From Promethearchaeota archaeon (GTDB taxonomy: Archaea; Asgardarchaeota; Lokiarchaeia; Sigyniarchaeales; SOKP01), in assembly GCA_048939015.1 (NCBI GenBank), contig JBHLPW010000001.1, positions 64,001-128,000 on the forward strand: 64,000 nucleotides of DNA, read 5' to 3'. How positions within the stretch are numbered: position 1 is the first letter of the stretch; every line of letters begins with the position of its first letter. Shown here piece after piece: positions 1 through 64,000 of this stretch. Below the pieces are notes generated by a model, which had not been told where the DNA came from, did no database searches, and saw only the letters and a list, made by a program, of their open reading frames with translations. The position numbers were made by a program, and so were the translations under genes.

Positions 1-196
1 AACCTAAGATAAGTGTAGGATTTTTTTCTACAAGATCTATAATAAATAGGGGGAAAATACTCTGGATCGTCTCACTGGAGACATCAGTGAAAAACGATAC
101 TAGTCCCATAATAAAAACTGGAACTGATACCCCTAAAATCATTCTTTTTTTCTGAAAATTTTTTTTATTTAGATCATTATTTTCAGATCGGGACAT
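1..196 (-). CDS. MFS transporter, N-terminal part (runs off window start)
   Basis: Hand translation from ATG at 196: MSRSENNDLNKKNFQKKRMILGVSVPVFIMGLVSFFTDVSSETIQSIFPLFIIDLVEKNPTLILG; 'G.VSFFTD.SSE' is a typical MFS TM1 motif; not in ORF track. Confidence 0.75.
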   Translation of the reverse strand, partial: MSRSENNDLNKKNFQKKRMILGVSVPVFIMGLVSFFTDVSSETIQSIFPLFIIDLVEKNPTLILG

Positions 197-245
197 ATTT
201 GATCAGGTAAACCAATCATACGTTTATTATAATGAATTTATTTAA

Positions 246-273
246 TATCGATTACCGATATCGATAATCGATA
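246..273. promoter_or_regulatory. Candidate PadR operator: two overlapping TATCG-N5-CGATA palindromes
   Basis: tatcgattaccgata (246-260) and tatcgataatcgata (259-273); the whole 28 bp is palindromic with one mismatched pair; lies between divergent MFS and PadR genes. Confidence 0.7.
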
Positions 274-325
274 ATATTAAATTTGAGTGATAATTTATTA
301 ATATTATTAATTTTCTATTTTTTTA

Positions 326-658
326 ATGTATAAAATGAATCGAAAAATCAGATCGATAAATCCTTTAAGGAGATTTCAAAAGATTTCCATTTTAGTCTAT
401 ATATTGTATCATGCGAGTAAAGAACCATTCTATGGTTCTTGGTTAAAAAAGATATTAATTCAAAATGATTACAATATTTCTGATGGGACATTATATCCTT
501 GGTTGAATAGACTAACATTTTCAGGTCTTTTATCTTTAGAAGAACTAAATGTTAATGGAAAAATAAGGAAATATTATTCTCTCACAGAATTGGGAAAAAA
601 TCATTTTGAAAAAATTAAGGAGTATCTTAGAGAACTTTATAATGATGTTAAAAGCTAA
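326..658 (+). CDS. PadR-family transcriptional regulator
   Basis: ILYHASKEPFYG...ISDGTLYPWLNRL...GKIRKYYSLTELG is the PadR winged-helix signature. Confidence 0.9.
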   Translation: MYKMNRKIRSINPLRRFQKISILVYILYHASKEPFYGSWLKKILIQNDYNISDGTLYPWLNRLTFSGLLSLEELNVNGKIRKYYSLTELGKNHFEKIKEYLRELYNDVKS

Positions 659-774
659 TATAAATATAAAAATAGATTCCTCTGAATTAATCTCAACTTT
701 TCTATTTTTATATAAGTTTAATATAAGACAATAAATTTTTTATACTAAATAATAAAAAATTTTTAGTGATTCCA

Positions 775-1461
775 ATGTCAGATGAAAAAAAGACGTTAAA
801 TGTTATTGATAAGACGATTCATGCTGCTGAATCGAGTTTTAAGGAATTCATTGAAGTATTAGAAACCTCACGAAGCGCTTTATTAAACCTTGAAAACGAT
901 AAAATAGAATTAAGTAATATAAAAGAGACTCTTGAAAAGGAAAAAATACTTTTAGAAGAAGAAAAAGCTAAATTAGAAACTGAAAAACAACAACTAGAGA
1001 TCGATAAAAAAAAATTAGAAGAAGAAACAAAAAAACTTGAAATCGAGAAAAGTGAAAGAGATCAAAAGATAGGATCCCTAACAGAAGAGCAGATGAAACT
1101 ATTAGATGAGTACCAAAAAGTTAAGGTTGAATTGGAAAAATTTATGCAAGCTGCATCTGAAGCGGAAGAAGCGGAATATAATTTTGAGAAAGTTCGTGCA
1201 TTACTTTCAATTTATACAGTCTTAGTATCGGAAATATGGCAAGGACAACCACATTATAGAATTTTAATGACATTGCATGGAGAAAAGGAAGAAATGACAA
1301 GGGATCAAATAAAAACTACAACAGGAATTGGAGGGGCTTTTGTATTACATTCAGTCCAAGAATTAGCAAAAGTAGGGTTAGTGGAATATAACATGGATAC
1401 AAGTATGGTAAAATTAAAAAAACGTCTCTTTCCAAAAAAAGCTTTAGAGGAAAAAAAGTAA
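775..1461 (+). CDS. Long coiled-coil protein with C-terminal winged-helix-like domain
   Basis: Regular LExEK heptads; C-terminal HYRILMTLHG...TRDQIKTTTGIGGAFVLHSVQELAKVGLVEY is wHTH-like; ATG at 775 preferred over GTG at 766. Confidence 0.7.
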   Translation: MSDEKKTLNVIDKTIHAAESSFKEFIEVLETSRSALLNLENDKIELSNIKETLEKEKILLEEEKAKLETEKQQLEIDKKKLEEETKKLEIEKSERDQKIGSLTEEQMKLLDEYQKVKVELEKFMQAASEAEEAEYNFEKVRALLSIYTVLVSEIWQGQPHYRILMTLHGEKEEMTRDQIKTTTGIGGAFVLHSVQELAKVGLVEYNMDTSMVKLKKRLFPKKALEEKK

Positions 1462-1485
1462 TTTCTCAGATATTTCATTATTTTT

Positions 1486-2532
1486 TTATTTAGTTATAAC
1501 CATCTCGTGAAGTGTACTTCCTGTTTCTAATTCCGATTTTCCTTCAAATGATATATTAAGTTCAAATTTAGAGTTTAATCGAAAATAACCTGGTCTTAAT
1601 TTTAAAAGATTTTTAGCAAGAAAACGTGTAATGGGCCCAAATTCATAAAGTAAATTATCAGCATCTATGATTTCTTGAACCCTAAGAGTAATTTCATATT
1701 GATTTTCTACATTAAACCTTAAGAACTTTGGATAACTATTGTCCGCTTCATCATTATATTCAAAATTTTCTTGTATTAATTCGTATTCACCAGTACTAAG
1801 AATAATGCTTTCATTTTTAGCTAGCATTAAAACTTGTATTGGATAATTTTCCATTTTCTTGTTACATTTTATATAAGCAAAGATTACTGTATAATTCTCA
1901 GAATAAATCCTACCCCAGTACCAATAATCGATTATCATCGCAAAATTGAAATTTAACCAATTATGATCATGGTAACCAATACCTTGTACATGAATCGTTT
2001 CATTGTTAACCTTTATAGTTCCTTCAACGTCTGCTCGAGGTAGAGCTACGACCCAACCAAATTGATTTGACTTTCCGAACTCAATATATCCATTTCCAGG
2101 TTTCCAACCGTAGACCTTAGCCGTATATTTTAAATGAAATCCATACTCACCCTCATCAATAAAAACTTCATAGATGGGTAGTTCCTTATTTGAGTAATCA
2201 ACTTTAATATAATTCTTACCAATTCGCAAATCTGGAGTATCTTTCGAAGCCGTAAAATCTGAATGGAGATAATCAATTACATTCTGTATTTTTTCTCCAT
2301 CAGGTTTATATATCGTAACTTCTACTCCTGTTTTACCAGTTCGTTCATGTTTTGCTCGAAAAAACCCTACCACCGTATAACCATTATCAAGTCGAGCATC
2401 AAAATACCACCATTCTCGGGTTCCCTTCTTTTGCATATCAATGTGTAATGCATCATCTTTAGCTATGATTGGTTTAATTTGGCTATCCTTTCTACCTGGT
2501 CCTAACCAGGCTTCTATAATTTTTGAACTCAT
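1486..2532 (-). CDS. CrtC/AttH-like (lipocalin-like double beta-barrel) hydratase/cyclase family protein
   Basis: EWWYFDARLDNG and GIGYHDHNW motifs as in hydroxyneurosporene synthase/tocopherol-cyclase-like proteins. Confidence 0.7.
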   Translation of the reverse strand: MSSKIIEAWLGPGRKDSQIKPIIAKDDALHIDMQKKGTREWWYFDARLDNGYTVVGFFRAKHERTGKTGVEVTIYKPDGEKIQNVIDYLHSDFTASKDTPDLRIGKNYIKVDYSNKELPIYEVFIDEGEYGFHLKYTAKVYGWKPGNGYIEFGKSNQFGWVVALPRADVEGTIKVNNETIHVQGIGYHDHNWLNFNFAMIIDYWYWGRIYSENYTVIFAYIKCNKKMENYPIQVLMLAKNESIILSTGEYELIQENFEYNDEADNSYPKFLRFNVENQYEITLRVQEIIDADNLLYEFGPITRFLAKNLLKLRPGYFRLNSKFELNISFEGKSELETGSTLHEMVITK

Positions 2533-2574
2533 AATTATTCTTTTTCGTATTATTATTAATATTTAATATCCTTT

Positions 2575-2991
2575 TTACTCGCTATCACTTGTTAAAAATT
2601 TAAATATCTTTAATAAAATGAGTAATTTTCTAATCCCCCGCATTTTTACTTTACGGGTTAACCACAATTTCGCAACCCCTAGTAATGAAAGACGATTCAT
2701 AGCAATAGCAAGAAAAGTTTGTGTATCCATTTCTAAGAAGGCATTCCAGCCTATTTTTTGCTTTTTTAAATTTTCTTTTGGTTTGTTTGGAACACTCTCA
2801 ACTTTTATTACTCCCCTATCAATTACAATTATTGCGGCATGATTTAGATTGGAGGCGTTTAAGAGAATTTTAACGTGAATATTGCTAAATTTAATTTTAA
2901 ATTTTTCATTTTCATTTAGAGGTGTTAAAATACTATTGATAAGAACTGCAAAACCTCTTAATTTTTCATTCTCTTGGTTAGATTCTACCAT
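2575..2991 (-). CDS. SCP2 (sterol carrier protein-2)-like domain protein
   Basis: C-terminal AFLEMDTQTFLAIAMNRLSLLGVAKLWLTRKVKMRG matches SCP2 pattern; start moved to ATG 2991 to avoid overlap with upstream gene. Confidence 0.6.
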   Translation of the reverse strand: MVESNQENEKLRGFAVLINSILTPLNENEKFKIKFSNIHVKILLNASNLNHAAIIVIDRGVIKVESVPNKPKENLKKQKIGWNAFLEMDTQTFLAIAMNRLSLLGVAKLWLTRKVKMRGIRKLLILLKIFKFLTSDSE

Positions 2992-3016
2992 GATATTGAT
3001 CCTAATCAAAAAATTT

Positions 3017-4585
3017 TTATTTGGTTTTTGGTGAAATGTAAAATCCAGAATCTGATATATTATTTGGGTCAAAAGCTTCTTTAATTTTTCTTAACCATGT
3101 ATGGTAATTAGACATATGAGGGCCGAATAATTCATGCATACGTGTACCCTCTACGAAGAACGGAGCCCCGAGATGTTTTAATAAATCTAATTGGTTACTC
3201 TTCTCCATATATTCCGCCGTCCCTTTTACGCTGTGTTCTTTAGTTTGATCAAACATTGTAGGGGACTCCATATGAAAATAATGACCTGACTCATATGATG
3301 TCATCCAGGTTCCCTCTCCAAAATCATTTGCAATTACTTCTTTTTTGATAAAATCTTTTTTTAATGATATATTTGATTTAGTACTGCGAAGACATACTGC
3401 GGGAGTATCAGCAACTCCTTTTGACGATTGAAATCCTCCAGTAGCTATAAAACCATGTAATCCTAAATTTGAACGGAGGGCTTCAGCGTAGAAGATAGGA
3501 TTTGGTGTATATATCTTTCCAATAATATTATTTAATTTAAATTTCTGTAGTAGAGAATCCATTACTTTTTGTTTATAATCAAATTCTCCTTTGGTACGTG
3601 CAGCTATTATTACAACTATAGGTGCCTTCATCTGCCCTATTGGGATTTTATCCATTAAACTTTCAATAGAATTAGAAAAAATTGCCATTACAGCAAAACC
3701 CGATAAGAAACTGCACATGAAAGAAATTTCTTTTTCTTCTATTTTCAACATGACTTTTTCGACTTTATTGAAATTGCCACAATCCATAACATATAATTTC
3801 ATAAAATCAGGTGCTTCAAAATCATAGTTGGGAGAATATCCTTTAATATTAAAGTCTGTTTTACAAGGATAAGGAAAAAGTTTTACCGCGACTTTAGTAA
3901 ATACACCGAGACCTGATTTAGTACCAGCCCAACCTCTCATAATGCCACGTAAACTGGGTCCTGGTCCATCTCCATGAAAAAAATCTGGATTGTTTTTTAG
4001 ACCGAAAGCTCCTAATTTCATAATTTCTCCGTTTGGTAATACCCATTCAACAGCTAAAACGTTTCTGGAACTATGTCCCGTCGAAGGAGACGTAAAACCT
4101 GGACCGTTCATTGATGTTGCGCTAGCTAGAGGAGAAACTTGAGGTCCTGCACCAGGCATATGGCAATTAAGCCCATATTTCATTATTTCAACTTGTAGCT
4201 GAGACCCACTCACATAAGGTTCAACTACAGCATACAGGTTTTTTTCATCAATTTTCACAATTTTATTCATTCGACGTAGATCTAAAATAATAGAGTTATC
4301 TACAGAAGGTTGATTCCATGGGCCAAGTCCTGTACTTTGAGCTTTAAATGTAATACCGTATTTATTACATAATTTTATTATTTGTTGAACTTCTTCGGTA
4401 GTTGATGGTAAAATAACCGCTTTAGGAATTGGAGAAAAGGGAATTGGCTCTTTATCTTCCATATAATTAAAAATTTCCATACACCAGTTATATGCATATA
4501 CATTAGTCATAACTTCACTGTCGTCAATATATCCTACTCCAACTACATCCTCAAATTCTTTAAATTTTTCTTTCTCCAGAACCAT
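3017..4585 (-). CDS. FAD-binding oxidoreductase (VAO/PCMH, GlcD-like family)
   Basis: PKAVILPSTTEEVQQIIKLCN, LDLRRMNKI, AVVEPYV, C-terminal KIKEAFDPNN. Confidence 0.88.
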   Translation of the reverse strand: MVLEKEKFKEFEDVVGVGYIDDSEVMTNVYAYNWCMEIFNYMEDKEPIPFSPIPKAVILPSTTEEVQQIIKLCNKYGITFKAQSTGLGPWNQPSVDNSIILDLRRMNKIVKIDEKNLYAVVEPYVSGSQLQVEIMKYGLNCHMPGAGPQVSPLASATSMNGPGFTSPSTGHSSRNVLAVEWVLPNGEIMKLGAFGLKNNPDFFHGDGPGPSLRGIMRGWAGTKSGLGVFTKVAVKLFPYPCKTDFNIKGYSPNYDFEAPDFMKLYVMDCGNFNKVEKVMLKIEEKEISFMCSFLSGFAVMAIFSNSIESLMDKIPIGQMKAPIVVIIAARTKGEFDYKQKVMDSLLQKFKLNNIIGKIYTPNPIFYAEALRSNLGLHGFIATGGFQSSKGVADTPAVCLRSTKSNISLKKDFIKKEVIANDFGEGTWMTSYESGHYFHMESPTMFDQTKEHSVKGTAEYMEKSNQLDLLKHLGAPFFVEGTRMHELFGPHMSNYHTWLRKIKEAFDPNNISDSGFYISPKTK

Positions 4586-5890
4586 TTAAGCTGCCTCACC
4601 TACAGATTCCTTAATTGATTTCTTTTGTGACCTGATCGCCATTAACAATAACTCACTTATATCATAAAACTTCAAATTAGACCCTTTTTCAGTAATACCA
4701 TCTTTTAAATTTGTAGAACAAAAAGGACAAGCAGAAATTAATGCTTCTGCTCCTGTATCCTCTGCTTCTTCAATCCTTTTCTTAGCAGTATTAATCGCAA
4801 ATTCTGGAAATGCTGATTTTACACCTCCTCCTGCACCACAACAATAAGAATACTCTTTTATTCTTTCCATTTCAACGAAATTAAGGCCTGGTATTTTATT
4901 TAACAAATCTCTTGGAGAATCATATATACCATATTTTCCACATCTTTTAGGTTTTTCAGGCATATTAATAGATACAAGAGGCATCATTTGCAATGAATCT
5001 CCATCCCATTCTTCATATGGCTCACAATTACGTCCTAAATGGCAAGGATCATGATAAGTAACTTTAAATGGTATTTCCTTTGTTAATTTTAATTGTTCAT
5101 TATCGAGTAATTCATTGAATAATTCTGAAGTATGAAGTACCTTAAAATCATAATTCCGTTCTAAAGGATAATCGACTTTAAATGTATCATAACATCCAGC
5201 ACAACTAAAAACCACAGTTTCTATTTTTTCTTTTTCGATTATTTCAATATTTTTGTTCAATTGGTCTATAAATGAATTTTTATCTCCTGTTCTTAAAATT
5301 GGACTTCCACAACAAAACTCATTTTTACTTAGAATTTTAAATGGATAGTTTGCAGCATTCAATACTCGTGCTGTAGCAATTGCTATTTCTTTTCTTCTGT
5401 AGGATGATGTACATCCCACAAAATAGAGCGTTTTTGCTTTAGGATCGATTTTAATATCAGTTGGTAACCATTCTACCCGTTTTTCATGAGGTTCATTATA
5501 TGGATTATTTTTATTTTTTATAGATCCAATATATTGTTGCTGTTTAGGCATTGGTCCATATCCAGAAGAGACTAATTTTTCTCTAAGTTTAGTAATAATT
5601 TCAAGTGGTTCCAAAGTATTTAGAAACTTACAGGAAATAGCACAACCTCCACATTCAGTGCATTTATAAACAATTTCGATTAATTCTTTGGAGGGTTCAA
5701 GGCGTCCCATCTCTAACGCTAAAGCAATAATTATACGTCCACCCCCACTATATGCATGGTAATTGTACATATCTATCGAAGGACAAATAGTTGCATATTT
5801 CTGACTCTTAATTTGCAGTTGTGGTATCCATTTACATATAGAACAACGTAAGCAGCGTTTAATCATTTGGTTATATTCAGATTCATTCAA
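4586..5890 (-). CDS. HdrD/GlpC-like (Fe-S)-binding protein with two CCG domains
   Basis: CLRCSIC and CTECGGCAISC ferredoxin motifs; FCCG; YHDPCHLGR; CCGAGGG; ACPFC; TTG start. Confidence 0.9.
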   Translation of the reverse strand: MNESEYNQMIKRCLRCSICKWIPQLQIKSQKYATICPSIDMYNYHAYSGGGRIIIALALEMGRLEPSKELIEIVYKCTECGGCAISCKFLNTLEPLEIITKLREKLVSSGYGPMPKQQQYIGSIKNKNNPYNEPHEKRVEWLPTDIKIDPKAKTLYFVGCTSSYRRKEIAIATARVLNAANYPFKILSKNEFCCGSPILRTGDKNSFIDQLNKNIEIIEKEKIETVVFSCAGCYDTFKVDYPLERNYDFKVLHTSELFNELLDNEQLKLTKEIPFKVTYHDPCHLGRNCEPYEEWDGDSLQMMPLVSINMPEKPKRCGKYGIYDSPRDLLNKIPGLNFVEMERIKEYSYCCGAGGGVKSAFPEFAINTAKKRIEEAEDTGAEALISACPFCSTNLKDGITEKGSNLKFYDISELLLMAIRSQKKSIKESVGEAA

Positions 5891-6036
5891 TAAAGTAAAA
5901 AATCCCCTTTTTATAAAATATTTAACAAATGCTTGAAATCAAAAGTGATTAATCAAATAAAATGGTATCTATAAAAATCTTATCGCTTTTACTTTTAAAT
6001 ATCAAGCTATAAAGAATTGGTATTTAAGGTTTATAT

Positions 6037-6921
6037 TTAAACAATTTGAGAAAGTTCGTCCCAATATTGTTTTATATTCCATTCTCTTTTTGTCTTTATA
6101 TTTAAAGCAATCTTTTTTAAGATGTCTCTGATTCTTTCTGAGTTCAGATAATGAAAGTTTGGGGTTATAGCACATACCATAAATGTTCCTTTTCCACTTT
6201 TGGGAGCAATTATTGAATTTTCTTCCATTTTATCTATTAAACCATACGCATCAATCAGATCCTTAACAATCCTCATAATAAATTGGTTTTTTTCGAGAAC
6301 TTGTTCAAACTCATATATTTTTATTAGAGTTGAATACAATTGAGTAGTAAGTTCTTCAAGATTAAGTGATGGAATTAGATTTTTTGGAAAATAATCCAAT
6401 ATTACTGGTCCTTTTCCATCATCCCAACTCATATAAAAAAGATAATAAAAGTCAGCTTTACTACGTGCTTCAAGAGATGGTTCCTCATACTTTAAAATGT
6501 CCTTTAGCTTTTCCTCAAGTATTTTTGAGCTTTTTTTAATTTCTCTACTTTCTTTAATTTTTTTTGATATTTTTTCCAATAAAGCCATAGGGCTAAAAGG
6601 TTTTGTAATATAATCATCTGCTCCAAGCATTTTTCCAAATCTGACATCATCAGGTTCTACTTTACCAGATAAAAAGAAAAATGGAATTCTTGACCATTCT
6701 GTATTTTCGGAAACCTTCATATAAAAGTCATAGCCATCCATTATTGGCATTAGAATGTCACTTATTATAATATCAGGAGGATGATCTAAATTTGAAAGAA
6801 CTTCCAGCGCTTTTTTACCATTTATAGCTGTTATCAAATCATAATCATTCATTTCTAGAAATATTTTGAAATTCGTTACAAGAACTTCATCATCTTCAAC
6901 CAAGAATACGAGAGGGTTCAT
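6037..6921 (-). CDS. Response regulator receiver fused to C-terminal longin/uDENN-like domain
   Basis: REC: FLVEDD, SDILMPIMDG (phosphoacceptor Asp), FLSGK, KPF. C-terminal LFYMSWDDGKGPVILDYFP motif; start set at ATG 6921. Confidence 0.8.
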   Translation of the reverse strand: MNPLVFLVEDDEVLVTNFKIFLEMNDYDLITAINGKKALEVLSNLDHPPDIIISDILMPIMDGYDFYMKVSENTEWSRIPFFFLSGKVEPDDVRFGKMLGADDYITKPFSPMALLEKISKKIKESREIKKSSKILEEKLKDILKYEEPSLEARSKADFYYLFYMSWDDGKGPVILDYFPKNLIPSLNLEELTTQLYSTLIKIYEFEQVLEKNQFIMRIVKDLIDAYGLIDKMEENSIIAPKSGKGTFMVCAITPNFHYLNSERIRDILKKIALNIKTKREWNIKQYWDELSQIV

Positions 6922-7074
6922 TATTAAAAACTCGTCTAAAAGATATTGATAATTTTGATACTCTCTTATAATAAAACTAGAGATATTTAATATTTTTGAA
7001 ATCGAAAATAAAGCCAAACTCAATCTAATTTTTGTCAAAAAGTTTCTAAATAGAAATAAGGAAATTTAATTAAT

Positions 7075-8541
7075 TTACGGATCAAAACATAACACTCCAG
7101 GATTTAACACATTATTAGGATCGAATATTTTTTTCACTTTTTTTAAAGCCATTTGGACGTTATCTTCTTGTCTCTTAAAAACCTCCTTTGACCAAACACC
7201 ATAAGGACGATTAAAAAATGCTCCTGAATCCATTAAATCGATACTAATTTTAGCATACTTTTCTTTTATTAAACTTGACTCGATCTTATTATTTGGGTCG
7301 TAAAAAAGATCAAATTCACAATGATATGAGGTTCCTTGATTTATTGCTTGAATATATATACCAACATCATCAGAAATTTCATTCTGAACCTTACTGATAA
7401 ATTTATGAATTCTCTCATAATTCGTGATAAAGAAAATATCTTGAAAGCCACCTTTTAATCTATTTCGCCATGAGTATAAAGTAGGTTCATTTAAAGCATG
7501 AATAATTTCACTTTTACTGATTGGGCTTTCTTTTTTTAACAAATAGTTGAGTTTAAGATCTTCAATCATTTGAAATATATCATCTTCTTGATAAGATATT
7601 TTATCATTTGCTAAACTACCACGACCAGCTAAAACAAAAATTAAGTTCCATTCAGCTAATGAATTTTTTAAATGTTCTATTTGGTCTAAATCTTTCTCAA
7701 CTAAACATGCAATGTTAATATTATTGAGAATTAATATTTCATCTCCTAATCGGTATTTTAATAATTGATGTTGAAGATTTAATAAATCTAGAAGATTTTC
7801 TGATTGAAGATGAAAAACTTTTTGAATTGTAGGTTTTAATTCTAATTTTAAGGTCGCCCATGTAACTATTCCCAGACTTCCTTGAGCACCTTGTATTAAT
7901 CTATAAGGACTAAATTGTGTTGGCCCCATTGGATTAACTTGTGCTTGACCGGATTTTTTTTGTTGCTTAATGGATCCAGGACCTGCGGCAGTACCAGTCC
8001 TAAAAAGATCTCCTGTACCAAAAACAACCTCAGTACACAATAATGGATCGGAACTATCCCATTGATAACGAGGAATTGTAGTTGGGGATCTTTCAAGAGC
8101 TGCTGTTAGAATAGATTTATCCTCTCGTGGAAGGAGAGGTAACAATAGCCGTAAACCTTTCTTTTGAAGGATCAGAAGTAATTGTCCAAATGTAACACCG
8201 GGTTCAATCATTATAACTCTATTTTTTCTATCAATACTTAAGATTTTGTTCATTCGGGAAAGGTCAATAATAATACAGTTACCTTTTTGCGGAATTGTGT
8301 CTCCATGATAACGTTCAGGGGAACTTGAGCTCACTGGAATAACTGAAAATTCTAATGAATTAGCTAATTTTATGACTTTTTCAATTTGTTTTGTTTTATA
8401 TAGCCATATTACATATATTGGTTTTGTACCTTTAACAAAACTTAAATCAGCAGAATAATCATCTAACAAATCTGGATCATTTGAAATATTCTTAGAACCA
8501 CAAATTTTAACTAATTCCTGAAATATATGTTCTTCATTCAT
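7075..8541 (-). CDS. FAD-binding oxidoreductase (VAO/PCMH family), second paralog
   Basis: IDLSRMNKI, MIEPGVTFGQL, GAQGSLGIVT, KKIFDPNNVLNPG; start at ATG 8541. Confidence 0.88.
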   Translation of the reverse strand: MNEEHIFQELVKICGSKNISNDPDLLDDYSADLSFVKGTKPIYVIWLYKTKQIEKVIKLANSLEFSVIPVSSSSPERYHGDTIPQKGNCIIIDLSRMNKILSIDRKNRVIMIEPGVTFGQLLLILQKKGLRLLLPLLPREDKSILTAALERSPTTIPRYQWDSSDPLLCTEVVFGTGDLFRTGTAAGPGSIKQQKKSGQAQVNPMGPTQFSPYRLIQGAQGSLGIVTWATLKLELKPTIQKVFHLQSENLLDLLNLQHQLLKYRLGDEILILNNINIACLVEKDLDQIEHLKNSLAEWNLIFVLAGRGSLANDKISYQEDDIFQMIEDLKLNYLLKKESPISKSEIIHALNEPTLYSWRNRLKGGFQDIFFITNYERIHKFISKVQNEISDDVGIYIQAINQGTSYHCEFDLFYDPNNKIESSLIKEKYAKISIDLMDSGAFFNRPYGVWSKEVFKRQEDNVQMALKKVKKIFDPNNVLNPGVLCFDP

Positions 8542-8657
8542 AATTAAAAAGTATGAAAGCAAATCTTTTCTTCTAAAAATATTTCTCTCTATTAAGATAT
8601 TACCATTTATAATAAAATGAATTTGAAATTTGGTAAAAAAAGAGAACTAAAAAGCTA

Positions 8658-10685
8658 TTAATTTTTCAATTTTAAATCTGTAAATCCATATACACCATAA
8701 ATGCGAAATTGTTCTATTACATTATTGTTCAGGATTTTTACCAAACCGGTTAATTTTTGATTAGGAAAATCTAATTTTAATCTATATACATTTTCATAAA
8801 ATCTTTCAGATGCCCTAAATGTCTCAAGATTTATCAAATCTTTCAAATCTTGGTCTGAATGAACTTTCTTTATATTTATTTCACCATTTTGAATTGAAAT
8901 TGACGGTTGTTGGTTAATAGATATCGAGGGTACTGTTTTTTCATCTTCATTTTTTAAATTAATAATTTCCTTTACCATTGAGGTTATAAATCCAATATTA
9001 GGATGGTATAATATTATGTTCTTATCTGTTAAGGATATTTTTTGGGTTAGATCGTTATCAAAATACCCTTTTCCAGAAATATTAATAGAATTATCATTAA
9101 AATCCAAAATAATAGATATGTCACCATCTGGAGATATAAGTCTAAATGTAGCTTCTTTTAATTTTGATAAAGAATTATATATTAAATACCCTTGATAATC
9201 ACTCTCATCATCCTTTCCATAATAGTAGTGGATGATATTGTCATTTGATTTTTGAATAGCCAATTGCTCTCCAAAACATTTTGTTTTAATAAAAAGACCA
9301 TCGTATTTTAAAATTTTCTCTGGTTCTTTTATTTGAAATTCTTTTTCAATTAAATTATGATAATCTTTAACCTGTTTAAATGATTCTGTAAGTTTCTCTA
9401 ATTGATCATTTAAGTATTCTTGCGAAATCCATCTTCCTCGAAATACTAAACCAAATCTTTTCTTAGTATTCGTAATTATTTCTATGGGATTTGCATTTAA
9501 TATTAATAAATCAGCTCTTTTACCCACAGAAACAGTTCCAACTTTATCTAAACACCCTATAAATTCAGCAGCATTCTTAGTAGCACATTTTAGAGTTTCA
9601 TAGGGAGAAATCCCACTTGATACAAATCTTTCAAGTTCATCATGAAATGCAAAACCTGGTATTGTATGAGGATTTAAAGCATCTGTTCCGACTAAGATTT
9701 TTCCTTTACTTTGATATAATTTACCAAGTATAGATGATTTCAATTCTATTGATTTACGTGTAAATTCTACCCATTCCTTACTCTTAAACTTTTGGTTAAG
9801 CCTTGGATTCTTCTTCAAATCCCATGCATCTAATATTTCTGGAGAAATAAATCTTGTCTCAGGTCGACTAAGTAATCTTTCTTGTTCCTCAAATTCCAAT
9901 AGAAAATGGACAACTAAAGTAGGACAATGCCACACACCTGCATCTACTGCTTTTTTGATAATAGACGGTATACGTGATTCATCTAAATAATCAAAGCTTT
10001 GTATCCAGATATTCATATCTGTTGTATATTTAGGAGGTGCATCTTCCGGCAAAAAGGATAAAAGATAGCCGTCTAAATGAGATATAGCATATTGTCTCTT
10101 TTGTAAGGCATGTTCTAAACCTACTGCCCAAGGTACATGACCTACAATTGGGATATTATGTTCTCTTCCAGCATCAATCAAGGCATCATAGACTTCTCTT
10201 GTGAGATTAAAATAAATTTTGATTTGTTTATATCCTAGGTCTTTAAATATTTTAACTAATTTTTTAGCGTTATCAGGTGTATTAACAATCGCACAATTTG
10301 GCCAATAGGGTTTGGCATCTATTATAGGACTTGTAGTGAAAATATTAGGACATAATAAATCACCATGCTCTATTCTTTCTTGCCATTTCAAATGTCGTGG
10401 AAAACCCCACATATTTCGAATGGTAGTTATCCCATTAGCAAGATATAGAATCATCTGGTTTTCGTCCATAAGATGCACATGCATATCCATTAAACCAGGA
10501 AGTGTATATCTATTTGTACCATCTACTATCAATTGTTCTGAGCTTAGTTCAATTTTACCAGTTGGCTGAATCTCTTTTATTATTTCATTTTCGATTAAAA
10601 TATCATGATTGTAGAGGACATCTTCAGATTCCATAGTTATAATATTAGTATTTTTAATTAGTATCAAATTACTTTGATTTAACAT
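8658..10685 (-). CDS. Metal-dependent amidohydrolase with C-terminal extension
   Basis: PGLMDMHVH, QIKIY, VGHVP, ISHLD, VGTDA metal-ligand motifs; GTVSVGKRADLLIL. Confidence 0.88.
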   Translation of the reverse strand: MLNQSNLILIKNTNIITMESEDVLYNHDILIENEIIKEIQPTGKIELSSEQLIVDGTNRYTLPGLMDMHVHLMDENQMILYLANGITTIRNMWGFPRHLKWQERIEHGDLLCPNIFTTSPIIDAKPYWPNCAIVNTPDNAKKLVKIFKDLGYKQIKIYFNLTREVYDALIDAGREHNIPIVGHVPWAVGLEHALQKRQYAISHLDGYLLSFLPEDAPPKYTTDMNIWIQSFDYLDESRIPSIIKKAVDAGVWHCPTLVVHFLLEFEEQERLLSRPETRFISPEILDAWDLKKNPRLNQKFKSKEWVEFTRKSIELKSSILGKLYQSKGKILVGTDALNPHTIPGFAFHDELERFVSSGISPYETLKCATKNAAEFIGCLDKVGTVSVGKRADLLILNANPIEIITNTKKRFGLVFRGRWISQEYLNDQLEKLTESFKQVKDYHNLIEKEFQIKEPEKILKYDGLFIKTKCFGEQLAIQKSNDNIIHYYYGKDDESDYQGYLIYNSLSKLKEATFRLISPDGDISIILDFNDNSINISGKGYFDNDLTQKISLTDKNIILYHPNIGFITSMVKEIINLKNEDEKTVPSISINQQPSISIQNGEINIKKVHSDQDLKDLINLETFRASERFYENVYRLKLDFPNQKLTGLVKILNNNVIEQFRIYGVYGFTDLKLKN

Positions 10686-10878
10686 TCATTTCACCTTCTA
10701 TTTTCTCAATACTCAATTAAACAAATAACTTAAATAAATTTTTGTTTGAAAAAACCCTTTTCATTCTACGATAGATGGGAATTATGATGGTTACCTCCAA
10801 AAAACCAAATTTTTAAATATCTGATGAGTATTATAAAACAAATAATAATTCTAAAAGATTATAAAAAAAGAGATTCAA

Positions 10879-12288
10879 ATGAAAGATTTTGATTTAATCA
10901 TTGTAGGTGCTGGACCTGGAGGATCGATGGCAGCAAAAACTGCTGTAGAAAAAGGATTAAAAACAATTTTTTTTGAACGCAGTCGTAAGCCTGGTGAAAA
11001 AAATTCTTCTGGGTGTGGATTAGGACCACGTATGTTTAGAGATTTTCCTGAAATGATGAAAAATTTAACTCCCGATAAGTGTCCTTCAATGAGAGCTGGA
11101 GCTGCTTCACGTAACTATTTTATAAATGAAGATGATATTGTGGCAGGATATATTATGGCTCGGCCTACAGAATCTGTTTCATACGAACCTGCTAAATCTT
11201 GGATTACAATGAATGTGTATCGTAGTGAATTTGACCCCTGGATTGCAAAGTTTGCGACCGATGCAGGTGCTGAATTAAAAACTTCAACGTTAATTGTAGA
11301 TCTATTAAAAGAGGATGGTAGAGTGTGTGGTGTGATTGACGAAAAAGGAGAAAAATATAAGGCTCCACTTGTTATTGGAGCAGATGGTGTTATTTCAATT
11401 GTTGCTCAAAAATCTGGATTGAGGAATAAATGGGCTCAAAATCAGGTAACACTAGTACCCCAATATGATTTTCAAGCACCACCAGATAAGATTGATGATA
11501 TTATGGGTGATGAAACCTTAGGTATCTGGTGGGGTTCAACATTTCCATCATCATACCAAGTCTTTTTTAATGATGGATTCCATCAAGGATTAGGAAATTG
11601 GATGAATTGGTGGGACCGGAATCCATTATATTATTTAAATCGTGTTATTAATCTAAAATATTATCAAAGATTGTTAAAACTCCTTGATGCTAAACCACGT
11701 GAACTTCAAGCTCATCTACTCCCATGGTTAGATTATCCTAATAATACGCATACTGATGGTGTTATATTAATTGGAGATGCTGGTGGTTTTCCATGTCCTC
11801 TTGAGGCCGAGGGAATATATCCTGCTATGGTTACAGGAAAGGTTGCCGCAGAAGTAGCCTCTGAACTGGTATCATCTGAAGATGTATCCAAATCAACACT
11901 CAAAAAATTTGATGAGAAGTGGCAACAAACTAGTATTGGCAAAGAGTTTGAGGCGGGATTTGAGCTATACAATATTTGGAAAGCACTACCCTTTAGCCCA
12001 AAAGAAACTATGTCATGGTTCGTACCAATGATAATGGAAATCATTGGAGGTATTTTTGATTGGTCTCAACCTCATGCTTTAAGAGTAAGACAAATTATAA
12101 GTCATGTAAAGTCATATATGCCTAAAGCGACACCTTTTATAATGGCATATGTATTTCCCCTATTAGCTAAGGTTTTCGAAGATGATTTAGATAAGTTAAT
12201 GGATCCTAAGAAAATTATGAAGGTATTACCTAAACTATTAGAAATGCTCCCACAGAAAAAGAAAAAAAGAGGCGGAGAACAAAAATGA
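10879..12288 (+). CDS. FAD-dependent oxidoreductase, FixC/geranylgeranyl-reductase family
   Basis: IIVGAGPGG, PGEKN, YRSEFDPWIA, VIGADG, IGDAGG...EGIYPAM. Confidence 0.85.
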   Translation: MKDFDLIIVGAGPGGSMAAKTAVEKGLKTIFFERSRKPGEKNSSGCGLGPRMFRDFPEMMKNLTPDKCPSMRAGAASRNYFINEDDIVAGYIMARPTESVSYEPAKSWITMNVYRSEFDPWIAKFATDAGAELKTSTLIVDLLKEDGRVCGVIDEKGEKYKAPLVIGADGVISIVAQKSGLRNKWAQNQVTLVPQYDFQAPPDKIDDIMGDETLGIWWGSTFPSSYQVFFNDGFHQGLGNWMNWWDRNPLYYLNRVINLKYYQRLLKLLDAKPRELQAHLLPWLDYPNNTHTDGVILIGDAGGFPCPLEAEGIYPAMVTGKVAAEVASELVSSEDVSKSTLKKFDEKWQQTSIGKEFEAGFELYNIWKALPFSPKETMSWFVPMIMEIIGGIFDWSQPHALRVRQIISHVKSYMPKATPFIMAYVFPLLAKVFEDDLDKLMDPKKIMKVLPKLLEMLPQKKKKRGGEQK

Positions 12289-12554
12289 ATATTGAATTAG
12301 ATGGTTTGACAAAACGAATTACAGATACGGGAAACTTTATTTCAATAGATAATGATAAATGTAATAATTGTGGACGCTGTTTAGTTATATGTGTTATGAA
12401 TTTATGGCGTAAAAAAGAAGGAAAAATCTATATAATAGACAATTATCAAACAAAATGTTTAGAATGTGCTGCTTGTTATCAAGTATGTGATGCTGGGGCA
12501 ATTAGTTTTAAATATCCTAAAGGTGGTACAGGTATAGTTATTGAAAAAGGATGA
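12285..12554 (+). CDS. FixX-like 2x[4Fe-4S] ferredoxin
   Basis: CNNCGRCLVIC and CLECAACYQVC; C-terminal YPKGGTGI typical of FixX; ATGA-type overlap with upstream gene. Confidence 0.85.
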   Translation: MNIELDGLTKRITDTGNFISIDNDKCNNCGRCLVICVMNLWRKKEGKIYIIDNYQTKCLECAACYQVCDAGAISFKYPKGGTGIVIEKG

Positions 12555-12583
12555 ATCAAATTTAAAGGAAGGAATTTTTTGCA

Positions 12584-13567
12584 TTATAAAATAAATTTCG
12601 CTTGTTCAGCTGAGCCTAAAGTATTTTTGTTTCTTTCTTTAATCATATCAATTAACTCTTGACGGGCTAAGCCTAAATATTTTCTAGGACCAATTTGCTC
12701 TGGATGCTCCGCAAAATATTTTCTAATCATTGCTGTAAAAACCATTCGACTATCTGTAGCAATATTGATCTTGCATACCCCATATTGAGTTGCTTTCTTT
12801 AACTGAGCTTCTGGTATTCCAAATGCTTTTGATAAAGTACCTCCAAATTCATTAATAATGTTAGCATATTTCTGGGGTATTGAAGATGAACCATGTAAAA
12901 CAATTGGAAACTCTCCTAACCGTTTCCTTATTTCCTGAAGAATATCAAACCGTAATTCTGGTATATCTTCTACCTTTTCTACCTTAAATTTATAAGCTCC
13001 ATGTGAAGTACCAATCGCAATTGCTAATGAATCACATCTAGTTCGATTTACAAAATCCTCTACTTGATCGGGATCAGTATAAAAATGCTCAGTCGATTTT
13101 ACATGACCTTCAATACCGGCAATAACTCCTAGTTCTGCTTCCACACTTACTTCACGCTCATGAGCATATAAAACTATCTTTTTAGTTATTTTAATATTTT
13201 CTTCATATGCTAAATGACTTCCATCAAACATAACACTTGAAAAACCATTATCTACACAGTCTTTTGCTAATTCAAATGAATTGCCATGATCCAAATGTAA
13301 AGCTATTGGTATATTATAGCCCAAATTTTGTGCCATTACCACTGCGCCCTTTGCTAAATATCTTACCATTGCCCGATTTGCATATTCACCCGCCGCTGGA
13401 CTATTTTGAAGTATTACTGGAGAATTTGTCTCTCCACACCCTATAATAATAGCTTGTAATTGCTCTAAATTGCTAAAATTGTATCCTGGAACAGCAAATT
13501 TTCTTTTTAAAGCAACTTCAAACATTCTTTTTGTATTTGATAATCCTAATTCTTTATAAGAAACCAT
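12584..13567 (-). CDS. fba: Class II fructose-1,6-bisphosphate aldolase
   Basis: ALHLDHG, SSVMFDGS, VEAELG, AIGTSHGAYK, VLHGSS, KINIATD. Confidence 0.95.
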   Translation of the reverse strand: MVSYKELGLSNTKRMFEVALKRKFAVPGYNFSNLEQLQAIIIGCGETNSPVILQNSPAAGEYANRAMVRYLAKGAVVMAQNLGYNIPIALHLDHGNSFELAKDCVDNGFSSVMFDGSHLAYEENIKITKKIVLYAHEREVSVEAELGVIAGIEGHVKSTEHFYTDPDQVEDFVNRTRCDSLAIAIGTSHGAYKFKVEKVEDIPELRFDILQEIRKRLGEFPIVLHGSSSIPQKYANIINEFGGTLSKAFGIPEAQLKKATQYGVCKINIATDSRMVFTAMIRKYFAEHPEQIGPRKYLGLARQELIDMIKERNKNTLGSAEQAKFIL

Positions 13568-13780
13568 TTTTTCTTCAATACATTTTGTCTTTAATTCAAA
13601 TGTTGTATTGATATTGAAATATCTATCCTAATATAAATATAGATGCCTAATTATATGTTAAAAGGATTATAAAATTAATTTTAAGCAGAAATTGTGAAAA
13701 CAAGTTAGAAAAAAGAGTATACTATAAATATATGTTTCATGCTACAGCAGTATATATAATAAAAAATTTTTTTGTAGTTT

Positions 13781-14674
13781 CTAAGTTGGTAATGTAATTT
13801 GTAGTTTATTCTTCAATTCCTTGTATCTTGAACGAAGAGTTACTTCAGTTATCCCTACTGATTCTACAATTTGTTGTTGGGTAGTTTCTTTATTTTTTAT
13901 TCTGCTGGCTAGATATATAGCCCCAGCACATAAACCCTTAGGGTCTTTTCCACTAACAGAATATTTAGATCTATAAGCCTTTAGAATTTTAGTTGTTAAT
14001 TGTTCGATTTCTGAATCTAATCCTAACTCATTTATATATCTAGGAATAAGGGATACAGGATCGGTTGATGGAGATTTTAAATTAAATTCTTGGATCAAAG
14101 TAGTATAACTTCTCCTTACATCCTTGGCATTTGCTGATGCTTCATTTGTTATCTCTTGAAGAGTTCTTGGTATTTTCTTTCTTCTACATGCTAGATATAA
14201 GCATGCAGCAACCATTGCATTAATGGATCTACCTCTTAATAATTTATTTTTAAAGGCTTCCTTATATAAGCGCATAGCATCCTCTCTTACATAGTTAGGT
14301 AAATTCAAATTAGTGCTTATTCTTTTTAATTCTGTGGATGCTATTAGTAAATTTCTTTTTTGCCATGTTATACGCGTATTCCATTTAGCAGCTCTTTTTA
14401 AATCAGGATTACTTATTTTACTTCTGTCTATAACAGTGCTTAATCCCATATCTGGTAATAAAATTGAAATTGGAGCACCAGTTTGTTCTCTATTATGTTT
14501 TTCTTGATTAGTATATGCTCTCCTCCCATTATGTGAAAAATCTACATTTTTTTCGTCAATGACTAATCCACACTGATTACATACAACATCTCCAGTGTTA
14601 ATTAATTGAATTATTGATCCACCACATTCGGGACAAACATTTACCAAAACATTATTTTTAGTATTTAACCCCAA
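13781..14674 (-). CDS. tfb: Transcription initiation factor IIB (TFB paralog)
   Basis: Zn ribbon CPECG...CNQCG, LLRGRSI, YLACR, PRTL, GKDPKG, GITEVTLRSRYKEL; TTG start preceded by GAGG. Confidence 0.95.
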   Translation of the reverse strand: MGLNTKNNVLVNVCPECGGSIIQLINTGDVVCNQCGLVIDEKNVDFSHNGRRAYTNQEKHNREQTGAPISILLPDMGLSTVIDRSKISNPDLKRAAKWNTRITWQKRNLLIASTELKRISTNLNLPNYVREDAMRLYKEAFKNKLLRGRSINAMVAACLYLACRRKKIPRTLQEITNEASANAKDVRRSYTTLIQEFNLKSPSTDPVSLIPRYINELGLDSEIEQLTTKILKAYRSKYSVSGKDPKGLCAGAIYLASRIKNKETTQQQIVESVGITEVTLRSRYKELKNKLQITLPT

Positions 14675-14776
14675 TATAATAACCTCAATATAATAATTTT
14701 AAATAAAATAATAAAACAATTGTAGACCAATTCTTATCTTTTCTATAATAATTAATTTTTTAATTCTAAAAATTAA

Positions 14777-15787
14777 TTAAACACCTAATACTTGTAATTT
14801 TTCTAATAATTCTCTCTGATTCTTATTCAATTTCTGAGGGACTTTAATTTTGATTTTTATCATTAAATTCCCTCTTTGATTTGAATTTATTTTATAAAAA
14901 CCTTGATTTTTTAATCTAAGTAAGGATGAGTCATTAGTTCCTGCAGGTACTGATACATTTAATATATTTTCTACTCCACTGACTTGAATTTTCCCTCCAA
15001 GTGCCGCTGTTGTAAAAGGAACTTCTTGCTCAATATAGATATCATCATCTTTTCTTTCAAATTTAGGATGTTTTTTAATATGTATAGCTATATAAAGATC
15101 TCCTATAGAACCTCCATTTTCACCAGGCATTCCTTTACCCTTTAACCGTAATTTTTGATCATCTTTAATACCTCTTGGAATGTTTACATTTAAATTTTTC
15201 ATTTGACCAGAAACAGGATCTTTATACTGAACTTTTTTTTTACTCCCATTAAAGGCATCCATGAAATCGATTTCCATATCATATCTCAGATCGTCTCCTT
15301 CTCTAGGAACATTATTATAATTTGGAGATCTTGCCCTAGTGCTTCCCCTTCCCCCTCTATTAAAAACATCAAATATATCTCCTAAATCGTTAAAAAAATC
15401 GAATCCACCACCTCTACTTCCAGAATTATTACGATTGCCAAAAATTTCACTGAAATCAAAACCTCCCGGTGAACCCGATGTAGAATAATAATAGGTTGTG
15501 CCATCTGGACTTTGATGAACTCTTCCTCCTCCCGGAACCCCACTCCAATTTTGATATGAAGATGTATCTCCTTCTACAACACCAAATCTATCATACATAT
15601 CTCTTTTTTTGTCATCGCTTAATATTGTATAAGCTTCGTTTATCTCTTTAAATTTCTCTCCTGATTTTGGCTCATCTGGATTTACATCTGGATGATATTT
15701 TCGAGCCATTTTACGAAAGGCTCTCTTAATCTCTTCTTTTGAAGCTCCTTTATTTATTCCTAAAATTTTATAATAATCTTTTGCCAT
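14777..15787 (-). CDS. dnaJ: DnaJ/Hsp40 chaperone, class B (no zinc finger)
   Basis: J-domain DYYKILG...HPD, G/F-rich region, DnaJ C-terminal domains; no CxxCxGxG repeats. Confidence 0.93.
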
Positions 15788-15872
15788 AATTTACAACCTC
15801 ATCATGTAATCATGAAAAATAATTTGGTAAACAATAGTTTATAAAAAAATAAAAAAATAAAAAAAATTGAAC

Positions 15873-17786
15873 TTAGTCATATTCAGCATCAACTACATTA
15901 TCATCTTGACCTGTTGCTTTTCGGAATTGTTCTTCTTCGATTTCATCTTGAGATTTACCTTGGTATCCATATGTTGCCCCCGGTGGAACATCTCCCATAC
16001 CTCCAGGGGGAGCTCCTTGATATGCTCCTTGATAAGGACCTTGTTGTTGACCATATATACGAGATGAAACTTCATGTAATGAATTCTGTAAAGCTTCTGT
16101 AGCACTCTTAATTCTACTGACATCATCAGATTCCATCGCACTTCTTAAGTCAGAAATTTTATCGAGTATTTTTGATTTTAAGTCACCGATTACACTTTCA
16201 TTTTCTTTAAGTAGTTTTTCTGTTTGGTAAATTAATGATTCTCCATGATTTTTTGCCTCGGTTAGCTCTTGGAATTTACGATCTTCTTCCGCGTTTCTCT
16301 CAGCTTCTCGAATCTTTTGGCTTATTTCATCATCAGACATCTTAGTAGAAGCAGTAATTGTTATGGACTGACTTTTTCCAGTACCTTTATCTTTCGCTGA
16401 CACATTAAGAATTCCGTTTTGATCAATATCAAAAGTTACTTCGATCTGTGGTACTCCCCTTGGAGCTGGTGGAATCCCATTCAAGTGAAACTTTCCTAAA
16501 GTTATATTATCGACTGCTCTTGGTCGTTCACCTTGTAACACATGAATCTCTACTGCTGGTTGATTATCTGCCGCTGTTGAAAATGTTTCAGTCTTTTTTG
16601 TTGGAATTGTAGTGTTTCTTTCGATTAATTTCGTAAAAACACCACCTAATGTCTCAACACCTAAGGATAATGGTGTAACATCTAATAATAACAAATCTTC
16701 AACTTCACCAGTTAACACGCCTCCTTGAACTGAGGCACCCATAGCAACACATTCCATTGGATCGATACTGCGTTCTGGAGCTTTACCAAGTAAATTTTCG
16801 AATTTCTTCTGTACAACAGGCATTCTTGTTGGACCTCCAACTAAAATTATTTTATCAATTTCTCCTCTTGCCATTCCAGCATCTTGCAAGGCTTTTAAAA
16901 TTGATGTATCTAATCTCTTTAATACTGGTTCAATGAGTTGTTCCAATTTAGCTCTTGTTAATGACATGTTAAGATGCTTTGGACCATTACTAGTTGCCGT
17001 TATATATGGTAAATTAATATCAGTTGTAATTGATGTAGATAATTCAATTTTAGCTTTCTCTGCCGCCTCTCGAATTCGTTGCATTGCCATGGAATCTCCT
17101 CGTAAATCTACACCTTGATCTTTCTGAAATTCTGAAACTAAATAGTCAACAAGAATTTTATCCATATCTGTACCTCCTAGTTGAGTGTCACCCGCAGTAG
17201 AGATCACTTCGAATACTTGATTATCCATTTCCATTATAGTGACATCAAAAGTACCTCCACCAAGATCTAATACGGCAATCTTTAATCTTGCATTTTTCTT
17301 ATCTAATCCATAAGCTACGGCTGCGGCAGTGGGTTCGTTAATTAAACGTTTCACATTCAATCCTGCGATCCTTCCCGCATCTTTTGTAGCTTGTCTTTGA
17401 TTATCGTTAAAATATGCTGGTACTGTAATAATCACATCAGATACTTCTTCACCTAAATAGGCACTAGCATCTTCTTTGATTTTTCTTAGAATCATTGCCG
17501 AAATTTCTTGAGGTGTATAATCCTTACCATCAATTGTTACCTTGTAAGATGTACCCATCTTTCTTTTGATAGCTGTAATTGTGCGATCTGGATTTGAAAT
17601 TGCTTGCCTTCTTGCTGGTTCTCCTACTAGTCTCTGGCCATCCTTCGTAAAAGCAACCACAGAAGGAAATGCCTTTCCACCCAAGGTTAATCCCTCAGCA
17701 CTTGGAATTATTGTTGGCTTACCACCAATTAATACCGCTGCTGCTGAATTTGATGTTCCTAAGTCAATTCCTATTATTTTTCCCAT
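15873..17786 (-). CDS. dnaK: Molecular chaperone DnaK (Hsp70)
   Basis: [55 protein letters not shown]-terminal VVDAEYD. Confidence 0.99.
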
Positions 17787-17834
17787 AGTTTAGCACTCCT
17801 TTTTTTAAATTTATTTGTAATATTTTGATTTTTT

Positions 17835-18563
17835 TTAATTTTCGTTTAATTTTTTTAATTTTGATTTTTTTGAGATTTTGACCTTTGCAGGTCTTAAAAT
17901 TCTATCTTTAATATAATAACCTTTAGTTATTTCTTCTAATATTGTGTTTTCCGGGAGATCATCTCTACCATCTTCAACTAGTATAGCTTCATGTTTGTAT
18001 GGATCAAATTTCTCACCTTCTGAATTCATTAGTTTCACACCCTCTTCGAAAAGTATTTTTTCAAATTTCTTCACTATTATTTCGAAACCATTTTTAATGC
18101 CTTCCATGTTTTCAACCATCTTAATTAAGTTCATTGCTCGAACTAAATCATCATAATGATCGATTAATTTTTTCAAAATTGTTTCAGTAACAAATTCTTT
18201 ATATTTGTTGTTTTCTCGTTCTGAACGCTTTTTATAATTCTCAAAATCTGCACGTATTCTTAAAAGAGAGTTCAAGAATTTTTCCTTTTCTTCCAGTAAT
18301 TCCTTGAATTTTCGACTGTCCTCCTTCATATCATCAAGCTCCTTGAGTAAACGGTCATTTTGAGTTTTAATTTTTTTATGCTCTTCCACTAATGCTTCAT
18401 ATTTTTCTGCCTTTGCTTTGAGAACCTTATACTCATTTCTAGGAACTAATATTTGATTTGATAATTCGCGTGAAAAACCACGATTACCATTATATCTATT
18501 AAAATATTCTTCAAATGTCATAGGTCGTATATCTCCCATCTCATTTATTAAACTATATGCCAT
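17835..18563 (-). CDS. grpE: Nucleotide exchange factor GrpE
   Basis: LRIRADFENYKKR, FDPYKHEAI, KGYYIKDRILRPAKVKIS; directly upstream of dnaK. Confidence 0.96.
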   Translation of the reverse strand: MAYSLINEMGDIRPMTFEEYFNRYNGNRGFSRELSNQILVPRNEYKVLKAKAEKYEALVEEHKKIKTQNDRLLKELDDMKEDSRKFKELLEEKEKFLNSLLRIRADFENYKKRSERENNKYKEFVTETILKKLIDHYDDLVRAMNLIKMVENMEGIKNGFEIIVKKFEKILFEEGVKLMNSEGEKFDPYKHEAILVEDGRDDLPENTILEEITKGYYIKDRILRPAKVKISKKSKLKKLNEN

Positions 18564-18599
18564 TTCTTTATTTTTTGAGTTTTAAACCCCATATTTTTG

Positions 18600-18695
18600 T
18601 ATGTAATGTTTTCTTGTCAAGATAAACTTTACATATCTTAATATAACAATATTAATTTGCCTATTTAAAGATTACGTTTTTGAAAAAAAACGTAA
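18600..18695 (-). promoter_or_regulatory. grpE-dnaK-dnaJ promoter region: TATA box, upstream inverted repeat and 5'-leader hairpin
   Basis: Minus-strand TTTAAATA at 18662-18669; TTACGTTTTT-GAAA-AAAAACGTAA at 18672-18695; imperfect inverted repeat 18600-18635. Confidence 0.5.
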
Positions 18696-18918
18696 GGTAC
18701 AGTTTAATGAGGAGGAGAAAGAAATTTTCTAGATTAATATTCGGTTTTAGTATTATTTTTTCTATTTATTTCAAATTATCATAAATATTATCAGATCAAT
18801 TAGGGAGAAAACTTAATTCAAGTTTCAGGACTTCACTTTTAAAATATAGTAATAATTAACTTTTTTTTTATAATTTTTAGATGTCTCATTAAAAAATTCA
18901 GATTTTTGTCATTATAAT

Positions 18919-19476
18919 ATGGATTATGTAAAGATTAATGGTAAAAAAGTTGCAATTGGTCAAAATACATTGTATTTAGAGAGTTTTAGCATAAATAGTA
19001 TTAGTGATATAAAAAGATTAAAGAAACTTACTAATTTGAGAGGGCTCTATTTAGAAAAGAATAATATTAAGACAATCGAAGGTTTAGACAATCTTATAAA
19101 TTTAAGAAAACTTCATTTAGAGGCAAATCATATTATAGAAATCAAAGGGTTAGAATCACTCGTTAATTTAGAAGAGTTAGAATTAAGAGGAAATAAAATT
19201 TTAAAAATTGAAGGCTTGGATAACTTAATCGAATTACAACACTTGGATTTAAGCAGAAATAAAATAAGTAGAATGGATGGATTAAATAATTTACATAAAC
19301 TTGAAAGGTTAGATCTAAGTGACAATGAAGTTGAGATTATTCCAGAATTCACGAGTAATCTTTATTCTCTAAAATATTTAGATTTAAGTTCAAATCCCAT
19401 AAAGAGGGATCAAAAAAATGCCAAAATTCTTGATGAAATGAAAAACAATGGAACTGAAATAATTCTAAACAATTGA
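18919..19476 (+). CDS. Leucine-rich repeat protein (SDS22-like)
   Basis: Repeated LxxLxLxxNxIxxIEGLxxLxN units of about 22 aa. Confidence 0.92.
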   Translation: MDYVKINGKKVAIGQNTLYLESFSINSISDIKRLKKLTNLRGLYLEKNNIKTIEGLDNLINLRKLHLEANHIIEIKGLESLVNLEELELRGNKILKIEGLDNLIELQHLDLSRNKISRMDGLNNLHKLERLDLSDNEVEIIPEFTSNLYSLKYLDLSSNPIKRDQKNAKILDEMKNNGTEIILNN

Positions 19477-19517
19477 TATCCTTTTTTTATAAAAAAAATT
19501 TAGAAAAAAATTATATT

Positions 19518-20291
19518 TTATAATATTTTTTTCTCTCGAATAATTAAATATACAATTCCTACTAGTATTAGAGTTCCAGAAATAATCGCAGTTATAGCAA
19601 TGGTTAAATTGAGTGTTATTTGCTTTATAAAAATCCCCAATAATGCCCAAACTACCACGAAACTGTAAAAATAATCTTTCCGTAATAAAAGCATAGCATA
19701 TGTTATAAGTACAGCCACTACAATTACAACAATAGTTAAAATCTCTGCTAATAAACCAAAACTACTAACACCAAGAACAACAAATACTGCTGTTACATTA
19801 GCTATAGTTGCAACAGTTATCCAACCTAAGTAAATACTAAATGGTATGTGTGTAGCAATTTTTTCCATTTTGGAGACATCTGATTTCCCGATATTTAACT
19901 TTGTATAAATCAGTAACAACGAGATCAGTAGGATAATCATAAAAACAAGAGATAGCGGTACTAATTTATAATGCCATACAATAATCCATATAACATTAGC
20001 TAGGCTTCCGATAATAAAAAAATATCCGATTTCATCTAAGTATTTCATTTCAATCTTGTCTTTTTTGAATATATCTCTAATTTGATATATTGAAAAAAGT
20101 CCTAGAAAGAGATAGATAACGCTCCAAATTGAAAAGGTAATTCCTGCTGGTACAAACAAGTTTGGGATTGCATCAGATAACTCTTCAGTAGTTCCAAGTC
20201 CAATTGGTAAAGTAACTGCTAGAAAATTTACAATAACGGTTGCAATATATCCAATAAGATTTAAAATCTGTAAAATTTCTTTCTTTAACAT
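19518..20291 (-). CDS. TspO/MBR-like tryptophan-rich membrane protein
   Basis: LFVPAGITFSIWSVIY, PFSIYLGWITVATIAN, VWALLGI; about 8 TM segments. Confidence 0.75.
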   Translation of the reverse strand: MLKKEILQILNLIGYIATVIVNFLAVTLPIGLGTTEELSDAIPNLFVPAGITFSIWSVIYLFLGLFSIYQIRDIFKKDKIEMKYLDEIGYFFIIGSLANVIWIIVWHYKLVPLSLVFMIILLISLLLIYTKLNIGKSDVSKMEKIATHIPFSIYLGWITVATIANVTAVFVVLGVSSFGLLAEILTIVVIVVAVLITYAMLLLRKDYFYSFVVVWALLGIFIKQITLNLTIAITAIISGTLILVGIVYLIIREKKIL

Positions 20292-20605
20292 TCCAAAAAT
20301 TGACTCCGTTTTGTTATTTACATTTATTATTTTAATATTGATTTAAGGATATCTAATTAATTTTAACCGTTCATATTATTTATCAATTCTACTTGTATTA
20401 AATAAAAAAAATAAGGCAAATTAGAGATTTGGAAAGGAATTCTATATCTCTTATTTATAATCTAAAAATTGGTAATTAATTAAATTTTGACAAAATTTTG
20501 TTTAATAAATATTGTGAATTGTTATTTTTTACATGAAAGATTTAAAAGAGAAGTTAATACTTACGTACATAATTTCTCAATCTTAAATTTTAAAGGCTGT
20601 TTTAT

Positions 20606-21091
20606 ATGACTTTTAAATTAGATGCGTATTGTGGTCTTTATTGTGGAGCATGTTTTATTATGACTGCTTATAACCAGAACCGTACAGATTGTATACCAAT
20701 TGAGTGGAAAAGCAGAATTCAAAATATGGATTTGAAATGTTATGGGTGCAAAAGCGATACTTTATTTGAAAATTGTCGAGGATGTAATATTCGCAAATGT
20801 GCTGAATCAAAGAATATAGAATTTTGCAACAAATGTTCTGAGTATCCTTGTGAGGAATTTAAAAGAATAGAAAAATATAATTTGCCACATCACAATGTTT
20901 CAGTTTATAGTTTTGATAGTATTAAAAAGATTGGAGTTAAAAAATGGTTAGAGCAACAAAAAGAACGATGGTTATGTTCCAAATGTAAAAATCCTTTTTC
21001 ATGGTATGAAGAAAATTGTATTAAATGTGGAAGTGATTTATACAATAGTGTTAAAGAATTTGAAAAACTAAAACATAATTCAAGAAGATAA
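20606..21091 (+). CDS. DUF3795-like Cys-rich protein
   Basis: YCGLYCGAC, CYGC, CRGCNIRKC, FCNKCSEYPC, C-terminal CxxC...CxxC. Confidence 0.85.
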   Translation: MTFKLDAYCGLYCGACFIMTAYNQNRTDCIPIEWKSRIQNMDLKCYGCKSDTLFENCRGCNIRKCAESKNIEFCNKCSEYPCEEFKRIEKYNLPHHNVSVYSFDSIKKIGVKKWLEQQKERWLCSKCKNPFSWYEENCIKCGSDLYNSVKEFEKLKHNSRR

Positions 21092-21223
21092 AATAAAATT
21101 CATACAAACTGAGTGAAAAAATTCAACTTTTTTTTTTATTCCTAACAGCTAATTCATGGAAAAGTTAAAAATTTAGATTTAATTTAATTTTAGCAAATTT
21201 GATAAAATTATAGGAGATTAATT

Positions 21224-21739
21224 ATGGAATTTTATGCAGTAGTTAGAAAACGGAGGAGTTTTCGAGCTTATCAACCAGAAATGCCAGAAAAAGAAAAAAT
21301 TGATAGAATTTTAGAAGCAGCGCGCCTAGCACCAACATGGGCCAATCTACAGGGTGTTCACTATATCCTGGTACAGAAACCAGAAAATGTAAAAGCTGTT
21401 TGGAATGCAATTGAACAAGACACTAAGTTTATCGAAGCACCAATGTTTATAATTGGAACTATTGCCCCCAGTGGATCAGGTACGAATAAGAGTGGTGAAC
21501 CATACTATGGTGTTGACTTTGGGATTTGTTTTGAGCACTTAATTTTAGCAGCAACTGTTGAAGGATTAGCAACTTGTTGGATCGGTTATTTTAATGAGGA
21601 GAAGATTAAAAAATTATTAAAGATCCCAAAAAAATATAAAGTAATGGGAATAACACCTCTAGGATATTCAATTAAGCCAAAAGGAGAAGTAAAAGAAAGA
21701 AAATCTATTGAGAAAATTGTTCATTATGAGCAATTTTAA
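21224..21739 (+). CDS. Nitroreductase family protein
   Basis: RRSFRAY, ILEAARLAPTWAN, GLATCWIG, PLGY. Confidence 0.92.
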   Translation: MEFYAVVRKRRSFRAYQPEMPEKEKIDRILEAARLAPTWANLQGVHYILVQKPENVKAVWNAIEQDTKFIEAPMFIIGTIAPSGSGTNKSGEPYYGVDFGICFEHLILAATVEGLATCWIGYFNEEKIKKLLKIPKKYKVMGITPLGYSIKPKGEVKERKSIEKIVHYEQF

Positions 21740-21777
21740 TTTAATTAATATTTTTTTATATAAGTTTTATTTTACCT

Positions 21778-21960
21778 ATGCGAATAAGAAAATGTTTTAG
21801 ATGTGGAAAAGATTTGGATTATGAGAGTTATATTAAAAATGGTAATTCTAACGATATCGAACATTTAACCGAAATTTGGGAATGCAATTATATTGAATTA
21901 TTTTGTTGTCATTGTTATTGCTTGAAAATAAAATATCAATCAAATATAAAAAAAGAATAA
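21778..21960 (+). CDS. Small zinc-finger-like protein
   Basis: CFRCG...LFCCHC in 60 aa; fills an intergenic gap on the same strand as its neighbours. Confidence 0.65.
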   Translation: MRIRKCFRCGKDLDYESYIKNGNSNDIEHLTEIWECNYIELFCCHCYCLKIKYQSNIKKE

Positions 21961-22044
21961 CTCTATAATTAAATAAAGACAGAATATTGATTTCCATTTA
22001 TTTAAATTATTTTCCTTTAAATAGTTCTAATTTTAATTTATTTC

Positions 22045-22326
22045 ATGAAAAATAAGTCTGAAGTTCTTTGTGAAATAATTTACATTGACCATAAATATAA
22101 TCGCTTAACGAGTCGAATTGGGACTGTTAATAAGCATCAATTAAATGATTATTCCAAAAATTCAAATGATTTTATCATTTTTAATGAAAAATATAACGCT
22201 CCAATTTTGAAATCTGATATTAAAGAAATAATTATTCATCAAGATAATAGGCCAACTTCCTTTAAAATAGAAGATTTAAGAATAAATAAATATACAAAAG
22301 TTCAGAGAACTGGAAAAGTTAGTTAA
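22045..22326 (+). CDS. Hypothetical protein
   Basis: 93-aa ORF with no competing gene; no recognisable motif. Confidence 0.5.
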   Translation: MKNKSEVLCEIIYIDHKYNRLTSRIGTVNKHQLNDYSKNSNDFIIFNEKYNAPILKSDIKEIIIHQDNRPTSFKIEDLRINKYTKVQRTGKVS

Positions 22327-22373
22327 TAAGTAAAAATCCATAGTAATTTCCATTATCTTCTAAAATCATTAAA

Positions 22374-22778
22374 TTATTTATTTTTAAGTTTAAAAAGGAT
22401 TTCTTCCAGTATTTTTATTACCTTTTCTGTGTACTTTTGTTGATTTGGATAATTATAACTGAAATTTTTCCAATATGGTCGCTTATGCCCGATTTTAAAT
22501 TTAACTCCTTTCATAGAAGTCATATAAGAATTATTATCAATTTTAGTAGCAATCTGATCAGCAATTATATACCAGTGAAATTTAGTATTAATAGCCGCTC
22601 CTGTATTATTAGGTGCAGACTTATTCCTTTTTTTTATACTCTCGAATTTAAAATTCCATTTATCAGGTTCTATTTTAGTTTCATACCATTTTGCATTGGT
22701 ATAATTCCAGAAATGAGAATTCCCTATTTTCATTCCAGTATATATTTTATTATTAAACTTTTTGAGAGTATTATACAT
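22374..22778 (-). CDS. Conserved hypothetical protein
   Basis: YTGMKIG.SH.W.Y, HWYIIADQ, KFKIGHKR resemble, from memory, an uncharacterised family also seen in bacteria and fungi. Confidence 0.75.
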   Translation of the reverse strand: MYNTLKKFNNKIYTGMKIGNSHFWNYTNAKWYETKIEPDKWNFKFESIKKRNKSAPNNTGAAINTKFHWYIIADQIATKIDNNSYMTSMKGVKFKIGHKRPYWKNFSYNYPNQQKYTEKVIKILEEILFKLKNK

Positions 22779-22898
22779 TATGCGATCAAGTAATTCGATA
22801 TTAAAACATATGTCAAAAAAACAAGATCATATAAAAACAATAATAGTCCTAAAATTTTTTATTTAAAATAAAAAAAAATTATTAAGAGAATTTATTAA

Positions 22899-23333
22899 TT
22901 ATTTTTCAGTTTTCCATTTATATTGTTTTGGGCCAGCAAATATTAAGACCAATGCGGGTATTATGATTGCAAATCCACCCCATCCATATCCTAACACTTC
23001 TATAATTATTCCCCATAAAAGCATCCATGGGAATCTTATACTTCCAAGTGGTAATATCCACTCATATAAACCATCCCAATCTTTATTAGCACATTTATTT
23101 GAGAATTTAGGCCTAATTACAAAAAATGAGATTAATATTACTAAAATTCCAGCTATGATCCACCAAATAGGATATCCCATACCTGCTGCTCCTATACCAT
23201 ATGGTAAAGCTGCAAGTAGGGTAATAGTAGGAATAGATATTACAATGTCGATAATTCCACTCACAATTCCTATTATCCAAGCCCATTTCCCTAGAGTTGA
23301 TACCCATGATGCATGCTTCCATTCTGTACTCAT
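22899..23333 (-). CDS. Small integral membrane protein
   Basis: About 4 hydrophobic segments; GAGGT SD upstream. Confidence 0.75.
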   Translation of the reverse strand: MSTEWKHASWVSTLGKWAWIIGIVSGIIDIVISIPTITLLAALPYGIGAAGMGYPIWWIIAGILVILISFFVIRPKFSNKCANKDWDGLYEWILPLGSIRFPWMLLWGIIIEVLGYGWGGFAIIIPALVLIFAGPKQYKWKTEK

Positions 23334-23511
23334 ATCTTGTACCTCAATCCTTATTTTTTTATATTTGATAATTGATTTTTCAAAGTAAAAAAAAATCTAT
23401 TCCTTACTAGAATTAAAAATAATTTAAATAGTATTTAGTTATAACTCAGTATCCATATTGGGTAACTAAAAATTGAAAATTTGAATTAAATTAGCTCTTT
23501 TTCTTATAGAT

Positions 23512-24978
23512 TTAAGTTTTCGATTCGAGTATTTCTCCTACATAGTATAACCCTACTAAGTTTCCTCTACGCTCAAATTTCCTTGAGACTAATAGAATTA
23601 TTACATGCTCATTCTCATCCAATAATTTATTGTCAACAGCATGTTTTACAGATTGTTCTATGATTTCTTCAGCATCCATATTAAAGAAATCTATATTTTC
23701 AATATGAATTGCTTGGACGGCCCATACCAAATTTAATTCTCGTGCAGTTCTTTTATAGGGGGTTATTGCAATTATTGGTAAGGGAGGTCTATATTTCGCA
23801 ATCATTCTTGCTCCATACCCCTTTCTCGTAATCACCAAAATTTTTCCTCTAAAGTTTAATTCTTCCATTTCAGTTGCCAATGAATGAATAGCATGACCTA
23901 AAGTTTGAGTATGAGTTAATCTATCAGAATCGTATTTATCAGGTGTCCTTTTAGGCATGTTTTCAGTTGCAGTTTTAGCGATTTGATTCATATATTGGAC
24001 AGCATTAATTGGATATTTTCCGACCGCAGTCTCTGCTGAGAGCATTACTGCATCAGCTCCATCCATTACTGCATTATATACATCATTAGCCTCCGCTCTG
24101 GTTGGGATAGGATTAGAAACCATCGATTCAAGCATTTGAGTTGCAACAATAATAGGTTTTCCTTCACGATTACTTTTATAAATCATTTCCTTCTGCCATA
24201 ATGGGACTTTATCTGGATCTATCTCAACGCCTAAGTCCCCTCTAGCAACCATTATTCCGTCGCTTACTTCGAGTATCTGATCAAAGTTGGTTAAAGCTAT
24301 AGGTCGTTCAATTTTAGAAATTAATTTAATTTTAGAATTACCATAGTTTTCAAGTAATCTTTTAACATGTAATACATCATCCCCTCCTGAGACAAAGGAT
24401 ATTGCAACATATTCAGGATTAATTTTTGCAATAAATTCAAGATCTTTAACATCCTTTTCAGTTGGGACTTTTTGAGATAATTCTCCAGCAGGAATATTAA
24501 CACCCTTTCTATTACTAATTGTACCTCCCGCTAAAACCTCTCCTACTATATGATCGGATTCTTTCACAATAACTTTAATTTTAATAATTCCATCATTTAC
24601 AAAAAAAGAATCGCCTATATTCATTGAATTAAGAAAACCAGTTAATGGAACGGAGAATTGATTTTGATCACCTTCAATATCTTTCTCAAAGACTTTTACT
24701 TTTTGGCCAATTCCTAAGTTATAGGCTTTATCTTCCTTAAATTTTCCAACCCTAATTTTCGGTCCTTGAATATCAGCCAAAATGCCTATATGTTTAACAT
24801 TCTCACTTACTTCTCTAATTCTTTCAGCTAATTCTCTTTTTTCTTCATGAGTTCCATGTGAGAAATTCAATCTAAAAATATCAACTCCGGTGTCTATTAA
24901 TTTTCTAAGCATTTCTTTTGAACTTGAGGCTGGACCAAGCGTACTTACTATTTTCACTGTATTTTCTCTAAATGACAT
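23512..24978 (-). CDS. pyk: Pyruvate kinase
   Basis: KIVSTLGPAS, FRLNFSHG, DIQGPKIR, MVARGDLGVE, ATQMLESM, PTRAEANDV. Confidence 0.98.
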   Translation of the reverse strand: MSFRENTVKIVSTLGPASSSKEMLRKLIDTGVDIFRLNFSHGTHEEKRELAERIREVSENVKHIGILADIQGPKIRVGKFKEDKAYNLGIGQKVKVFEKDIEGDQNQFSVPLTGFLNSMNIGDSFFVNDGIIKIKVIVKESDHIVGEVLAGGTISNRKGVNIPAGELSQKVPTEKDVKDLEFIAKINPEYVAISFVSGGDDVLHVKRLLENYGNSKIKLISKIERPIALTNFDQILEVSDGIMVARGDLGVEIDPDKVPLWQKEMIYKSNREGKPIIVATQMLESMVSNPIPTRAEANDVYNAVMDGADAVMLSAETAVGKYPINAVQYMNQIAKTATENMPKRTPDKYDSDRLTHTQTLGHAIHSLATEMEELNFRGKILVITRKGYGARMIAKYRPPLPIIAITPYKRTARELNLVWAVQAIHIENIDFFNMDAEEIIEQSVKHAVDNKLLDENEHVIILLVSRKFERRGNLVGLYYVGEILESKT

Positions 24979-25072
24979 TATTTTAACCTTATTATAATTT
25001 TAAAATTAGTTTGGAATTTGAAATCTAAACTATTAAAGTGATTAATATAATTATTGTGTTTATGCTTAAAAA

Positions 25073-25543
25073 TTATTCATTTTCTACTATATTCCTTATT
25101 TTATCTAACTTATTACGATATTCTGTCCTATATGATTTCAGTCTTTCGATTAGATTAATAAAATCTTTAATTTCCTTAATTTCTTTTAATAACAGCAATT
25201 GTATTCGAAAAGTTTTTGGAAAAATTGAATATTGAATCAGCTTTAAATCATTTTTTATAGCAATGTTTCGTGCTATTTGAACTAACAAATCAGAACTACT
25301 ATTTGCTAATGTAATAGCTAAAAAATACCTTAATTTTGGTGTTTTGGCGAAATTTTTTACACTAAAAAAATAATAATTTCTATATTTATTCCTTAAATCG
25401 TAAATATTTTCTATGGTTAAGGTTTTAGACGTACTATCAACAATCTCAGAGATCGGAGCATGTTTTCCTTTTATTTTTTTAGCGTTTTTAATTATTTCAT
25501 TCTTAATGAATGATTTCAAATCCGGTTTGATTGAATTTTGCAT
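25073..25543 (-). CDS. Hypothetical protein
   Basis: 156-aa ORF co-oriented between aor and pyk; no motif recognised. Confidence 0.65.
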   Translation of the reverse strand: MQNSIKPDLKSFIKNEIIKNAKKIKGKHAPISEIVDSTSKTLTIENIYDLRNKYRNYYFFSVKNFAKTPKLRYFLAITLANSSSDLLVQIARNIAIKNDLKLIQYSIFPKTFRIQLLLLKEIKEIKDFINLIERLKSYRTEYRNKLDKIRNIVENE

Positions 25544-25613
25544 TTTTTATTTTCCTAATCTGTTTAAAAATAAAACTTAAACCTCTTTAACTATAGTCTT
25601 ATAAAAACATGAG

Positions 25614-27584
25614 TCAATATAAATCCTTTATAACAAAATCCAAATTAAGTTCTTTAAGAGTTTGTTTTAAAGGATATCCATTCTCAGGATTCCACCCCAT
25701 TTCATTACAATATCCTTTATAAAATTCTTCATATTCAATGGATATACCTTTTGTGGGTCCCTTTTTATCTGGAGGATGTCCAGTAACTCTCCCAGGTAAT
25801 TTATTGGCTGCAATTTCTATCCCTTCACGTAAAGTAAATGCTTGACGAAGAGTTTGAATTCTTAACCCTATCTTTATTAATTCATTAACAGACACTTTCC
25901 AACCAGTGAGATTATTAATCAAATCGATAAAAGGATATTGACCAAATAGAGTAGAAAATATACATAAACCAGCGCTATTAATAACTTGATGAATACAAGT
26001 CGTTAACATTTGTCCTATGTGTTTTTTTCTTTCATTTTTTTTCCAACCTTTTGGTAGCCTAAATCCTTTCTGAAATCTATTGATGGGACCTATATCAATG
26101 AAATCAATACTAGCAGCGGTATGTCTTCCTGGCGTAGGATCATAATTATAAGTGAAAGCTAAGGAAGGGAAAACTCTTGGATTATGCATTGCAATTTCAG
26201 AACCTAGAGAAGTAATAGCATAGTTTATTGACTCTTTTCCAATTTTTTCTGCTGCGGTTTTACATCCATCAGCTAAGATGTCTCCAATACCCTCCCGTTG
26301 AATAATTTTTTTTACTAATTCAATAATGGCATTTGAGTTGCCCCAGGTTAATTTTAAACCATCTGTATCTTTTTCAGTTAAAATTCCATTTTCAAAGCAC
26401 TCTATTGCAAATGCTACCGTTGCACCAGTAGAAATTGTATCTATAGCCGCTCTATTGCATATCTCATTTAACTCAAAGATAGATAGTAAATCATGATTAA
26501 GTAAAAGTGCACCAAATGAACAACAAGTTTCATATTCGGGGAGATGCGTTTCATCTAGATTGAGTTCTGGAACTTTTAATATTCCACCACATTGAACTGG
26601 ACAGCTAAAACAACCAAATTCTCTAATTTTATATTTTTGTATCTTTATTGCGGATAAATCCTGTGATTTTTTGAAAGAATAGTCATACATTCCAATCCCA
26701 GACCAATTTTTTATCGGAGAATCGTTTATTTCAGCCGAAATAGTGTTTGCGACGCTAGTTCCAAATAATTTATAGATTTCTCTTATCATTTTTGGAGGTC
26801 CTGCAAATCCTATTCTAAATCTGCGTATTGTTTTAGCTAATTTTGGTACATTTTTTAATATTGATCTAATTAATTTATTTGGTTCTTGATACGTTCCGCT
26901 TTCATTATAGTTTTTTACTAACTCTAAAAATTTTACTCGATTATTGATATTAATCCTCTTATTTCCTTTCAATACAAGTGCTTTCAATTTTTTTGATCCC
27001 ATAATTGATCCCAATCCTGCTCGAGCGGCAATTCGACCTTTATCATTTGCTATACCTGAAATTTTTGATAAATTTTCTCCAGCTTGCCCAATTGCAGCGG
27101 TTTTAATAAATTTGCCATGTTTCTCCTTCAATCTTGATTCTGTTTCAATAATGTCTAACCCCCAAATATCTGAAGCATCTAAAATCTTCATTTTATCTTC
27201 TTGAATTAAAACATATTTGGGTGTTTTAGCTGCTCCTTTAAAAATTATAGCATCGTAACCACTTTTTTTTATCTCTGGACCAAAATTCCCTCCACTATTA
27301 GAATCGCCCCAAGTTCCTGTTAAAGGTGATTTCCCTGCAATCATATACCTTCCTGAAAATGGTGCGGCCGTACCAGTTAATAAACCTGGAAAAAAACCAA
27401 AAATTGATTTCGGATCTAATGGATTAATACTCCCCAACATATTCTCATAAATTAGTTTTACAGCTAATCCATATCCTCCAAGATATTGGCGATATATCTC
27501 TTCTGGTATTGATTGGTCTTTAAAACTTTCTTCTGTAAGATTGATCCATAACACTTTTCCAAAAAAACCAGAACCCATATTCAT
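25614..27584 (-). CDS. aor: Tungsten-dependent aldehyde:ferredoxin oxidoreductase family protein
   Basis: YLGGYGLA, KSPLTG, DSNSGG, GSKKLKA, CFSCPVQC, PEYET, DTISTG. Confidence 0.93.
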   Translation of the reverse strand: MNMGSGFFGKVLWINLTEESFKDQSIPEEIYRQYLGGYGLAVKLIYENMLGSINPLDPKSIFGFFPGLLTGTAAPFSGRYMIAGKSPLTGTWGDSNSGGNFGPEIKKSGYDAIIFKGAAKTPKYVLIQEDKMKILDASDIWGLDIIETESRLKEKHGKFIKTAAIGQAGENLSKISGIANDKGRIAARAGLGSIMGSKKLKALVLKGNKRININNRVKFLELVKNYNESGTYQEPNKLIRSILKNVPKLAKTIRRFRIGFAGPPKMIREIYKLFGTSVANTISAEINDSPIKNWSGIGMYDYSFKKSQDLSAIKIQKYKIREFGCFSCPVQCGGILKVPELNLDETHLPEYETCCSFGALLLNHDLLSIFELNEICNRAAIDTISTGATVAFAIECFENGILTEKDTDGLKLTWGNSNAIIELVKKIIQREGIGDILADGCKTAAEKIGKESINYAITSLGSEIAMHNPRVFPSLAFTYNYDPTPGRHTAASIDFIDIGPINRFQKGFRLPKGWKKNERKKHIGQMLTTCIHQVINSAGLCIFSTLFGQYPFIDLINNLTGWKVSVNELIKIGLRIQTLRQAFTLREGIEIAANKLPGRVTGHPPDKKGPTKGISIEYEEFYKGYCNEMGWNPENGYPLKQTLKELNLDFVIKDLY

Positions 27585-27967
27585 CTTTTAGATTTCTTTT
27601 AAATTTTAATAAAATTAGTATTAAAAAATTTATCGAAATTGAGTCTTCTAATTATCATATCTTAATTTTTATAATGATTTTAAAAAAGTATTCAATAATT
27701 ATCGGTTTTATTAAAAAACCTATGGATTATTAAGTTTCTTTAATAGGAAGCTATAAATTATGTTAAGCGATTAATCTTGCCTTAAATACTAGTAAGGAAA
27801 CATTTAAATATACAATTTATTATACAACTAATGGTACAGAGTTCAGCGATCATTTAGAAATAATCATCTTTCTATTATTTCAGTACAATTTTAGCGTTCA
27901 TTAAGGGTTTGCATAAGTAGTTTATATTTTAATAAAAAACGAATAAATTTCTTTACAAATTAGAAAA

Positions 27968-28189
27968 ATGGCTATGTCATTACTCCCAACAATAAAAAAA
28001 AATCAAATTTCAATACAAAAATTCATTGATTGGGATAAATTTGAGAATGTTTTTTATAATAATTTTTACCTAGATAAATTTAAAATAGTTATCAAGATGC
28101 CTCTTATTCCTATAGAAGAAGGAAAAGATGATATTAAAATAAAGAAGTTTAATCTTGAGAAATATACTTTTCTTATTTCATATGATTGA
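27968..28189 (+). CDS. Small hypothetical protein
   Basis: 73-aa ORF downstream of a TATA-like TTTAAATA near 27803; no competing gene. Confidence 0.55.
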   Translation: MAMSLLPTIKKNQISIQKFIDWDKFENVFYNNFYLDKFKIVIKMPLIPIEEGKDDIKIKKFNLEKYTFLISYD

Positions 28190-28214
28190 AGAATTATTTA
28201 AATGGACTTAATAC

Positions 28215-28352
28215 TCATTTATCCTTTGTTTTCTTACTTTTTACTCTATTATGTTTATTCCAACAAGAAAAGCAAATGAAAGTTCCATTTTCTAAAAGAA
28301 CTAAATCTTTTGTTGCTCGTATCATTCCACATTTGTGGCAGGTTTCAATCAT
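28215..28352 (-). CDS. 45-aa CxxC...CxxC zinc-finger micro-protein (missed by ORF track)
   Basis: Hand translation: MIETCHKCGMIRATKDLVLLENGTFICFSCWNKHNRVKSKKTKDK; follows the acyl-CoA ligase on the same strand. Confidence 0.7.
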   Translation of the reverse strand: MIETCHKCGMIRATKDLVLLENGTFICFSCWNKHNRVKSKKTKDK

Positions 28353-28382
28353 AAAACGAATAAATGACTTTTCTTTATATTA

Positions 28383-29993
28383 TTATATATTGATAGATTC
28401 AGCAAGTTTCTTGATTTCGTTTCTATCAAGCTTTCCAGCTTTGGTTAGAGGTAATGAATCAATAAAATTTACAATTCGGGGTTTTTTATATGAGGCAATA
28501 TTGGAAGCACAAAAATCAGACACTTCAGATGAGGTCATTGTTTTACCTGGTTCAAGTGTGATGAAAGCAATAATGATTTGGCCCCATTTATCATCTTGTT
28601 TACCTGATATCGCTACGTTATTGATTTTAGGATGTGTTCTTAAAAAATCCTCAATTTCTCCAGGAAATATCTTTTCTCCACCTGATATTATTAGTTCACT
28701 CGTTCTTCCCACATAGTATACATTACCTTCATTATCCATTTTACAAAGATCTCCTGAACGAAGCCATCCTTCTTCATCGATAACTTCTCTGGTTTTTTCA
28801 TCATCTTTATAATAACCTTTCATTATACTTCTCCCTTTATAGATCATTTCACCAACTATACCAACAGGAACATTTTCACCTTCTTCATTAACAACTCTCA
28901 TTTTAACACCAGTGACTATCTGTCCAATATAACCTTTTTTGATTTTAGGAATATTATCATGAGTCATAAATGCAATTGTAGAAGTACCTATTGTTTCAGT
29001 ACTACCATAACCATCTACAAGAACTTTATCGGGGAATTTCTCTAAAATTTCAATTTTCATATCTTTTGACATTTTCGCTCCACCAGAAGTAATCATTGTA
29101 AGTGAACTTAAATCAAATTTATCTAAATCAGAAAAATCTAACCAGAGTCGATACATAGTAGGAACCATGAAAACAGTAGTAATTTTTTCATCTTGTATTA
29201 TCTGGCATATTTCTTTTGGATCGAAACTCTTACTAACAGGGAAAATCATTAAATGTCTCATTCCAAGATTTGTTAGAACGGGCATTAGACCACTCACATG
29301 AAATATCGGTGTAGGAATTAAAAATTTCATTATCATACCAGGTGGAGGGATTAATGTTTTAGCAGGAATCTTCTTTTTTTTTACTAATTTCATTCCATGT
29401 GTAGGAGTCAAATAGGTTGCATTATACAGATTAGAGTGAGTTAGCATAGCACCTTTAGGCAATCCGGTTGTACCCCCTGTATAAAGTAATAATCCGATTC
29501 CATCATCATCCACTTGAAGTTCAAGATTAGTTGTTTCTTTATCTTTAATAATTTGCTCATAGTTTAACATTCCATTAAACTTTTCTTCTATATCCGCTCC
29601 TACAACGAAAATATGATTGAAATTTTCAAATTTGTACTCGTCAATAATTTTAAGTGTGATTCCAATAAAATTTTTATCTATAAACACTCCTTTTATGTCT
29701 GCATTTTCATATATATATCTGAATTCTGTCGATCCGTATTTTACATTTATAGGTACAGGAATAACTTCGATTTTTTGGAGTCCAAACATTATTTCAAGAT
29801 ATTCTGGTGAGTTATAAAGTAAAATACCATACTTATCACCTTTTTTTGCACCTAACTTCAAAAATGTTCTAGCGATTTGATTTGCTCGGTTATTTAGTGT
29901 ATCGTATGAGTAGACTTTTTTTCCGTGTTTTACAATCTCAAGATCGCCAAAATTTTCTGCTAATTTTTCTAGTACTTTATTTGCATATCCCAT
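28383..29993 (-). CDS. Acyl-CoA synthetase (AMP-forming) / long-chain fatty acid-CoA ligase
   Basis: YTGGTTGLPKG, GYGSTE, SGDL, IISGGEKIFP, LPLTKAGK. Confidence 0.95.
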   Translation of the reverse strand: MGYANKVLEKLAENFGDLEIVKHGKKVYSYDTLNNRANQIARTFLKLGAKKGDKYGILLYNSPEYLEIMFGLQKIEVIPVPINVKYGSTEFRYIYENADIKGVFIDKNFIGITLKIIDEYKFENFNHIFVVGADIEEKFNGMLNYEQIIKDKETTNLELQVDDDGIGLLLYTGGTTGLPKGAMLTHSNLYNATYLTPTHGMKLVKKKKIPAKTLIPPPGMIMKFLIPTPIFHVSGLMPVLTNLGMRHLMIFPVSKSFDPKEICQIIQDEKITTVFMVPTMYRLWLDFSDLDKFDLSSLTMITSGGAKMSKDMKIEILEKFPDKVLVDGYGSTETIGTSTIAFMTHDNIPKIKKGYIGQIVTGVKMRVVNEEGENVPVGIVGEMIYKGRSIMKGYYKDDEKTREVIDEEGWLRSGDLCKMDNEGNVYYVGRTSELIISGGEKIFPGEIEDFLRTHPKINNVAISGKQDDKWGQIIIAFITLEPGKTMTSSEVSDFCASNIASYKKPRIVNFIDSLPLTKAGKLDRNEIKKLAESINI

Positions 29994-30004
29994 AATAATT
30001 TATC

Positions 30005-30424
30005 TTATTTGATAATTTTAAAAATATTGAATTTCAAGCCTGAAGCTTTAATTAAATATAATGAAATAATAGCAAAAAATAAATCAATCAATCCAAAAAT
30101 CAATAATCCTAGTCCAATAGTGGGAATTAGAACTATATTTATATAAATTACAATCTGGATGGCTAAGCGTAATATAATTATTAATAATATATTAAGTAAA
30201 TACTTCTCTACATTGAAAGCCGAGAATGATAACATTAAACCAATAATGATTGCTAGCAAACCAGCAGTTTGAGCAAAAATAGGGTAGTCTAATCGATTTA
30301 TATCTAAACCTAACAAATTTAATAATGGTACAATAAAAAATGTTAATAAGAAACCGAAAATGATTTCGTAAATACCTCCGATGAGAGATACTAACTTGAG
30401 TTTCTTGATTTTACTTTCTGTCAT
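30005..30424 (-). CDS. 4-TM membrane protein in beta-oxidation operon
   Basis: Four hydrophobic helices; tight operon spacing. Confidence 0.75.
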   Translation of the reverse strand: MTESKIKKLKLVSLIGGIYEIIFGFLLTFFIVPLLNLLGLDINRLDYPIFAQTAGLLAIIIGLMLSFSAFNVEKYLLNILLIIILRLAIQIVIYINIVLIPTIGLGLLIFGLIDLFFAIISLYLIKASGLKFNIFKIIK

Positions 30425-30444
30425 TTTTTTTTCCCAATTCTGGC

Positions 30445-31263
30445 TTATCGCCCTAAAAATTTTGGTTCTCTTTTTTCGAAGAAAGCAAGTAATCCTTCTG
30501 TAAAATCCTCAGAATCAAACGCTTTAAATAGACTTTCAGCTTCTCTATCAAGAGCTTCGACAGTTTTTTGTTCAAGTGTTTTATTTATTGCAAGTTTTGC
30601 CAACCCAATCGAAAATGTTGGGCCTTTTGCTAATTTTTCTGCGATTTTTAAAACATTATCCATGAACTTATTATCAGGAAATACACCATTAATTAAACCC
30701 ATCTCTAGGGCTTTTTGTGAGCTAAATCGATCACCAAAGAAAATCAATTCTTTTGCTTTATGGATACCAATTATTCGTGGTAAAATATACGTTGATGACA
30801 TTTCAGGAATAATTGCTCGCTTCATGAAAAAGGTACCTAATTCTGCTGCATCTGAAGCGTAAATTAAATCGCAGTTTAAAGCTACATTCAATCCACCACC
30901 TAAGGCCAAACCATTAATGGCTGCAATTAGAGGTTTTGGTGTGTTTTGCATCTTTAGTACTAATCTCTTTTGAGAAACATCTATCTCCATCTCTCCTGAT
31001 TGCATTTTTCCGCCATCCTCGATTTTATCAACATCACCAGCCATGCCTTCACTTGCTTGATTAAAATCACCTCCGGTAGAAAAAGCTCTACCTTTTCCTG
31101 TGATTATAGCTACTCTAATTTCATTATTGCTCGCAACTTCATCCAATGCTTCATATATTTCATCAAACATTTTGCCATTTATCGCATTCAATTTGTATTC
31201 CCTATTGAAAGTGATAATTGCAACATTCTTCTTAATTTCAAATAAGAGGTACTTGAATTCCAT
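30445..31263 (-). CDS. Enoyl-CoA hydratase/isomerase (crotonase family)
   Basis: AFSTGGD, KPLIAAINGLALGGG, AFFEKREPKFLG. Confidence 0.95.
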   Translation of the reverse strand: MEFKYLLFEIKKNVAIITFNREYKLNAINGKMFDEIYEALDEVASNNEIRVAIITGKGRAFSTGGDFNQASEGMAGDVDKIEDGGKMQSGEMEIDVSQKRLVLKMQNTPKPLIAAINGLALGGGLNVALNCDLIYASDAAELGTFFMKRAIIPEMSSTYILPRIIGIHKAKELIFFGDRFSSQKALEMGLINGVFPDNKFMDNVLKIAEKLAKGPTFSIGLAKLAINKTLEQKTVEALDREAESLFKAFDSEDFTEGLLAFFEKREPKFLGR

Positions 31264-31324
31264 TTTCTAATTACTTCTACTTACTAATTATTATAAAATA
31301 AAAAAAAATAGTTTATTTATCTAT

Positions 31325-31654
31325 TCATTTCATCAACATCTGTAATTTCAGCATATCATTCATGGGTCCTTTTGCTTTAATTTTACCTCCCATAAAGGCT
31401 TTTGTTGGGCTCAGTTCTCCATCCATGATATCAATAATTACTTCACTAGTGGTTGTAATAATCATATCAGGTTCTTCAATCTCACCCTCTTTTATTTCGC
31501 ATTTCGCATTTTTGAATACGAGATAATAATTATCAGTATCAGTGAAATTGAATTGTAATATTTTATCAAAATCTTTAAAACGATCTTGATATGCTGGATC
31601 ATCCAACTTGCTAACCATTTTTTTAATTCCTTCAACTAATTCTTCATTTCCCAA
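31325..31654 (-). CDS. SCP2 sterol-binding domain protein
   Basis: PDMIITTTSEVIIDIMDGELSPTKAFMGGKIKAKG; TTG at 31654 follows GGAGG (ORF track start 31669 is the alternative). Confidence 0.88.
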   Translation of the reverse strand: MGNEELVEGIKKMVSKLDDPAYQDRFKDFDKILQFNFTDTDNYYLVFKNAKCEIKEGEIEEPDMIITTTSEVIIDIMDGELSPTKAFMGGKIKAKGPMNDMLKLQMLMK

Positions 31655-31691
31655 AATAATAACCTCCATTTACTTATTATGTTTATGTTCT

Positions 31692-32492
31692 CTATTTTCC
31701 TTTCCATTTCGGCTCTCTATTTCCTTCCATGAAAGCGGTGAAACCTTCAATTACGTCTTCACTATGAAACAATTCTTGAAACGGTTCCCATAAGCTGCCA
31801 ATCGCTCTGGTTCTAGTGAAATGATATCCTTGCTGAAACCATTTCTTTGTCCATTTGTGACTTAGAGGGGCTACTTTTTTCATTTCTTCTGCCATTTCTA
31901 TTGCTGCCTGCATTAACTCATCGTGGGGGACTACTTTATTTAGCAATCCCATCCTAAAGGCTTCATCAGCGGAAATAACTTTACCAGTTAATAATAATTC
32001 TTTCGTATGACGCATCCCTATTAATTCAGGTAGTAGCATGAATGCAACTCCACTCGCTAAGCCTCTTCGATTTTCCCAGAAACCCATAACTGCATCATCT
32101 GCCGCTAAAGCACAATCGCACCATAATGTTAATTCAAGGCCTCCAGCGTAAGCATAACCATTTATCGCAGCTATTATTGGTTTTGGATACCGTGCCATTA
32201 ATTCACATGGATCGAGTAAAATCCCCAAAAAGTCTCCTAGATTCTTAAATCCAGTGGAAGACATTTCTTTAATATCCAGTCCCGCTGAAAAAGCTCTGCC
32301 ACCTTTATATTCTTCATCATTACCAGTTAGAATAATAACTCTGACGTTAATATCATCCCACGTATCTAATAAAACCTGCCCTATACTCGCCCAGACGTCT
32401 CTACATAATGCATTCCTACGATCTGGTCTATCTATTGTAATTATTCCGATTTCGTCTTTTACTTCAAACTTAATCTCTTTATATTTTGCCAA
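31692..32492 (-). CDS. Enoyl-CoA hydratase/isomerase (crotonase family)
   Basis: AFSAGLD, KPIIAAINGYAYAGGLEL, EPKWKGK. Confidence 0.95.
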   Translation of the reverse strand: MAKYKEIKFEVKDEIGIITIDRPDRRNALCRDVWASIGQVLLDTWDDINVRVIILTGNDEEYKGGRAFSAGLDIKEMSSTGFKNLGDFLGILLDPCELMARYPKPIIAAINGYAYAGGLELTLWCDCALAADDAVMGFWENRRGLASGVAFMLLPELIGMRHTKELLLTGKVISADEAFRMGLLNKVVPHDELMQAAIEMAEEMKKVAPLSHKWTKKWFQQGYHFTRTRAIGSLWEPFQELFHSEDVIEGFTAFMEGNREPKWKGK

Positions 32493-32514
32493 TTTACTTT
32501 ACCTCCTTTACTAT

Positions 32515-33759
32515 TTATAATATTTCAGCTTCATCTTTTGTTGGTCCTCTAACTGAAGGTGTTACCATTCTTTCATCAACGTCCTGCATGAATTCATTCC
32601 GACCAATGAATAATTTTAAAATGTCATTCGAACCCCCAGCTATTTGCATTAATGCGGCATTCTTTAATATTCCACCAATTCCTGTTTCTTGTAGATATCC
32701 ATCACCTCCACATATGAATAGCGCATCTAAAGCCATTTCCGTCAAAGATTGGGTTCCAAAAATTTTCGCGGTAGAAGATTTGAGAGCAAAAGTAAACATA
32801 TCTGCTTCTCCAGTATCCAATAAATGAGCCAAGTAATAAAGATATACTCGTGTAAGGTTCATTTTCATGCTAATATTTGCCATTCTTAACTGAACACCAT
32901 TATATCGAGAAATTGGAGATCCAAATTGTACTCTTCTTCGGCCATAAGCTCTGGAAGTTTCCAGTAAGTTTTTAGCGGAACCAACAACTCCTGCTATTCC
33001 TAAACGTTCTATATTTAATGCACTTGTCATCACAGTCCATCCATCACCAGGATCTAAGATCATAAATTCTTCTGGAACACGTACATCTTTATATCTTATG
33101 ACAGAATTAGCCATTTCAACATCACCTATAAGTTGATTTATTTTTTCGAATGTGATTCCGTCGAGATTAGTTGGTACAAAAAAAGCTGTTAGATGTCGGT
33201 GGATTCTCCTCATCTCTGGGTCTGTATTAGCATATAACATGTGATAGTGCGATAAGGGACCAAGCGTAATGAAACGTTTCCATCCATTTAGAACCCACTC
33301 ATCACCATCTTTCTCTGCATGCAATTGGATACCAGCAGCATCATTCCCTACATCTGGTTCAGTAACCGTTATAGAAGCCCATTTTTCACCTTTTACAAGT
33401 GGAATCATAAATTTCTCTTTTTGTGCTTCTGTTCCAAACAAATGCACAGGACCAGCTCCAAAAACTGATGTAAGAAGAGGATTAATATTTATCATTGAAC
33501 GTCCAACTTCTTCATTGAGGATAGTATATCCGGCATACCCTTTATTTCTGCCACCATATTCTTCTTCAGCCAAAACCATTAAAGGATGAAATCCTTTATC
33601 AATGCATATCTTTGATGCCTCCCACTGAATCTCCATTGGATCTTTGTTCTGTTCTAGAAATTTTATAGCGCGAGGTTGAAGTTCCGTGTCACAAAAGTTT
33701 TCAACTTCATCAGCAAACTGCTTTGTCTCCTTATCCCACCAGGGCATATAATCAAACAT
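32515..33759 (-). CDS. Acyl-CoA dehydrogenase
   Basis: VTEPDVGND, LNGWKRFIT, ERLGIA, RVQFGSPI, LFICGGDGY, IAGGSNDI. Confidence 0.95.
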   Translation of the reverse strand: MFDYMPWWDKETKQFADEVENFCDTELQPRAIKFLEQNKDPMEIQWEASKICIDKGFHPLMVLAEEEYGGRNKGYAGYTILNEEVGRSMININPLLTSVFGAGPVHLFGTEAQKEKFMIPLVKGEKWASITVTEPDVGNDAAGIQLHAEKDGDEWVLNGWKRFITLGPLSHYHMLYANTDPEMRRIHRHLTAFFVPTNLDGITFEKINQLIGDVEMANSVIRYKDVRVPEEFMILDPGDGWTVMTSALNIERLGIAGVVGSAKNLLETSRAYGRRRVQFGSPISRYNGVQLRMANISMKMNLTRVYLYYLAHLLDTGEADMFTFALKSSTAKIFGTQSLTEMALDALFICGGDGYLQETGIGGILKNAALMQIAGGSNDILKLFIGRNEFMQDVDERMVTPSVRGPTKDEAEIL

Positions 33760-34058
33760 TATCGATATCCCTCGGCATTGTAATTTTTATAAGCATCCTT
33801 TCCCATACCATATTTTAGGTTTATATCTCCAATTTCATTTAAACCTTGCCATGAAATTTTAGCTAATTTTATTTTTTCTTTTTCAACATAGAGATTTGCT
33901 AGATTGGCATCACCTAGGGTTTTTAGTACTGGTTGAATGTCTTTCTTTTTCACTCCAAGTAATGACGCCATTTGATCAGCTTCCATATGAAGGGCTTGAT
34001 TGTATTCAAAATTTTTTGCTAAAAGCTTAAGTGCTCTTAATTCTAATTCTTCGTAAAT
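33759..34058 (-). CDS. Small winged-helix protein heading the beta-oxidation operon; probable ATT start
   Basis: Frame is open 24 codons upstream of ATG 33986 to ATT at 34058, which sits 6 nt after AGGTGA SD and directly after an in-frame TAA; extension adds helix YEELELRALKLLAK. Confidence 0.6.
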   Translation of the reverse strand: MYEELELRALKLLAKNFEYNQALHMEADQMASLLGVKKKDIQPVLKTLGDANLANLYVEKEKIKLAKISWQGLNEIGDINLKYGMGKDAYKNYNAEGYR

Positions 34059-34158
34059 TTATATTCACCTTCAATTTTTTATTATACGAATTTCGTCAAA
34101 GCTTAAAAATCAATCCTAAAAGGCATCTAATCAAGTTTGAACAAATTTAAACTTTTTT

Positions 34159-34200
34159 AATTTATTTAGATTGATCAAATTTATTTAGATAGATCAAATT
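34159..34200. repeat. Tandem 19-bp direct repeat in divergent promoter (candidate operator)
   Basis: aatttatttagattgatca / aatttatttagatagatca (18/19 identical), followed by aatt. Confidence 0.7.
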
Positions 34201-34256
34201 ATATAATATAATTTAAGATAAAATTCTGATATTAAAACTAAATATATTGATGGATT

Positions 34257-35069
34257 ATGGATGTAGACGAATTATTATTCGAATTTTCTCATAAAGGAAG
34301 ATATAATGTGTTAAAAAGTTTATATCGTCAATCAAAGAAGCATAACCAACTTGTAAAAGAATTAGACATCCCTGGATCTGAAATATCACGCCATTTAAAA
34401 AGATTATTTCAAAAAGATTTAATTAGCAAGGGAATTGACAATAAATATTTTGTAACAAATATAGGAAAAATATTTCTACAAATGATAGACATTTTCGAAG
34501 TTTCTTTAAATAATAGAGAGTATTTGAATAGCCATGATATTACTGCAATCCCAGTACATCTCATCTTTCAGTTGGGAAAATTAAAAACAGTAGAATTAAG
34601 TAATAAAACCATGGAAAACATGGAGATTTTTGAAAATTTAGTTAAAGGCTCTAGTGAATTTCTTTTAGCAATAACAGATCAATATCAAAAGTCTCTACTT
34701 ATAGAAGCGGAAAAAAAAATGAATGATAAAAGAACTTCGATTAAAGCTTTAGTAGATAGAAACCTTCTAAAATCTTATAACATACCTGAAGGATGGTCAA
34801 CCTTATTTAAAGACCCACAAGAATTATTTAAAAAGATGCTTAAAAATATTCGAATATTGCATAAAATTCAACTATCGCTTGTTGTAACTGAAAAAGGAGC
34901 CATACTTTTCTTGAGTAAAGATGGTATCATAGATTATAGCCATTGCCTGATTGATAATCATGATAGTTTTATAAAATGGACAAAAGAATTATTTGAATGG
35001 TATTGGGAAAAAGGAAAGAACTTAAGACCGTTTATCCGAAAAATAATACGATCTAAACAGCAATTTTAA
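34257..35069 (+). CDS. Archaeal winged-helix transcriptional regulator (ArsR-like HTH plus DUF1724-like domain)
   Basis: SHKGRYNVL...SEISRHLKRL...VTNIG; C-terminal FIKWTKELFEWYW. Confidence 0.82.
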   Translation: MDVDELLFEFSHKGRYNVLKSLYRQSKKHNQLVKELDIPGSEISRHLKRLFQKDLISKGIDNKYFVTNIGKIFLQMIDIFEVSLNNREYLNSHDITAIPVHLIFQLGKLKTVELSNKTMENMEIFENLVKGSSEFLLAITDQYQKSLLIEAEKKMNDKRTSIKALVDRNLLKSYNIPEGWSTLFKDPQELFKKMLKNIRILHKIQLSLVVTEKGAILFLSKDGIIDYSHCLIDNHDSFIKWTKELFEWYWEKGKNLRPFIRKIIRSKQQF

Positions 35070-36190
35070 ATTTTTCCTTGTTCTTCTAATTTAGTTTTTT
35101 CTTCAAGAATTTTCTCATATAGTTCTTCCATAGTCCGAGGAGGTATATGTTGTTTTTCTTTTTTTCGAAGCATAATGGCTTCAGAAGGACATTTTACAAT
35201 ACAATTACCACAACCTATGCATCTAATTTTATCAATTGAGGAGATATCGTCTAATTGAGTAATAGCTTTCATTTGACAGCGATCTATGCATGTCCCACAT
35301 CCAGTACATAATTCAGGATCTATTTCAGCATAATAATTTGAAATTGCATAATTATACGGATCGGGTAGCTTTAATAAGTTAGCAATACCTCCGTCGCAAC
35401 AATAGCAGCAACTACAAATAAAATCAAAATTTTGAGCATTATTTGGCCGAAAAATCAGCCCCTCTTCTTGATTTTGGTGTAGTAAATTAATGGCTTCTTC
35501 TTTACTAATTTGAGTACCCCACCCTAGATCAATAGTATGTTGAGCAATATCTCCAATTCCTAGACAATTATCTTTATGATTTGTCATTTTACAGGGCTTT
35601 CCACGAAATTCCATTTCTTGACGGCAAATACAATTCATCTTCACAAAGGGTCCCTTGCTTTCTTCTATAGCTTTTCTTACATTATCAAAAGGGGCAAAAA
35701 AGTGCTCTGGAACAACATCTATATCAACAGGAATAATACGGATTTGATTGTATTGTGTAGGGTTAGCTTTTTCTCCCCAAATTTCACTCATATATTCATC
35801 AAATGCATCTAAAAATTCTTGTGTAAGTTTATTTACTTGATTTTCATATATTCCAATAATTAATGCTGTATTGCTATAAAATTTCGTATTCCCTTCTTTT
35901 TTTTGCGAAATTGAACCCTTTTGTGCCATAATATCTAATTGTGTTTCTAATTCTGTTATAAGAATCCCCGTATGCTCAATTCGCTTATAAATTTTATCTA
36001 AAGGCTCAAGATCTTTATACCAGCCAAATCTTAAATATGTAGCTATTCTTGCTTCTTCAGGAGTAAAGAGAAGTTTTAATAATCGTATGTCAGAGCCAGA
36101 TTCTGCGCGAGGGAACCCAATTGGCATTTTATCAAGGTGTTCCTGCAATTGTCTATAAATTTCAAAATCTTTGTTTTCCATTCTATTCAC
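35066..36190 (-). CDS. 4Fe-4S dicluster protein with Cys-rich central domain, paralog 1
   Basis: LDKMPIGFP, LFTPEEA, CICR, CSCCYCC, two CxxCxxCxxxC motifs. Confidence 0.85.
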   Translation of the reverse strand: MNRMENKDFEIYRQLQEHLDKMPIGFPRAESGSDIRLLKLLFTPEEARIATYLRFGWYKDLEPLDKIYKRIEHTGILITELETQLDIMAQKGSISQKKEGNTKFYSNTALIIGIYENQVNKLTQEFLDAFDEYMSEIWGEKANPTQYNQIRIIPVDIDVVPEHFFAPFDNVRKAIEESKGPFVKMNCICRQEMEFRGKPCKMTNHKDNCLGIGDIAQHTIDLGWGTQISKEEAINLLHQNQEEGLIFRPNNAQNFDFICSCCYCCDGGIANLLKLPDPYNYAISNYYAEIDPELCTGCGTCIDRCQMKAITQLDDISSIDKIRCIGCGNCIVKCPSEAIMLRKKEKQHIPPRTMEELYEKILEEKTKLEEQGKI

Positions 36191-36272
36191 TTTAATAGAT
36201 ATATGCTGAATCCATAAATAAAGCTATTTATAACTTAACATCCCAATTGTATATAATATTATTTAAAAAAAA

Positions 36273-37280
36273 ATGAGGAAAATGGATTTCTCCAACAGTA
36301 AACTTGTCAAAATTTTACCATCTGTGTTATATGTTGGACTCTGTGCTTTTATTCTGCTTTTAGATTTTAATATTTGGATTGAAGGATCTGCTGAATATCC
36401 TAGATTTTATATCATGCCAATAGTGTATTCACTGATTTTTTTAATTATTTTGATATTTTTAATAAAATATATTAAATCTAAGAAAGAATTAAGGGCAATA
36501 CCTTCCGAAATCAGCTATAATAACACTTGGATATTATTTATTGCTTATTTAGCCGTAATATGGTTTCCAAGACAATTTATGATTTGGAAGTTTGGGGTAA
36601 CATTTGAAAAAATCCCTATTTTATATTTGATAATCACTCAAATAGTTCTTCTTGAAGGAATATTTTTAACGGAATTTGGTTTAAAAAGAGAGCAGCTTGT
36701 AAAGAATATTATTCTTGGTTGTGCAATTGCATTAATTGATATTTCAATGATGACAATATTTAATATTTTAATACCTGTAATTATTCAAGGTACAACAGTT
36801 CTTTCAAATCTAGAACCATTTGATATTACTCAATTCATCACTTTTCCATGGCAACTTCTTGCTGTTGGTATTAGTGAAGAGCTTTTCTTTAGAGGGTACT
36901 TTTTTACTAAATTTAGACGATCTGGAAAATCCTTTTGGCATAGTGCTGTTATTACATCTTTTGTGTTTATGATCTTTCATATTCCATGGTTAATCACTAT
37001 TGATTTTGAGTTACGTTTGTATATACCTTATGTTATATGGAGAGTTATTAACACGTTTCCTTTTGGGTTAATTTGTTGTGCTCTTTATGAAAAAACGACT
37101 AGTTTGACCGCTCCAATTGTATATCATGGATTTAGTAATTCATTATCTACATTCATAGTAGTTAGTATAGGTCCAAATTTTATAATTGAATTTTTAATTT
37201 GGATTATTGCGTTTTTTGTTTTGTTAAGTATTACTTTTTTAACACCATTGATATGCAAGCTCTTCAAATTTGAACAATAA
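36273..37280 (+). CDS. CPBP (CAAX/Abi) family intramembrane metalloprotease
   Basis: SEELFFRG, FMIFH, YHGFSN motifs. Confidence 0.9.
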   Translation: MRKMDFSNSKLVKILPSVLYVGLCAFILLLDFNIWIEGSAEYPRFYIMPIVYSLIFLIILIFLIKYIKSKKELRAIPSEISYNNTWILFIAYLAVIWFPRQFMIWKFGVTFEKIPILYLIITQIVLLEGIFLTEFGLKREQLVKNIILGCAIALIDISMMTIFNILIPVIIQGTTVLSNLEPFDITQFITFPWQLLAVGISEELFFRGYFFTKFRRSGKSFWHSAVITSFVFMIFHIPWLITIDFELRLYIPYVIWRVINTFPFGLICCALYEKTTSLTAPIVYHGFSNSLSTFIVVSIGPNFIIEFLIWIIAFFVLLSITFLTPLICKLFKFEQ

Positions 37281-37369
37281 TACGACACATAAATTAATTT
37301 TTATTTTATAAAATTTTTTTATAGATATTAATACAATTTAGCAAACTTAGAAAACTGAGATATTAATAG

Positions 37370-38686
37370 GTGCTTAATCTGAAAATAGTGATAATAGGAG
37401 CGGGTTCGCTACAATTTGGACTAGGTACAATAGAATCTATTTTGAAAAGTAAAATTTTACGAGGATCTACAATCTCTTTACATGACATTAATGTAGAGAC
37501 ACTTGACTTAGTATATAAAGCATGTGAATCCGCTAAAAATAGGACAAATTTAGATTTTGATCTAGAATCTACTGTAAATAGACAAGAAGCATTAAAAAAT
37601 GCTGATTTTATTATAAATTCTATTGAAATTCCACCCAGATTTGAATTATTGGACATGGATTTTCGTGTACCTCAGCAATATGGTAATAAACAAATTACAG
37701 GGGAAAATGGTGGACCTGGGGCTTTATTCCATTCACTGAGAGTTGTTCCTCCGATATTAGATATTTGTGGAGATGTTCAAAAAATCTGTCCTAATGCATT
37801 ATTTATTAATTATTCTAATCCAATGAGTATAATCTGTCTTGCGATTAAAAAAAGATATCCTTCATTAAAATTTGTTGGACTCTGTCACGAATATCAGCAT
37901 TTTTACCCAATATTAGAAAAAATTCTTGATATCCCAATTTCTAACTTAGATATTAAAGCTGGAGGTTTTAATCATTTTGGTATCATTTTAGATATAAAAT
38001 ATAAAGATACAGGTAGAGATGCATATCCAGATATACGAAAAAATGGTCCAAAAGTACTTAAATCGATAAAACAAGGTCCTCATCTTGATGATGGTTATGA
38101 TTTGATATCTTTTATTTTAGAAACGTATGGTTATTTACCTTACACAACAGATTCACACTATGGAGAGTATATCCATTGGGCATGGGAAAAAGCAGATATC
38201 AGCGCAGTACGTAGATTTCATGTTAGGTATAAACAAATTTTAGCAGCAAATTTTAAGAGATTGAGTAGGCAAATCAAAAATGGCAAGGATTTAAAACCAT
38301 TGCTACCAACCGAAGAAAATGCTATACCAATTATTGAAGGGATTATAAGTGATGCTAACTATGAAGAACCTTCTGTTAACATCCCTAATGCGGGAATAAT
38401 AACTAATTTACCGAGTAATTTTATTGTGGAATGTCCTGCGATAATCAATAAAGGTGGAATCCATGGTATAACTCTTGGAGATTTCCCTAAAGGACTATTA
38501 GCATTTTTAAGGACGCAAGCTTCATTTCAAGAATTAGTGGTTGAAACTATTCTTACTAAATCTAAAAACTTTGCACTACAGGCTTTACTTGCTAATCCTA
38601 CAATAGAAACAACCTGGCAAGCAAAAAAAATATTGGAAGAAATGTTAGAATTACAAAAAAATTACCTTCAAATAGAATTAGAGTAA
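37370..38686 (+). CDS. Glycoside hydrolase family 4 (alpha-galactosidase/alpha-glucosidase)
   Basis: IIGAGS, GENGGPG, NYSNP, GLCH, GFNH, DSHYGEY. Confidence 0.92.
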   Translation: MLNLKIVIIGAGSLQFGLGTIESILKSKILRGSTISLHDINVETLDLVYKACESAKNRTNLDFDLESTVNRQEALKNADFIINSIEIPPRFELLDMDFRVPQQYGNKQITGENGGPGALFHSLRVVPPILDICGDVQKICPNALFINYSNPMSIICLAIKKRYPSLKFVGLCHEYQHFYPILEKILDIPISNLDIKAGGFNHFGIILDIKYKDTGRDAYPDIRKNGPKVLKSIKQGPHLDDGYDLISFILETYGYLPYTTDSHYGEYIHWAWEKADISAVRRFHVRYKQILAANFKRLSRQIKNGKDLKPLLPTEENAIPIIEGIISDANYEEPSVNIPNAGIITNLPSNFIVECPAIINKGGIHGITLGDFPKGLLAFLRTQASFQELVVETILTKSKNFALQALLANPTIETTWQAKKILEEMLELQKNYLQIELE

Positions 38687-38700
38687 GATCTCCCTATACT

Positions 38701-39834
38701 CTATTTTTTCTTAATACTTTGTTCTTCTAATCTAATTTTTCTTTGCATTATTCTATCAAATAGATCGTCCATTGAAGGATAGGGGGTGAATTGTCTGTCT
38801 CGTTTTATCATTTTAATTGCTTCTGAGGGGCATTTTGAAGCACAATTTCCACATCCTATGCAACGTTTTCTTTTAACTAAAGATAAATCATCCTTTAGCT
38901 TTATAGCTTTCATGGGGCATATCTCTACACATGTACCACACCCAATACATAAATCAGAATCCACATCTGCATAATAATTTGCTACTACAACATCAGCAGG
39001 ATTAGGGAGCATTAAATACTTTGACAAATTTTCACAGCAACAGCTACAGCAACTACATACAAATGAAAAATTTTGTGAATTATCTGGTTGTAACACAAGT
39101 CCTTCTTCTTGGTTTTTCTTCAATATTTCAAACGCTTCTTCTTTTGTTATTTCATGTCCCCGTCCAAGATCAATAGTTACTTGAGCCATCATACCAGCTG
39201 CCATACAAACTTCTCTACGGTTAGTAGCTTTACATGGATCTTCCAAAATGTCTTTTACTTGTCTACAAACACAATTCATTATTGCGAATGGACCTTCAGA
39301 GGATTCAAGAATTTTAGAAATATTATCAAAATTACTAACGTTATGTTCAAATTCTATACTTTTCTCAACTGGAATCGTACGTAATTGGGCAGCTCTCACT
39401 CTAGATGCTTCTGGTAAGTAACCTTGAGTATAATAATCATGAAAATCCTTAATAAATTCTTTTGTAAGGTTATTTACTTGCCACTCAAACATACCTACTG
39501 CTAAAATGGCATTTCCATAATATTTCTTTCCTTCCTCTTTTTTAAAATTTATAGATCCTTTAGATACCATTCTATCTAAAAAAGTTTCTAACTCTTCGAG
39601 AGAAATTCCTGTCTCTTTTGCTCTTTCGTAAATAATTTCTATTGATTCTAAGTCTCTATCCCACCCGAATTTTAAAAACATAGCGATTTTTGCTTCTTCA
39701 GGTGTAAAAAGATGTTTTAATAAGCGAATATCTGCACCTGATTTCACAGAGGGAAATCCAACTGGCATTTTGTCTAAATGTTGCTGTAATTTCCTATATA
39801 TGTCAGAATCTTCTATCATACCTAAATTTGCCAT
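38701..39834 (-). CDS. 4Fe-4S dicluster protein with Cys-rich central domain, paralog 2
   Basis: LDKMPVGFP, LFTPEEA, CVCR, CSCCSCCC, two ferredoxin motifs. Confidence 0.85.
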   Translation of the reverse strand: MANLGMIEDSDIYRKLQQHLDKMPVGFPSVKSGADIRLLKHLFTPEEAKIAMFLKFGWDRDLESIEIIYERAKETGISLEELETFLDRMVSKGSINFKKEEGKKYYGNAILAVGMFEWQVNNLTKEFIKDFHDYYTQGYLPEASRVRAAQLRTIPVEKSIEFEHNVSNFDNISKILESSEGPFAIMNCVCRQVKDILEDPCKATNRREVCMAAGMMAQVTIDLGRGHEITKEEAFEILKKNQEEGLVLQPDNSQNFSFVCSCCSCCCENLSKYLMLPNPADVVVANYYADVDSDLCIGCGTCVEICPMKAIKLKDDLSLVKRKRCIGCGNCASKCPSEAIKMIKRDRQFTPYPSMDDLFDRIMQRKIRLEEQSIKKK

Positions 39835-39906
39835 TTTTTTAATCCTTAAAATAATAAAATTTGAGATTAAATTATTATATGTTCTTTGTATTTATATTAG
39901 TTTCTT

Positions 39907-40413
39907 TTAATCATCCCAATTAACTATATGTTCTAAGAATGGCTTAATATTTTTCAATGATTTTCGTAAAAATAAGGGATATAATCTTATTTCCTCTAAT
40001 TGGTCGATATCTACCCATTTAAAAATTAATTCAAGTTCTTTTCCATACAATCTATCATTTTCCTCTAACATAGATTCTTTCCCAGAAAATTCTTCATTTT
40101 CTAAAATTAATGTAGTATCAGGATGAAATTCCATGAGATAAAAAATAGATAATTCGTGATGATTCTTTTCCTCAAATTTGAAAAAATTTTCTACAAAATA
40201 AAGAGGTCTAATTATTCTAATTTTAGCATTAAGCTCTTCCTTCATTTCTCTTATAAGAGTATCCTGAGAAATTTCAAAAAATTCACACCTTCCCCCAGGT
40301 AAACACCAAAAATCATCAAGGATACTTCTATGTATAAGTAATTTATTATTTTTAATGGCTACTCCAGCAACCCTGTAAGTAAACACATTATTTTCTTTTT
40401 CAAATCTTAACAT
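39907..40413 (-). CDS. NUDIX hydrolase
   Basis: LPGGRCEFFEISQDTLIREMKEEL Nudix box; start at ATG 40413. Confidence 0.9.
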   Translation of the reverse strand: MLRFEKENNVFTYRVAGVAIKNNKLLIHRSILDDFWCLPGGRCEFFEISQDTLIREMKEELNAKIRIIRPLYFVENFFKFEEKNHHELSIFYLMEFHPDTTLILENEEFSGKESMLEENDRLYGKELELIFKWVDIDQLEEIRLYPLFLRKSLKNIKPFLEHIVNWDD

Positions 40414-40493
40414 TTGAATTAAAAGTAATAGAAAAAATTTAAAAAATTTGTATTTTATCAAATGATATTTAAAAAAAAAGGAAAGGGATAATA

Positions 40494-41285
40494 TTAGTCT
40501 CTGAAACCATAATATGCGTTAATGAGTAATAATAAAAGACCAACGACCGTTATATCATAGCTACCTATTAGCGTTGTTATTATATAATCCCACCGAAAAG
40601 AGTAGCATAATAACGCTATAACAACCACTATTAACACAATGATCGATAGTATGTTTTTTCCTGTTCGCTTCCACCAACTAGGTTCTAACATTAATTTTTC
40701 AATTATTTGTGCCTGACTTAGTGAAGCATCCATATTTGCTATATCCTCCTTGATTTTTTTCATTTCTCTGACTTTAAAAATTGATCTGAAAATTCCACCT
40801 ATAATAAATAACGCAATAATTATCATTAAATCAAGTATAGTGTTAGTGGATTCTAACGATATTGGAGCGCCTCCATACCAATTAATCACCAGGAAGGTTA
40901 TTAATAATATAATTAAGAGGATTCTTACTGAAAATTTTGGTAAGTACAAAGGTTTTTTCTCTTTTTTCACATTTATTAGTACTAATTCAGGATTCTTAAT
41001 CTCATTAATTATTTCTCGTAATTCTTCGCGTTGACTTCTTCTTGCTTCAAAATAAAATGCAACAGCAATAAATATGACATTAACAACTAAACCTGGAACA
41101 TTCTCACCAGATATGATATACCCAAAAGGAAACGTTACCAGCATAAGAGTAACCAAAGCTCTAACAGTTCCTCGTGGCATACTTAAAGGTTGTCCTTCTA
41201 CTTTTCCATTTTCACTAAACCTAAAAATTATGCACCATATTAACAAAATTCCACCAATAATAAAACTAATTATAAACTCATTCAT
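40494..41285 (-). CDS. Membrane protein with internal duplication
   Basis: PLSMPRGTVRAL and PLYLPKFSVRIL each precede a TM pair. Confidence 0.75.
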   Translation of the reverse strand: MNEFIISFIIGGILLIWCIIFRFSENGKVEGQPLSMPRGTVRALVTLMLVTFPFGYIISGENVPGLVVNVIFIAVAFYFEARRSQREELREIINEIKNPELVLINVKKEKKPLYLPKFSVRILLIILLITFLVINWYGGAPISLESTNTILDLMIIIALFIIGGIFRSIFKVREMKKIKEDIANMDASLSQAQIIEKLMLEPSWWKRTGKNILSIIVLIVVVIALLCYSFRWDYIITTLIGSYDITVVGLLLLLINAYYGFRD

Positions 41286-41451
41286 TACAAACTCACTTCT
41301 GTATGTTTTTTTAACTTTTATAGAATAGGATAAAAATATATTATGATTAATTTTGATTTAATATTTTTAAGCCTTTGGTTGTTCTTTTTTATAATCTCTA
41401 TAGAAATATATATATGGAATATCAATCGAGTTTACTAAAAAATCAAATTAT

Positions 41452-42873
41452 TTAATTATTTTTTTTAGAGTTGAGAATATTTGCTCGTTCTGAAAGAATA
41501 AGATTAATTTTTTCTCGATCTTGGGGAAACCATTTCATTGCAACAATCCATAGTATTGCGCCAGGAACTATACAGAAACAGACAATTAAAACAGTTAACT
41601 GATAATTCGTACTCGTTAAAACTAATAGAAAACCACATAATAAGGGGCCGATACCTCTTCCAAATTGTTCTAGAAATTGGTTCCAAGAAACTATTTGACC
41701 TTGTGCTTCAGGTAAGTTAATTTGTTGTATTACCGGACTTTGATTCACAATATATAGTGAAAAGATGCTTCTTGATGTAAAAAATAAGGTCCCCATCAAC
41801 CACATTGTAGGTATTGTCATAATATAGGCTATATTTCTACCCTGTTCTGGGCTTAATGGAACCCATGGAACGAAAAAGAAAAGGGCAAAGGTGATTAAGC
41901 CTCCAATTATCGCGAGGACGATAATTGGTAATCTTCTAACCTGATCTTTCATAGCAATTTTATCGCTAACTCTTGATAAAAAAATTTGTCCTACTAATCC
42001 ACCTGTTAAGCCAAAAATTACCATAAAGACACCTATTGAAAAGGGTGCTAAATTATAGGGAGGATTCTGAACATAATTTAAAATTAAGAAATTTAGGCTA
42101 CTCATAAGTATACAAGTAAATATTCCTTCGATAAGCGCAACAATGTTGGTTTTGCTAAGCATAGTCTTTCGCATCATTTTAATGTCAATTTGGAAATCAT
42201 ATTCAATATTGTCATCTTTAAGAATATGATACAATTCTTCCTGCTGAGCTCCTCTTTTTGGTTCTTCATTATGAAGTGCAAAAATTAATCCCCCAATAAG
42301 AATGAATAAGCCAATACCCCAAAAAAAGATCCTCCAAAGCCCAACTTGAACTAAGAATGTTGCAATCAACCAACCTATTATATTTGTCGTATTAAGTACT
42401 ATTTGATAAACACCGAAAAATCTAGAACGATAATCTCGAGGAACTACATCATTAGATAATGAATTTATTGCTGGCCATGAACCTCCAGCAAAAAAACCAA
42501 AGATAGATATCAAAATTAAAAAGTAAAGCCATGTATCGAATCCACCTCCTTTAACCGCAAACCCTAAAATTAACATAGAAAATCCTCTGAAGAGAGATAT
42601 TACTATAATTATTTTCTTTCGAGAGTATTTATCAATCAATCTACCGAAAAGCAACCCAGCAATGGATCCACTCCAAGATAAGGTGGTATATAAAAGCCCC
42701 ATTTCCAATGCATGAATATCTGCAGGATCATTTGGCCAAATAATCTGAGCAAGAGGAACCACTAGAACAATCATAGCACCATATGCTACGCTTTGAAATC
42801 CATTTAATATGTAAAGAGGCCAGAAGATTCTATTGAATGTTCTATTTGGATTATTATCTATCCCCTTAGCCAT
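41452..42873 (-). CDS. MFS transporter
   Basis: GRLIDKYSRKK motif A, about 12 TM; start at ATG 42873. Confidence 0.9.
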   Translation of the reverse strand: MAKGIDNNPNRTFNRIFWPLYILNGFQSVAYGAMIVLVVPLAQIIWPNDPADIHALEMGLLYTTLSWSGSIAGLLFGRLIDKYSRKKIIIVISLFRGFSMLILGFAVKGGGFDTWLYFLILISIFGFFAGGSWPAINSLSNDVVPRDYRSRFFGVYQIVLNTTNIIGWLIATFLVQVGLWRIFFWGIGLFILIGGLIFALHNEEPKRGAQQEELYHILKDDNIEYDFQIDIKMMRKTMLSKTNIVALIEGIFTCILMSSLNFLILNYVQNPPYNLAPFSIGVFMVIFGLTGGLVGQIFLSRVSDKIAMKDQVRRLPIIVLAIIGGLITFALFFFVPWVPLSPEQGRNIAYIMTIPTMWLMGTLFFTSRSIFSLYIVNQSPVIQQINLPEAQGQIVSWNQFLEQFGRGIGPLLCGFLLVLTSTNYQLTVLIVCFCIVPGAILWIVAMKWFPQDREKINLILSERANILNSKKNN

Positions 42874-43020
42874 TTTCCTCAGTTTGAATTGAAATGTTCC
42901 AAAGATGGTGAATAAAATGAGGTACAAAATTTTAATTTAATGAGGTAAGTTAAATCTTTTGTATTGACACGTAATTAAAAAGAAACCCAAAGATGTATAA
43001 AAAATTAAAAAAAAAAAGAA

Positions 43021-43515
43021 TTAATGGTTATGATGATGGTCATGTTCATGACCACAACCACAAGCATGAGGAGGATCAGGTTCACAACCTGTTTCAAGTA
43101 TTTTAATTTTAAAATTTAAAACTTTACCTGCCATTGGATGATTTAAATCAATGGTAACTATATCATCCGTGACTTCTTTAATAGTAGCAGGAACTGGTTG
43201 ACCTTGTGGCCCTATTAATAATATCATTAATCCCGGTTTTGGTTCTTGTTCTGGAGGAAATTGTTCTTTTGAAATAGATTGAGTCATTCCTTCTTTATAA
43301 TCACCATATGCCTCTGGAGGATTCAATCTGATATTATATTCGTCTCCAACGGATTTACCTATTACAGAGTTATCAAAACCTGGAATAAGTTGGCCAGCGC
43401 CTACTTCAAATTTTAGAGGAACACCTCCATTTAATTCAGTACTGTCAAATATTGTTCCGTCATCAAAAGAGCCTATATACTCTACTTTTATTATATCGCC
43501 TGTTTTAATTGCCAT
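43021..43515 (-). CDS. slyD: SlyD-like FKBP-type peptidyl-prolyl isomerase with Cys/His tail
   Basis: GTIFDST, GQLIPGFD, PPEAYG, DLNHPMAGKVLNF, tail HACGCGHEHDHHHNH. Confidence 0.9.
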   Translation of the reverse strand: MAIKTGDIIKVEYIGSFDDGTIFDSTELNGGVPLKFEVGAGQLIPGFDNSVIGKSVGDEYNIRLNPPEAYGDYKEGMTQSISKEQFPPEQEPKPGLMILLIGPQGQPVPATIKEVTDDIVTIDLNHPMAGKVLNFKIKILETGCEPDPPHACGCGHEHDHHHNH

Positions 43516-43599
43516 TGTTTTTTCAATTTATAAAATATTTGTTGATTAAAGTGAAGAATGTTTTATTATTGAACCGATTATAATTTAATAATTTATGAT

Positions 43600-44208
43600 T
43601 TAAACCTGAGTTTTAATAATAGTGATAATTATATTTTTTAGAAACTCGATTAATTCTTCATCCGTATCGAAGAATGGTATGATAAATAGATGACGATGAA
43701 CGACTGCCTCAATGAGATTGAAAAAAAGTATGTTATTCTTAAGTAAAAGGTCCTCTGGTACACCTCGAAAGATTCCTTCTTTTTTATATATATGTAGTAT
43801 ATCTTTGAACATGTCATCTACGTAGGTTTTTATATTCGAAAACAATTCTTTATTAGCTAATATTGCTAGCTCATATGCTCGATGTATTTCATAATTTTCA
43901 CGATGTGTTTTTAAATGATTTCTAATATATAGGTCAAATATCTTTGGCAGGTTATTTTCTCCTATTTTCTTAAGAGCATTGATATCAAGGATCTTTTCTC
44001 CGGTATGTTCAAAAAATTTACTGGCTATTGAAGGTTTTCCTTTAGGGAAGTAGCGGTAAATAGTACCAATCCCTATATTTGCTCTATTCGTAATATCTCT
44101 TATATTTATATTCTGATACCCTTTTTCGTTGACTAAATCTGCAAATGCCTGAAATACGAGTCTAATTTTCTCATCTTTATCTCTTGTAAATTTTTTTTCT
44201 TGATTCAT
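43600..44208 (-). CDS. TetR/AcrR family regulator
   Basis: GYQNINIRDITNRANIGIGTIYRYFPKGK; start at ATG 44208. Confidence 0.92.
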   Translation of the reverse strand: MNQEKKFTRDKDEKIRLVFQAFADLVNEKGYQNINIRDITNRANIGIGTIYRYFPKGKPSIASKFFEHTGEKILDINALKKIGENNLPKIFDLYIRNHLKTHRENYEIHRAYELAILANKELFSNIKTYVDDMFKDILHIYKKEGIFRGVPEDLLLKNNILFFNLIEAVVHRHLFIIPFFDTDEELIEFLKNIIITIIKTQV

Positions 44209-44217
44209 AGTTAATAG

Positions 44218-44288
44218 TAACGGAACATTGTTCATAAAGTTTATATATTGAAATCAATTTTATATTCTTGTGGAACATTGTTCCGTTA
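44218..44288. promoter_or_regulatory. Paired TetR operators GGAACA-T-TGTTCC
   Basis: ggaacattgttc (44222-44233) and ggaacattgttcc (44272-44284), with outer taac/gtta flanks inverted, bracketing TATA-like tttatata and ttttatat. Confidence 0.8.
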
Positions 44289-44320
44289 TTAGGAAACATT
44301 AAAATTTATGAGGAAAAGTT

Positions 44321-45217
44321 ATGAAAATTATTTGTGTGGATCAAGAGAAATGTTCTAAATGTCTTAATTGTATTAAACATTGTCCTGCAAGTTGTTATAC
44401 AAATTCAACTAATGAAATAACGGGGGAAAAATCAATTGAATTTAATGATATTCATGGTTGGTGTATTTCATGTGGTCATTGCATATCAGTATGCCCTGTT
44501 AATGCTATTAAATATGAAAGTTCAGAAACTACATTTGAATTTGAATATGCAAACAAGCCATCATCAATAGTTCCTTATGAAACTCTTATAAAAATTATTC
44601 GAGCAAGACGTTCGATAAGAAATTTTAAAGAGAAGAATTTATCTAAAGAAGATATTAAAGCAGTCTTAGAAGCCATGCGATATGCTCCTACATCCCATAA
44701 TATGCAACAGGTATATTATATCATTATCACCGACCCAAAAAAGATTGAAAAATTGAAACAAGAAGCGATAAGATTAGTTAAATTTTACAGAAAAATAATC
44801 AAGTATAGTTTCTTCTTCAAATTATTTTTACCAAAGAATGTTAAAGAAGTCATATTTGATCCGTCTATTAAAGAGGGAATGGATGATATGATCAAACAAT
44901 TTGGAGAGGGAAAGGATGTAATCTTTCATTCAGCACCTGTCATAATAATCACTTATGCTCCTAGTATGGGACCCACAACGTGTTTGGATTCTGCCATTGC
45001 ACTAACTCATGGAATGTTTGCTGCTCAAGCACGTGATTTAGGGACTTGTTGTATTGGGTTTTCTCATGAAGCACTTAGAAGGTATAAGCAAAATAATAAG
45101 TGGTTAAATATCCCGAAAAATATGGAAGTTACAGGTGTTTTAATACTTGGACATCCTGATGGTCAGTATTTAAGAGCTCCTCCTCGAAAATCTGTGAAAC
45201 TTCAATGGAATCCTTAA
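44321..45217 (+). CDS. Nitroreductase with N-terminal ferredoxin domain
   Basis: CSKCLNCIKHCP, CISCGHCISVCP, RRSIRNF, YAPTSHNMQ, LGTCCIG. Confidence 0.93.
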   Translation: MKIICVDQEKCSKCLNCIKHCPASCYTNSTNEITGEKSIEFNDIHGWCISCGHCISVCPVNAIKYESSETTFEFEYANKPSSIVPYETLIKIIRARRSIRNFKEKNLSKEDIKAVLEAMRYAPTSHNMQQVYYIIITDPKKIEKLKQEAIRLVKFYRKIIKYSFFFKLFLPKNVKEVIFDPSIKEGMDDMIKQFGEGKDVIFHSAPVIIITYAPSMGPTTCLDSAIALTHGMFAAQARDLGTCCIGFSHEALRRYKQNNKWLNIPKNMEVTGVLILGHPDGQYLRAPPRKSVKLQWNP

Positions 45218-45229
45218 TTTTTTTTTTAT

Positions 45230-46858
45230 TTAATTTGAGAAATATTTCTTAATAAATTCTAATCGAAATGATTCAGGATTTTTTTTATTTTTAGTTATAA
45301 ACTCTTCATATTTTTTGTATAAACCTAACATGTCGTCATAAAGCGCCACATATTCATTATTGGGTTTTATCAATGCACTTTTATGAATATCAATAAATTT
45401 AGAGATTACATCATTCCAACTTTTTCCCTTTTTTTTAGAATCATAATAAGATTTAGCAGCTCTAAGTGCTGAACCTAAAGCTGCTGAATCTGAATAATCA
45501 AACATACGAACTTTTGCATTAAAAATATTTGCTAATACTTGGAGTATTGCTTCATTGATAGAAGCCCCTCCAGTGGCGTATATTTCGGTAGGTTTTTCGT
45601 TAATCCATTCTGAATGAAGCCTCATAGATAAAAATTGAGCTTCGATTATACCCCTTATATTTCCTTCCATGTCATTTTCATCAAAACCAAATCGATGTAC
45701 TTTGGGTTCTAATACTTGTGGTACAATCTCAGGAATAAAGTATGGTAACATAATTTTTCCATAATTTCCTGAGGGTGTTTTGTTCAAAATCTCAGAAAAT
45801 TTATCCCAATTTAAATTGAATTTACTTTTTATTTCTTCTCTAGCCAATGAACCATTTTTATAGCAAATTAAACTCATATAATCCCCAGTTGGTGCCCCGA
45901 AGACATGTCCTTCCCCTTTAAAGTCAAGAGATAAATCTTTTAGATATCCAAAAAAGGTATCACTAGTTCCTAAACTAATTGCTACTTTTCCTTTTTCGAT
46001 TACACCTACTCCAATTAGACTATTTGGATTATCTCCCGACCATGTAATTAGATTAGTGTCCTCGTTAAACCCAAATTTTGAAACAAAATAGTCTGATAAG
46101 TTTCCAATCGTAGTTTGAGATTCTGTAAGTTTTGGTAACTTATCGTTTAAATTTGGAGCTGTCGCTTCTAATGCGCGGTCAGACCATTGTTTTGTTTTGA
46201 TGTCCATTAAATTCATACCCGCTCCATCGCCATGATCTATAGGAGCATTTTTCCCTAGTAGAACTGAAGCCATAAATGAACTTACTAAATGAATAATTGA
46301 AGTGTTATTATATTCTTCACGATGTTCTTGGTAAAATTTTCTTATTTGAGGTCCGGAAAATCGTTCAAAAGTATTTGAACCTAATAATTCTATTGTAGAA
46401 ATTAATCCCCCTAAGTAGTCGCGGATTTCATTACATTGTTTAGATGTACTCGAATCCATCCAAATGGGACTTGTATGGCGAGATAATGTAGATTCTAATT
46501 GTGTTTTAAGAGATTTATCCAATTGTAAGTTTTTTAGAGTTCTTTCAAATTTACTATTCAAATAGACTGTTCCATGTTGTTGTGCAGATCCCGATATTGT
46601 CTTAATTTCATTAAGGGGAATATTATTATTAATAAATTCATTAAAGAGCATTTCTAATGCTTCTATCCACATAAGTGGATAAGAATGAATGATTTTATTA
46701 TCACCCAAGACAATAACTCCATTTTTAGTTTGATAATGTGGTAATATTTCATCAAAATTGATACAATACCTAAATACAACTTTACCCATATTAAAATTTA
46801 TAATAATACCAGTAAGGCTTTGAGTTGAACAATCCAAACCGAGAAACAATTCTTTCAT
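45230..46858 (-). CDS. xylB: Xylulokinase (FGGY family, eukaryotic XKS1/XYLB-like type)
   Basis: LGLDCSTQS, SGSAQQHGTVY, SPIWMDSST, ERFSGPQIRK, LVSSFMAS, GMNLMDI, SLGTSDT, NGSLARE. Confidence 0.85.
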   Translation of the reverse strand: MKELFLGLDCSTQSLTGIIINFNMGKVVFRYCINFDEILPHYQTKNGVIVLGDNKIIHSYPLMWIEALEMLFNEFINNNIPLNEIKTISGSAQQHGTVYLNSKFERTLKNLQLDKSLKTQLESTLSRHTSPIWMDSSTSKQCNEIRDYLGGLISTIELLGSNTFERFSGPQIRKFYQEHREEYNNTSIIHLVSSFMASVLLGKNAPIDHGDGAGMNLMDIKTKQWSDRALEATAPNLNDKLPKLTESQTTIGNLSDYFVSKFGFNEDTNLITWSGDNPNSLIGVGVIEKGKVAISLGTSDTFFGYLKDLSLDFKGEGHVFGAPTGDYMSLICYKNGSLAREEIKSKFNLNWDKFSEILNKTPSGNYGKIMLPYFIPEIVPQVLEPKVHRFGFDENDMEGNIRGIIEAQFLSMRLHSEWINEKPTEIYATGGASINEAILQVLANIFNAKVRMFDYSDSAALGSALRAAKSYYDSKKKGKSWNDVISKFIDIHKSALIKPNNEYVALYDDMLGLYKKYEEFITKNKKNPESFRLEFIKKYFSN

Positions 46859-46890
46859 TGTTATTATTTCCTTTCATAACATTGCATAAA

Positions 46891-47277
46891 TTATTTACGA
46901 AATCGTTCAATAAATGATTCAGATATTCCTCTTCTTTGAAGTAAGTCGAATTTTTTGGCTTGTCGAGTCGGCGATTTCTGATAGGCATTTTCAATAGCTC
47001 TCATAAACTGTAAACCATCATATGTTATCTCATACACTCCGTTTCCTTCTCTGCTAATCAGATTAACATCTCTTAATTGAGTGAGATGATTAGAAACCGC
47101 GGTTTTTTTTAATTCTAGTTCTTTTACAATTATACCATAAGACTGTGGCCCTTTTAAGAGTAATAAAAGAATCTGTATCCTCTTCTCATTACCCAGTGCT
47201 TTCAATATTTCTGAAATTTCTGAGAAGGAAAGATTAATGGATTTAATTAGATGATCATGAACATTGGAGTTGATCAT
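46891..47277 (-). CDS. ArsR/SmtB-family regulator
   Basis: LKALGNEKRIQIL...TAVSNHLTQL. Confidence 0.88.
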   Translation of the reverse strand: MINSNVHDHLIKSINLSFSEISEILKALGNEKRIQILLLLLKGPQSYGIIVKELELKKTAVSNHLTQLRDVNLISREGNGVYEITYDGLQFMRAIENAYQKSPTRQAKKFDLLQRRGISESFIERFRK

Positions 47278-47792
47278 TCTTTATCCTCCTTTTTTAATTT
47301 AATAGGGATATACCAATCCATTAATGAACTTTCATTATTTTCTCCCTTCCATCTATTAGGATGGTAGGCTTGCATCATAAATGGGTACGAAGGTTCATAC
47401 TCCGACTCCGGTAACCACTGAGAAAATATATATTCGGTTCCTTTCCCCATATACTTCGATGTAAAGAATAAATACTGAGATTCTGGGAACACTTTATAAA
47501 ACATTTCCATAGGAAAAAATTCTATGCTTTTTACTTCAATTCCAACAAAAATATGAAATTTCTTATGTGTAGTATAGTCATCTGGCTCAATATGAACTTC
47601 GTATCCTTGAGTTTCTCCGTATTTGATTGAATCTAGGAAATCTCTGTATTTAATATATAAATTCATAAATCTTTCCCAAGTCTTACCAATTTCGTTTTCT
47701 CTATCCCAACCTTTTGCTGAATGAAAGGGATCACCATAAAAAACACATCCCAAAAGTTTGAATATTTTTGGCCCTAATACTTGAGGTTCCAA
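47274..47792 (-). CDS. GyrI-like small-molecule-binding protein
   Basis: IGKTWERF, IFVGIEV, YIFSQWLPESEY, DWYIPIK. Confidence 0.82.
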   Translation of the reverse strand: MEPQVLGPKIFKLLGCVFYGDPFHSAKGWDRENEIGKTWERFMNLYIKYRDFLDSIKYGETQGYEVHIEPDDYTTHKKFHIFVGIEVKSIEFFPMEMFYKVFPESQYLFFTSKYMGKGTEYIFSQWLPESEYEPSYPFMMQAYHPNRWKGENNESSLMDWYIPIKLKKEDKE

Positions 47793-47932
47793 AACTTCTG
47801 AAGAACTCCTTTTTGATAATTAAAATAAGGCTTTTCATATATTTAAATTTATTCATTTTTTTTAGGGATTTATTCATATAATTTAAATACTAGAAAATCA
47901 TTTTGTGGTTACCAACTAAATGGTTAAAAAAG

Positions 47933-48442
47933 ATGAAAGCACAAGAATATATATTAAGACCGATAGGCAAGGTTAGAGTTAAAGGAGATGATCCAAAAAC
48001 GGCAGAATATTTCTTGGATATCGAAAAACCCTACCGCTCGGCTTTAAAAGAATTAGATAAATGGTCTCACGTAATTGTTCTTTTTTGGGGCCATGAAATG
48101 GATAAGGATGAATATAGGAATGCTGAAGATTGGGCGGTGGATGTTCCATATGCGGAGGGTGCACCTAAAACAGGAATCTTCGCAACTCGCGCAGAATATC
48201 GTCCAAATCCAATCCTCATGACAACATCAGCAATATTGAATGTTGATATCAAAAACGGACTTGTTCAATTAGCGGGGATAGATGCTTTTAATGACACACC
48301 AATTATCGATCTCAAGGCTTATTTTCCTATGTGTGATAGAGTAAGAAATGCTCACATTGCACCTTGGTTAGATGGATGGCCAGAATATCTTGAAGATGGT
48401 ATTGAATGGTGGGAGGAACAAGGATTCTTTAATTATGAATAA
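47933..48442 (+). CDS. TrmO/TsaA (YaeB)-like SAM-binding methyltransferase domain protein
   Basis: LRPIG, SHVIVLFW, GIFATRAEYRPNPI, IDAFNDTPIIDLKAY; start at ATG 47933. Confidence 0.85.
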   Translation: MKAQEYILRPIGKVRVKGDDPKTAEYFLDIEKPYRSALKELDKWSHVIVLFWGHEMDKDEYRNAEDWAVDVPYAEGAPKTGIFATRAEYRPNPILMTTSAILNVDIKNGLVQLAGIDAFNDTPIIDLKAYFPMCDRVRNAHIAPWLDGWPEYLEDGIEWWEEQGFFNYE

Positions 48443-48465
48443 AACTGAGATATAAAGGGAAAAAA

Positions 48466-49230
48466 ATGGTAAGAATTGTTGAAGTAAATGAAAAAAATAT
48501 TGATGAACAAGAATTATTTTGTAAAAAAACCAAAAAAAAATTCCCAGGGTATCAAAATAAAGTTACATGGATGAAAGAAAGGTTCAAAGAAGGATTAAAG
48601 TATAAAGTTCTTTATGTTAAGGAAGGAAATAAGGAAACATCACGAGGGATGATTGAATATATTCCTGGAGAATATAATTGGCGTGGAATTCAAGCTGATG
48701 GGTGGATGGTTATACATTGCATTTGGGTTGTTGGAAAAGCTAAAGGGAAAGGATATGGAGACAAGCTATTAAAGATAGCAATTGAAGATGCAGAAAAGCT
48801 GGGAATGTACGGGATTGTAGCAATGTCCGCAGAGAAAGGAGGATGGCTCCCAAAGAAGAAGCTACTTTTAAATAATGAATTCGAAAAAGTGGATGAAATA
48901 GAACCATATTTTACATTATATGCTAAATATTTTAATATAGATGCCCCAAAACCAAAATTTAGCCCTTTAGATAAGAATAAGCAAAATGAATATTCAGAAG
49001 GAGTTACAATTGTTTATACTGATCAATGTCCGTATATCACTGATCTTGTGGAAGAGACGAAGGATATTGATAAAAAAGGAAGATTTAACGCTATTAAAGT
49101 TAATGAATGTAAAGGAGCGCAAGAAAATGGATTGTATCCCTATGGTACCTACTGTATTATATGCGATGGAGATATAGCTCTGTATCAGCATTCTACTAAA
49201 AAAACTATTACTTCCATTTTAAATCGGTAA
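48466..49230 (+). CDS. GNAT acetyltransferase with YoaP-like C-terminal domain
   Basis: GMIEYIPGE, IHCIWV, KGKGYGDKLL, YTDQCPY. Confidence 0.85.
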   Translation: MVRIVEVNEKNIDEQELFCKKTKKKFPGYQNKVTWMKERFKEGLKYKVLYVKEGNKETSRGMIEYIPGEYNWRGIQADGWMVIHCIWVVGKAKGKGYGDKLLKIAIEDAEKLGMYGIVAMSAEKGGWLPKKKLLLNNEFEKVDEIEPYFTLYAKYFNIDAPKPKFSPLDKNKQNEYSEGVTIVYTDQCPYITDLVEETKDIDKKGRFNAIKVNECKGAQENGLYPYGTYCIICDGDIALYQHSTKKTITSILNR

Positions 49231-49269
49231 ATGATACACTATTATTTAATTTTAAAAAAAAAAAGAAAG

Positions 49270-49704
49270 TTATTTTATTTTATTTCTATCAACCACTTTA
49301 AGTTCTAAAACTATTTGCCCCCAACCACCACATTTTAATCCCACATCAAAACAGCTTGTTCGATTGAAAAGCATTTCATTTGGATCCGCCCCAATGTAAT
49401 ATAACTCATTAACAGAATGAATTAATTTATCCAATTCTGAAATTGCATAAATACAAATCTTTTTAGGACATAAATTCGTTAATAAATTTCCAGCTCCATC
49501 AAAATAAAATTTATCTCCAACTTTGTGTTGGCTATTACATCCGTGAGATTCTACAACCTCTACAATAATAGTTTTCCCTAACAATGGTGATGATTTTGAC
49601 AGAACCTTAATATTTCGAGGACTATCAAGAAATATGCTTAGTTCATCATCATTATATCCAAAATGTTCTTTCATATTTTCTTTCATTTCTTCACTAATTT
49701 TCAA
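49270..49704 (-). CDS. TIGR04076-like Cys-containing protein
   Basis: VEVVESHGCNSQHKVGDKF, ICIYA, CFDVG...GQIVLEL. Confidence 0.65.
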   Translation of the reverse strand: MKISEEMKENMKEHFGYNDDELSIFLDSPRNIKVLSKSSPLLGKTIIVEVVESHGCNSQHKVGDKFYFDGAGNLLTNLCPKKICIYAISELDKLIHSVNELYYIGADPNEMLFNRTSCFDVGLKCGGWGQIVLELKVVDRNKIK

Positions 49705-49720
49705 AAAAAATCACCTATTC

Positions 49721-50218
49721 CTATTCCTTAAAATAAAAAGTATAATCTCTAACACATTCACCTTTATCATACATTAAACATCCATTTAATGCCGGAGTTA
49801 CATTATAGTCGATTTTTAAAGCTTCAAACCAACCTTCAATTCTAGAATATATAGCGCACTGATAATTTTCAATTACACCCATTCGCGTAATACCATCATA
49901 TGCCCAGCATTTGCTCATTTCGCAGCGAATCTTGTTTTTTTCAGGAAAAGTAAATCTGAATTCCATAAAATCAGCTTTAAACACTTCCATTGCTTTATTC
50001 ATGATATTTTGGAGATCAGCAAATTTTTCAATTTTTTCAAATTCAAATAATTTCTGAATTCTTTTGATTTCAATTTTTGACATGGATTTTACAGCCGCTT
50101 TATTAATTTTGTTCGTTTTCTCTATACCGCATTCCTGTAGGCAATGAAAAAACCACATACCATCATGTGTCATCCAACACTTAATCAAAAGTTCCTTTAA
50201 ATCATGATTTTGAATCAA
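49721..50218 (-). CDS. DUF6125-like (V4R/HNOB-like ligand-binding fold) protein
   Basis: WMTHDGMWF, C-terminal Cys pattern CW...C...GC...C. Confidence 0.7.
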   Translation of the reverse strand: MIQNHDLKELLIKCWMTHDGMWFFHCLQECGIEKTNKINKAAVKSMSKIEIKRIQKLFEFEKIEKFADLQNIMNKAMEVFKADFMEFRFTFPEKNKIRCEMSKCWAYDGITRMGVIENYQCAIYSRIEGWFEALKIDYNVTPALNGCLMYDKGECVRDYTFYFKE

Positions 50219-50231
50219 ATTTGTAATTCAC

Positions 50232-51332
50232 CTACTTTTTATTAGTTTGAGCTAATTTTGCTTTTGCATTCATAATTTCTATATAAGTAGTTTTTGTATT
50301 TACAGGTGGTATTGTCTCTTTTATATTTTTTTCTAGTCTTATCGCGCTTTCGGGACAAGTAGAAACACAAAGCCCACATCCTATACACCTATCAAGATCA
50401 ACCTCACTTGTTCCATTAGTTATAGAAATTGCGTCCATATTGCATCGTCCCTCACATACTCCACATCCACTACATAATTCACTTTCGATAAAGGCATGAA
50501 AATTTGATGCAAATAGTCTAGCGGGATTATTAAAACGTTTTTGATTTGTTAATACTTCACAACAACACCCACAACAATTGCATATTACAAAAGGTCTTTG
50601 AGAATTAGAGGGTTGTGGAACTAATCCCGCTTCTTCAAAATCTTCTATTAATTTATGAGCCTCTTCTTTTGATATTAGTTCAGCATCTCCCTTCTCATGG
50701 AACATCTTAGCTGCTGAACCAAAAGTCATACAAGTTTTTCTAAGTTTTGTCTTTTTGCATGGATCATCAATCATATCATGTGCTTTGCGACAGATACAGT
50801 CCATAATGCCAATTTCACTTGCCATATTTATTATATCTCTGATCTTATCATAGGATGCAATATCTAAATTAATAGGAACAGATTCTTCGATAGGTATAGT
50901 ACGAAGTTGAGGGATTCCTGGAACGTTATATTCTTTTTTAAAATAAGCTTCTTCAAAATACTGGAAAACATTACTAACCAATTCAGGAGTAAGACGCCCT
51001 AATTGGAACTCATAAATCCCTGGAACAAATGGAGCCAATAAAAAAAACTTCTCACCGTTATTTTCTGCTCTTATTATAGTACCTTTTTCATACATCTTTT
51101 CTAATTTTTTATCTAATTCTTTCAACGATATACTATTATTCCTTATCCTACGGTGAATTTTCTTAAGTTCTTGAGGATTAAAATTCAGTTTCATCGCTAA
51201 TTCAGCTTCTTCTATAGTAAATAATTGCTGTAATAATTCAAATTCAACTCCAGAATGTGTTTTTGGGAGCCCTACAGGCATTTTATTAAAATGATCCAAT
51301 AAATCGTAATATACTCTTTCGATTTCACTCAT
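50232..51332 (-). CDS. 4Fe-4S dicluster protein with Cys-rich central domain, paralog 3
   Basis: NKMPVGLP, LFTIEEA, CICR, CNCCGCCC, two ferredoxin motifs. Confidence 0.85.
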   Translation of the reverse strand: MSEIERVYYDLLDHFNKMPVGLPKTHSGVEFELLQQLFTIEEAELAMKLNFNPQELKKIHRRIRNNSISLKELDKKLEKMYEKGTIIRAENNGEKFFLLAPFVPGIYEFQLGRLTPELVSNVFQYFEEAYFKKEYNVPGIPQLRTIPIEESVPINLDIASYDKIRDIINMASEIGIMDCICRKAHDMIDDPCKKTKLRKTCMTFGSAAKMFHEKGDAELISKEEAHKLIEDFEEAGLVPQPSNSQRPFVICNCCGCCCEVLTNQKRFNNPARLFASNFHAFIESELCSGCGVCEGRCNMDAISITNGTSEVDLDRCIGCGLCVSTCPESAIRLEKNIKETIPPVNTKTTYIEIMNAKAKLAQTNKK

Positions 51333-51431
51333 TTGGTATTCACCATTTTATGAGTGATAAAAATATTCTCCTTATAATGGTTTATCGATCAAAAACAACT
51401 AGATTTAAGTTGTAATTAGTATTGATGCATA

Positions 51432-52337
51432 ATGATGTCTGATTACTTACTAGAAGATTTAAAAATTTTCTTGAATGATGCAAATCTCACTACATATGAA
51501 ATAAATGCATATCTAGTGCTTCTAACGTCTTCAAAAGCAAATCCTCCTTCTGCTAGACAAGTATCTTCACAATCTGCTGTACCAAGTGGTAGAATTTATG
51601 AAGTTTTAGAAGAGTTAAAGATCAAAGGTTTAATAGATATAATTGAGTCGCGTCCGAAAAAGTATAGAGCTTTCTCTTTAAATAAAGGCTTAGATAATTT
51701 AATCAAGTTTCAATCCATACAAAGCAAAAGAAAAATTGATTATTTGCATAATAAAGCGAAATTACTAGAAAATGAATTATATAATTCTGAAGTTTTGATA
51801 CAAAAAGAACCATCGAAGATATTTTGGTCGACTACATTTGGGACAAAATCAATTCTTTCTTTATATGTTAAACATATAAATGAAGCAAAGCAAGAAATAA
51901 TATTCAATGAATTCATAAACAAAAATACAGTAAAAGTAATACCTTTTGGAAAAATGATTTATGAGCCTTTACGAAAGTCAGTTGACCGAGGAGTTAATGT
52001 AAAAGATTTATGGTCTTTTGAGTATGATGAACGTCCACTTACTAAAGAAGAAAAAGATCAAAATATTAGCATTTTCAAAGAGATAATTAAAATACAGGAA
52101 GATCTGTATGATTTATCACCAAATTTACCAGGATTTCAAATGAAATATACCTTTCATAGAGCTCCAACATATTTTGATATTATAGATAAAAAAAGAGTGA
52201 TTTTTAAACTACAAAATCCCTTGAAACCTTTTCAAATCTTTGCTTGTATGAATGTTGTTGATCCCGGGTTAGCTGAAGAATTAAGAAATAAATTTCTAAG
52301 TATGTGGACATTTGAGGCAATAGAAATAAAAGAATAA
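51432..52337 (+). CDS. TrmB-family transcriptional regulator
   Basis: LTTYEINAYLVL, VPSGRIYEVLEELKIKGLI, RPKKYRA. Confidence 0.92.
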   Translation: MMSDYLLEDLKIFLNDANLTTYEINAYLVLLTSSKANPPSARQVSSQSAVPSGRIYEVLEELKIKGLIDIIESRPKKYRAFSLNKGLDNLIKFQSIQSKRKIDYLHNKAKLLENELYNSEVLIQKEPSKIFWSTTFGTKSILSLYVKHINEAKQEIIFNEFINKNTVKVIPFGKMIYEPLRKSVDRGVNVKDLWSFEYDERPLTKEEKDQNISIFKEIIKIQEDLYDLSPNLPGFQMKYTFHRAPTYFDIIDKKRVIFKLQNPLKPFQIFACMNVVDPGLAEELRNKFLSMWTFEAIEIKE

Positions 52338-52353
52338 AATCTTAGAAAAAAAA

Positions 52354-53016
52354 TTATCTATCTCTAGGAATCATTACTTGAGTGGTCTTCGGAGTGTGTT
52401 TTTTAATAAAATCAATGCTCTCTTTTTCTTCTTCAATCCAATGTATAGGGAATAAAATCTTTGGTTTAAATATTTTTACAGCTTCGACTACCTCATTAGG
52501 ACTCATCATATAAGGTTCTCTAACAGTAAGGAATGCAATGTCAATATTTTTTAAAGTTTTCATCTCCGGAGTAAGACCAGAATCTCCTCCATGATAAATT
52601 CGAAAGTTATTAAATTCAATAACATAACCAAGCCATCCTGCGGATTCAGGGTGGGCTACTGTGGAATAAGCAGGAAGAGCATCAATCTTAACATTATTTA
52701 ATTTCAATGATTCACCTGATTTTATTACATATATATTAAAGTCATGATTATGATTCAACAATTCTTCTTTACAATCTATAGGGCATACAATAATTGTTGT
52801 AGGTTTGACTAATTTTTCCAATGTTTTGACTGAAAAGTGGTCATCATGCGAATGACTTATCAGTATAAGGTCTGCTTTAATCTCCATACTTTTTTCTGTT
52901 AGATTAGCCGGATCAAAGTAGATTACACTTTGGTTATGAATTCTTATGCATGCACCACCATAAATATGCGTGCTTTCCAACCATTCAATTTTGTTTAGGA
53001 ATTCAGTTAAATCCAT
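52354..53016 (-). CDS. Metallo-beta-lactamase-fold hydrolase
   Basis: YFDP, SHSHDDHF, YHGGD, PIHW. Confidence 0.9.
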   Translation of the reverse strand: MDLTEFLNKIEWLESTHIYGGACIRIHNQSVIYFDPANLTEKSMEIKADLILISHSHDDHFSVKTLEKLVKPTTIIVCPIDCKEELLNHNHDFNIYVIKSGESLKLNNVKIDALPAYSTVAHPESAGWLGYVIEFNNFRIYHGGDSGLTPEMKTLKNIDIAFLTVREPYMMSPNEVVEAVKIFKPKILFPIHWIEEEKESIDFIKKHTPKTTQVMIPRDR

Positions 53017-53179
53017 GAGGTTTTAGATGATTATCTCTTTTTAAATTTTATTTACTAAATTTAAAAGAGTTTAAATAATAAAAAGAAGGTAAATATTGAA
53101 AATTATAAATATATTTTTTGATATCATCTCTTTTGCATTTTCTTCAGAAACTCAGATAAAAGCATATAATTGAAACCTA

Positions 53180-53755
53180 TTATTTTATTGTTCCAAACGT
53201 TTCTAGTACTTTTTGACCCACTTCGTAAGCTTTTTTCATTATATTGCTTTTTTCACGTACTGCACCACGTTTACCTACTCCTGGAGCTAATATAGTGTCT
53301 ACTAATTGCATATCCAAATAGTTTAAAACATCTGTAAGGATACCAATTGTATGACGTGCATATTTTGGATGTCCTCCTTCAAATGGAATGACAAGAATAA
53401 TTTGCTTGCCTTTAAATTCTTGATGTTTAGGACAATACCATCTGTCTAAAAATAATTTAAACTGTGCTGTTGGACCCCACCAGTATATGGGAGTACCTAG
53501 AACCCAGATATCGCTTAGCATCATTTTTTCCAGTAGTTCAAGCATATCATCATTATGTATACAATTACCTGTTTTATAACAACTATTACAAGCTTGACAT
53601 GGATTAATATTTAATTTATTCAATATAACTTTTTTAATTAAAGCTCCAGCTTTTTCTGCTCCTGATAAAACTTCATCTACTAAAATCTCGGTATTACCCC
53701 CTTTCCGTGGACTACCCACGATTCCTAAGACTTGACTCTTTGTTAATTCTACCAT
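53180..53755 (-). CDS. Iron-sulfur flavoprotein / flavodoxin family
   Basis: GSPRKGGNT, CQACNSC...C..NDDM, GTPIYW. Confidence 0.92.
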   Translation of the reverse strand: MVELTKSQVLGIVGSPRKGGNTEILVDEVLSGAEKAGALIKKVILNKLNINPCQACNSCYKTGNCIHNDDMLELLEKMMLSDIWVLGTPIYWWGPTAQFKLFLDRWYCPKHQEFKGKQIILVIPFEGGHPKYARHTIGILTDVLNYLDMQLVDTILAPGVGKRGAVREKSNIMKKAYEVGQKVLETFGTIK

Positions 53756-53885
53756 TTTGAAAATAGATAATTAATATGTTCTTTGGTTAATATATTATCC
53801 TCTCTTTTATCAATTTTATTAACAAAATGATAAAGAGATGATAATTAAAAAAAAAGTTATAATTATTATTTAAATAGAAGTCAGA

Positions 53886-54293
53886 TTAATCATATCTTTT
53901 ATAAGTAAACACTAGCCAGAAAAATCCTAATACTCCAATTATAAAAGCAATTAAGATGATGTAGTTGATCCAATTTGTCCACCATTCGGTACCGCCCCAT
54001 GTTAACATTATTGATAACGTCTGAACAGCCATAACACTTAATACAACTAAGCCCATTCCCATAGCATATTCCTCTTCACGAAACATGCCAATGCCTGAGA
54101 TTAAACACCAAAATCCAAGAACGATAGAAACTAAACCTGAAGATCCGAGAATAGCAGGAATGGATATAGCAAATCCTACATCAATCCCTAGCCACGCTAA
54201 GATATTAATTAGACCCATTAAGACGAAAAGGCCACCGATGATTATCATCAAGATGTTTAATAATTCATTTGAATCTTTTTTTTTCTCACTCAT
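53886..54293 (-). CDS. 4-TM membrane protein
   Basis: Four hydrophobic helices. Confidence 0.75.
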   Translation of the reverse strand: MSEKKKDSNELLNILMIIIGGLFVLMGLINILAWLGIDVGFAISIPAILGSSGLVSIVLGFWCLISGIGMFREEEYAMGMGLVVLSVMAVQTLSIMLTWGGTEWWTNWINYIILIAFIIGVLGFFWLVFTYKRYD

Positions 54294-54438
54294 TTTTAAT
54301 TCGACCTTACTTATTTTTAAGTTAATTTGAATGTTGAAGATGAATAGATGAAGTTTATATATAAACTTATTTCATTTATTTTATGAAAAAATAAATCAAA
54401 TATTACTTCATTTGATAATTAAATTTAGTAAGTAATTT

Positions 54439-54813
54439 TTAATCTATATTTTTCTTCCTTGCGATCAAATACGCAATCAGAAAGATTATAAGTGTTATAC
54501 CTGAAAGAATCCAGAAATATGTATAGAATATATTAATAATCATTATACCTAAGACAACTGGTATCGCTGTTAGAAGTAATATATCTTTTCGTTCAATAGG
54601 TTTTCGATCTGCCCATATAAGAAGAATTGTCCATCCTAACATTAAAAATGCTCCTGTTCCTGTCTGATATTTATAGGAGATATCTGTGCTTACATTCGGC
54701 ATTGAAATAGAAAATTCAAATAATACAGAAAGGATCATATCAAGGAAAACCAAAAAATCCAAGATTGCTCCATACCAATAAGTAAATCTAATATATAATA
54801 GTTTTATGTCCAT
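54439..54813 (-). CDS. Small membrane protein
   Basis: Hydrophobic helices; LMLGWTILLIWADRKPIERK; AGGTGG SD upstream. Confidence 0.75.
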   Translation of the reverse strand: MDIKLLYIRFTYWYGAILDFLVFLDMILSVLFEFSISMPNVSTDISYKYQTGTGAFLMLGWTILLIWADRKPIERKDILLLTAIPVVLGIMIINIFYTYFWILSGITLIIFLIAYLIARKKNID

Positions 54814-54909
54814 AAACTAGCCACCTTTGTAAATTTAGGATTATATATATAATTTGTATGAATAAAAAGAACTAAAAGATATTTATATTTTGAAATAATA
54901 AGAAAAAAA

Positions 54910-55683
54910 TTATTTGTTTGGTTTTATTGCGGAAAATGTATGAAATCCTCCCACTTTCCTTTGTTCTCGGATTTTAAATCCATGTTTATTAATTAAATCA
55001 ATCCAATATTTATATTTTTTAAAGACTAGACAAAAAATTCCACAATATGAAATAAGTTGCCAGGAACCACGGTTCCATTCTCCAATTTGTAAGAAACCTC
55101 CTGGTCTTAATACCCTATATGCTTCATCTAATGCTTTATCAGGTCCATCCACCATATGAAGTTCATGGAGTACGGAAGAAAAATAAACAATATCAAACAT
55201 TTCATTATCAAAAGGTATATCGATTGCAGAGCCGTATTGAAAAGTTGTTTTATCGTCAACTCTTTCCAAGCGTGCATTTTTTTGAATAGTTTCTAACGCG
55301 TTTCCTCCAATCGCAGCTTTATTATAAATATCAATTCCATAAAGATGGCCTCCATTCTTTAGAGATTTAGCTATTTTAATTGCATGACGTCCTGTTCCGC
55401 AACCAACATCTAAAATCTTGGGAGATTTAATAGATATTGAGGGGTTATTCTCCAATAGCTTCAATTTCCTGTAATTAAGGATTATATTCATCATAGCCAT
55501 TCCAAAACCAGGCCATAAAAATAACAGTATAATTACAATTCCTGATATTATTAGAATTGAATTTAATAAACCACTTATGAAAAATCCATAAATAAAAGTA
55601 ATCAATCCAAGTATACCTAGCACATTAAATCCAATAACTAGATTCTTCACGTACCATCCATATTTCGGTTTTTCTTCTTTCAA
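54910..55683 (-). CDS. Membrane-anchored class I SAM-dependent methyltransferase
   Basis: Two N-terminal TMs; ILDVGCGTG, IPFDNEMFD, RVLRPGG. Confidence 0.92.
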   Translation of the reverse strand: MKEEKPKYGWYVKNLVIGFNVLGILGLITFIYGFFISGLLNSILIISGIVIILLFLWPGFGMAMMNIILNYRKLKLLENNPSISIKSPKILDVGCGTGRHAIKIAKSLKNGGHLYGIDIYNKAAIGGNALETIQKNARLERVDDKTTFQYGSAIDIPFDNEMFDIVYFSSVLHELHMVDGPDKALDEAYRVLRPGGFLQIGEWNRGSWQLISYCGIFCLVFKKYKYWIDLINKHGFKIREQRKVGGFHTFSAIKPNK

Positions 55684-55716
55684 GTTTAATTACCTTGATT
55701 TTAAATTATTTGTTAC

Positions 55717-55773
55717 TTGTGACTAAGTGTCGTGACTATTTAAATGTTTTTGTGTCATGACTATTAGTCACAA
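55717..55773. promoter_or_regulatory. Inverted pair of TGAC-N5-GTC sites flanking a TATA box (candidate TrmB-family operator)
   Basis: ttgtgactaagtgtcgtgac versus reverse complement of gtcatgactattagtcacaa: 17/20 identical; tttaaat lies between them. Confidence 0.7.
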
Positions 55774-55806
55774 CTCTTTTATATTTGAAATCCTATTTAT
55801 TAATTA

Positions 55807-56682
55807 ATGACAGCCAAAAAAACTGAAGATTTCATAAAAGCTTTAGAAATAGCAGGACTAACTCATGATGAAGCTTTGTTATATTTTGCTCTTATACAAC
55901 ATGGTAAAAAGGGAACATATATTAAAGATTTAACTGACCATATTGATATAAAAAGAACAACAATATACTCTATTGTTAATAGACTTCATGAAAAAGGTTA
56001 TGTAAGAGAAAATCCTAATTATGAGGGACCTAAAGGTGCGAAAATGTATGCTGCTATAAGTCCCGAGTTATTTATAAATAGAATAGTCAATAATAAGAGA
56101 ATTGAACTCGAAAAACTTGATAAAATTAAAAAGGAAGTAATAAATCAATTAGAAACAATATATTTAGAGAGCTTAGAATTTTCTTTAGATGAAATTGATG
56201 ATTTTTTAAAACCATATTTAGCTCCTCTCTATGATAAAGGCTGGAAGGTGATCGAACATTTAGTAGAAAAAAGTAAGATCACATATGGATTCGAAGCTTA
56301 TGATACTACTCTCTTAGTTCCAGCTGCTAAACTTGTAAAAGATGCTGGATTTATAGTGACTAAATACAACAGAGATGTTGAAAATGATGTAAATATTTTA
56401 AACTATATGTATGATATGCTTTCAAGAAAAGGTAAAGAAGAAATTTTAGATAAAGGTATCGGAGTAGTGGATGTTAAATTAATAGAAAGTGATATTGAGC
56501 TTAAAGGCAAAAAATTTAAGGGCCATTTACCTAAATTTAAATTTGAGCACACAAATGAGTTTGTCCAACTAACTGAAAGCGTAATGATTCCAATTAAGGA
56601 TAAAATCTTTTTCTTATGGGCAGAAAATCATAATATAATCGAGGAATTAGCTAATGTAATATTTAATATTGAAGAGGATTAA
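55807..56682 (+). CDS. TrmB-type winged-helix regulator with unrecognised C-terminal domain
   Basis: GLTHDEALLYFALI, IKRTTIYSIVNRLHEKGYV, YAAISPE. Confidence 0.82.
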   Translation: MTAKKTEDFIKALEIAGLTHDEALLYFALIQHGKKGTYIKDLTDHIDIKRTTIYSIVNRLHEKGYVRENPNYEGPKGAKMYAAISPELFINRIVNNKRIELEKLDKIKKEVINQLETIYLESLEFSLDEIDDFLKPYLAPLYDKGWKVIEHLVEKSKITYGFEAYDTTLLVPAAKLVKDAGFIVTKYNRDVENDVNILNYMYDMLSRKGKEEILDKGIGVVDVKLIESDIELKGKKFKGHLPKFKFEHTNEFVQLTESVMIPIKDKIFFLWAENHNIIEELANVIFNIEED

Positions 56683-56688
56683 CATGAT

Positions 56689-57036
56689 CTATTTTAAATT
56701 AATAGTAAGTTTCTCCATATTGAGCTTCCATACTTTTTCTGGAGCCCTCTTACTTTCACTAGGTCTGTAATCTGACTCAATAATCCCGACACTTTCTAAT
56801 TCTCTAAGATGATAATATAAAGATGGTTTCTTTAAATCCTTAAAATCTCCTTTCCCACACATTCCATGACACTGATTATTTCCATTATTATTCTCACTTA
56901 CACTTTTAAGATGGTTAAAAATTTCATCTGAGGATTTTGGACCATCTCCTAAAATGTCTATTATAACCCATCGAATGGGACAATGTAAAGCCTTAATATA
57001 AGTCTCTATATTTTCAAGATCTATTTCTTTTGTCAT
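56689..57036 (-). CDS. ArsR-family regulator with CHGMC insertion
   Basis: IKALHCPIRWVII, SLYYHLRELESVGII; insert NNNGNNQCHGMCGKG within the HTH. Confidence 0.85.
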   Translation of the reverse strand: MTKEIDLENIETYIKALHCPIRWVIIDILGDGPKSSDEIFNHLKSVSENNNGNNQCHGMCGKGDFKDLKKPSLYYHLRELESVGIIESDYRPSESKRAPEKVWKLNMEKLTINLK

Positions 57037-57184
57037 ATCCTTAAACCATCAAATTCTTATAATATAAAGATTCTAGAAATATTTAAATATATGGTTTGAT
57101 TAGTTTAATCTATCATTTAACTAATTAAATATATAATAAAAAACTTAATAATTTTTTTAAAAAAAAAAAATAAGAGGTAAAAAA

Positions 57185-57346
57185 ATGAAATTAAAAGAAA
57201 CTGAAGAATGTGCATGTGATAAACCTAACATTAAAGAAAAGCATCCACAAGGGTGTACATTAAACCAAATAATTAAATGTCATGGAGATCAACCAATTAA
57301 TGAGATTTTAAAGCATATTCAATTAGATGATGAAGAAAATAAATGA
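57185..57346 (+). CDS. 53-aa Cys/His-rich micro-protein (missed by ORF track)
   Basis: Hand translation: MKLKETEECACDKPNIKEKHPQGCTLNQIIKCHGDQPINEILKHIQLDDEENK; GAGGT SD upstream; stop overlaps the SD of the next gene. Confidence 0.8.
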   Translation: MKLKETEECACDKPNIKEKHPQGCTLNQIIKCHGDQPINEILKHIQLDDEENK

Positions 57347-57355
57347 GGTAAATTT

Positions 57356-58345
57356 ATGAGCGCAATAAAAGTTAGTAATCTATCGAAACATTTTAAACCT
57401 CCTAAAAGAAGCAAACCAGGGAAAATGGAATCAAACGGTCCGAAACAAAAAATGAATATGATACGAGCTGTGGATGATATTAGTTTTGAAGTTAAGAAAG
57501 GTGAAATTTTTGGATTTTTGGGACCAAATGGTGCAGGAAAAACAACTACAATCAGAATGATGACAGGCGTATTAAAACCTACAACTGGAAATGTGTCTAT
57601 ATTCGAGCATGATGTATGGAGAGATCAAATTCTAGTTAAAGAGATAACTGGAAATGTTCCTGAGGAAGCAAATGTATATTTTGATATGTCAGGGTTGCAG
57701 AATTTAATGTTTATTGGAGAAATTTATGGAGTTCCTAAAAAAGATCGTCAAGAACGAGCAGAAGCTCTACTTAAGAAATTTGAAATATATGAGAAACGCA
57801 ATTTGAAAGCAATGAAATATTCAAAGGGAATGAAACAACGTTTATTATTATGTATGGCGTTGATGAGTAATCCAGAGATATTATTTCTAGATGAACCAAC
57901 AAGTGGATTGGATGTACAGTCTTCTCGTATAATTAAACAACTAATTAGAGAATATAATGAAAAAGGGGTGACAATCTTTCTTACGACCCATGATATGGAA
58001 GTTGCAAATGAATTATGCCATAGAATTGCAATTATAAATCATGGTAGAATCATCAGTTTGGATACTCCTGAGAACTTGAAAATATTAACTCAAGAATATA
58101 AAGCAATCGATTTTTATTTAGCAAGTGGAGTAACTAAAGGAAAAGTTGAAGATTTAAGCACAATAAAAGAAGTTGAAGAAGTAAGAGAAGGCTTTCACGT
58201 AATTGTGGAGGACATTCATGAAAGTATATGTGAAATTGTTGATTTTATCAAAAAGAATCATCTAGTAATAAAGCAACTGAATACCCATGAACCAAAATTA
58301 GAAGATGCATTTTTAAAAATCATAGAAAGAGGTGGTCGAAATTAA
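57356..58345 (+). CDS. ABC transporter ATP-binding protein (DrrA-like exporter)
   Basis: GPNGAGKTT, YSKGMKQR, LFLDEPTSGLD, LTTH. Confidence 0.96.
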   Translation: MSAIKVSNLSKHFKPPKRSKPGKMESNGPKQKMNMIRAVDDISFEVKKGEIFGFLGPNGAGKTTTIRMMTGVLKPTTGNVSIFEHDVWRDQILVKEITGNVPEEANVYFDMSGLQNLMFIGEIYGVPKKDRQERAEALLKKFEIYEKRNLKAMKYSKGMKQRLLLCMALMSNPEILFLDEPTSGLDVQSSRIIKQLIREYNEKGVTIFLTTHDMEVANELCHRIAIINHGRIISLDTPENLKILTQEYKAIDFYLASGVTKGKVEDLSTIKEVEEVREGFHVIVEDIHESICEIVDFIKKNHLVIKQLNTHEPKLEDAFLKIIERGGRN

Positions 58346-59129
58346 CAAGGAATTCTCAGTAATTAAAAAATCTAGCTTTAGGAATTTTAAGATGCAAATA
58401 AAACGATCCTTTACTGTTACCAAAAAAGATTTAAAAATATATTATAATAAACCACCTGTTATAATCCAAGGAATATTTTTTCCAATTATCCTGTTTTTTG
58501 CTTTTACAGTAGGAAGAAACATATTACCGGTTTATCTCATTTCTGGAATAATAGCAATGGTTCTTTTTTTAACATCAACTTCATTAGGACCAATAATTTT
58601 TCCATGGGAAACTATGCGTGGTACATTTGAAAGATTAATAACTTGTCCGGTTTCAATTAAAACGATATTACTTGGTAGTATTTGGGGTTCATTTATATAT
58701 GGTTTGTTATTCTCATCCATTCCCTTAATTTTGGGAATGATTTTTCTCTCCAGTGGATTAGCCATTAATTATTTTCTAATTATATTTGCTATGATTATTT
58801 CTGCTTTAGTTTTTTCTAGCTTTAGTTTGATCATCTCTGCTCCACCAACAAGGAATCCAGGAAATACAATGATTTTACAAATTTTCATCAAATTTCCTTT
58901 ACTATTTATCAGCCCCCTTTTTATGCCAATAAAGGAAATTCCAACAGCAATAATATCTCCACTTACATATTCTCTTGATATATTAAATATAGGGTTAGGA
59001 GAAGTAAGTGCTTTTGGTAATTTCGGTTTACTTATAGATATTTTGGTCCTATTAGTATTCGGATTTGGGTTTCTATTTTTGGCTTTTGCTATTCATCAGA
59101 AAACACTTGAGAAAAGATTTCAAGGATAA
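58332..59129 (+). CDS. ABC-2 type transporter permease
   Basis: GTFERLITCPVS, SPLFMPI, SPLTY; about 6 TM; overlaps the ATPase stop. Confidence 0.92.
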   Translation: MVEINKEFSVIKKSSFRNFKMQIKRSFTVTKKDLKIYYNKPPVIIQGIFFPIILFFAFTVGRNILPVYLISGIIAMVLFLTSTSLGPIIFPWETMRGTFERLITCPVSIKTILLGSIWGSFIYGLLFSSIPLILGMIFLSSGLAINYFLIIFAMIISALVFSSFSLIISAPPTRNPGNTMILQIFIKFPLLFISPLFMPIKEIPTAIISPLTYSLDILNIGLGEVSAFGNFGLLIDILVLLVFGFGFLFLAFAIHQKTLEKRFQG

Positions 59130-59149
59130 ATAATAAACAAAAATTAACT

Positions 59150-59182
59150 AATAGTGGCTAACTGCCACTATTTATTATTTTT
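59150..59182 (+). terminator. Stem-loop plus T-rich tail after ABC operon
   Basis: aatagtggc-taact-gccactatt (perfect 9-bp stem), followed by tattattttt, 20 nt after the permease stop. Confidence 0.6.
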
Positions 59183-59346
59183 CTATATTAAAATGTTAAA
59201 TATATTCTAGTATCTAAAAACTTTAAGAGTGTTTTTGTAGACTCAAATTTCTTCTTTAATGCAGTTTTAGGTTAATTTCTGCCAACAACTATAAAAATAT
59301 GAAATTCATTTATATCTTTAAAAATTTTTTAAAATTTATTACAATC

Positions 59347-61056
59347 ATGGTCATGGATGGGGATACTAAAGGATATATATTAAAAGAGAGAATCTTTAAA
59401 GCTTTAAATTTTCCATCTGAAAAGACCATTTCAGCAAAATTAATAGCAGTTTGGGTAATTTTATCAAGTCTTATATATGGTACTATTGCAGTATTAGAAA
59501 CTAATATAACTTTACTACAACAATTCTATGTTATTTTTATTGCATTTTCATGCATTACTGGTTTTTCATTTACTTTAGAATATTTTCTCCGTATTTGGAT
59601 TTATAATCAAAAAGCTATAAAAGAGAGTTCACTTTCAAAACGATGGAATTATTTTACAAGCATTACAGGGTTAATTGATTTTCTAAGTGTTATTTCATTT
59701 GCAACATTTTTGATAGGTATTTTTATTTATGAAGTACTGGATTATACACGAATATTACGTTTAATAGTATTTCTTAAATTCGCTCGTTATTCTAGCTCTT
59801 TTCAAATTTTATTAGCTGTAATAAAACGAAAAAAAGAAGAATTATTGATTACTTTAATGCTTTCTTTAATTTTGATGTTTTTTGGAGCTATTTTTATATA
59901 TATTGCTGAACATGAAGCCCAACCAGACAAGATTACAAATCTATTTAGTTCTATGTGGTTTACAGCAATAAATCTGTTTACAATCGGATATGGGGATATT
60001 GTACCATTGACTCCATTTGGAAAAATAGTATCAGGAATTATATCCTTTATAGGAATAACTTTATTTTTATTACCAGCAAGCGTAATTGTATCAGGATTTC
60101 TCGAAGAAATTGAAGAAAGGAAACCTTCTTCAGAAATTTGCCCCAACTGTAAAGAAGATATTCCAAAATCAGAGTTTATAATTAAATTAAGAAGAAAGAA
60201 GAATAAAAAAAAAGCTTCAAAAATTTCTTTAAAAGGGAATTATAAAAAGAAGATATACAAATCAATTCAATTTAATTTTCCTACTAAATTAGGGCAAAAG
60301 ATCATATTTATTTTCTTTATAAGCATTATAACACTAAATATTCTGGCTATAATGGTTGGAACTAACCCAGAATTATCACTAGAACTTAGTAGCTTATTAA
60401 ATTCTTTGTTGCTATTTTCAATCATTATATTTACTATTGAATATTTATTACGAGTCTGGTGTATTGTTGCTTCAAAAAAAACTAAATATAAAGATCCTTT
60501 TAAAGGAAGAATAAGATATCTTTTTAGCCCAATAGCGATTATTGATATGATTACTCTTCTTACTTTATATTTTATGTTTTTTTTCAGTTATATTCAGATT
60601 TTAGTTTTATACCTCCAAGTATTAAGGATGTTAGTTATATTTAAAATTGGACATTTTATTGATGTGTTTAGAGTTGCCCGTTTAATTTTTAAGGAAACAA
60701 AGCGGGAGTTTTTCGTTACTGTCATTATCTGCAGTATATTTCTTATATTTGCTTCTACAATACTTTATTATCTTGAGAGAAATGCTCAACCAACTAAATT
60801 TGGAGATATTCCTACTACGTTATGGATGGGAATTATCACATTTACTACTACAGGTTTTGGTGATGTATACGCAATAACTACAGGTGGTCGTTTTTGTACA
60901 ATAGCACTAGCCTTTATTGGAGTATCACTTTTTATTTTACCTGCTGGTATTCTTGGATCCAACTTTTTTAGTACTATGCAAGCTTACCGCTATTATAAAA
61001 TCTGTCCAAAATGTGAATATATTATAACAAAACCAAAAATTAAAATTAGAATTTAA
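59347..61056 (+). CDS. Tandem two-domain (2x6TM) voltage-gated-type potassium channel
   Basis: Two full S1-S6 repeats: FTLEYFLRIW / FTIEYLLRVW, filters TIGYGD (59980-59997) and TTGFGD (60847-60864), each repeat ending in CPxC; start at ATG 59347 or 59353. Confidence 0.9.
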   Translation: MVMDGDTKGYILKERIFKALNFPSEKTISAKLIAVWVILSSLIYGTIAVLETNITLLQQFYVIFIAFSCITGFSFTLEYFLRIWIYNQKAIKESSLSKRWNYFTSITGLIDFLSVISFATFLIGIFIYEVLDYTRILRLIVFLKFARYSSSFQILLAVIKRKKEELLITLMLSLILMFFGAIFIYIAEHEAQPDKITNLFSSMWFTAINLFTIGYGDIVPLTPFGKIVSGIISFIGITLFLLPASVIVSGFLEEIEERKPSSEICPNCKEDIPKSEFIIKLRRKKNKKKASKISLKGNYKKKIYKSIQFNFPTKLGQKIIFIFFISIITLNILAIMVGTNPELSLELSSLLNSLLLFSIIIFTIEYLLRVWCIVASKKTKYKDPFKGRIRYLFSPIAIIDMITLLTLYFMFFFSYIQILVLYLQVLRMLVIFKIGHFIDVFRVARLIFKETKREFFVTVIICSIFLIFASTILYYLERNAQPTKFGDIPTTLWMGIITFTTTGFGDVYAITTGGRFCTIALAFIGVSLFILPAGILGSNFFSTMQAYRYYKICPKCEYIITKPKIKIRI

Positions 61057-61073
61057 AAAAAAAATTTGGAAAT

Positions 61074-62774
61074 TTAGATAACTGATACGGTAATGGTTAT
61101 CATTGATACGATAAAAGCGCTTATAATAGTGCCTGAGATTATATTTCCTGTTTTCCTATATAAAGCAACATACACAAAACTCGATAATAAAGTAGTAGGT
61201 ATGGTAATGGGCAGATAAACTCCAAAATTGAAAAAACTTCCGAATAAAAAGCTAAAGAAAAGCAGAAATACTATCATATACAAAATCTGTTCACCAAAAG
61301 TAATTAATCCCGATATTATTTGTCCCTTAATTCCATCTTTAACTTTGTTTTGGATTACTGTTTGGTTTAATAAACTGTATATAAGAAAAACAAAGAAGCA
61401 TATCACAAAACATATAAAAATATATAGAACTTTAGTTAGAGATGGTATTATTGCAAAATAGTTTAGCCCTACTGATAAATAGATGATTATGAACAGAATT
61501 GGTGTTAAAATTGCACCTAAAAGTAATTGGTTAATGAAATTATTTCTACTCTTAAATGGCCCAATTAAAACGTTCTTTAATGGAGTGTCTACTTTCTTCC
61601 CGAGTCTCCAAAGTAAAATTAAAAATGCAAACATTTGACCACATAAAAGCATTAAAACATTTCCGGCTGTAAATAAAGGAAAGAAATATAAAGGCATAAA
61701 AATAAGAATTCCTGGTAAACCAAGTATTAAAGAATATGCAACTGCTCGTAATGCTAAATTAGTTACTGATATATCAGGCAACTCTATTTTTAAAATCACT
61801 TCGTCCTCTCGGTTTACTTTTCTAATTTTTAAAATTAATTTGTAAATCGGATCAATAAGTAAAAAGAACAAACCCATACCACCAAATAGTTGAATTATCA
61901 AAATAACAAATCTTATGTTTACATAAAAGTTTTCATCAGGTTGTCTTACATCTGGAAATGTATTAATTACCCAATTTCTAGCTTCTCTTATAAAATCTTG
62001 ATCCCAAGCAAGCAATAAATGATTAGTATTATCATCTAGGAAGATCATAGAAGCGTTACCGTCTTGGAAGCTTCCATAAAGTTTATTTACATCGATATTA
62101 TCGGAAGTGGTATTGAGTCTTAACGCCATACCCTCTTTTAATCTTGATACAGTAGATACTTCATCAAATCGAGCTTGGATCATAAGAATATTTAAACTTC
62201 GATTAGAATTAGCTTTTATTGAATATTCGGGGTGATAGTCTGCTGTAGGTAGTCCCGTTCCAATTCCTATGAAACACTTAAAATCGGTATCTTCTGAAAT
62301 AATCTGAATTCCTGGGTACCCTCCCATGGAATAACCTATATATCCAATATTATTTATGTCAACATCATCTCTAGAATTTAAATATTCTTTAATTGCTCTA
62401 ACATCATCAATTATCTCTCCTCGATCGAGTTCCCCAAGACTTTGCCCGTGTCCTCTGAAATCAAATACCACGGCTATAAAACCTGCATTCGCTAATTCAA
62501 TCGCGTATCCTTTCAATATTTCTTTATTTGCCATGACACCATGTCCTATTATAATAGCTTTTTTATCGTTGTTGCCATTATATTTTTGATAAAAAGTTTC
62601 TTTTGGCTCAAATACATTAAAAGAGATAGTTACCCCATCCACTGTTTGAGTTGTTAATCCGTAGGTACTTTTAACACTCAGAGGTATAGTAAAGATCAAA
62701 ACAGTTCCAGTTATGAAAACAATAAGGAAAGTAAAAATTAGCAGTATCTTTTTTCTTGTCAAAATTCTACTCAT
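61074..62774 (-). CDS. Alpha/beta hydrolase with C-terminal multi-TM domain
   Basis: IIGHG, FDFRGHGQS, GYSMGG nucleophile elbow, RFDE, TNHL; hydrophobic C-terminal half. Confidence 0.87.
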   Translation of the reverse strand: MSRILTRKKILLIFTFLIVFITGTVLIFTIPLSVKSTYGLTTQTVDGVTISFNVFEPKETFYQKYNGNNDKKAIIIGHGVMANKEILKGYAIELANAGFIAVVFDFRGHGQSLGELDRGEIIDDVRAIKEYLNSRDDVDINNIGYIGYSMGGYPGIQIISEDTDFKCFIGIGTGLPTADYHPEYSIKANSNRSLNILMIQARFDEVSTVSRLKEGMALRLNTTSDNIDVNKLYGSFQDGNASMIFLDDNTNHLLLAWDQDFIREARNWVINTFPDVRQPDENFYVNIRFVILIIQLFGGMGLFFLLIDPIYKLILKIRKVNREDEVILKIELPDISVTNLALRAVAYSLILGLPGILIFMPLYFFPLFTAGNVLMLLCGQMFAFLILLWRLGKKVDTPLKNVLIGPFKSRNNFINQLLLGAILTPILFIIIYLSVGLNYFAIIPSLTKVLYIFICFVICFFVFLIYSLLNQTVIQNKVKDGIKGQIISGLITFGEQILYMIVFLLFFSFLFGSFFNFGVYLPITIPTTLLSSFVYVALYRKTGNIISGTIISAFIVSMITITVSVI

Positions 62775-63022
62775 ATGAATTTTCACATTTAATTTTTATT
62801 TAAAATATTATATTTAGTATTATTTATTCATTTAAATTAATTTTTTAACCAACCACGATTAATTGATTACTATTTTTATGAAAATAACTTTCAATATCTT
62901 TAAAGAGATAAATATTTTCAAAAACTCTACTAAATTTCATAGATATATCTTATTATTTAAATCATTATTTACCAATAATAAATTAGAAAAAAAGTTAGTG
63001 TTGGAATTTCGATTGAAATTCC

Positions 63023-64000
63023 TCATAGATTTAATTCTATTAATTTTTTTCTGTTAATATCTACCTTTTCTGGAGTTAATTTATAATAAAGGCCAAAAAC
63101 TACAGCTGCTAGTCCCATTAATATTGCAGGTATTAATGCAAAGTGAATTTGGATTCCTGTTTGAGCTATTGGCGTTATAGCATCTGGATCAAAATTAGTC
63201 AATATATGCACTAAACCAATACCTAATGCTTGAATAACAAATGCTGCGCGACTAAAAAATGTTTGAATTCCATTGTACATTCCTTCTCTTCGTTCACCAG
63301 TCTCAATCACAGCTTGATCTATTATATTTGCAAAAATAGGGCCCATCATAACCCAGAATCCTCCTTCTCCAGTCCCCCATATGAAAATCGCACCTATCAT
63401 TAAATTATAATCTCTGATAAAGAAAAGGATAAAAGTAGTTATAGCCAAGTAAATGGAAGCAATTAACATTGTCTGTCTATCATTGTTAGTTCTATGCGCT
63501 ATTAATGACCAAACTGGCATTGAAAAAATTATACCTACTAGCATAACGGCCATAACGATCATAATATCATCTTCCGATCTTAGGAATATAAATTCAGTTA
63601 CATAAGGAATCGAACCAACCATTAGGGAAACTAAAGATTGATATAGCGTGAACGCAATTATGTATGCCATGAAATTTTTATGTTTTATACATTTTCCAAA
63701 TTCTTTGAAGAATGATGTTCTTTCGAGTCCCTCTTCACAACTCTCTAAGTAGCAATCTATACGGAATTGGTCTTCTCGAGTTCCGGGGATAGATAATACC
63801 AAAGCAGCCATACAGACTACAACTACAACAACTGCTTGCATAATATACGATCTTGGTAATCCAAAAGTATAAAATAAAGGCGGAATAAGAGCACCTAATC
63901 CCGTTCCAAGAGCACCTATCATTGTACTTAGTGTGGATGCATTACGCCTCTCACTTCCACTACGAAACTTATCAGGAAATATAGAATAAAAGTTTACACC
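63023..64000 (-). CDS. MFS/GPH-family sugar:cation symporter, C-terminal part (5' end beyond window)
   Basis: Frame is open to the window edge (GVNFYSIFPDKFRSGSERR); TGERREGMYNGI is a GPH motif. Confidence 0.88.
   Translation of the reverse strand, partial: GVNFYSIFPDKFRSGSERRNASTLSTMIGALGTGLGALIPPLFYTFGLPRSYIMQAVVVVVVCMAALVLSIPGTREDQFRIDCYLESCEEGLERTSFFKEFGKCIKHKNFMAYIIAFTLYQSLVSLMVGSIPYVTEFIFLRSEDDIMIVMAVMLVGIIFSMPVWSLIAHRTNNDRQTMLIASIYLAITTFILFFIRDYNLMIGAIFIWGTGEGGFWVMMGPIFANIIDQAVIETGERREGMYNGIQTFFSRAAFVIQALGIGLVHILTNFDPDAITPIAQTGIQIHFALIPAILMGLAAVVFGLYYKLTPEKVDINRKKLIELNL

Follow-up and report, generated by a model that had tools for sequence, protein, structure and literature searches.

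Known channels with one and two repeats

Dinoflagellates, oomycetes, and a chlorarachniophyte are known to have tandem Kv-like channels with GYG filters (PMC7576140), and Paramecium has two-pore-domain K+ channels of the 12-TM form (PMC2234077). The Kv-like proteins of the first group have a 2x6TM layout with two K+ filters, and their repeats, which are about 30 % identical, fall into separate clades and are unequal in S4 charge (PMC7576140). All of these published tandem channels are eukaryotic and are known from sequence only (PMC7576140; PMC2234077). According to reviews and a 2026 paper, prokaryotes have not been found to possess tandem (two-pore-domain) K+ channels, the 12-TM form included, and the origin of the tandem K+ channel architecture has been described as unknown (PMC2234077; PMC13715775). 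K2P channels have also been reported to be absent from prokaryotes (PMC13715775). In the literature that was searched, the tandem Kv-type design was reported from eukaryotes only, and the only survey of tandem Kv-like channels that was found covers eukaryotes (PMC7576140). A survey of Asgard transporters (PMC7997004) was considered as well: its sole "eukaryotic-like" VIC match, in MK-D1, is an 8-TM protein that matches an Entamoeba entry and belongs to another family.

The two-pore channels TPC1-3 (5tua, 6c96, 6nq0, 6v1q) also have 2x6TM per chain, form dimeric pseudo-tetramers, and possess unequal voltage sensors. They have no GYG filters and are permeable to Na+/Ca2+. TPCs contain a cytosolic domain between the repeats, and plant TPC1 has EF-hands. 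K2P channels have two P-loops per chain, commonly with a GYG/GFG pair, and are built as a dimer of dimers; each chain has 4 TM helices and an extracellular cap but no voltage-sensor domains. GFG filters are K+-selective in known channels. The eukaryotic Kv channels KCNQ/Kv7, Kv2.1, and Kv4 assemble as tetramers of chains with one repeat each and carry T1 or calmodulin-binding domains in the cytoplasm.

The closest sequence relatives of the protein presented here are single-repeat prokaryotic channels of about 260-320 amino acids with a CPxC motif, mostly proteins from bacterial metagenomes (e.g., P0117, P0148, and P0159), which are 30-40 % identical to each of its repeats. Common features are a Kv-type S1-S6, a GYG filter, and one CPxC motif, mostly CPHCG in these relatives, located equally far past S6. 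With one repeat per chain, these proteins are presumably homotetramers with four identical sensors and filters, whereas two diverged repeats are covalently joined in the Asgard protein, which differs from them also in its GYG/GFG pair and in the unequal charge of its S4 segments.

A two-repeat channel gene in an Asgard archaeon

The window, a stretch of 64,000 nucleotides from a Promethearchaeota archaeon, carries a gene with the following features.

59347..61056, + strand: whole gene, predicted two-repeat (2x6TM) Kv-type K+ channel of 569 aa, stop codon included
59428..59790, + strand: voltage-sensor domain I (S1-S4), residues 28-148, from AF2 helices and column counts in 30 homologs
59731-59790, + strand: S4-I (..TRILRLIVFLKFARY)
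59797..60120, + strand: S4-S5 linker helix, S5, pore helix, filter, and S6-I with LPAS hinge, residues 151-258
59980-59997, + strand: filter 1, TIGYGD
60139..60150, + strand: CPxC knuckle 1 (CPNC, C265/C268), short beta hairpin with strands at 262-280
60187..60237, + strand: basic inter-repeat linker, residues 281-297, poorly conserved
60238..60654, + strand: pre-S1 helix and voltage-sensor domain II, residues 298-436
60595-60654, + strand: S4-II (..QVLRMLVIFKIGH)
60664..60990, + strand: S4-S5 linker, S5, pore helix, filter, and S6-II with KCNQ-like LPAG hinge, residues 440-548
60844-60864, + strand: filter 2, TTTGFGD
61003..61014, + strand: CPxC knuckle 2 (CPKC, C553/C556), short beta hairpin with strands at 550-561

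The list of open reading frames gives a single uninterrupted ORF (59299..61056, + strand). Since the homologs begin level with position 59347 in the alignment, the ATG at that position is probably the start codon, and the in-frame ATG upstream, at 59299, would be unused. In the whole protein, Pfam identifies the domains Ion_trans (PF00520) and Ion_trans_2 (PF07885) twice each. When each half was searched separately, Pfam E-values of 1e-16 to 1e-17 were obtained, with Ion_trans scores of 60.7 and 64.4 bits for the two halves (curated cut-off 25). An alignment of repeat 1 with repeat 2 covers S2-S6 at 28 % identity (E 5e-32). A preliminary description of this DNA had proposed one ORF with two 6TM K+-channel repeats, and this is confirmed by the ORF list, by Pfam on each half, and by the alignment of the halves. 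Every motif that it had quoted, i.e., the filters, the CPxC motifs, the basic linker, and the S4 segments, is present where it had been placed. The 12 TM helices and two P-loops that it had led one to expect are also predicted: the AF2 model (pLDDT 77.7, pTM 0.70) shows 12 TM helices, two pore helices, and two terminal hairpins. The inter-repeat linker has a pLDDT below 50 at residues 284-296, a mean pairwise identity of 0.23 in the family, and a length that differs among homologs, as judged from alignment indels.

Among channels of solved structure, those closest in sequence are Kv2.1, KCNQ1-5, Kv4, and Kv1. Superposition of a single repeat of the AF2 model gave a Z of 16.2 and an rmsd of 2.7 Å with Kv4.2 and a Z of 16.5 and an rmsd of 3.8 Å with KCNQ1. 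The long helical S4-S5 linker and the charge-transfer centre are common to the Asgard repeats and to KCNQ/Kv7, Kv2.1, and Kv4 (e.g., 6uzz, 8sd3, and 7e7z), and the PAG-type S6 hinge of KCNQ occurs in Asgard repeat 2. Eukaryotic Kv channels differ in that they have no CPxC tail and possess a fuller S4 charge ladder. The Asgard protein thus shows the Ion_trans domain, the K+ filter, the basic S4 residues, and the charge-transfer centre of a Kv-type channel, but it has two 6TM units per chain instead of the single unit of a homotetramer. The pair of pore domains in the model fits K2P protomers, each half a channel, with a Z of 12-13; unlike K2P channels, the Asgard protein has 12 TM helices and two S1-S4 bundles.

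Filters and voltage sensors

Both filters show the K+ signature T-x-G-Y/F-G, whose threonine and glycines do not vary among 30 homologs. Filter 1 is always G-Y-G (T212, G214, Y215, and G216 are invariant in the alignment). In repeat 2, T500, T501, G503, and G505 are invariant, and the filter reads G-F-G in 25 of the 30 sequences and G-Y-G in the other five. The GYG/GFG pair noted in the single sequence is thus conserved across the family. The filter sequences suggest that the protein is K+-selective.

The charge-transfer centre of voltage-sensor domain I is formed by F75/E78/R82/D111, and the basic residues of S4-I are R135, R138, K144, and R147, with a valine at position 141. Voltage-sensor domain II has a complete charge-transfer centre (F362/E365/R369/D400) and an S4 reduced to R427 (19/30 homologs), K433 (27/30), and H436 (invariant). 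Column counts in the 30 homologs bear out the asymmetry that had been noticed, with more charge in S4-I than in S4-II. The alignment has invariant columns at K144/R147/Y148, at H436, and in both charge-transfer centres, both filters, and both Cys pairs. Mean pairwise identity across the family is higher for domain II (0.48) than for domain I (0.38). The proposal that only two sensors of the assembled channel work is not upheld by these data: domain II keeps its charge-transfer centre, K433, and the invariant H436 and is more conserved than domain I.

Sensor I, in which four S4 charges are kept, is the likelier main voltage sensor. Sensor II has lost its outer charges, but it may have a specialised role rather than none, because it is strongly conserved, including the invariant histidine at the innermost S4 position. 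Given that both S4-S5 linkers are long and helical, a domain-swapped arrangement of the sensors like that of Kv1-9 and KCNQ is probable. Voltage gating is suggested by the sequence of the sensors. Both have a hydrophobic residue (V141 and V430) in place of the fourth S4 arginine, so that voltage dependence could be weak or absent.

The last point can be taken further, in that the sensors might be insensitive to voltage and the S1-S4 bundles might act as scaffolds in a leak-type channel or in a channel gated otherwise, e.g., by pH via H436 or by Zn or redox state via the CPxC motifs. Basic residues number only four in S4-I, which is interrupted by a hydrophobic residue at position 141, and one to two in S4-II, with a histidine in addition. 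The sequence relatives also include MlotiK1, a 6TM channel that reportedly gains no voltage dependence from its S1-S4 bundle. The invariant histidine and the four invariant cysteines are, moreover, at sites from which gating could be affected. Such a channel is nevertheless considered unlikely: both sensors retain the full charge-transfer centre (F, E, and R in S2; D in S3), and K144, R147, and K433 are conserved, a pattern to be expected where the charges of a sensor still interact with this centre, and the sensors are clearly under constraint.

CPxC knuckles and assembly of the channel

Knuckle 1 lies some 15 residues past the conserved glycine of S6-I, while knuckle 2 follows directly after S6-II in a well-conserved tail (residues 549-565, mean pairwise identity 0.63). 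The C265/C268 pair and C553, P554, and C556 are invariant in the homolog alignment. Both knuckles are present in 46 two-repeat members and both are missing in two, and there is no member with a single knuckle; this both-or-none pattern may reflect one loss event. A CPxC motif, scored when located about 5-25 residues past S6, ends 93 of 161 single-repeat relatives. The knuckles would therefore be older than the fusion, having been inherited from single-repeat ancestors and not invented with it.

The protein is best explained as a Kv-type K+ channel subunit with two non-identical 6TM units that forms a dimeric pseudo-tetramer with unequal sensors and putative CPxC metal sites; this reading is given a probability of about three in four. 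The two unequal units, each with a voltage sensor and a pore part, would be joined via the short basic linker, and one chain would provide two of the four pore quarters. The genome of the archaeon (94.9 % complete) contains no other Ion_trans or Ion_trans_2 match, i.e., no other P-loop channel gene, and thus no gene for a partner subunit. Because of this, and because each chain has two pore quarters, two chains would most likely surround a single K+-selective pore as a pseudo-tetramer with two-fold symmetry. GYG and GFG strands would alternate in its filter, an arrangement shared by many K2P channels. A homodimer prediction with two copies of residues 150-566 and an alignment gave a score of 0.12 (mark 0.42), which speaks neither for nor against binding.

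Both CPxC hairpins are expected at equal depth just under the S6 bundle crossing. The Cys pairs probably combine to form Cys4 metal (Zn) sites between adjacent S6 ends, and these putative Zn sites would stabilise or tune the gate, possibly with redox chemistry of the cysteines. As the CPxC tail is common to many bacterial channels, it points to an undescribed putative metal site at the gate.

A more far-reaching view is possible but held tentatively, and on the whole it is doubtful: the covalent half-channel would be an invention of prokaryotes in their own right, the sensors and filters would have specialised after the duplication, and a four-Cys metal site between the repeats and under the gate would make the protein a Kv channel of two-fold symmetry tuned by metal or redox state. 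If true, the protein would be a small and convenient model for studying how 1x6TM channels took their first step towards the 4x6TM form, and in the many bacterial Kv-like channels that end in a single CPxC motif, this tail would be an inter-subunit metal clamp that has gone unrecognised.

Distribution and origin of the two-repeat channel

A search for full-length two-repeat homologs, which had been put forward as a check, yielded about 40 in one search and more in an exhaustive search. In total, some 48 were obtained from independent assemblies, with identities of 33-80 %; those that carry a label are all from Asgard archaea. Both repeats are always in one frame. The most divergent members (P0106-P0113) sit on short contigs. 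In a sample of 301 genomes of the Asgard phylum, matches are confined to one GTDB family, in which 11 of the 68 genomes have the gene.

In trees of the separate repeats, the repeat 1 sequences form one clade and the repeat 2 sequences another (support 94-96), which argues for a single fusion. A constraint that united repeats 1 and 2 in one clade was not rejected and gave the better tree (p-AU 0.914). Closest to the two-repeat proteins are prokaryotic channels with a single repeat and a length of about 270 amino acids. One single-repeat protein inside the repeat 1 clade, P0190 (292 aa), was examined as a possible pre-duplication relative and set aside: it comes from a 1.2-kb contig with 3x coverage, and the end of this contig appears chimeric. 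Eukaryotic tandem channels were represented in the repeat tree by eukaryote-like multi-repeat proteins from the searches, among them P0107, P0114, and P0118, which have MMETSP/MERC relatives; the three proteins fall in a clade other than that of the Asgard repeats. The duplication in an Asgard lineage that had been suspected is borne out by the trees and the distribution, which point to one fusion or duplication event within this lineage that is not shared with the eukaryote-like multi-repeat K+ channels.

Three other histories were weighed. As the linker is A-rich and poorly conserved, two neighbouring single-repeat genes might have been fused by a sequencing or assembly error. The same single-frame layout in about 48 proteins of independent assemblies and the co-divergence of the repeats in parallel clades speak against this, and no stop or frameshift was found between the repeats in this gene or in those of 11 related GTDB genomes; a lone TAA flagged in one of these genomes lies upstream of the real start codon of its gene. 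With its chance practically nil, an assembly artefact is effectively refuted by the conservation across assemblies. Another possibility is that the gene was passed on horizontally by a eukaryote, such as a SAR protist or Paramecium, in which a tandem Kv-like channel already existed. Protists do have tandem 12-TM GYG channels (PMC7576140; PMC2234077), and the assumption in the preliminary description that 2x6TM channels are not of the GYG type, correct for TPCs, was incomplete in this respect. Multi-repeat GYG proteins with MMETSP/MERC relatives also turned up in the same searches as the Asgard homologs. These eukaryote-like proteins (P0107, P0114, P0118, and P0153) form separate clades with internal duplications of their own, away from the Asgard repeats, and they have no CPxC tails, whereas the Asgard repeats bear the prokaryotic tail. 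On a tree that covers these eukaryote-like proteins, transfer from a eukaryote is thus very improbable, and an independent origin of the Asgard and the eukaryotic tandem channels would be the better reading.

The protein might, on the other hand, be a member or a prokaryotic forerunner of the TPC lineage and hence of the 4x6TM Cav/Nav channels. The 2x6TM layout is identical, the host is an Asgard archaeon, and the AF2 model, over its whole chain, fits TPC protomers, each half a channel, better than other structures (Z 18.5-20.9, at 10-14 % identity and an rmsd of 7-11 Å). The term "TPC-like" is thus apt for the layout of the model but not for the sequence, in which each repeat is Kv/KCNQ-like: the best 60 PDB profile matches are all single-repeat Kv channels (E 2.6e-54 to 1.5e-23), with no TPC among them, although weaker TPC matches might stand further down the lists. 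Both filters are of the K+ type, and the nearest relatives are the single-repeat prokaryotic CPxC channels. Restriction to one family of the phylum, and a patchy occurrence there, is a poor fit to vertical descent into eukaryotes. A place in the TPC lineage is accordingly given hardly any credence. The distribution, both restricted and scattered, also speaks against a direct part for this family in how eukaryotic channels arose.

Tandem 12-TM K+ channels were already known in protists; what is new is a conserved archaeal family of this design. Its existence would mean that the predicted step from a homotetramer to a covalent pseudo-tetramer was taken in prokaryotes too. The Asgard family reveals divergence after duplication in S4 charge, in GYG versus GFG, and in the S6 hinge. 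Being short and free of any large cytoplasmic domain, the protein lends itself to structural and electrophysiological study of asymmetric voltage sensing. Across the family, no conserved operon partner was found. A downstream hydrolase/TM gene is kept within the genus only, and ABC exporter genes occur at varying positions.

The channel gene and its reading frame

The channel gene occupies one single ORF at 59299..61056 (+) of the window, in which homolog alignment places the start at the ATG at 59347, giving a protein of 569 amino acids on translation. The upstream ATG at 59299 is an unlikely start, as a TATA-like run stands directly before it. The gene and its neighbours are:

57356-59129 (+), genes for an ABC ATPase and an ABC-2 permease whose stop and start overlap, a short way upstream of the channel gene
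59347-61056 (+), channel gene
61074-62786 (-), gene tail to tail with the channel gene, for a protein of 570 aa that is alpha/beta-hydrolase-like in its N-terminal part and has a long C-terminal part with multiple TM helices

The 61074-62786 gene also adjoins the channel gene in several genomes of the same genus (83-86% identity), not beyond the genus. Some relatives have homologs of the ABC genes close to the channel gene, in varying position and orientation.

The preliminary description of one ORF with two channel repeats was borne out. Pfam detects two Ion_trans and two Ion_trans_2 domains, with either half alone above the curated cut-off, and the two repeats can be aligned to one another over the S2-S6 span (28% identity, E 5e-32). 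All motifs cited earlier were recovered when their exact coordinates were translated. A frameshift artefact could have joined two separate genes. The channel gene is, however, one open frame in 11 other GTDB genomes, where the sole TAA flagged lies upstream of the true start, and assemblies so divergent and independent cannot share one frameshift error. The fusion is thus genuine.

Homologs and distribution

A word-indexed search yielded the full-length two-repeat homologs that had been called for: about 40 proteins from NCBI, JGI, ENA, and Logan assemblies that align over 97-100% of the query and are 40-79% identical to it, the named ones all carrying Asgard labels (Promethearchaeota, Hodarchaeota, Thorarchaeota, or Hermodarchaeota). 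More distant members with two repeats came from an exhaustive representative search, some with two CPxC pairs (P0105, P0106, P0108-P0111, P0113) and others without CPxC (P0115, P0116). The contig of P0115 encodes an Arf/Ras-type small GTPase and further compact prokaryotic genes, a content that fits an Asgard origin. At E <= 1e-20, a 301-genome sample of the phylum gave matches in 11 of the 68 genomes of the organism's own GTDB family (6/22 in the same genus) and in none of the 29 other families. When all species genomes in GTDB were scanned with a pattern, only eight archaeal MAGs gave a two-repeat match over the full length, and each hit in bacteria spanned one repeat. The family thus has a narrow, patchy distribution. 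The two repeats are the only Ion_trans or Ion_trans_2 matches in the organism's own genome (4.86 Mb, 94.9% complete); the channel gene is the only P-loop channel found there, with no partner subunit. Some two-repeat homologs (P0026, P0028, P0033, P0035) have an N-terminal extension that opens with a C-x2-C...H-x4-H zinc-finger-like motif (MP.CPICGK...H.NS.FHQ.AL; homolog alignment A1, columns 1-40), which the window's protein lacks.

A 2005 survey reports that 270 prokaryotic genomes yielded no two-pore-domain K+ channels, a class that includes the 12-TM form known from Paramecium (PMC2234077), and a survey of tandem Kv-like channels is restricted to eukaryotes (PMC7576140). The two-repeat family is absent from a survey of Asgard transporters (PMC7997004). 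Eukaryotic examples of the tandem design are known, and no report of prokaryotic tandem 6TM K+ channels was found in open-access papers and preprints. Judged from its sequence, the protein is a real, conserved, and lineage-restricted two-repeat Kv-type K+ channel, of moderate to high interest for studies of how channels evolved and of the structure of asymmetric sensors.

Predicted anatomy and voltage sensors

An AF2 model built with 30 homologs (mean pLDDT 77.7, pTM 0.70) agrees with the expected TM layout: each repeat has a pre-S1 helix, S1-S4, a helical S4-S5 linker, S5, a pore helix, and S6, followed by a short beta hairpin bearing the CPxC. The inter-repeat linker (284-296) is disordered.

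Conserved features of the two repeats (alignment column counts, 30 sequences; S4 residues from outermost to innermost)
Filter: repeat 1, T-I-G-Y-G with G-Y-G invariant; repeat 2, T-T/V-G-F/Y-G (F 25/30, Y 5/30)
S4: repeat 1, R135 22/30, R138 26/30, V/A141, K144 30/30, R147 30/30; repeat 2, L/Q424, R427 19/30, V430, K433 27/30, H436 30/30
Charge-transfer centre: repeat 1, F75, E78, R82, D111; repeat 2, F362, E365, R369, D400
S6 hinge: repeat 1, LPAS; repeat 2, LPAG, as in KCNQ channels

Across the family, the two pore modules have mean pairwise identities of 0.69 and 0.62, the linker 0.23, and the voltage-sensor domains of repeats 1 and 2 (VSD-I and VSD-II) 0.38 and 0.48. VSD-II is thus charge-poor yet not decaying, and the earlier statement that only two sensors work claims more than the data show.

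By sequence, the nearest solved structures of each repeat are Kv2.1, KCNQ1-5, Kv4, Kv1.2, and MlotiK1, and the best 60 matches of the family profile to solved structures are all single-repeat Kv channels (E 2.6e-54 to 1.5e-23). Foldseek likewise ranks KCNQ2, KCNQ1, Kv4.2, and Kv2.1 at the top, each covering one repeat. In whole-chain structural alignment of the model, TPC protomers rank first at 10-14% identity: AtTPC1 (Z 20.9, 457 residues, rmsd 11.0 Å), TPC3 (Z 20.2, 442 residues, rmsd 7.6 Å), mouse TPC1 (Z 18.8), and human TPC2 (Z 18.5). They are followed by Kv subunits on single repeats (KCNQ1, Z 16.5, rmsd 3.8 Å; Kv4.2, Z 16.2, rmsd 2.7 Å), and K2P protomers align to residues 190-550 (Z 12-13). 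The term TPC-like hence applies to the predicted layout but not to the sequence: the modelled protein shares the half-channel layout of TPC and K2P channels, whereas its building blocks are Kv units.

CPxC knuckles and proposed mechanism

A CxxC, mostly CPHCG, is located a few residues past S6 in 93 of 161 single-repeat relatives; those with CPxC (among P0117-P0250, outside the window) are mostly about 260-320 aa long. The knuckle is therefore ancestral, older than the fusion, and was retained in each repeat. Of the two-repeat proteins whose ends are complete, 46 carry both knuckles, two carry neither, and none carries only one; the distance from the conserved S6 glycine is about 15-16 residues in both repeats. 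To our knowledge, one CxxC cannot bind zinc alone; the simplest reading is that adjacent knuckles would pair as Cys4 sites below the bundle crossing, in the tandem protein as well as in single-repeat tetramers. One knuckle on each single-repeat subunit suggests that a widespread group of channels may have Cys4 metal sites formed between subunits at the gate. No description of a lone-CPxC tail or of gate metal sites in single-repeat channels was found in open-access papers and preprints.

For function and assembly, we infer that two chains would form one pore in which GYG and GFG strands alternate. VSD-I would act as the principal charge carrier. VSD-II, which is conserved and has an invariant His, would serve as a specialised sensor or scaffold, and the metal sites may clamp the S6 ends.

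Origin of the two repeats

In a tree of 143 repeats, all first and all second repeats form separate clades (96 each) with parallel branching, and P0115 and P0116 are basal in both. An IQ-TREE analysis of 74 rows under a site-heterogeneous model agrees, with support of 96 for the repeat-2 clade and 94 for the clade that unites repeat 1 and P0190. When both repeats were forced into one clade against the sampled single-repeat channels, the likelihood was 26.9 log units above that of the free search (p-AU 0.914). These results are consistent with, but do not prove, internal duplication of one ancestral gene. The proposed independence of this duplication is favoured by the other multi-repeat GYG proteins that the searches gave (P0107, P0114, P0118, P0153), which have their own clades and duplications in the 143-repeat tree.

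P0190, a single-repeat protein inside the repeat-1 clade, mixes repeat-1-like and repeat-2-like motifs. It was rejected as a pre-duplication relative because its contig (L097) is short (1.2 kb), has 3x coverage, and looks chimeric at its 3' end.

Other multi-repeat channels

Relatives of the P0118 group occur in collections of marine eukaryote transcriptomes (MMETSP/MERC), so the multi-repeat GYG proteins just named probably represent protist channels like those described earlier (PMC7576140). P0107 (L096:160-4641), an uninterrupted ORF on a 6.2-kb metagenome contig, encodes 1493 aa with four Ion_trans repeats and a TIGYG filter in each; it groups with P0114 and P0118, which have MMETSP/MERC sequences among their relatives, and is probably a protist 4x6TM K+ channel. 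In other metagenome K+ channels (P0050-P0067, P0127, P0129, P0145, P0168, P0217, P0227), a complete 6TM unit is preceded by additional S1-S4 voltage-sensor-like modules: two in P0127, three in P0168, and one in the others.
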